Shown here in pieces: positions 1-29,474 of a DNA stretch of 29,474 bases. The translations under genes were made by a program, and so were the position numbers. The stretch's first letter is position 1. The number at the start of each line of letters is the position of its first letter. This stretch comes from Gammaproteobacteria bacterium (GTDB lineage Bacteria; Pseudomonadota; Gammaproteobacteria; GCA-001735895). The stretch covers positions 1 to 29,474 of the forward strand of contig JBNKUM010000072.1 in the NCBI GenBank assembly GCA_050298595.1, in the 5' to 3' direction. A model generated the notes under the pieces. It was given only the letters and a program-made list of their open reading frames with translations, was not told the DNA's origin and did not search any database.

Positions 1-20
1 CGCAGCGCAAATCCATCCAT

Positions 21-224
21 TCACTCATCACCGATGACAAACAAACCCAGTTCAACGACTATTCTTGAGAGCAGGTCTATGAACGAAATAGCAAGCTCAG
101 CGCTCTCAATACTGAATATCGAAAACACCACTACAGTTAGAATTGCCAGGATCAGAGGGTTTTTGAATACCGTTGCAAACAGACCAGCTAGCACTTTCAA
201 CAGAGCTAAGGGAAAAGGTGTCAT
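21..224 (-). CDS. Small hydrophobic (probable membrane) hypothetical protein, 67 aa
   Basis: ATG-started ORF, almost entirely hydrophobic. Its TGA is followed immediately by an ATG (TGAATG, ATG at 20) opening a reading frame (MDGFALR...) that runs off the window, which suggests a packed operon. No recognisable family and only a weak RBS. Confidence 0.5.
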   Translation of the reverse strand: MTPFPLALLKVLAGLFATVFKNPLILAILTVVVFSIFSIESAELAISFIDLLSRIVVELGLFVIGDE

Positions 225-478
225 AGCAGTGAATTCTACCAGGCCCGTAGCGAGGGGGGGGGTAGCCGATTATCAGGGAATTGGAAAAGCTTCCCCCCCC
301 CCCATACCATAGCAGTAATACCTGCGCCAGGCAGGTGCCGGCTGATTAAAAATACAGCCAGTGAACCGACTCCCCAGGCTAACATAAAATCAATTTGAAT
401 AACTTCTCTTATTGAGCAGAAGACGAAGTTCTGCTCATGAGGCTGGGCGTTTTAGTTTTCGATATTTTAAAAAACCAG

Positions 479-786
479 GGCCTGTTAACACTAATTTAAT
501 TACCACTGCTGGAGACCATTTTTTCTTCCAGCAAGGCAGAAGGAGTGCTGTGTAGTCATTCTACATAAGCGACTGATAACGCCGCTGGAGGGAAAATGGT
601 CCCAGCCCTTCGGGTTGAGGTTTAAAATCGCCACTCGTTGTTGCCTACATGGACGTAGGTAAGGAGCGTGAGCAGGAGTGGAAGCTTTGCTCGTCGCTCA
701 TTTGGAGTGACCAAACCACGCTTCTCGCGCCTAGATTGGCGGTTTTTAAACCTCAACAGTGGTAATTAAATTAGTGTTAACAGGCC
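479..786. mobile_element. MITE-like non-autonomous element, about 308 bp, with perfect terminal inverted repeats
   Basis: 477-508 AGGGCCTGTTAACACTAATTTAATTACCACTG is the exact reverse complement of 757-788 (32 bp including flank bases). Flanks CCAG (475-478) and CTAG (787-790) look like a near-duplicated target. No ORF of 60 aa or more inside. Internal inverted repeats at 508-532/584-606 and 614-633/737-757. Confidence 0.85.
641..686 (+). other. 46-bp twin-hairpin insert with GGA loops nested in the MITE
   Basis: TTGC is duplicated at 641-644 and 687-690. Hairpin TTGCCTAC-ATGGAC-GTAGGTAA is followed by a weaker hairpin around GCAGGAGT. Removing the insert restores an ungapped alignment between the two internal arms of the MITE. 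Confidence 0.7.
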
Positions 787-2301
787 CTAGGGCGTCATCT
801 GTTGAATTTTTTGCTTCCATAAAGCAGGACCTGTCTGATGCACCGAAGTACCCTGACTATCGACTGCCACGGTAACCGGCATATCGCTCACCTCAAATTC
901 ATAGATAGCTTCCATACCCAGCTCCTCGAAAGCGATAACACGTGCCGACTTAATAGCTTTGGAAACCAGATAAGCCGCGCCACCCACAGCCATCAGATAA
1001 GCCGCCTTGTGTTGCTTGATAGATTCTATAGCAACAAGTCCACGTTCTGCCTTACCTACCATACCAATGAGCCCTGTTTTTGAAAGCATCATATCGGTGA
1101 ACTTATCCATACGTGTCGATGTAGTCGGTCCGGCAGGCCCAACGGCTTCATCGCGTACCGGATCAACCGGCCCCACGTAGTAAATCAGTTTATTGGTGAA
1201 ATCAACGCCCTCGGGCAGACCCTGACCTGATTCCAGTAGCTCCTGAATACGCTTATGCGCAGCATCTCGACCAGTTAATAACTTGCCGTTTAATAACAGA
1301 CGATCTCCCGGCTGCCAGCTTTGTACTTCTTCAGGCGTCAAGGTATCTAGATTGACACGTTTAGATTCCTCGCTGATTTCCCAGGTGACTTGTGGCCAGT
1401 CCTCAAGTTTAGGTGGAGTGAGTACGGCCGGACCAGTTCCATCCAGAGTAAACTCTATATGTCGGGTAGCCGCGCAGTTGGGGATCATCGCAACAGGCAA
1501 GGAAGCGGCATGAGTCGGATATTCGGCAATCTTCACATCTACAACAGTTGTTAATCCCCCCAGGCCCTGTGCGCCGATTCCTAAAGCATTCACCTTCTCG
1601 TAGATTTCCAGGCGCAGGCGTTCACTAGCCGTTTTGGCCCCCCTATCATATAAATCCTGAATATCCACTGGCCCCATTAACGATTCTTTCGCTAATAACA
1701 TGGCCTTTTCGGCTGTGCCACCAATGCCTATACCCAGAATACCTGGTGGGCACCAGCCAGCCCCCATAGTCGGTAGTGTATTAACGACCCAGTCCACAAG
1801 GCTATCGCTTGGATTCAGAATGGTAAACTTAGATTTATTTTCTGAACCACCACCCTTGGCAGCCAGTGCAATTTCCAGATGATCACCGGGTACAATCTCG
1901 GTATACAGAATTGCCGGGGTATTGTCTTTGGTATTCATACGAGCGCCAATAGGTGGAGACACCATAGATGCACGTAATTTATTATCTGGATTCATATAGG
2001 CTTCACGAACCCCCTGATCAACCATCTGTTGCAGACTCATATCGCTCTGCCACTGAATATTCATACCGACCTTCATAAACACTACAACTGCCCCCGTATC
2101 CTGACAGATAGGCCGGTGCCCTTCGGCACACATGCGAGAATTGGTCAGGATTTGTGCGAGTGCATCTTTCGCCGCAGGTGATTCTTCTTTCTCCCAGGCA
2201 CGCCCAACTGCCTGGATATAATCCAGCGGATGATAATAAGAGATAAACTGCAATGCATCAGCAATGCTAGAAATAAGGTCGTCTTGCTTAATAATCGTCA
2301 T
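787..2301 (-). CDS. fumA: Class I (Fe-S) fumarate hydratase
   Basis: Motifs PICQDTG, KGGGSEN, GWCPPG, GRDAAH and GPTTSTRM. ATG at 2301 (MTIIKQDD) preferred over the GTG at 2310. Confidence 0.93.
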   Translation of the reverse strand: MTIIKQDDLISSIADALQFISYYHPLDYIQAVGRAWEKEESPAAKDALAQILTNSRMCAEGHRPICQDTGAVVVFMKVGMNIQWQSDMSLQQMVDQGVREAYMNPDNKLRASMVSPPIGARMNTKDNTPAILYTEIVPGDHLEIALAAKGGGSENKSKFTILNPSDSLVDWVVNTLPTMGAGWCPPGILGIGIGGTAEKAMLLAKESLMGPVDIQDLYDRGAKTASERLRLEIYEKVNALGIGAQGLGGLTTVVDVKIAEYPTHAASLPVAMIPNCAATRHIEFTLDGTGPAVLTPPKLEDWPQVTWEISEESKRVNLDTLTPEEVQSWQPGDRLLLNGKLLTGRDAAHKRIQELLESGQGLPEGVDFTNKLIYYVGPVDPVRDEAVGPAGPTTSTRMDKFTDMMLSKTGLIGMVGKAERGLVAIESIKQHKAAYLMAVGGAAYLVSKAIKSARVIAFEELGMEAIYEFEVSDMPVTVAVDSQGTSVHQTGPALWKQKIQQMTP

Positions 2302-2487
2302 GAATTCCACGCTACCAGAGGTTGGTTATTAGAGTTTGATTTTTTATAGCTATAGGGTACAGGGCCAATAAAAGACTATCAAAAAGCAGGTCTGTAGAAC
2401 CAGCCTGTAGCTAGACTTTTACTGAATATTCATAGTATCAAGGCAGTATAGATAGAAGTCTGTCATAAGATCAGTAAGAGATAAGGT

Positions 2488-2524
2488 CACCTGACCGATA
2501 CCCTGAAAGGGTACCGGTCAGGTG
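2488..2524 (-). terminator. Strong stem-loop downstream of htpG (possible terminator or 3' stabiliser)
   Basis: CACCTGACCG-ATACCCT-GAA-AGGGTAC-CGGTCAGGTG forms a 17-bp stem (one G-U on the minus strand) 24 nt after the htpG stop. The U-tract is weak. Confidence 0.55.
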
Positions 2525-2548
2525 GAGATATTAAAGATTAAAATGAAT

Positions 2549-4447
2549 TTACGCGGTGACTCCCGCCAGCATTTCATTCAGTTTATGTACAAAACTGGCA
2601 GGATCATCCAGCTGACCGCCCTCTGCCAGAATGGCCTGGTCGAATAAAAACTCAGATAGATCTTTGAACTTATCATCCGCTTTTTCCTGATCCAGTTTTT
2701 TAACAATCGGATGGTCGGTATTAATCTCCAAAATCGGTTTACTACCGGGCATTGCATGACCGGCTTCTTTCAACAGACGTTGCATATACATCGCCATATC
2801 ATGATCTTTCAACACAATACAGGCAGGCGAAGTAGTCAGTCGATTGGTAACACGAACCTCATCAACCTTTTCACTAAGAGCATCTTTCATACGCTTGAGT
2901 AAATCTTTTGACTCCTTGGCTTTTTCTTCCAGTTCTTTTTTGGAATCTTCATCCTTATCCAGATCCAGCTCACCCTTGGCAACCGACTGTAATGACTTAC
3001 CTTCGTATTCCGTCAAATGAGAAGTTAACCATTCATCTACACGATCGGATAGCAATAACACTTCGATACCTTTCTTACGGAAGATTTCCAGATGTGGGCT
3101 GTTCTTGGCGGCTGAGTGGCTATCGGCAGCAATAAAGTAAATCTTGTCCTGCCCTTCCTGCATGCGCGAGATATAATCATCCAGAGATACATTCTGTTCT
3201 TCAGCATCGCTATGTGTAGAGGCGAAACGCAGTAGTTTTGCAATCTTGTCGCGATTGGCAAAATCTTCACCTGGACCTTCTTTCAGTACCTTACCAAATT
3301 CTTTCCAGAATTCCTGGTACTGCTTGGGATCATTCTTCGCCATTTTTTCCAGCATGCCCAGTACTTTTTTGACCGAACCGTTTTTGATGCTGTCGATAAC
3401 CTTGCTGCTTTGCAGGATTTCACGCGAAACGTTAAGGGGTAAAGAGCTGGAATCCACCAGACCGCGTACAAAGCGTAAATACTTGGGCATCAATTGCTCT
3501 GAATCTTCAAGAATAAATACACGCTGAACGTAGAGTTTAATGCCATGCTTTGATTCACGATCATACAGGTCGAAAGGTGCACGTTTAGGCAGGTATAACA
3601 GTGAGGTATATTCGTTATTGCCTTCAACCCGGTTGTGTGACCATTGCAGTGGTTCTTCAAAATCATGCGAGACATGTTTATAAAATTCCTTATATTCATC
3701 ATCGCTGATGTCTGATTTGGAACGTGTCCATAGGGCAGATGCCTGATTAACCATTTCCTCTTCAATGGTAGTTTCACCACCCTCTTCTTCTGGCTCGATC
3801 ACTTTATCCATCAACACAGGGAAGCCAATATGGTCGCTGTACTGGGTAATGATTGAACGCAGTTTCCAGTCATTGGCAAATTCAACATCATCTTCACGCA
3901 GGTGCAGGGTGACTTCGGTACCACGATCAGCTTTTTCTATGCTTTCGATTTCGTAATTACCTTTACCTTCAGATGTCCAGCACACACCATTTTCTGCAGC
4001 TTCACCAGCTTTTCGGGTTTTCAACGTAACCTTATCAGCGACGATAAAAGAAGAATAAAAACCAACACCAAACTGACCGATTAAATTGGCATCATTGGTC
4101 TTGTCTTTGGACATGGAATCGAGGAATGAGCGCGTTCCTGACTTGGCTATGGTACCGATATGCTCGATAACCTCTTCCCTGCTCATACCCACACCGTTAT
4201 CGCTGATAGTAATGGTCTTTTCATCTGCATTAACCGATACCTTAATTTTCAGGTCGATATCTTTTTCGTACAGACTGTCGTCAGAAAGCGCCAGGAAACG
4301 TAACTTGTCGCAGGCATCTGAAGCATTTGAAATTAATTCACGCAGGAAAATCTCCTTATTCGAATACAGGCTGTGGATCATTAAATCCAGCAGCTGATTG
4401 ACTTCGGTTTCAAAACCACGGGTTTCAGTGTTTGCTTCAACACTCAT
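2549..4447 (-). CDS. htpG: Molecular chaperone HtpG (Hsp90)
   Basis: [29 protein letters not shown] and LPLNVSRE motifs. ATG at 4447 has a GAGGAG RBS, so the ORF-track extension to 4522 is probably UTR. Confidence 0.97.
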
Positions 4448-4529
4448 TGTGTTCTCCTCATAATTTTCAGGTTTGTGAGTTGCCCCCGGCCATACATCAT
4501 CTGAGCCGGGGTACGAATTCATCTCCCTA

Positions 4530-4557
4530 ATATGAGGTTGTTCGACATTTATTCAAG
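4530..4557 (-). promoter_or_regulatory. Sigma-32 (RpoH) heat-shock promoter of htpG
   Basis: Minus strand reads CTTGAA-N14-CCTCATAT, close to the RpoH consensus CTTGAA-N13-17-CCCCATNT, upstream of a classic RpoH target gene. Confidence 0.8.
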
Positions 4558-4571
4558 AGATAGTTATACAG

Positions 4572-6320
4572 TTAATGGGTGTTTTGTATCAACCACAACT
4601 GCTGAATATTATGGCGTAACACCGAGCGCCGAGCTGGTTCCTGTGTAATCGCCAAAAGCGACTGATAAATTCTTCGAGCATCGTCAACCAGACCCGCTTT
4701 TTGCAGGCTTTCTGCAGCAGAAAACCTTGCAGTCTGAGCCCAGGGATCCATCGCGTCGGGTCCTATAAACATGGCCGACTGAAGATACAGCAGTGCAGCT
4801 CGCTCGTATTGTTCCAGCCCCTTGAAAGAGTCTCCCATCCAGAAAAGGATTTCTCGTTTTTGTCTGGGCTCTATGCTTAGACTCATCAATCGCCTGAAAT
4901 AGCCAATTGCCTGCTCATTCTGACCGATGGTTTGCATATCAAATAGCACCTGTAGGATGCGGTCGGTATCTTCCTTATTTACTTCGCTATATGTCTTGAA
5001 AAGCTCATCCAGTACCTGATTACCCTGTTCATATTTGCCCCCCAACAGTAAAACCCGAGCCTGGCGTAATAACCAGTCAAACTCTCGAGTATCGGTCGGT
5101 ACACTATGCAAATCGCTCATCAGGCGGGTTGCTTCAGAGATGTCAGCCTGCTTTAGCGCCTGATCAACCAGTTGAAAGCGAATATCAACAGGAATGGATG
5201 AAGCCTGTTTGAAGCGATCACTGCGATTAAAAAGATTATCCAGTAATTGCTGATTTTCCGGCTTTTCCAGATCCAGTGATTTCAGGAACGCAATTGCCGC
5301 CTGTTTGCGAATCTCAGACTGGTTGCTTTCAGTCATTAAAAAAACCAGCAAGCTACGTGATTTGACAGGTGTCGGCTGAGCAACCTTAAGAGCCAACTCT
5401 AACCAGCTGCCATCATCTCCACGTAATAGTTCACTCCGATTTCCAACCTGTTGAGCATAGTCGTAATACGCCTGCCATAATTGATCAGCTGTAATTGTAT
5501 AAAGACTATCGACTGCTTCAGCTTTAATTCCTAGCCTGGCTTCCAGTGCAACGACCTGTTTTACGGGGTTGATATCCTGTGCCGCAATAGCTGCAATCGA
5601 CCAGTAGGTTGCTAATTGCTCAGGGTCATCTTTTACAGCCTCGATTCGTTTTTCGCATAAATCCCACATGCTTTGCGCGGTATGCTGCTTATTACGATAC
5701 TCAGCCAGCAACTTCATCGCCAGAGATTTCCAACCAAGACGGTTGGATAAAACATCTATAGCTTCGTCATATCGTTGCGCCTGCATCAACACTCTGGCAC
5801 GTAATAATATCCAGTCTTTATCACCCTGTTGAAAATCCTGCTGAAAACGCAACATCGCAATACGGGCATCATCGATGCGGTTTTCATTCAAATAGGTTTC
5901 TATCAGTAACTGACGCCAATTTTTATACTCACTAGAACTACCCGCATCCACATTCCATAGTCTTTCTCGTAGAAGGGCTTGAGCAGTTTTGTTTTGTCCC
6001 AACTCAATATAGGCACGTATCTGATAGCTACTGGCCTGTTGATGAAATTGCTCCGGCAGATCTTTGGGCAGGGATTCGATACGTACCAGTAATTTATTCC
6101 ACTGTTTCCATTCGGTCAGTATCTTTAAACGCTCCTGCTCCCAGAGTATCCATTCATACAAATCCTGATCCACCCCGGGTTGAGCCTGTTCCAGCATTTT
6201 AAGCGTTAAAAATGGAGCGCCCGCTGCTGAAATATGCTTCAGGCTATCAAGCTGCTGGTTAGCGGATACTAAACTAAAGATCGATGTCAGTAAGAGTACT
6301 GACAGACAGGATTTTTTCAT
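4572..6320 (-). CDS. Secreted alpha-helical TPR-like hypothetical protein
   Basis: Long ORF with a signal-peptide-like start MKKSCLSVLLLTSIFSLVSA (ATG at 6320) and TPR-like helices such as ILFWMGDSFKGLEQYERAALLY. Function unknown. Confidence 0.75.
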   Translation of the reverse strand: MKKSCLSVLLLTSIFSLVSANQQLDSLKHISAAGAPFLTLKMLEQAQPGVDQDLYEWILWEQERLKILTEWKQWNKLLVRIESLPKDLPEQFHQQASSYQIRAYIELGQNKTAQALLRERLWNVDAGSSSEYKNWRQLLIETYLNENRIDDARIAMLRFQQDFQQGDKDWILLRARVLMQAQRYDEAIDVLSNRLGWKSLAMKLLAEYRNKQHTAQSMWDLCEKRIEAVKDDPEQLATYWSIAAIAAQDINPVKQVVALEARLGIKAEAVDSLYTITADQLWQAYYDYAQQVGNRSELLRGDDGSWLELALKVAQPTPVKSRSLLVFLMTESNQSEIRKQAAIAFLKSLDLEKPENQQLLDNLFNRSDRFKQASSIPVDIRFQLVDQALKQADISEATRLMSDLHSVPTDTREFDWLLRQARVLLLGGKYEQGNQVLDELFKTYSEVNKEDTDRILQVLFDMQTIGQNEQAIGYFRRLMSLSIEPRQKREILFWMGDSFKGLEQYERAALLYLQSAMFIGPDAMDPWAQTARFSAAESLQKAGLVDDARRIYQSLLAITQEPARRSVLRHNIQQLWLIQNTH

Positions 6321-6333
6321 AAATTCATGGCAT

Positions 6334-6368
6334 AAAAAAAGGTGTGACGCAAAAGCATACACACCTTT
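6334..6368 (-). terminator. Rho-independent terminator after rplS
   Basis: Minus strand AAAGGTGTG-tatgcttttgcgt-CACACC followed by T7. Confidence 0.7.
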
Positions 6369-6495
6369 ATTATTTTCTAAAAGTCACTCAAACGGTTTTC
6401 TCTTAAAAGCCTTGAGTTACTTCAAAAGTAAAATCAAAGAGATTTTCCGTAAAGCCTGGCAACAATAAAAAATGCTACAGCCAAACTTCTGAATG

Positions 6496-6840
6496 TTATA
6501 ACTTTTCTTTGATACGAGCTGCTCTACCAGTACGTCCACGCAGGTAATACAGCTTGGCACGACGTACTTTGCCACGACGTTTTACCTTTATTTCCGCAAC
6601 CATCGGGCTGTGGGTCTGGAATACACGCTCTACGCCTTCGCCGTTTGAAATCTTACGTACGTTGAATGCAGAGTTAATGCCGCGATTACGCTTGGCAATA
6701 ACAACACCTTCAAACGCCTGTAGACGCTCACGCTCACCTTCCTTTACTCTAACCTGAACCACAACAGTATCACCAGGACCAAATGCTGGCACATCCTGTT
6801 TTAACTGTTCAGCTTCCAGTTCTGCGATAATATTACTCAT
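6496..6840 (-). CDS. rplS: 50S ribosomal protein L19
   Basis: [17 protein letters not shown] and [14 protein letters not shown] motifs; conserved operon position. Confidence 0.98.
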
Positions 6841-6861
6841 GATGTTTCCTCATATTTCAAT

Positions 6862-7611
6862 TCAATTCGACCTTGTCTTTTCAGACTCGGCTATAAAATC
6901 CTGAAGCAATGACTGCTGTCGTTCATCCAGTTGCAGGCCATTCAGTAAATCCGGTCTTTTCAACCAGGTTTTTCCAAGTGCCTGTTTATCACGCCAGTCC
7001 AGAATCTGCTGATGGTGACCATTCAACAGGACTTCCGGCACCTTGTGACCGTTTATTACTTCTGGCCGCGTATAATGCGGACAATCCAGAATACCCTGAC
7101 TAAAAGAATCCAGCTGAGCTGAATCCTGATGCCCCAGTACTCCGGGTATCTGTCGCGTAATGGCATCAATACACACCATTGCCGCTAATTCTCCACCACT
7201 GATTACATAATCACCAATGGACCATTCTTCATCAACTTCCTGTTGAATAATGCGCTCATCAATCCCTTCGTAACGACCGCATAAAAAAATCAATCGGTCT
7301 GACGAAGCAGCCTGATTAATCTGTTGCTGCTTTAACAAACTACCTTGCGGACTAAGATAAATCAGTTTTGCATCCGGGCTTTGCTGCTTTACCGCTCGGA
7401 TACAGGCCTGCAAAGGCTCAACCTTCATCAACATACCCGGGCCTCCACCATAAGGACGGTCATCAACCGTTCTATGTTTATCGGTGGTGTAATCACGCGG
7501 ATTCCACACAACCAGATCAAACAAGCCCTTGTCTGCGGCCCTGCCCACTACGCCATGCTGTATCACTGCTGTTACCAGTTCTGGAAACAGGGTGATGACG
7601 TCAATGCGCAT
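6862..7611 (-). CDS. trmD: tRNA (guanine-37-N1)-methyltransferase
   Basis: [22 protein letters not shown] and [11 protein letters not shown] motifs. Confidence 0.98.
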
Positions 7612-7613
7612 AC

Positions 7614-8123
7614 TTAATAATCTACGTTCCAGTCAACCTGAATCTGTTGTTTTTGCAGATCAACCGACTTAACTACATCATCCAGCACGTAGGGAATTAA
7701 CCGTTCCCGGTCACCCTGTACCACCATGACATCGTTTGCACCTGTCTCAATCATATGATCGATGATACCCAGGTCATCTCCTTCCAGATTTATCACCTGC
7801 AAGCCCGTCAACTGACTCCAGTAGTACTCACCGGCTGACAGTTCTGGCAACTGATGGCGATAAATCAAAATCTCGGCACCATGCATTTCTTCAGCCTGAT
7901 CACGATCTGAGATACAGCTCAGATCGGCAATTACATTCTTTCCCTGGCGCCTGCCGGTTACTTCAGCAACCTGCTCAACACCCGCATGCCGTATTATCCA
8001 GGGGCTGTAATTTAAAATATTTTCTCTGGGGCTGGTATTTGAGTAAACCCTGACCTGCCCCCTGACTCCATGCACTCCAAGAATATGACCCACGGAGATC
8101 AGGTCATCATCAGACTGAGACAT
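7614..8123 (-). CDS. rimM: Ribosome maturation factor RimM
   Basis: [15 protein letters not shown] and ETGANDV motifs; lies between rpsP and trmD. Confidence 0.96.
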
Positions 8124-8137
8124 CGAATCGACTTATA

Positions 8138-8386
8138 CTATGCCGCTTTTTTAACTGCTTTAATCAGGCTGGCAACACGATCAGTCGGTTGAGCACCTTT
8201 AGATAGCCAGTAATCCACACGGTCTGTATCCAGACGAAATTCTTCTGTTGCACCAGCAGCACCAGGATTAAAAAACCCAACGCGCTCAATGTAACGACCA
8301 TCGCGTGAACTGCGGCTATCACTCACCACAACTTGATAAAACGGACGTCTCTTAGAGCCGCCACGAGACAAACGAATTGAAACCAT
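8138..8386 (-). CDS. rpsP: 30S ribosomal protein S16
   Basis: [17 protein letters not shown] and [14 protein letters not shown]. Start at ATG 8386 with an upstream TAGGGG RBS. Confidence 0.97.
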
Positions 8387-8568
8387 TATATAAACCCCTA
8401 ATTTGTCGTCAGACAATAGAAAACCGCCTGACTACCTGTGTCAGGAAACCGGGTATTGTACCCATGTGGATGCATTTGTGAAGAAATAAAACGTGTTTTT
8501 AACAGTATATACGTGTTTATTTTAAATTTTTTTTCGGTAACGGAAATTTTAAGCTTTAAATTTCCAGT

Positions 8569-9933
8569 TTAAAAAGGCATTCCAGGCGGCATCTTTCCTT
8601 TCATAGCCGACATCATTCCGCGCATCGCGCCTTTATTACCCATCTTTTTCATCATTTTCTGCATTTGCTTGTGCTGCTTGAGCAAACGATTTATATCCTG
8701 AATCTGTGTTCCGGAACCATTTGCCACACGTCGCTTGCGCGAACCATTAATAAGCTCTGGTTTGCGGCGTTCTAGCGGTGTCATCGAATCAATGATAGCC
8801 ACCATTCTTTTCATTTGTTTAGTATGTTCGGGATTTTGTAATTGCTGACTGATATTCCCGCCCATGCCGGGCAATTTATCCACCAGACTCGACAGGCCAC
8901 CCATTTTTTCCATCTGACTAAACTGGTCGCGCAGATCTTCCAGGTCAAAGCCTTTGCCCTTGCGAACCTTTTGCACCAGTTTTTTGGCTTTTTCCTGATC
9001 AACCTTTTGATGAGCTTCTTCAACCAGCGACAAAATGTCGCCCATACCCAGAATACGCGATGCAATACGATCTGGATGAAAGGCTTCTAGCGCAGTTGTT
9101 TTTTCACCCGAACCAATATATTTAATCGGCTTACCGGTAATCTGGCGCACTGACAATGCCGCACCACCACGTGCATCACCATCGGTCTTAGTCAGTACAA
9201 CACCTGTTAGTGGTAAAGCATCACCAAAGGCTTTGGCCGTATTTGCGGCATCCTGACCGGTCATACTGTCAACAACAAACAGGGTTTCCTGTGGGTCTAT
9301 AGCCTGATAAATGGTTTTTATCTCATCCATCATATCTGCATCTATGTGCAGGCGACCAGCCGTATCCACCAGTAATACATCAGCATTGCTTTTACGTGCT
9401 GCCAACAATGCATCCTGAGCAATTCTTACCGGTTTCTGAGTTCGGTCAGAAGGGAAAAATTCAGCATTAACTTCTTTTGCAAGAGTCTGTAACTGATCAA
9501 TCGCAGCAGGACGGTAGATGTCAGTACTGACCACCATGACATGCTTTTTATCCTGCTCAATCAGCCTGCGAGCAAGCTTGGCTACTGTAGTTGTTTTACC
9601 CGCCCCCTGTAAACCAGCCATCAAAACTACAACAGGTGGCTTAGCCTTGAGGTCGAGACCATCATGACTGGAGCCCATCACAGCGACCAGCTCATCATTA
9701 ACAACCTTAACCAGTGCCTGCCCTGGTGAGAGGCTGTTGAGCACTTCCTTACCTAAAGCTTTTTCTCTTACCTGATCGATAAAACCACGAACTACAGGCA
9801 AAGCCACATCAGCTTCCAATAGCGCCATGCGAATTTCGCGCAGAGTCTCTTTTATATTGTCATCGGTCAGCCGCCCCTGCCCACGCAGGTTTTTGACGGT
9901 ACGACTTAAGCGTTCAGATAGATTTTCAAACAT
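8569..9933 (-). CDS. ffh: Signal recognition particle protein Ffh
   Basis: GLQGAGKTT, DTAGR and TKTDGDARGGAALS motifs, plus a Met-rich M domain. Confidence 0.98.
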   Translation of the reverse strand: MFENLSERLSRTVKNLRGQGRLTDDNIKETLREIRMALLEADVALPVVRGFIDQVREKALGKEVLNSLSPGQALVKVVNDELVAVMGSSHDGLDLKAKPPVVVLMAGLQGAGKTTTVAKLARRLIEQDKKHVMVVSTDIYRPAAIDQLQTLAKEVNAEFFPSDRTQKPVRIAQDALLAARKSNADVLLVDTAGRLHIDADMMDEIKTIYQAIDPQETLFVVDSMTGQDAANTAKAFGDALPLTGVVLTKTDGDARGGAALSVRQITGKPIKYIGSGEKTTALEAFHPDRIASRILGMGDILSLVEEAHQKVDQEKAKKLVQKVRKGKGFDLEDLRDQFSQMEKMGGLSSLVDKLPGMGGNISQQLQNPEHTKQMKRMVAIIDSMTPLERRKPELINGSRKRRVANGSGTQIQDINRLLKQHKQMQKMMKKMGNKGAMRGMMSAMKGKMPPGMPF

Positions 9934-9964
9934 GATGGTTAGCCACAGCTGGAAAAAACGACGA

Positions 9965-10729
9965 TTATAACTTGAATAATTCGCCGCCGGACAGTCGATT
10001 AACAGAAAAATCAGGTAGTGCTTCTAGACACTCCTTATATATAAGGTCTTCCTCGCCTGGTTTGAAATGTGTTAACCAGATCTGGGGGCGATGTTTTAAC
10101 TTTTTTAAATCTTCTGCCAGTAATCTGGGGCAGTAATGTTTTGAAATCCGACTAATTTCCAGATCATGGTTGGCAAACGCCGATTCCACAAACAACAGAT
10201 CGAGATTATCATATTCATTTAAACGAGCCCATAAGCTGTTATTGGTAGTGGTATCACCACTAAAGGCAACTGTGCTGCGCCGACTTGAGACACAATAACC
10301 AACTCCGGGAACCGTATGATTAACAGCAATCATTTCAAACTCACGCTTGCGTATCTTGATAACGTCGCCGGGATCCATCACATTAAATCGAATACAGGGC
10401 CTATCCCGATTCGGTAATTCTGAAAAATCAGGCCAGATTACCCAGTTAAAAATATGAGTTTTCAGCGCTTGAATGGTTTTTTCCTGCGCATAAACCACAA
10501 TCGGTTCATCGTGCATACCGAACAAACTATCAGCCACTAAGGGCAAAGCCACGATATGATCCATATGTGAATGGGTTAAGAAGATGTGACGAATGCCTGA
10601 CATCTGGTTGAGCGGAAGATCCCCCAGTCCAGTACCCGCATCGATAAGAACATCATCATCGATGAGAAATGAGGTGGTTCGTAAATCACCACCGACACCC
10701 CCAGAGCATCCTAAAATTTTAATATTCAT
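9965..10729 (-). CDS. Metallo-beta-lactamase-fold hydrolase, probable class II 3',5'-cyclic nucleotide phosphodiesterase
   Basis: ILGCSGG, IDAGTG, THSHMDH, HIFNWVIWPDF, FSGDT and THFKPG fit the cAMP phosphodiesterase class II-like MBL family. Confidence 0.75.
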   Translation of the reverse strand: MNIKILGCSGGVGGDLRTTSFLIDDDVLIDAGTGLGDLPLNQMSGIRHIFLTHSHMDHIVALPLVADSLFGMHDEPIVVYAQEKTIQALKTHIFNWVIWPDFSELPNRDRPCIRFNVMDPGDVIKIRKREFEMIAVNHTVPGVGYCVSSRRSTVAFSGDTTTNNSLWARLNEYDNLDLLFVESAFANHDLEISRISKHYCPRLLAEDLKKLKHRPQIWLTHFKPGEEDLIYKECLEALPDFSVNRLSGGELFKL

Positions 10730-11005
10730 TTTGGGTTTCTAACAACAGCTAAGCCAGCTTTGTTTAACAGAGTAACTAGTAACGTGACACAATAATCCAT
10801 GACCAGTGCAAATTTCAACGAAATAAGTTTAAAACCTCAACACAGCGCACAATCTAGATTCAAGGACATATCATGAATATGGTTATCATCCATACTTTGC
10901 ATTTAAATCTCATTAATATTAAGTGAAGCCTAAGGTTTACTTCTACTCTTCTGACAATTGAGATAAAATTCAGCATTCTCTCTCAGAGCTTTCGACTACA
11001 ACATA

Positions 11006-11809
11006 GTGACTGTTATCAGCATATTAATACTACTGGGTTTTTGTGCCTCTGCTTGGCTGATTTACAAAAACATAGGTCAAATCCATTCTTCTCGTCTGCC
11101 TCAACTCACTTCCGCTCTGCTTGCAGCACTATTAGAAACTTACCTTTTAAAGCAGTTGATTTACCCTGAAGCGGGAACTATGAACCTGAGTTTTTTTATC
11201 GCATTTGCGTTAATTAGCTGGCTGGTGAGCATTCAGATCATGATCAGCAGCCTGTATCGCCCCTTACAAAGCCTGGGTATTGTCATGTTTCCTGTCACCG
11301 GTATTGCCAGCCTGTTAGCGGTATTGACCCCTGCCAATGCCAGCAATATAAGCACGGTTGGCAGTCAGTTAATTCAGGGACATATTATGATTTCAATCAT
11401 TGCGTATAGCCTGATCATGCTGAGTGCTTTACAGGCGCTCACTCTGGCCTATCAGGAACATGCTATCCGCTCGCATCACCCGGGAGGTTTTATCCGTTTC
11501 TTACCCCCCTTGAATGATATGGAAACTCTGCTATTCCAGATGATCGGCTTTGGCTTTATCTTTTTAAGCACAGCTTTAATCACCGGATTCTTTTTTGTTG
11601 AAGACCTCTTCGCTCAACATCTAGTGCATAAAACCGTTTTGTCGATTATCGGCTGGATCATTCTTGCTGTTCTGCTGTATGGTCGTTACCGCTTTGGCTG
11701 GAGAGGAAAGGTTGCTATCCGCTGGACCCTTACAGCTTTCATATTCATTATGCTAGCCTATTTTGGAACCAAAATGGTGCTGGAATTTTTCCTGCATCAG
11801 GCCCCTTAA
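11006..11809 (+). CDS. ypjD: Cytochrome c assembly family inner-membrane protein (YpjD/CcsA-like)
   Basis: Multi-TM protein with LPPLNDME, HLVHKTVLS, FGWRG and LAYFGTK; usual neighbour of ffh. Confidence 0.85.
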   Translation: MTVISILILLGFCASAWLIYKNIGQIHSSRLPQLTSALLAALLETYLLKQLIYPEAGTMNLSFFIAFALISWLVSIQIMISSLYRPLQSLGIVMFPVTGIASLLAVLTPANASNISTVGSQLIQGHIMISIIAYSLIMLSALQALTLAYQEHAIRSHHPGGFIRFLPPLNDMETLLFQMIGFGFIFLSTALITGFFFVEDLFAQHLVHKTVLSIIGWIILAVLLYGRYRFGWRGKVAIRWTLTAFIFIMLAYFGTKMVLEFFLHQAP

Positions 11810-11843
11810 TCCCTTTAATACGCGACCAGCCTAATCTCAAGCT

Positions 11844-13133
11844 GTGAATGATATCCCTCTAAGTTTCCTGTTTATTGCGCTGGTTATACTCATCATGCTA
11901 TCCGCATTCTTTTCTGGCTCTGAAACTGGACTAATGAGCCTGAACCGTTACAAACTCAAACATCAGGCAGATAGCAATAATGGTGGAGCCAAACGGGCTT
12001 TAGAATTGCTACAAAACCCGGATGAATTGATCAGCCTGATTCTTCTGGGTAATAATTTCATCAATATATTGATCACCCAGCTGGCAACCTATATAGGTTT
12101 TCGCATGTATGGAGACACCGGTATTGCGATCGCTACCGGTGTATTAACCGTCTTATTATTATTATTTGCTGAAGTAACACCCAAAACCCTGGCCGCCAAC
12201 AGCCCGGAAAAAATTGCCTTCATCGCATCCTACGTTTATCGACCCTTGCTTAAAATACTGTATCCACTGATCTTCCTGATCAACCTGATGGTAAAGCGAA
12301 TACTGATGCTATTTAAGATCAGGGAAAAAGAACACAGCCTGAGTGCACTTAATTCGGATGAGTTGCGTATAGCTGTTACCGAAACAGCAGGATTAATTCC
12401 AGATTCACATAGAGACATGCTACTCAGTATTCTGGATCTGGAAAAGGTCAAGATCAATGACATCATGATCCCTCGCAATGACATCGTGGGTATAGATCTT
12501 GATGACAACTGGGATGATACCGTCAACCAGATTACCAAGATACCTTTCTCCCGCATCCCCATCTACCAGGAATCTATAGATAACATCGTTGGCATCGCAT
12601 TGATGCGCAAGATCATGCCATTATTAATGGCTAAAAACTTCAATCAGGAAACGCTTAAGGACATCATACGCAAACCTTATTTCATCCCTGAAGGCACACC
12701 TCTTACGACTCAACTGCTCAACTTTCAGAAAAACAAACGCCGCATGGGGTTTGTGGTCGATGAGTATGGAGATATTCAGGGCATGGTCGCTCTGGAAGAC
12801 ATTCTGGAAGAAATCGTCGGCGAATTTACGAGTGACCCCAGTACAAAATTCACTTCATTCTACCGCGACGTGGATGGCAGCTATCTGATCGATGGCAGTA
12901 CTCATGTGCGCGAAATCAACCGTCAACTGAAGATAAAGCTACCCACTAGCGGGCCTCGCACCATTAATGGCCTGATACTTGAACACCTTGAAATGATTCC
13001 GGAATCAGGTACCAGCCTGAAGATCGATGGTTTCCCGTTGGAAATCATGCAAATCAAGAACAATATGGTAAAAACATTACGCATTAAACTGGATCCAGAA
13101 CAGCAGCAACAGGTGTTGGGTAAAGATGGCTAA
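11844..13133 (+). CDS. HlyC/CorC (CNNM + CBS) family transporter, YfjD-like
   Basis: SAFFSGSET, ILLGNN and EVTPKT motifs, a CBS pair with VVDEYG and LEDILEEIVGE, and a CorC C-terminal domain. Confidence 0.92.
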   Translation: MNDIPLSFLFIALVILIMLSAFFSGSETGLMSLNRYKLKHQADSNNGGAKRALELLQNPDELISLILLGNNFINILITQLATYIGFRMYGDTGIAIATGVLTVLLLLFAEVTPKTLAANSPEKIAFIASYVYRPLLKILYPLIFLINLMVKRILMLFKIREKEHSLSALNSDELRIAVTETAGLIPDSHRDMLLSILDLEKVKINDIMIPRNDIVGIDLDDNWDDTVNQITKIPFSRIPIYQESIDNIVGIALMRKIMPLLMAKNFNQETLKDIIRKPYFIPEGTPLTTQLLNFQKNKRRMGFVVDEYGDIQGMVALEDILEEIVGEFTSDPSTKFTSFYRDVDGSYLIDGSTHVREINRQLKIKLPTSGPRTINGLILEHLEMIPESGTSLKIDGFPLEIMQIKNNMVKTLRIKLDPEQQQQVLGKDG

Positions 13134-14490
13134 AAATAGCGCTCAGTATCAATGCATCGAATGCGCCACTGTTTTCAATAAATGGGCCGGCCAATGCCCT
13201 GACTGCAAGAGCTGGAACTCAATTCAGGAAGTACAGTCCATATCCAGCCCTGGTGGCCGTCAAAGAGGCAACTGGGCAGGACATAAAACCACCACCGAAG
13301 TGGTGACACTGAATAATATCCCTAACACCGACACCTTGCGCTTTAGCACTCACATTGACGAACTGGACCGGGTATTAGGAGGCGGCATGGTCAGTGGCTC
13401 AGTAGTATTACTGGGCGGTGATCCGGGCATCGGTAAATCAACCATTCTATTGCAATGCCTGACCCACATCAGCCAGAGTATGCCGGCACTGTATGTAACC
13501 GGTGAAGAATCGTTGCAGCAGGTCAGCCTACGTGCACAGCGCCTGAACCTGCCGCGAGATGACCTTAAATTACTAAGCTCCACCTGTGTAGAAGAGATTA
13601 TTGCTCACGCCATGAGCCTGAAACCTCAGGTAATGGTCATTGACTCCATACAGACGATTTATACCGACAGCCTGCAATCGGCACCCGGATCAGTGAGTCA
13701 GATCAGAGAGAGTACTGCATTACTGGTTCGCCTGGCCAAACAACAGCAGATTGCCATCTTTCTGGTTGGTCATGTCACCAAAGAGGGGCAACTTGCGGGG
13801 CCACGAGTACTCGAGCACATGGTGGATACCGTTTTATATTTTGAGGGTGATAGCGCGACCCGTTTTCGAGTCATCCGTGCGGTAAAAAACCGTTTTGGTG
13901 CCGTCAATGAAATCGGCATCTTCGCCATGACCGATGGCGGATTAAAAACCGTCTCCAACCCCTCTGCGATTTTTCTGGCACATCACGAAAAACCGGTATC
14001 AGGCAGCATTATCATGGTCTCTCGTGAAGGCACACGACCCATTCTGGTGGAGATACAGGCACTGGTCACCGAAAGCCACCTGGGTAACCCCAGACGTATC
14101 AGTGTCGGCCTGGAATCCAACCGTCTGGCCATGTTACTGGCGGTATTACAGCGTCACGGCGGCATCCCGCTGTATGATCAGGATGTATTTATCAATGCGG
14201 TGGGCGGTGTACGCATCAGTGAAACCGGCGCTGATCTGGCAGTCATTCTGGCCATTCTCTCCAGCTATCGAGATAAAGCGGTAAGCAACCGCATGCTGGT
14301 TTTTGGAGAGGTTGGACTCTCTGGAGAGATCCGTCCGGTACCGAATGGAGAGGAGCGCCTCAGGGAAGCCAGTAAACATGGATTTGAAAGCGTAATCCTG
14401 CCCAGCGCCAACAAACCAGGTAAAAAAGATCTTAACGGTATGAAGCTTATTACGGTCAACCACTTGGCTGACGCGCTGAATGCCTTATAA
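13126..14490 (+). CDS. radA: DNA repair protein RadA/Sms
   Basis: N-terminal CxxC...CxxC zinc finger, GDPGIGKS Walker A, KNRFG motif and GEVGLSGE. Confidence 0.97.
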   Translation: MAKNSAQYQCIECATVFNKWAGQCPDCKSWNSIQEVQSISSPGGRQRGNWAGHKTTTEVVTLNNIPNTDTLRFSTHIDELDRVLGGGMVSGSVVLLGGDPGIGKSTILLQCLTHISQSMPALYVTGEESLQQVSLRAQRLNLPRDDLKLLSSTCVEEIIAHAMSLKPQVMVIDSIQTIYTDSLQSAPGSVSQIRESTALLVRLAKQQQIAIFLVGHVTKEGQLAGPRVLEHMVDTVLYFEGDSATRFRVIRAVKNRFGAVNEIGIFAMTDGGLKTVSNPSAIFLAHHEKPVSGSIIMVSREGTRPILVEIQALVTESHLGNPRRISVGLESNRLAMLLAVLQRHGGIPLYDQDVFINAVGGVRISETGADLAVILAILSSYRDKAVSNRMLVFGEVGLSGEIRPVPNGEERLREASKHGFESVILPSANKPGKKDLNGMKLITVNHLADALNAL

Positions 14491-14520
14491 TGCCCGCTTT
14501 CTCACCAGCAGTATGACGCC

Positions 14521-14763
14521 ATGAGTAGCCCAGATAAAAGCATCAAAGACTTTGAAAAATCGCTGCAACAGCTCGAATCCATCGTACAGAAGATGGAGAC
14601 CGGTGAGCTGGGTCTGGAACAATCCTTAAAACAGTTTGAACAAGGTATACAACTGGCAAAAACCTGCCAGAATGCCCTTAGTTCTGCCGAATTAAAGGTC
14701 AATCAGCTGATAGAAGAAAACGGAATACAACAAAGTATACCATTCGAAGAACACAATGATTGA
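14521..14763 (+). CDS. xseB: Exodeoxyribonuclease VII small subunit
   Basis: [16 protein letters not shown]...[11 protein letters not shown]; xseB-ispA-dxs synteny. Confidence 0.95.
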
Positions 14764-15658
14764 TCAGGTAGAATTTGGAGCATTGCTGATCGAGTACCAG
14801 CAACGCGTTAATCAGACGCTGGAAAAATGGCTACCTCCTGAAGACATAAATCCTGCGACCCTACACCAGGCTATGCGCTATTCGGTACTTGGCAGCGGTA
14901 AACGCGTACGCCCAATCCTGGTATACGCAACAGCCAGTGCCTTGAGCATTCCGCTGGAAAAGGTAGATGGTATCGCCGCTGCAGTAGAAATTATTCATGC
15001 CTATTCACTCATCCACGATGATTTACCGGCCATGGATGATGACGATTTACGTCGTGGCCGCCCAACCTGCCACAAGCAGTTTGACGAAGCGACCGCAATA
15101 CTGGCAGGAGATGCACTACAGGCACTGGCATTTTATATCCTGAGCCACGACCCAGAGATGACTTCGGATGCCGCTAATCGCCTCAAGATGATTGAAAAGC
15201 TGGCACTATTTTCAGGCTCTCGAGGCATGGCAGGTGGACAGGCGATAGACCTCGCATCTGTTGGTAAAACACTGAACCTGGAGCAGTTGGAAACCATGCA
15301 TATACACAAAACCGGTGCTCTAATCCGCACCTGTATCCACATGGCCGCTCTCTCTGCACAACATGCTGACGAGCAACAGTTACAGGCGCTGGACAACTAC
15401 GCCAAAAAAATCGGCCTGTCATTTCAGGTTCAGGATGACATACTTGATGTCATCAGCGATACCGAAACTCTGGGCAAGCCTCAAGGGTCAGACGCCCAGT
15501 TGGACAAACCCACTTTTCCATCCATCATTGGCCTACAGGCAGCTCAGAATAAGGCCATGCAATTACACCAGCAGGCAGTTGAAGCGATAGAAAATTTTGG
15601 TAGCGAGGCCGATATCTTACGTGCCATTTCGCACTGGTTTGTTTCTCGCCGCCACTAG
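14756..15658 (+). CDS. ispA: Farnesyl diphosphate synthase
   Basis: [21 protein letters not shown] and FQVQDDILD motifs. Confidence 0.95.
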
Positions 15659-15673
15659 GACTCAATTGATTTT

Positions 15674-17545
15674 ATGAATAGCCCAACCGCTCAATTCCCA
15701 TTGCTCGATACCATTGATTCTCCTGAACAGCTACGCGAGCTTCCTGTAGACCAACTACCTGAACTGGCTCAGCAACTACGTCAGTTCATTATCCAGTCAG
15801 TTTCTCAAACCGGTGGTCACCTCGCTTCAGGCCTGGGCGCCGTGGAATTAACTATCGCATTACATTATCTGTATAACACGCCAAATGACAGACTGGTATG
15901 GGATGTAGGACACCAGTGTTATCCGCATAAAATTCTAACTGGCCGCAAACAGTTGATGTCTAGCCTGCGCCAATATGGCGGTCTATCCGGTTTTCCAAAA
16001 ACCAGTGAATCTGAATACGATCACTTCGGTGTCGGACATTCAAGTACCTCGATTGGTGCCGCTCTGGGTATGGCAATAGCTGCCGAAGCACAGGGCATTA
16101 AACGCAGTATCGTGGCTATTATCGGTGACGGCGGCATGTCTGCAGGCATGGCATTCGAAGCACTCAATCATGCGGGTAGTATAGACACCAACCTGCTGGT
16201 AATACTGAACGACAATGAAATGTCTATCTCACCCAATGTAGGGGCAATGTCCAAATACCTCTCTCGTATCTGGTCTGGTAGTATTTATTCTCATATGCGA
16301 GCCGGCAGTAAGAAGGTATTGTCTCAGATCCCCAGTGCCTGGGAACTGGCCAGACGTGCCGAGGAACATTTCAAAGGCATGATTACCCCCGGCACATTGT
16401 TCGAGGAGATGGGGTTCTCTTATTTTGGCCCGATAGATGGGCATGATCTGCCCAGTCTGATGCAGTTGTTAAGGAATCTGAAAAAAATGGAAGGCCCCAG
16501 GCTACTGCATATCGTCACTAAAAAAGGCAAAGGCTATGAACCTGCAGAGGGTGATTCCTGTAAATATCACGGCACAGGCCCCTTTGATATTGAAACTGGC
16601 GCTGCTTCGGCCACATCAGTTAACAGCAATACCCAACCCTATACCCAGGCATTTTCAGACTGGGTGGTAAAAAAAGGCGATCAGCAGGAAAAGCTTCATG
16701 TCATCACTCCCGCCATGTGTGAGGGTTCAGGGCTGGTAGAATTTTCATCCAGATTTCCCGAGCGTTTTCATGATGTTGGTATTGCTGAACAGCACGCTGT
16801 CACACTGGCTGCGGGTATGGCTATTGATGGATTAAAACCCGTGGTAGCCATCTATTCTACCTTTTTACAACGCGCCTACGATCAACTGATCCATGATGTA
16901 GCGGTACAGAATCTTGATGTATTGTTTGCGGTTGACCGCGCAGGTATCGTGGGTGCCGATGGTGCCACCCATACAGGTAATTTTGATATCAGTTTTTGCC
17001 GCTGTATCCCCGACCTGATCATCATGACACCAGCCAATACTTCAGACCTGCATCAATTACTCAATACCGGCTACGAATATCCCGGCCCGGCACTGGTTAG
17101 ATACCCTAGAGATAACTGTGAAAAACTGCCTGAGATCAGCGATCAGACTATCCCTCTGGGTGAGGCTGTTGTACTAAGAAGTGGCCAGCGTCTGGCGATA
17201 CTGGTTTTTGGTCCTTTCATTCCCCTTGCGCTAGAGCTTGCTGATAAATTTGACGCCACCCTGGTCAATATGCGTTTTGTAAAACCACTGGATGAAAAAA
17301 TGCTAACCCAACTGGCTGGTGATCACTCGTTATTTTTCTGCATAGAAGATAATGCCGCTCCTGGTGGAGCAGGCAGTGCGGTGGCTGAATTTATTATGCA
17401 CAATCAATTATCGGTAAATTGTTCTATCAATGGCCTGGATGACCACTTTCCAGCGCAAGGCAGCAGACAGCAGGTTTTACAGGATTATCATATTAGCCTG
17501 CCAGCATTATCAGAGAAAATAACAAAGCTGCTTGCAAAGGCCTAA
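15674..17545 (+). CDS. dxs: 1-deoxy-D-xylulose-5-phosphate synthase
   Basis: WDVGHQ, GHSSTSI, GDG...NDN thiamine-binding motif, IAEQHA and DRAG. Confidence 0.97.
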   Translation: MNSPTAQFPLLDTIDSPEQLRELPVDQLPELAQQLRQFIIQSVSQTGGHLASGLGAVELTIALHYLYNTPNDRLVWDVGHQCYPHKILTGRKQLMSSLRQYGGLSGFPKTSESEYDHFGVGHSSTSIGAALGMAIAAEAQGIKRSIVAIIGDGGMSAGMAFEALNHAGSIDTNLLVILNDNEMSISPNVGAMSKYLSRIWSGSIYSHMRAGSKKVLSQIPSAWELARRAEEHFKGMITPGTLFEEMGFSYFGPIDGHDLPSLMQLLRNLKKMEGPRLLHIVTKKGKGYEPAEGDSCKYHGTGPFDIETGAASATSVNSNTQPYTQAFSDWVVKKGDQQEKLHVITPAMCEGSGLVEFSSRFPERFHDVGIAEQHAVTLAAGMAIDGLKPVVAIYSTFLQRAYDQLIHDVAVQNLDVLFAVDRAGIVGADGATHTGNFDISFCRCIPDLIIMTPANTSDLHQLLNTGYEYPGPALVRYPRDNCEKLPEISDQTIPLGEAVVLRSGQRLAILVFGPFIPLALELADKFDATLVNMRFVKPLDEKMLTQLAGDHSLFFCIEDNAAPGGAGSAVAEFIMHNQLSVNCSINGLDDHFPAQGSRQQVLQDYHISLPALSEKITKLLAKA

Positions 17546-17655
17546 AACACTAACTGACTGTTAAAATAGTTTCATTAAGACCTTTTGCTTGCTGAGGTTT
17601 TTAGGTAGAAACCAGTAAAAATCCTGCAAAACTTTGTGTTTTTATTTTTTTAACA

Positions 17656-17685
17656 TTGCTTAATCGAATATTTCTCGCATACAAT
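17656..17685 (+). promoter_or_regulatory. Putative sigma-70 promoter of the cold-shock gene
   Basis: TTGCTT-N18-TACAAT preceded by a T-rich UP-like tract. Confidence 0.5.
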
Positions 17686-17747
17686 TGATTCGACCCTCAT
17701 AGTTGTTGTGCGGGTCAAAATATAAATAAAAACTTAAAGAGAGAAAT

Positions 17748-17957
17748 ATGGCTGATCAAGTATCTGGTACTGTGAAATGGTTTAATGACTCAAAAGGTTT
17801 TGGATTCATTTCTCAGGATGGCGGGCAGGATGTTTTTGTACACTACAGCGCAATTAATGCCGATGGTCATAAAACCCTGAGAGAAGGACAGAAAGTCACT
17901 ATGAAAGTGACCGAAGGTGCCAAGGGTTTACAGGCCGAAAACGTCATACCTGAGTAA
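17748..17957 (+). CDS. Cold-shock protein (CspA family)
   Basis: GTVKWFN, KGFGFI (RNP1) and DVFVHY (RNP2). The paralogue cannot be identified. Confidence 0.95.
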
Positions 17958-18067
17958 AATTTCTCTACCAGCTTTAGCTATACCCATACAAAAAGTACGG
18001 GGAAACATCTGGCAATCTCTATAGAATAACCGACTAATTAAGTCAGGTATTAAATAGAGAGGAAACA

Positions 18068-18403
18068 ATGGAAGCAATTGTAAATGGTAAAACCATTCAA
18101 TTAAGCGAAGCTGGTTGGCTGGAAAATCTGGACGAATGGAGTCCAGAACTGGCTCATGAAATAGCCAAAGCTGAACAAATCCCCGAACTCACCGAAGAGC
18201 ATTGGGACATCATCAATCTTGCGCGTGAGCAATTTGCAGAAAATGGCGTCGTCTCTGAACCTCGTGCTTTTTCCAAGCTGATGAAACAGAAATTCGGTAA
18301 AGACCGTAGCGATCAGAAATATATCTATTCATTATTCCCTACTGGTCTGATTAAATGCGCCAACAAGGTTGCTGGACTCCCTCGTCCGAAAGGCTGTAGT
18401 TAA
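18068..18403 (+). CDS. TusE/DsrC/DsvC family sulfur relay protein
   Basis: GWL...W, LTEEHWDII, IYSLFP and C-terminal AGLPRPKGCS with a penultimate Cys; GAGAGG RBS. Confidence 0.9.
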   Translation: MEAIVNGKTIQLSEAGWLENLDEWSPELAHEIAKAEQIPELTEEHWDIINLAREQFAENGVVSEPRAFSKLMKQKFGKDRSDQKYIYSLFPTGLIKCANKVAGLPRPKGCS

Positions 18404-18416
18404 CTCCCCTGCGATA

Positions 18417-18444
18417 TTGCGAAATACAGGGTGACCAGTATAAT
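18417..18444 (+). promoter_or_regulatory. Putative sigma-70 promoter of folE2
   Basis: TTGCGA-N16-TATAAT followed by a GC-rich discriminator GAGCGCC. Confidence 0.5.
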
Positions 18445-18532
18445 GAGCGCCCTTTTTTGCAGTATTGCAAACGATCTTTAAAGGCCTGTTATCAATCAGT
18501 AACGGGCTTTTGCCCAGAACTGAGGAATTATC

Positions 18533-19333
18533 ATGAACCAGCCTGCCACTCCAGAGATCCCAGACGTACAGGGAAGCGCAGATAAACGTAAAATCGCTAT
18601 CAATAAGGTTGGTATCAAGGATATTCGTCACCCAGTCGTGATCAAGGATCGATCTGGCGGCTTATTACACACCATCGCGACTTTCAGCATGTTTGTGTAC
18701 CTGCCACATCATTTTAAAGGCACTCACATGTCTCGCTTTGTGAAAATCCTGAACGATCACGAAAAAGAAATTTCGGTTTCTTCCTTCCAGGACATGCTTA
18801 AGGAAATGTCTGAATTACTGGAAGCGGATTCCGGCTATATCGAAATGCACTTCCCCTTTTTCGTCAACAAAAAGGCTCCTGTCAGCGGTGTTGAATCATT
18901 GCTGGATTATGATGTCAGCCTGATCGGTGAAATTAACCATGGCGAAACCCAGATTCGAACCAAAGTTCTGGTACCCGTTACCAGCCTGTGCCCCTGCTCT
19001 AAATCCATCTCTGATCGTGGTGCGCATAACCAGCGCTCACACGTTACAGTTAATGTTAAAACCAGAGGTTTTGTCTGGATAGAGGAAATTATTGATCTGG
19101 TCGAAAAACAGGCGTCCTGCGAGCTTTACGGATTGCTCAAGCGCCCTGATGAAAAATACGTCACTGAACGCGCTTACGATAACCCTAAATTTGTCGAAGA
19201 CATGGTGCGTGATGTTGCCGGAGAACTCAATGACGATGACCGTATACGCAGTTATATTCTGGAATCAGAAAACTTTGAATCGATTCATAATCATTCCGCC
19301 TATGCAATGATTGAATTCGATAAGGATAAGTAA
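18533..19333 (+). CDS. folE2: GTP cyclohydrolase I type IB
   Basis: [35 protein letters not shown] and ESIHNH motifs. Confidence 0.96.
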
Positions 19334-19337
19334 AAAC

Positions 19338-19994
19338 TTAATCAAACGGATCAAGCTGTGCCTGCTGATTGACTGGTCGCACAATTAATCCGGCCTGCCC
19401 CATTGTCACCCTGAAGTGAGCGCCATCGATCATCGGCATATACACACCCTGTCCGAACAGGGTGTCCACAAACCACAACTTCTCGCGTAGCAAATGTTTT
19501 AACTTCCAGATATCCAGACCTCGTGCTGCCTGTGATAAGTCAATCACGGTTGCAAGTTGTCGCTTAGCCTGTTCAACATCATGGTAACGACCGCTTAAGC
19601 GTTCCAGTTGATAATAGCTATCTAGTCCAATTAAATTGGCCCAGCCCTTCCATTTCAGGATACGCGCATCCAGCAGCCATTGATCGCCCTGTATCACATA
19701 GTAATGCTGATCTTCATCGAGTTCGGAAAAAGACAGCGATAGTTGAAATTTCTGTGGCCCCAGTTTACGCAGATACACATCAGCAACCAGTGATTCCTGA
19801 GTCAGCCGCTGGTAGGTATGCAGGTTGGAATACATCAACAGGATAATCAGGAACAGAGAGAGAAATAGAAGGCTTTGCCCACTCCACAACAGGCCGGATA
19901 AAATTTTCCTGCGCTTTAATTGATGTACAAAACGCCATGCCGCCACACCTAACAAAAGAGCAAATATCGCAGCGATGATCAGTAAACCATTCAT
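19338..19994 (-). CDS. Membrane-anchored hypothetical protein
   Basis: Two N-terminal hydrophobic helices followed by a soluble domain (GDQWLLDARILKW, ERLSGRY). ATG at 19994 or TTG at 20000. Confidence 0.75.
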   Translation of the reverse strand: MNGLLIIAAIFALLLGVAAWRFVHQLKRRKILSGLLWSGQSLLFLSLFLIILLMYSNLHTYQRLTQESLVADVYLRKLGPQKFQLSLSFSELDEDQHYYVIQGDQWLLDARILKWKGWANLIGLDSYYQLERLSGRYHDVEQAKRQLATVIDLSQAARGLDIWKLKHLLREKLWFVDTLFGQGVYMPMIDGAHFRVTMGQAGLIVRPVNQQAQLDPFD

Positions 19995-20091
19995 ACCCAA
20001 AAGGATACCAGAGTCAGAAAAAAATTAGACCACTTACAGTAGGTTATTTTTTAAAAAGTATCAGAGTCCATATGAGAATGGTAGAGATACC

Positions 20092-20841
20092 CTAAACCTC
20101 AATCCACTCGAACCCCTGATTCTGACAGGCGATCACGGGGGAAGCACGATGACCAAGATCTCGCAACAAACTGGCAACCAGCTCAGGAGAATTATTCTTT
20201 TGTGAGATATGACCCGCGATTAAACAGTCCAGATGTATAGTGTTGATTTGCCTTAACAGATCAATCGATTGATGATTAGAAAGATGGCCATGGTTACCGG
20301 CAACGCGTTGTTTCAGGTGATAAGGATAGGGACCATCACGCAGCATCTCTGGATCGTAATTAAACTCCAGTAGCAAACCATGCAAATTATCATAGGCCTG
20401 CAACATATGTCCGCTAATATGACCACTATCGGTGAGTATGCCCAGCCGTCTATCCTGTGACTGCTGCCTGAAAACAAACTGAACAGGCTCTGCCGCATCG
20501 TGCGGAACTGTTACTACATCGATGATCAAATCAAGTAGCTGGAGTTGCTGTCCTCCACTAATCACCTGATAGTCATTGATATTTAATACTCGCGCGGTAC
20601 CCACCGTCATGCACAATGGAATAGCATATTTACTGGCTACCCGAGCTACCCCGCTGGCATGATCAGCATGCTCATGTGTCACCAGAATTGCGCTGATATC
20701 CTGCCCGCTTAAAGCTAAATTTTGCAGGCGTTTTTCAAACTGTTTTAGCGAAAAGCCACAGTCGATCAGGATACTGCCCTGCTCTGTGCGGACCAGTGTT
20801 GCATTTCCTTTGCTGCCGCTACCTAAGGAAGCAAGCCACAT
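20092..20841 (-). CDS. MBL-fold metallo-hydrolase (YycJ/WalJ-like)
   Basis: LGSGSKGN, IDCG, THEHADH, VPHDA, GHLSN and HISQKNN; usual position after bamC. Confidence 0.9.
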   Translation of the reverse strand: MWLASLGSGSKGNATLVRTEQGSILIDCGFSLKQFEKRLQNLALSGQDISAILVTHEHADHASGVARVASKYAIPLCMTVGTARVLNINDYQVISGGQQLQLLDLIIDVVTVPHDAAEPVQFVFRQQSQDRRLGILTDSGHISGHMLQAYDNLHGLLLEFNYDPEMLRDGPYPYHLKQRVAGNHGHLSNHQSIDLLRQINTIHLDCLIAGHISQKNNSPELVASLLRDLGHRASPVIACQNQGFEWIEV

Positions 20842-20875
20842 ATAATTTACGAATATTCCAGATTGCTATCCAGGC

Positions 20876-21967
20876 TTATTTCAACTGCTCCTGTAATAAT
20901 TGCAGAATTTCACGTGACTGTTCTGATTTAAGTATTGTGCCAGACTCATTTTTGATATCGATTCGAGTCTGACTCGCATTAGACCCATTTTCTAATGCCA
21001 GAAAGATTTTATCGGTACTACTCTCATCCTTTGCTTTGCCAGTAAGTGCTAGTAAATCAGCCGCCAATACTTTTACCTGACCACTATTAACGCCCTTATC
21101 ACGCTCCAGCAATGGAATGCTTAAGCGGTCAAGTTGTAACTGCAAACGATTCCAGGTTTGATCAAAACTCTGCGCAACCACAAGATAGGTAAGTTCCTCA
21201 GCTTCGTTAAATTCAATACGGGTAAGCGGTGTAAAAAGTCCAATCTTTTCCATTTCCTGCTTAACCTGATCATCTTGCATACCCAGGAAAAGCATCAGAC
21301 GCGATAACATCTCATACTCTTTGGTAGGATCAGATGGCACCATTTGCCAGCCGCTGCTGCGATCCGTATGTATGACGGATTTTTTAGCTGGATCCTGTAT
21401 CATAAGCTCCTGACCTCTATGCGCCAGAAACACCAGGCTACTATTATCATCAGCTCTTTCAATGCGAGTTGAGTATTGATCTTTAAACTCAGCGCCTTTC
21501 ATACTTTCCAGAATCGAAGCAATAAAAGATCCCGAACCGGATTTTGCACTCATCCATTCGGTTTCCATCACACCAACAGCAGGCTCATCCTTCAGCAAGG
21601 TAAACCCCTGCTCGGCCCAGAAGCTACGTAATAGCGGGTAAACCGCTTCAGCCTTATCAGACACCCTTAACCAGTGTGAATCGCCATGACCTTCAATCGT
21701 TAAACCTTCAACTCTGGGAAGGGTTCTCATTTCGACATTCAGATTACCCGTTTCAACATAACGCCCTCTGTTTTCGGGCAAACCCACCTTGGAGCCGGGG
21801 ATATTCAGGTTGGACTCAGCTGATACCTGAGTCAGGTCTGGCGGTATTTCAAGCGTGGGCGTTATTTCACTAGTACGATAATTGAGAATTTTTTCATCAG
21901 TGGAACTACAGGCTGTCAGTGACAGGACGATGAAAACAGTAAAAAGTAATCTCATATATAATCTCAT
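20876..21967 (-). CDS. bamC: Outer membrane protein assembly lipoprotein BamC (NlpB)
   Basis: Lipobox LTAC, LEIPPDL and GVMETEW; overlaps the dapA stop (ATGA). Confidence 0.85.
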   Translation of the reverse strand: MRLYMRLLFTVFIVLSLTACSSTDEKILNYRTSEITPTLEIPPDLTQVSAESNLNIPGSKVGLPENRGRYVETGNLNVEMRTLPRVEGLTIEGHGDSHWLRVSDKAEAVYPLLRSFWAEQGFTLLKDEPAVGVMETEWMSAKSGSGSFIASILESMKGAEFKDQYSTRIERADDNSSLVFLAHRGQELMIQDPAKKSVIHTDRSSGWQMVPSDPTKEYEMLSRLMLFLGMQDDQVKQEMEKIGLFTPLTRIEFNEAEELTYLVVAQSFDQTWNRLQLQLDRLSIPLLERDKGVNSGQVKVLAADLLALTGKAKDESSTDKIFLALENGSNASQTRIDIKNESGTILKSEQSREILQLLQEQLK

Positions 21968-22839
21968 AATGCACCCGCAGACTGTAATGCTGAACGTACC
22001 TGATCATGGTACTTTTCATTCAATACAGTTAGCGGTAGACGCATGGTTGTACCGCATAAGCCCATTTGAGCAACGGCCCATTTAACGGGGATAGGATTAG
22101 ATTCTATAAATAGCGTTGAATGCAGTATCTCGATCTTTTCATCGATTTGCTGAGCCAGCTCAGCATTGCCATCCAGCGCAGCCTGACACATAGCCGCCAT
22201 CTGAGCAGGTACCACATTGGCGGTTACCGAGATAGAGCCATGACCACCCTGCAGGATAAATTCACGAGTGGTGGCATCATCGCCACTAAGCAGGTTGAAA
22301 TCGCTATCCACTAATTGCTGAATCTGACGCAGTCTTTCCAGATCACCGGTAGCTTCCTTAATACCGATAATGTTGGGGATTTTGGATAAGCGGGCAACGG
22401 TTGCTGCCTGCATGTCACAGGCGGTGCGTCCTGGCACATTGTATAAAAGCTGATCGATACTCACTGCTTCGGCTATCGCCTTATAATGCTGATACAGCCC
22501 TTCCTGAGTCGGCTTGTTGTAATAGGGGGTAACCAGTAAAACGGCGTCGCTACCGGCTTTTAATGCACAGCGAGTCAAATGAATCGCCTCAGAAGTTGAG
22601 TTCGCCCCAGTGCCAGCAATCATCGGTACACGCTGATTAATCATTTCACGCGAACGATTAAGAAACTCACAATGCTCATCAAAATCAAGCGTAGCTGATT
22701 CACCGGTAGTTCCTGCAATCACCAGACCATGACTGCCCTGTTCTACATGGAAATCAATCAGCTTTTCCAGTTTAGCGTAATCGATCTCTCCGCTATCCAA
22801 CATCGGTGTCACCAATGCCACTAAACTACCTTTAAACAT
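21964..22839 (-). CDS. dapA: 4-hydroxy-tetrahydrodipicolinate synthase
   Basis: GTTGES, VTPYYNKP, LYNVPGRT, GIKEATG and SNPIPVK. ATG at 22839 (MFKGS) with a GGGGTG RBS. Confidence 0.97.
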   Translation of the reverse strand: MFKGSLVALVTPMLDSGEIDYAKLEKLIDFHVEQGSHGLVIAGTTGESATLDFDEHCEFLNRSREMINQRVPMIAGTGANSTSEAIHLTRCALKAGSDAVLLVTPYYNKPTQEGLYQHYKAIAEAVSIDQLLYNVPGRTACDMQAATVARLSKIPNIIGIKEATGDLERLRQIQQLVDSDFNLLSGDDATTREFILQGGHGSISVTANVVPAQMAAMCQAALDGNAELAQQIDEKIEILHSTLFIESNPIPVKWAVAQMGLCGTTMRLPLTVLNEKYHDQVRSALQSAGAL

Positions 22840-22881
22840 GCTATGCACCCCAAAAACTGTGTGTAAAAAATTAAGCTGGCT

Positions 22882-22910
22882 ATGGTATAAAGACTGCCCC
22901 TATTAAACAA
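22882..22910 (-). promoter_or_regulatory. Putative sigma-70 promoter of dapA
   Basis: Minus strand TTGTTT-N17-TACCAT. Confidence 0.4.
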
Positions 22911-22951
22911 GCGTACAGTGTGCAAACTGTCAAAATATCCAGGAGAAAATC

Positions 22952-23419
22952 ATGCCTGCTGTAGAAATCGGCAAAAAAGTTAAGAATTTTTCGCGCCCAG
23001 CCACCTCAGACAAAACCATTAGCCTAAATAGCCTGAAGGGCAAAAATCTGGTTCTGTATTTTTACCCTAAAGACAGTACCCCCGGTTGTACTACCGAAGG
23101 CCAGAATTTCCGTGATCTTTATGCCGATTTTCAGAAAGCCAACACCGAAATCCTTGGTGTTTCTCGAGACAGCCTGAAACGTCATGAAAACTTCAAGGCG
23201 AAACAGGAGTTCCCTTTCGAACTACTATCGGATGAAGATGAATCTCTATGCCAGCAGTTTGACGTGATAAAACTGAAAAAGTTGTATGGTCGTGAATATA
23301 TGGGCATAGATCGCAGCACTTTCCTGATCAATGCCGAAGGCAAACTGGTACAGGAATGGCGCAAGGTAAAAGTCAAAGGGCATGCCGAAGAAGTACTAGC
23401 CGCAGCCCAGGCACTATAG
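22952..23419 (+). CDS. bcp: Peroxiredoxin Bcp
   Basis: LYFYPKDSTPGCTTE, ILGVSRD and RSTFLI motifs; AGGAG RBS. Confidence 0.93.
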   Translation: MPAVEIGKKVKNFSRPATSDKTISLNSLKGKNLVLYFYPKDSTPGCTTEGQNFRDLYADFQKANTEILGVSRDSLKRHENFKAKQEFPFELLSDEDESLCQQFDVIKLKKLYGREYMGIDRSTFLINAEGKLVQEWRKVKVKGHAEEVLAAAQAL

Positions 23420-23444
23420 ATTTACTTTCAACAATAAAAACATC

Positions 23445-23623
23445 TTAACCACAGATTAGGGCTAGGATGCCCGTAATTAGAGCAACGCAGGAGCAGTTGC
23501 CGAGCGCACAGAGAACACGGAGGTTATAAAGCTTTCTTTTGACTCGAGAAGGATGATCAGGTAATAAAACTGAGTAAACAGACTATCTTTCCTCTCTGTG
23601 CCCTCTGTGTTCTCTGTGGTTAA
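23445..23623. repeat. Inverted-repeat (MITE/REPIN-like) element with 9-bp periodic CACAGAG arms, between convergent bcp and cysB
   Basis: Right arm 23594-23623 CTCTGTG-CC-CTCTGTG-TT-CTCTGTG-GTTAA. Left arm TTAAC-CACAGA[48-bp insert]G-CG-CACAGAG-AA-CACGGAG (23445-23522). TTAA at both outer ends. Confidence 0.75.
23456..23503 (+). other. 48-bp twin-hairpin insert with GGA loops interrupting the left arm of the repeat element
   Basis: Hairpins GGGC-TAGGAT-GCCC and GCAAC-GC-AGGA-GC-A-GTTGC, with GA duplicated at the junctions. Removal restores the arm periodicity. Confidence 0.7.
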
Positions 23624-23638
23624 ATTCTTTTAATGTAA

Positions 23639-24556
23639 TCAGTCTTTTAACAGGCTGAGAGCATTATCTCCCACGCCGTTTTGTAGCAGATCGATAAATT
23701 GCTGTTCGTATCGGCGCAGGTAGCGATCTTTCATATAAGCTATGCGAGTAACTTCCCAGGGAAATAACTGACTCAGATCGCGCGCCTGCAAGCCCTGATC
23801 CTTAGTCTCCGAATAGGCAAAGCTAACGATAATGCCCACGCCAAAACCTTCACGTACATAGGTTTTTATCACATCGGTATCGGCCGCGCTCAATACGATG
23901 CGCGGTTTCAACCCCAGACGTGCAAAACTTTTCTTAAAATGGCCGGCTCCGGTAAACCCGGATACATAGGTAATCAGCGGATACTCGCACAGATGCTCAT
24001 GGGTTAAAGGGTTCTGGTTCAGCACAGCATGCCCATCGGGCGCGATCAGACTACGGTTCCAGCGATAACAATGTATAGAATCAAGCAAGGCATCATCACC
24101 AAGTGCTTCGGTACAGATGATACAATCGACCTGATCTTTTTTTATCATTTCAATCAACTGCCTGGGGCTACCCTGATGTAACTGTACCTCGACCTCAGGA
24201 TAACGCTGGCGAAAGCTACGTAACACAGGCGGCAGCATATAACAGGCCTGGGTGTGTGTCGTCCCCAGTCTGAGCACACCTTTACTGTCCTCTACAAAGT
24301 CTCGCCCGATAGCCTGAATATTTGAGGTATCAGACAGTGCCTTACGTGCATAAAACAGTACCTGATTACCCGCTTCGGTAAATCCAGTTAAGCGTCGTCC
24401 CTGACGATTGAAGATCACAACGCCTAACTCATCCTCCAGTTTCGACATGTGCTGAGACACCGCCGACTGCACCAGATGTAACTGAGATGCTGCCTCGGTG
24501 ACATTGAATCCAGTTTCAGCGAGTGCTACCAGCGAGCGTAATTGTCGTAACTCCAT
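23639..24556 (-). CDS. cysB: CysB/Cbl-family LysR transcriptional regulator
   Basis: N-terminal LysR HTH, LGTTHTQA and DTDVIKTYV motifs typical of CysB/Cbl; divergent from cysJIH. Confidence 0.85.
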   Translation of the reverse strand: MELRQLRSLVALAETGFNVTEAASQLHLVQSAVSQHMSKLEDELGVVIFNRQGRRLTGFTEAGNQVLFYARKALSDTSNIQAIGRDFVEDSKGVLRLGTTHTQACYMLPPVLRSFRQRYPEVEVQLHQGSPRQLIEMIKKDQVDCIICTEALGDDALLDSIHCYRWNRSLIAPDGHAVLNQNPLTHEHLCEYPLITYVSGFTGAGHFKKSFARLGLKPRIVLSAADTDVIKTYVREGFGVGIIVSFAYSETKDQGLQARDLSQLFPWEVTRIAYMKDRYLRRYEQQFIDLLQNGVGDNALSLLKD

Positions 24557-24601
24557 ATCACATTACTTGATTATTAATAATAATTCATCATTTTACATGA
24601 T
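24557..24601. promoter_or_regulatory. Two palindromic LysR-type boxes ATCA-N7-TGAT
   Basis: ATCA-cattact-TGAT at 24557-24571 and ATCA-ttttaca-TGAT at 24587-24601. Both fit T-N11-A. Confidence 0.7.
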
Positions 24602-24657
24602 TACCAATTCGACTCAATATCCAGCCCTACAAGATTCTTTAGCTTTGGGTGACCATC

Positions 24658-26442
24658 ATGAACAATGTCTTAAAACAGATAGACCTACCACAGGGAGATA
24701 GCCTGGATCAGTCCCAACGTCAAAACCTGACGCAGGCGATACAGGGCCTGACCCAACAGCAACTCAACTGGGCCAGTGGATATCTGGCTGGCCTCAGTCA
24801 GGCCCAGAACCCTGAGCAGGCACCACAGGAACTGGAACAAATCACTATTCTGTATGCCAGTCAGACGGGAAATGCGCAATCCATAGCTCGCCAGTTAGAG
24901 CGCGAATATCAGGCCAGTGGATTTAATACCCGCCTCATTTCAACTGCCGATTACCGAGGTCGGGATCTTGCCAAAGAAAAATACCTGCTACTGGTCATCA
25001 GTACTCAGGGCGAAGGTGAAGCACCCGAATCAGCTTTTGAATTGCAACAGTTTGTATTCGGGCCTAAAGCCCCACAATTGAAACAGCTCAACTACGCGGT
25101 GTTTGGACTGGGTGATTCCAGCTACCCTGATTTTTGCCAGGCCGGAAAAGATTTTGACCAGCGACTGGAACAGCTGGGTGCACAAAGATTGCTGGACCGA
25201 GTCGATGCTGATATAGATTTCGATGAGAGCGCAAGCGAATGGCGCGCCACGGTCATCAGGCAATCACATGACTGGCTATCTGTCAGCAGCAGTAACGTGG
25301 TCAGCCTGAATGCCGCCCACCATAGCAGCCGTTATGATCGCAATAATCCTTACCTGGCAACCGTGCTGGATAGCAAACGCATCACCACTGATGATGCAAT
25401 AGCCGAGATACACCATATCGAGTTACAGATTGATGCCAGTAGTCTGCAATACAAACCAGGTGATTCTATTGGGCTATGGAGCCGCAACAACCCTGCTCTG
25501 GTTGGACAGATCCTGCAAAACCTGCAGTTAGATGCTGAAACCACTGTCAAATACAAAAAACAGCAACTGACCTTACAACAGGCGCTAGAAGAACAGCTGG
25601 AAATCACCCAGCTACATCCTTCTGTCGTCAAAAGCTGGGCAACCATTGCAGAAAACGACAAGCTTAAACAGATAACCGAAGACAACGATCAGCTGCGTAG
25701 TTTTGCAGCAGGCCACCAGCTCATCGAGCTTGTCATTAAGTATCCAGCTACAGTTGATGCACAAAGCCTGGTGCAGGCCCTGCTACCGCTGCAACCTCGC
25801 CTGTACTCTATTGCATCCAGCCAGCAGGCATTCGACGATGAGATTCATTTAACGGTATCAACCCTGCAATATCAAAGCAATGACGGTGATACCCGCTATG
25901 GCAGTGCCTCACAGTACCTCAATCAGCATATTCAGTCCGGTGACAGCCTGCGCATCTATGTTGCCGAGAACGAACAATTCCGTCTGCCTGAAGACAGGCA
26001 GATACCCGTCATCATGATTGCTGCCGGCACCGGTATCGCTCCATTCAGGGCTTTTCTGCAGCAACGCAAAGCCGACAATGCCAGCGGTGAAAACTGGCTG
26101 ATCTTTGGCAACCGTCATTTCCATCGCGACTTTATTTATCAGCTGGAATGGCAGAAATACCGTGCAGCGGGATTACTTAATCGCATTAGCCTGGCTTTCT
26201 CACGTGACCACCAGGACAAGGTATACGTACAGGACCGCCTGTTCGAAGAAGCCGAAGTGCTTTACAGCTGGATAGACAAAGGCGCGCAGATCTATGTCTG
26301 CGGTAGCAGCGAACTGGACAGCGCAGTACATCAGGCACTGATAGACATCGTACAACAGCAAAACCAGTGGGATGACCAGCAGGCCGAGCAATTCGTCAAT
26401 AACCTACGCGCCGAAGGCCGTTACCTGAGAGATGTTTACTAA
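24658..26442 (+). CDS. cysJ: Assimilatory sulfite reductase flavoprotein subunit
   Basis: WASGYLAG, SQTGNA flavodoxin motif, RLYSIAS, AGTGIAPFR and RYLRDVY. ATG at 24658 preferred over the GTG at 24649. Confidence 0.95.
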   Translation: MNNVLKQIDLPQGDSLDQSQRQNLTQAIQGLTQQQLNWASGYLAGLSQAQNPEQAPQELEQITILYASQTGNAQSIARQLEREYQASGFNTRLISTADYRGRDLAKEKYLLLVISTQGEGEAPESAFELQQFVFGPKAPQLKQLNYAVFGLGDSSYPDFCQAGKDFDQRLEQLGAQRLLDRVDADIDFDESASEWRATVIRQSHDWLSVSSSNVVSLNAAHHSSRYDRNNPYLATVLDSKRITTDDAIAEIHHIELQIDASSLQYKPGDSIGLWSRNNPALVGQILQNLQLDAETTVKYKKQQLTLQQALEEQLEITQLHPSVVKSWATIAENDKLKQITEDNDQLRSFAAGHQLIELVIKYPATVDAQSLVQALLPLQPRLYSIASSQQAFDDEIHLTVSTLQYQSNDGDTRYGSASQYLNQHIQSGDSLRIYVAENEQFRLPEDRQIPVIMIAAGTGIAPFRAFLQQRKADNASGENWLIFGNRHFHRDFIYQLEWQKYRAAGLLNRISLAFSRDHQDKVYVQDRLFEEAEVLYSWIDKGAQIYVCGSSELDSAVHQALIDIVQQQNQWDDQQAEQFVNNLRAEGRYLRDVY

Positions 26443-28124
26443 TGGATCAGCAAGTCAACGAAAACGAAATTATTAAGCTACGCAGTAACTATTTACGCGG
26501 CACCCTGGAGCAAAGCCTGAAAGATAATATTACTGGTGCTCTCAGTCCTGATGATGCGCAGCTGAGTAAATTCCACGGCTTTTATCAGCAGGATGATCGT
26601 GATATCCGCCAACAGCGTACCCAACAATTACTGGAACCCTATTACAGCTTTATGCTGCGTGCACGTCTACCCGGTGGTGTCTGCACCAGCAAGCAATGGC
26701 TGGCGATTGATAACATCAGTCAGCAACTGGGCAATGGCTCAATCAGATTGACCACGCGCCAGACCTTTCAGTTTCATGGCATCATGAAACACAACCTGAA
26801 GCCGCTGATCCAGCAGATCAATCAATCCATGATCGACTCTATTGGTGGCTGTGGTGACATCAACCGTAACGTCATGTGCAACCCTAACCCTCAGCAGTCA
26901 GATTTACATCAGCGGGTCTATGAGTGGGCACAGAAAATCAGCGAACATCTGCTGCCCTCATCGCGCGCCTATCATGAAATCTGGCTGGATGGCGAAAAGC
27001 TGCAACAACCCGATCAGGAACCCATTTACGGTGAAAGCTATCTACCACGTAAGTTCAAAACCGCGATAGCGATTCCACCGCATAATGATGTCGACATCTA
27101 CACCAACGATATGGGCTTTATTGCTATCGCCGATCAGGGTGAGCTAATCGGTTTTAATGTACTCGCAGGCGGCGGTATGGGAACCACCCATGGTGATACC
27201 AGCACCTATCCACGTCTGGCCGATGATCTCGGATTTATCACACTGGATCAGGTACTCGCGGTCGCAGAAGCCATCGTTACTGTACAACGCGACGAAGGTA
27301 ACCGCAGCAGTCGTCGTCATGCTCGCCTGAAATACACTATCGATAAACTGGGCATCAATACTTTTCGTGAACTGGTTGAAAATTGTGCCATGGTAAAATT
27401 CGCTCCTGTACGTACAGTTGAATTCAGCAAACAGGGTGATCGATTTGGCTGGATTAAAGGAAGCGATAGCAACTGGAACCTGACACTTTACATCGAAAAC
27501 GGCCGTGTCGCGGATAGCGAACAACTTAAACTGATGACAGGCCTACGAGAAATAGCAGCCATACATCAGGGCGATTTTCGTATCACTCCAAGTCAAAATC
27601 TACTGATCGCTGGCGTCAGTGAAGTCTCTAAGCCGCAGATCGAACAACTCATCGAACAGTATGGGCTGATTGATTCCAACAATAGTCAGGTTCGTTTAAA
27701 TAGCATCGCCTGTGTTTCCTTCCCTACCTGTCCGCAAGCCATGGCGGAAGCCGAGCGTTATTTTCCCGATCTACTGACAAAGATAGAAGTACTATTAGAG
27801 CAACATAAACTTAGTGATCTGGATACTGTCATCCGCATGACCGGCTGCCCTAATGGCTGTGCCAGACCGTTTGTAGCCGAGATAGGCCTGATTGGTAAAG
27901 CACCTGGCAGATACAACCTTTATCTGGGTGGCGATGGCAATGGCTTCCGTCTTAACAAGCTGTATCAGGAGAGTTTGAACGAACAGCAAATCCTGCAACA
28001 GCTGGATGAGTTGCTGCAAAACTTTTCAGAAAATCGCCTGACAAATGAACGCTTTGGTGATTTTGTAGTGCGCAAAAACATCGTATCCCGGGTGGTAGAC
28101 CCGGTGGTGGATTTCCATGACTAG
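26442..28124 (+). CDS. cysI: Assimilatory sulfite reductase hemoprotein subunit
   Basis: [26 protein letters not shown] and TGCPNGC siroheme/4Fe-4S ligands; TAATG overlap with cysJ. Confidence 0.96.
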
Positions 28125-28839
28125 TGAAGTACTGACTCAGGCGCTATTCGATAATGATGAAAGCAGCCTGCTTGAAATCAACCAGCAACTGGAAAAGCTT
28201 GATGCAATAGAACGCATCCACTGGAGCCTGCAACACCTGCCCGATACACAGATATTGTCATCCAGCTTTGGCATTCAAAGTGCTGTCATGCTGCACCTGT
28301 TAACCTCGATCAAACCGGATATCCCGGTAGTTCTGATCGATACGGGTTATCTATTTGCCGAAACCTATCAGTTTATCGATAGCATGACACAGCGCCTGGA
28401 TCTGAATCTGCAGGTCTATCGTTCAAAGCTATCCCCTGCCTGGCAGGAAGCACGCTACGGCGAGCTATGGTCTCAGGGTCTGGAAGGTCTCAAACAATAC
28501 AACCACATTAACAAGGTCGAGCCCATGCAAAGAGCTCTGGCACAATTAAATGTGGGTAGCTGGTATGCGGGTCTAAGGCGCCAACAGGCGAATAGCCGAG
28601 CAGAACTTCCGGTACTCAAAGTGCAGAATGGGCGTTTTAAAATGCACCCTATCATCGACTGGAATAACCGTGACGTACATCACTACCTGACACAGCATAA
28701 CCTGCCCTATCACCCACTATGGGAAAGAGGCTATGTATCGGTAGGTGATCACCACAGCAGCAGGCCACTGGAACTCGGTATGAGCGAAGAAGAAACTCGA
28801 TTTTCCGGTCTCAAAAGAGAATGCGGCCTGCACGAATAA
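28117..28839 (+). CDS. cysH: Phosphoadenylyl-sulfate (PAPS) reductase
   Basis: SSSFG, IDTGYLF, GLRRQQ and C-terminal ECGLH. Lacks the CC and CxxC Fe-S ligands of APS reductases (has NKVEP and SVGDHHS instead). Confidence 0.94.
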
Positions 28840-28883
28840 CACTTTGACCAATTTTAAACTTAGCTGACTAATCAGGAGATATC

Positions 28884-29474
28884 ATGAGCAACAATATAAT
28901 ATGGCACAGCCATCCGGTTGATAAACAAACCCGTTCCGAACAAAAATACCAGCAACCACGAGTCATCTGGTTTACTGGACTTAGCGCTTCGGGTAAATCA
29001 ACCATCGCCGGTGCGCTGGAACAAATCCTCACTCAACAGGGTTATCACACCTATCTACTGGATGGCGATAATGTGCGTCATGGCCTGTGTAATGATCTGG
29101 GCTTTAGCGATGAAGATAGAAAAGAAAATATTCGCCGTGTAGGTGAAGTGGCTAAATTAAATGCCGATGCGGGTTTAATTTCCCTGGCAGCATTTATCTC
29201 ACCTTTTCGTAGTGATCGCCGCATAGTGCGCAATATTCTAAATGAAGGTGAGTTCATAGAAGTCTTTGTTGATGCTTCGCTGGAAGTCTGTAAGGAGCGC
29301 GACCCTAAGGGCCTATATAAAAAAGCCATACGTGGAGAGATCAAGCAATTCACAGGTATCGATAGCCCTTATGAAGCACCAGAAAATCCAGAGATTCATA
29401 TTCGTTCGGGTAAAGTTTCGGTAGCAGAAGCGGTTAATCAGATACTGGCTTATCTGGATGAGAATGGCATTTTA
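28884..29474 (+). CDS. cysC: Adenylyl-sulfate kinase, running off the window edge (absent from the ORF track)
   Basis: Hand translation from ATG 28884 (CAGGAG RBS): MSNNIIWH...[12 protein letters not shown]...[10 protein letters not shown]...[10 protein letters not shown]...ISPFR...RDPKGLY...FTGIDSPYE. No stop before 29474. Confidence 0.95.

Follow-up and report, generated by a model that had tools for sequence, protein, structure and literature searches.

Very small twin-hairpin repeats with invariant GGA loops, very probably mobile, inside larger palindromic repeats of a gammaproteobacterial genome

We analysed a stretch of gammaproteobacterial DNA of 29,474 nucleotides, referred to here as the window, in which the gap between two convergent genes is filled by a palindromic repeat, host element 2, whose left arm is interrupted by a 48-nt unit made up of two hairpins. 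The features of this locus are the following.

22952..23419, plus strand: AhpC/TSA (bcp-like) peroxiredoxin gene, 155 aa; the unit downstream lies in sense and starts 36 nt past the stop
23445..23623, no strand assigned: host element 2, a palindromic MITE-like repeat with arms of 9-nt repeats; left arm 23445-23455 plus 23504-23522, right arm 23592-23623
23456..23503, plus strand: twin-hairpin unit, 48 nt, an exact insertion in the left arm of host element 2; covariance model R1 matches 23454-23506 with 38.2 bits
23459..23472, plus strand: core of hairpin A, a 4-bp stem and a 6-nt loop with GGA; the MFE fold lengthens the stem to 23454-23478
23482..23500, plus strand: hairpin B, a 7-bp stem with one bulge and a 4-nt GGA-bearing loop; the preceding 4 nt are TTAG, where most family members have GTAG
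23639..24556, minus strand: LysR-type regulator gene, convergent; the intergenic gap is filled by host element 2

It had been claimed in an earlier note on this DNA that positions 23456-23503 are an insertion, placed in sense 36 nt after the bcp stop. The coordinates agree with this position, and removal of the 48 nt yields a left arm that mirrors the right arm (23592-23623), in which a period-9 repeat runs from 23594 to 23618. By RNA folding, host element 2 minus the unit forms a single long hairpin (-51.1 kcal/mol), and the unit forms two separate hairpins, both with a GGA-containing loop (-17.3 kcal/mol; z -2.16, a stability matched by 6 of 200 shuffles). Empty versions of the locus also exist. 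Sequencing run X2, from the study to which the probable source sample also belongs, contains a contig (depth 45), ascribed to a co-occurring strain, that lacks the unit: it matches the 3' end of bcp to position 23424, continues with 31 other letters and resumes at 23502, which gives an uninterrupted left arm. Contigs identical to the window have depths of 119-126. At the orthologous locus of the congener G432, which is 88% identical, the host element occupies the same place, inverted and without the unit. These observations bear out that the 48 nt were inserted. In G432 the intergenic site lies at about 42500-42670 of contig C7, and the centre of the palindromic host element there is inverted relative to window positions 23445-23623. 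If transcription extends so far, the unit would lie within the 3' UTR of bcp; the RNA run X16 covers only 22951-23143, i.e. the 5' part of bcp, and stops short of this region. Neither an intrinsic terminator nor a promoter of the GacA/UvrY-dependent type (judged by the box consensus) was seen at 23300-23750, and the unit at this locus is most likely a neutral passenger.

A second insert is found in the window at mid-position in host element 1, a repeat unrelated to host element 2.

477..788, no strand assigned: host element 1, MITE-like, about 310 bp long, its terminal inverted repeats (32 nt each) at 477-508 and 757-788
641..686, plus strand: twin-hairpin unit, 46 nt, second subtype, with a junction ambiguous by up to 4 nt; R1 matches 640-691 with 30.5 bits

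When seven copies of host element 1 were aligned, one was empty at exactly this point, four carried one unit and two carried two; one copy bears a different unit at a second site. Copies on contigs C41, C17 and C49 of the window's genome (G000) have, elsewhere in the repeat, another optional insert of 17 nt whose sequence is unrelated to the units. That the inserts at 641-686 and 23456-23503 are kin had been proposed from the two copies themselves. The covariance model R1 was built from 40 diverse units, most of them from other genomes, none from the window and none of the 23456 subtype. In the 29.5-kb window it gave 38.2 bits (E 6e-9) and 30.5 bits (E 7e-7) for the two inserts, and the next match reached 7.7 bits (E 1). 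Since a model trained without either insert ranks both best, they belong to one family beyond chance.

Many more members are present in the window's genome, which as searched comprises 5.49 Mb in 119 contigs. BLAST with short words, using either insert as query, returned many matches across the genome, including head-to-tail runs with a period of 46-47 nt. Iterated nhmmer gave 174 matches on 56 of the 119 contigs, 123 of them near full length, which resolve into 99 single units, 25 runs of two, seven runs of three and one run of four; with R1, at least 135 matches were obtained at E<=0.01 (150 of 2119 candidates scored). The family, which had been put forward as structure-conserved elements that enter other palindromic repeats, has thus grown from two copies to at least 135 to 174 in this genome, with units of 46-48 nt.

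The earlier observation that the stems differ in sequence yet still pair also holds for the wider family. In the alignment of 40 units, 71.7% of cells are paired compared with 63.6% in shuffles, and the covariation score is 0.252 compared with 0.102 in shuffles, none of 500 of which reach 0.252; with the partners slid, the score is at most 0.076. Both sides have changed in six of the eight pairs of hairpin A, and in the stems of both hairpins Watson-Crick pairs or tandem G-A mismatches occupy the same positions. Counts of G.T and A.C in hairpin A (79 each) are uninformative because the loop-closing A/C column dominates them. Invariant across the 40 units are the GGA in both loops, the two GGAs being about 25 nt apart, and the GC pairs closing the second loop. 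The GGA that had been singled out as conserved in the two inserts therefore stands, but the GTAA and GAGC named beside it vary across the family. Most units have GTAG ahead of hairpin B; the unit at 23456-23503 has TTAG and that at 641-686 a different linker, and no comparable foot precedes hairpin A. When 214 units of mixed subtype were aligned with MAFFT and folded with RNAalifold, hardly any consensus emerged (2 pairs, -0.26), the subtypes being misaligned with one another; the curated 40-row alignment was used instead. A loose scan for GGA-loop hairpins showed no enrichment (16884 compared with 19106 in shuffles, and 411 compared with 416 for twins), whereas GGA-loop hairpins with stems of at least 7 bp were enriched (228 compared with 113). 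A scan for GGA density was dominated by a long GGA-rich run of 6-nt repeats at G000:C81:1742-2106, Gly/Asp-rich in one frame, which is unrelated to the units.

The units have exact boundaries. In other genomes, 72 distinct flank pairs were compared: an A precedes the unit in 64 of them, a G follows it in 57, and the commonest junction is CA/GGA, where the slash marks the point of insertion. In the window's genome one subtype lies in CA/GG(G)A and another in GGA/G or GGA/T; in runs, unit end joins unit start. Flanks that pair with one another over at least 5 bp, i.e. insertions into hairpin loops, were found in 12 of 87 cases compared with 18 of 507 shifted controls. Units have often landed in the GGA loop of another unit, so that nests two and three deep are visible, and precise excision in silico brought back an unbroken unit spanning the junction in at least 7 of 122 cases. 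A control with mis-registered excision was discarded, as tandem runs restore a unit at any offset. A search for a longer 'master' element between half-units found none, and only nested units lie there.

Filled and empty versions were found in paralogues, in orthologues and in one gene. In Ectopseudomonas mendocina a unit lies within a REP-like hairpin between two genes, and the congener G426 (81% identity over this locus) has the same intergenic hairpin without the unit, with one adjacent base as the only other difference. The genic case is pglX, the BREX-1 methyltransferase gene, of Moellerella and Salmonella plasmids, in which the unit forms exactly 48 extra nt, in frame, and adds about 16 residues to the protein (17 residues are read through). 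The copies of pglX with an in-frame unit are given in the next line.

pglX with in-frame unit: Moellerella plasmid NZ_CP093250, L152:2501-2549; also NZ_CP133280; E. coli chromosomes NZ_CP047461 and NZ_CP047455

The pglX genes of E. coli plasmids, about 79% identical, lack the unit. Only 2 of 5426 complete E. coli genomes carry a unit, in both cases in pglX, and the E. coli copy was therefore probably acquired in another host. A further 48-nt unit, at about C14:58840-58890 in the window's genome (region G000:C14:58000-59800, L016), lies inside an IS66 tnpB-like frame, which appears to be broken by it through a frame shift and an in-frame stop. In all four empty-site comparisons the junction is ambiguous by 1-4 nt, and a target duplication of 1-2 nt therefore looks the same as none. 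Taking these insertions together with the family's structure, we consider it very likely that the unit is a mobile double-hairpin micro-element.

Much of the copy number, on the other hand, arises by riding in larger repeats. Counted by eye, about 18 host-2-type arms are without a unit and nine have one, always after the first 9-mer, and nested composites turn up repeatedly as complete blocks. In one Shewanella genome the 23 copies apparently share one larger repeat context, as judged from four loci inspected in three Shewanella genomes. Another MITE-like repeat, about 500 bp long and bounded by conserved terminal inverted repeats, has a variable run of one to four units on one strand and a loop insert on the other; its copies are given here.

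About-500-bp MITE-like repeat: L001, L002 and L007 (G000:C8, C56 and C114); the same element in another assembly, MAG loci L057, L100, L105 and L141

Because many copies share one position of one host family, independent insertions must be far fewer than copies. It could be argued from this that the units have no mobility of their own and are optional modules of larger repeats, spread by hitch-hiking, gene conversion and replication slippage. The fixed position after the first 9-mer, the single context of the inspected Shewanella copies, the variation of run length between one and four and the recurrence of composites as blocks all fit such an explanation. However, a unit with the same ends occurs in unrelated contexts: the two hosts in the window, a Pseudomonas-type REP, a coding gene, the IS66 tnpB-like frame and heterogeneous hairpin-loop hosts that share only CA/GG. 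Moreover, four cases in which only the unit was gained, at non-homologous sites among close relatives, have already been seen. We therefore regard a complete lack of own mobility as very improbable.

The distribution of the units is patchy and extends across the class. A 19-letter core was found in at least 119 stretches of a collection of species-representative genomes, in about 92 assemblies by hand count among the matches listed. To judge from their titles, the carriers among these listed matches are Gammaproteobacteria, except for one Flavobacteriales MAG. They include the Pseudomonas mendocina and stutzeri groups, Shewanella, Marinobacterium, Marinomonas, Endozoicomonas, Pseudoalteromonas and Paraglaciecola, as well as Thiohalomonas, Thiohalophilus, Sedimenticola, a tubeworm endosymbiont, Methylococcaceae and Chromatiales. 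Among 401 evenly sampled Gammaproteobacteria genomes, 10 contain the exact 19-mer, and the reversed control gave 0 everywhere; there are 29 copies in the window's genome and 1-9 in the other sampled carriers. The 19-mer is absent from G152 and G319, which belong to the same family but another genus, and among 12 congeners searched with the unit-bearing arm the matches, counted by eye, numbered from none listed up to about 13. No match to the unit was present in phage records. The patchy spread of a sequence that hardly varies suggests that the units move horizontally and that a conserved factor recognises them.

This bears on a second alternative, in which the units arise through replication errors at hairpins, by template switching at microhomologies of 1-4 nt, and no dedicated enzyme takes part. 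The ambiguity of 1-4 nt at every junction and the enrichment of landing sites in hairpin loops are what such errors might leave behind. However, identical ends are found in distant genera and in targets that are not hairpins, and the same 48 nt recur across the class with hardly a change; protein recognition accounts for this better than random switching does. Template switching is thus, in our opinion, unlikely.

On balance, we favour the interpretation that the unit is a non-autonomous, REP-like double-hairpin mobile repeat of 46-48 nt, which is moved in trans and has spread mainly inside larger repeats. According to this model, the unit would be a direct doublet of two REP-like hairpins with GC-closed loops and invariant GGA, non-coding and dependent on a machinery supplied in trans. 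It would insert with exact, reproducible ends beside an A, most often at CA/GG or GGA/G, and would often land in hairpin loops; its own loops would then give rise to nested copies and its own 3' end to head-to-tail runs. After entry into a genome, multiplication would proceed mainly by riding on larger host repeats. Single-strand 'peel and paste' transposition is the route of the IS200/IS605 and REP/RAYT systems, and the unit may likewise move as single-stranded DNA through an enzyme that recognises hairpins. It resembles this route in three ways: a same-strand hairpin at either end, insertion next to a short sequence similar to the unit's own 3' end, and a preference for loops. We offer this single-strand, trans-mobilised mechanism only tentatively, as a possibility that is less likely than not.

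The window's genome has an unusually large number of Y1_Tnp (IS200/RAYT-like) matches, 26; many are interrupted by internal stops, and several have open frames of about 290 aa. A Y1_Tnp match lies within 1 kb of a unit at only 1 of the 23 places checked, and that unit merely sits inside a REP-like hairpin; no GGA-loop hairpins flank the nine intact Y1 genes; and Y1_Tnp was found in 8 of 10 unit-bearing genomes but is absent from the Shewanella genome with 23 copies. A link between Y1/RAYT proteins and the units is thus unsupported by adjacency, by flanking hairpins and by co-occurrence. Replication-strand bias as judged by GC skew was likewise absent (44 compared with 47 loci), though strand tests, whether against transcription or GC skew, have little weight when, as here, larger repeats carry most of the copies along.

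The invariant GGA in both loops also raises the question of whether the units bind CsrA. The earlier note had put forward a dispersed family of Csr/Rsm sites as one reading, and in its fuller form this reading holds that the units are dispersed CsrA/RsmA-binding modules which, when transcribed, titrate or recruit CsrA through two or three GGA loops, and that the family has been kept and spread for post-transcriptional regulation. The conservation of both GGAs in the 40 units and their spacing of about 25 nt would be consistent with this idea. The loop words also fit the CsrA loop motif and the CsrB repeat. Furthermore, the named carriers among the matches listed are Gammaproteobacteria but for one, and the best sub-threshold match of the RsmY model is a nested unit array (C44:2760-2838), although its 18.5 bits are far below the cut-off of 57. 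The co-occurrence with csrA that had been suggested as a check gave a divided answer: the window's genome has two csrA genes, but one unit-bearing genome, 94% complete, is without a CsrA match. Strand bias relative to transcription, a further suggested check, was not seen, with 38 units in sense and 43 antisense in tandem intergenic regions, and comparison with the Rfam models (CsrB, RsmY and RsmZ among them) gave no match at the gathering threshold or at E<=10. Units are also found inside coding sequence. In addition, the invariant GGA is equally well explained by recognition through the mobilising machinery, because GGA loops are the preferred landing sites too. As originally worded, the claim of a dispersed Csr/Rsm site family is not supported, and we consider it quite unlikely that the units are CsrA-binding modules; in appearance they are closer to selfish mobile DNA than to an established regulatory site.

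A separate candidate for a Csr/Rsm sponge sRNA gene was noticed on the minus strand of G000:C115 at about 142590-142834. It has a GacA/UvrY-box-like palindrome followed about 70 nt downstream by a -10 box, and the putative RNA of roughly 170 nt contains at least seven A(N)GGA motifs and ends in an intrinsic terminator with a GGA loop. The Rfam CsrB, RsmZ and RsmY models do not match it. This Rsm-like candidate contains no units, which also counts against the proposal that the units serve as CsrA-binding modules.

Elements of this general kind are already known, namely REP/REPIN/BIME, SDR, DHE and RPE, and our Rfam comparison and our literature searches with words and sequence strings found no description of a gammaproteobacterial twin-hairpin family; in a 2024 MITE review the words 'nested', 'hairpin' and 'CsrA' are absent. 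Compared with MITEs, which have terminal inverted repeats and a target-site duplication of fixed length, the ends of the unit share at most about 4 nt of inverted similarity, and the junctions, with their ambiguity of 1-4 nt, show no duplication of fixed length. IS200/IS605 elements and their miniature derivatives are closer in that the unit has a hairpin near each end on the same strand, apparently inserts beside a short conserved sequence (1-3 nt) with no clear target duplication (1-2 nt being possible) and has a 3' end that resembles its target, which would explain the head-to-tail runs and the self-nesting. It differs from them in that no cognate transposase was found and in that no strand bias was seen, the latter by a weak test since the copies are mostly passengers. 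To our knowledge, at about 48 nt the unit is also far smaller than any element of the IS200/IS605 type. The small dispersed repeats (SDR) of Nostoc and its relatives, which Elhai et al. reportedly described in 2008, are said to be very small mobile repeats of 21-27 nt that insert into one another. As described, they are like the units in their very small size and mutual insertion, but are shorter and cyanobacterial.

The units resemble REP/REPIN/BIME with RAYT in being short, GC-rich imperfect hairpins, present in high copy and mostly extragenic. REP sequences follow a formula of GTRG (5' GTAG or GTGG) and then an imperfect GC-rich palindrome, as given in Table I of PMC4690160, and by that table hairpin B with its GTAG foot and palindrome corresponds to it in most copies. 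The tandem GA mismatches in the stems are shared with REPs as well, and units insert into and adjoin REP-like hairpins. In contrast to a REPIN, in which two inverted REPs form one long hairpin, the two hairpins of the unit are direct and fold separately. Unlike REPs, which are lineage-specific, the units are nearly identical in sequence across distant genera and show nesting within their own loops. We found no RAYT gene beside them, and two carriers are without Y1_Tnp, which sets them apart from RAYT-linked REPs.

Two further systems share some properties with the units. The double-hairpin elements (DHE) of fungal mitochondrial DNA (Paquin et al. 2000, as summarised in PMC2800124) are mobile, consist of two hairpins over tens of nucleotides, lie between and inside genes, are retained in transcripts and have no flanking duplications. 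According to that summary the size, the mobility, the two hairpins, the intergenic and genic locations and the lack of flanking duplications are common to both, but DHE are mitochondrial and have no sequence relation to the units, and the summary does not mention invariant GGA loops or nesting in loops. Rickettsia palindromic elements (RPE), as portrayed in PMC10969869, are about 150 bp, mostly intragenic and enter protein-coding genes in frame. They resemble the units in being palindromic and in the in-frame entry seen in pglX, whereas the units are 48 nt and lie mostly inside other repeats. As regards CsrB, RsmY and RsmZ, the repetition of GGA in hairpin loops is shared, but the units are dispersed, lie on either strand, are mobile and have no Rfam match.

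If our favoured interpretation of the unit as a REP-like mobile repeat is correct, it would, at 48 nt, be among the smallest bacterial elements with exact, reproducible ends. The occurrence of nearly the same sequence in genomes of the Pseudomonas group, Shewanella, Marinobacterium, Endozoicomonas, sulfur oxidisers and symbionts points to a widely shared recognising factor. Landing in GGA loops, including the unit's own, would produce fractal repeat mosaics that complicate assembly and annotation and give rise to spurious ORFs; a protein can also gain 16 residues, as the BREX methyltransferase has. A more far-reaching version, which we think has little chance of being right, is that the units are horizontally spreading, self-nesting CsrA/RsmA-binding cassettes, whose GGA loops would serve as landing pads and, once transcribed, as high-affinity CsrA sites. 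In that event insertions would rewire how Csr/Rsm controls the genes next to them, bcp in the present case, and new sponge RNAs might arise from nested or tandem arrays. With the units one could test cleanly whether CsrA sites can be spread by mobile DNA, and they offer, more generally, a concrete and testable system for the movement of very small hairpin repeats.
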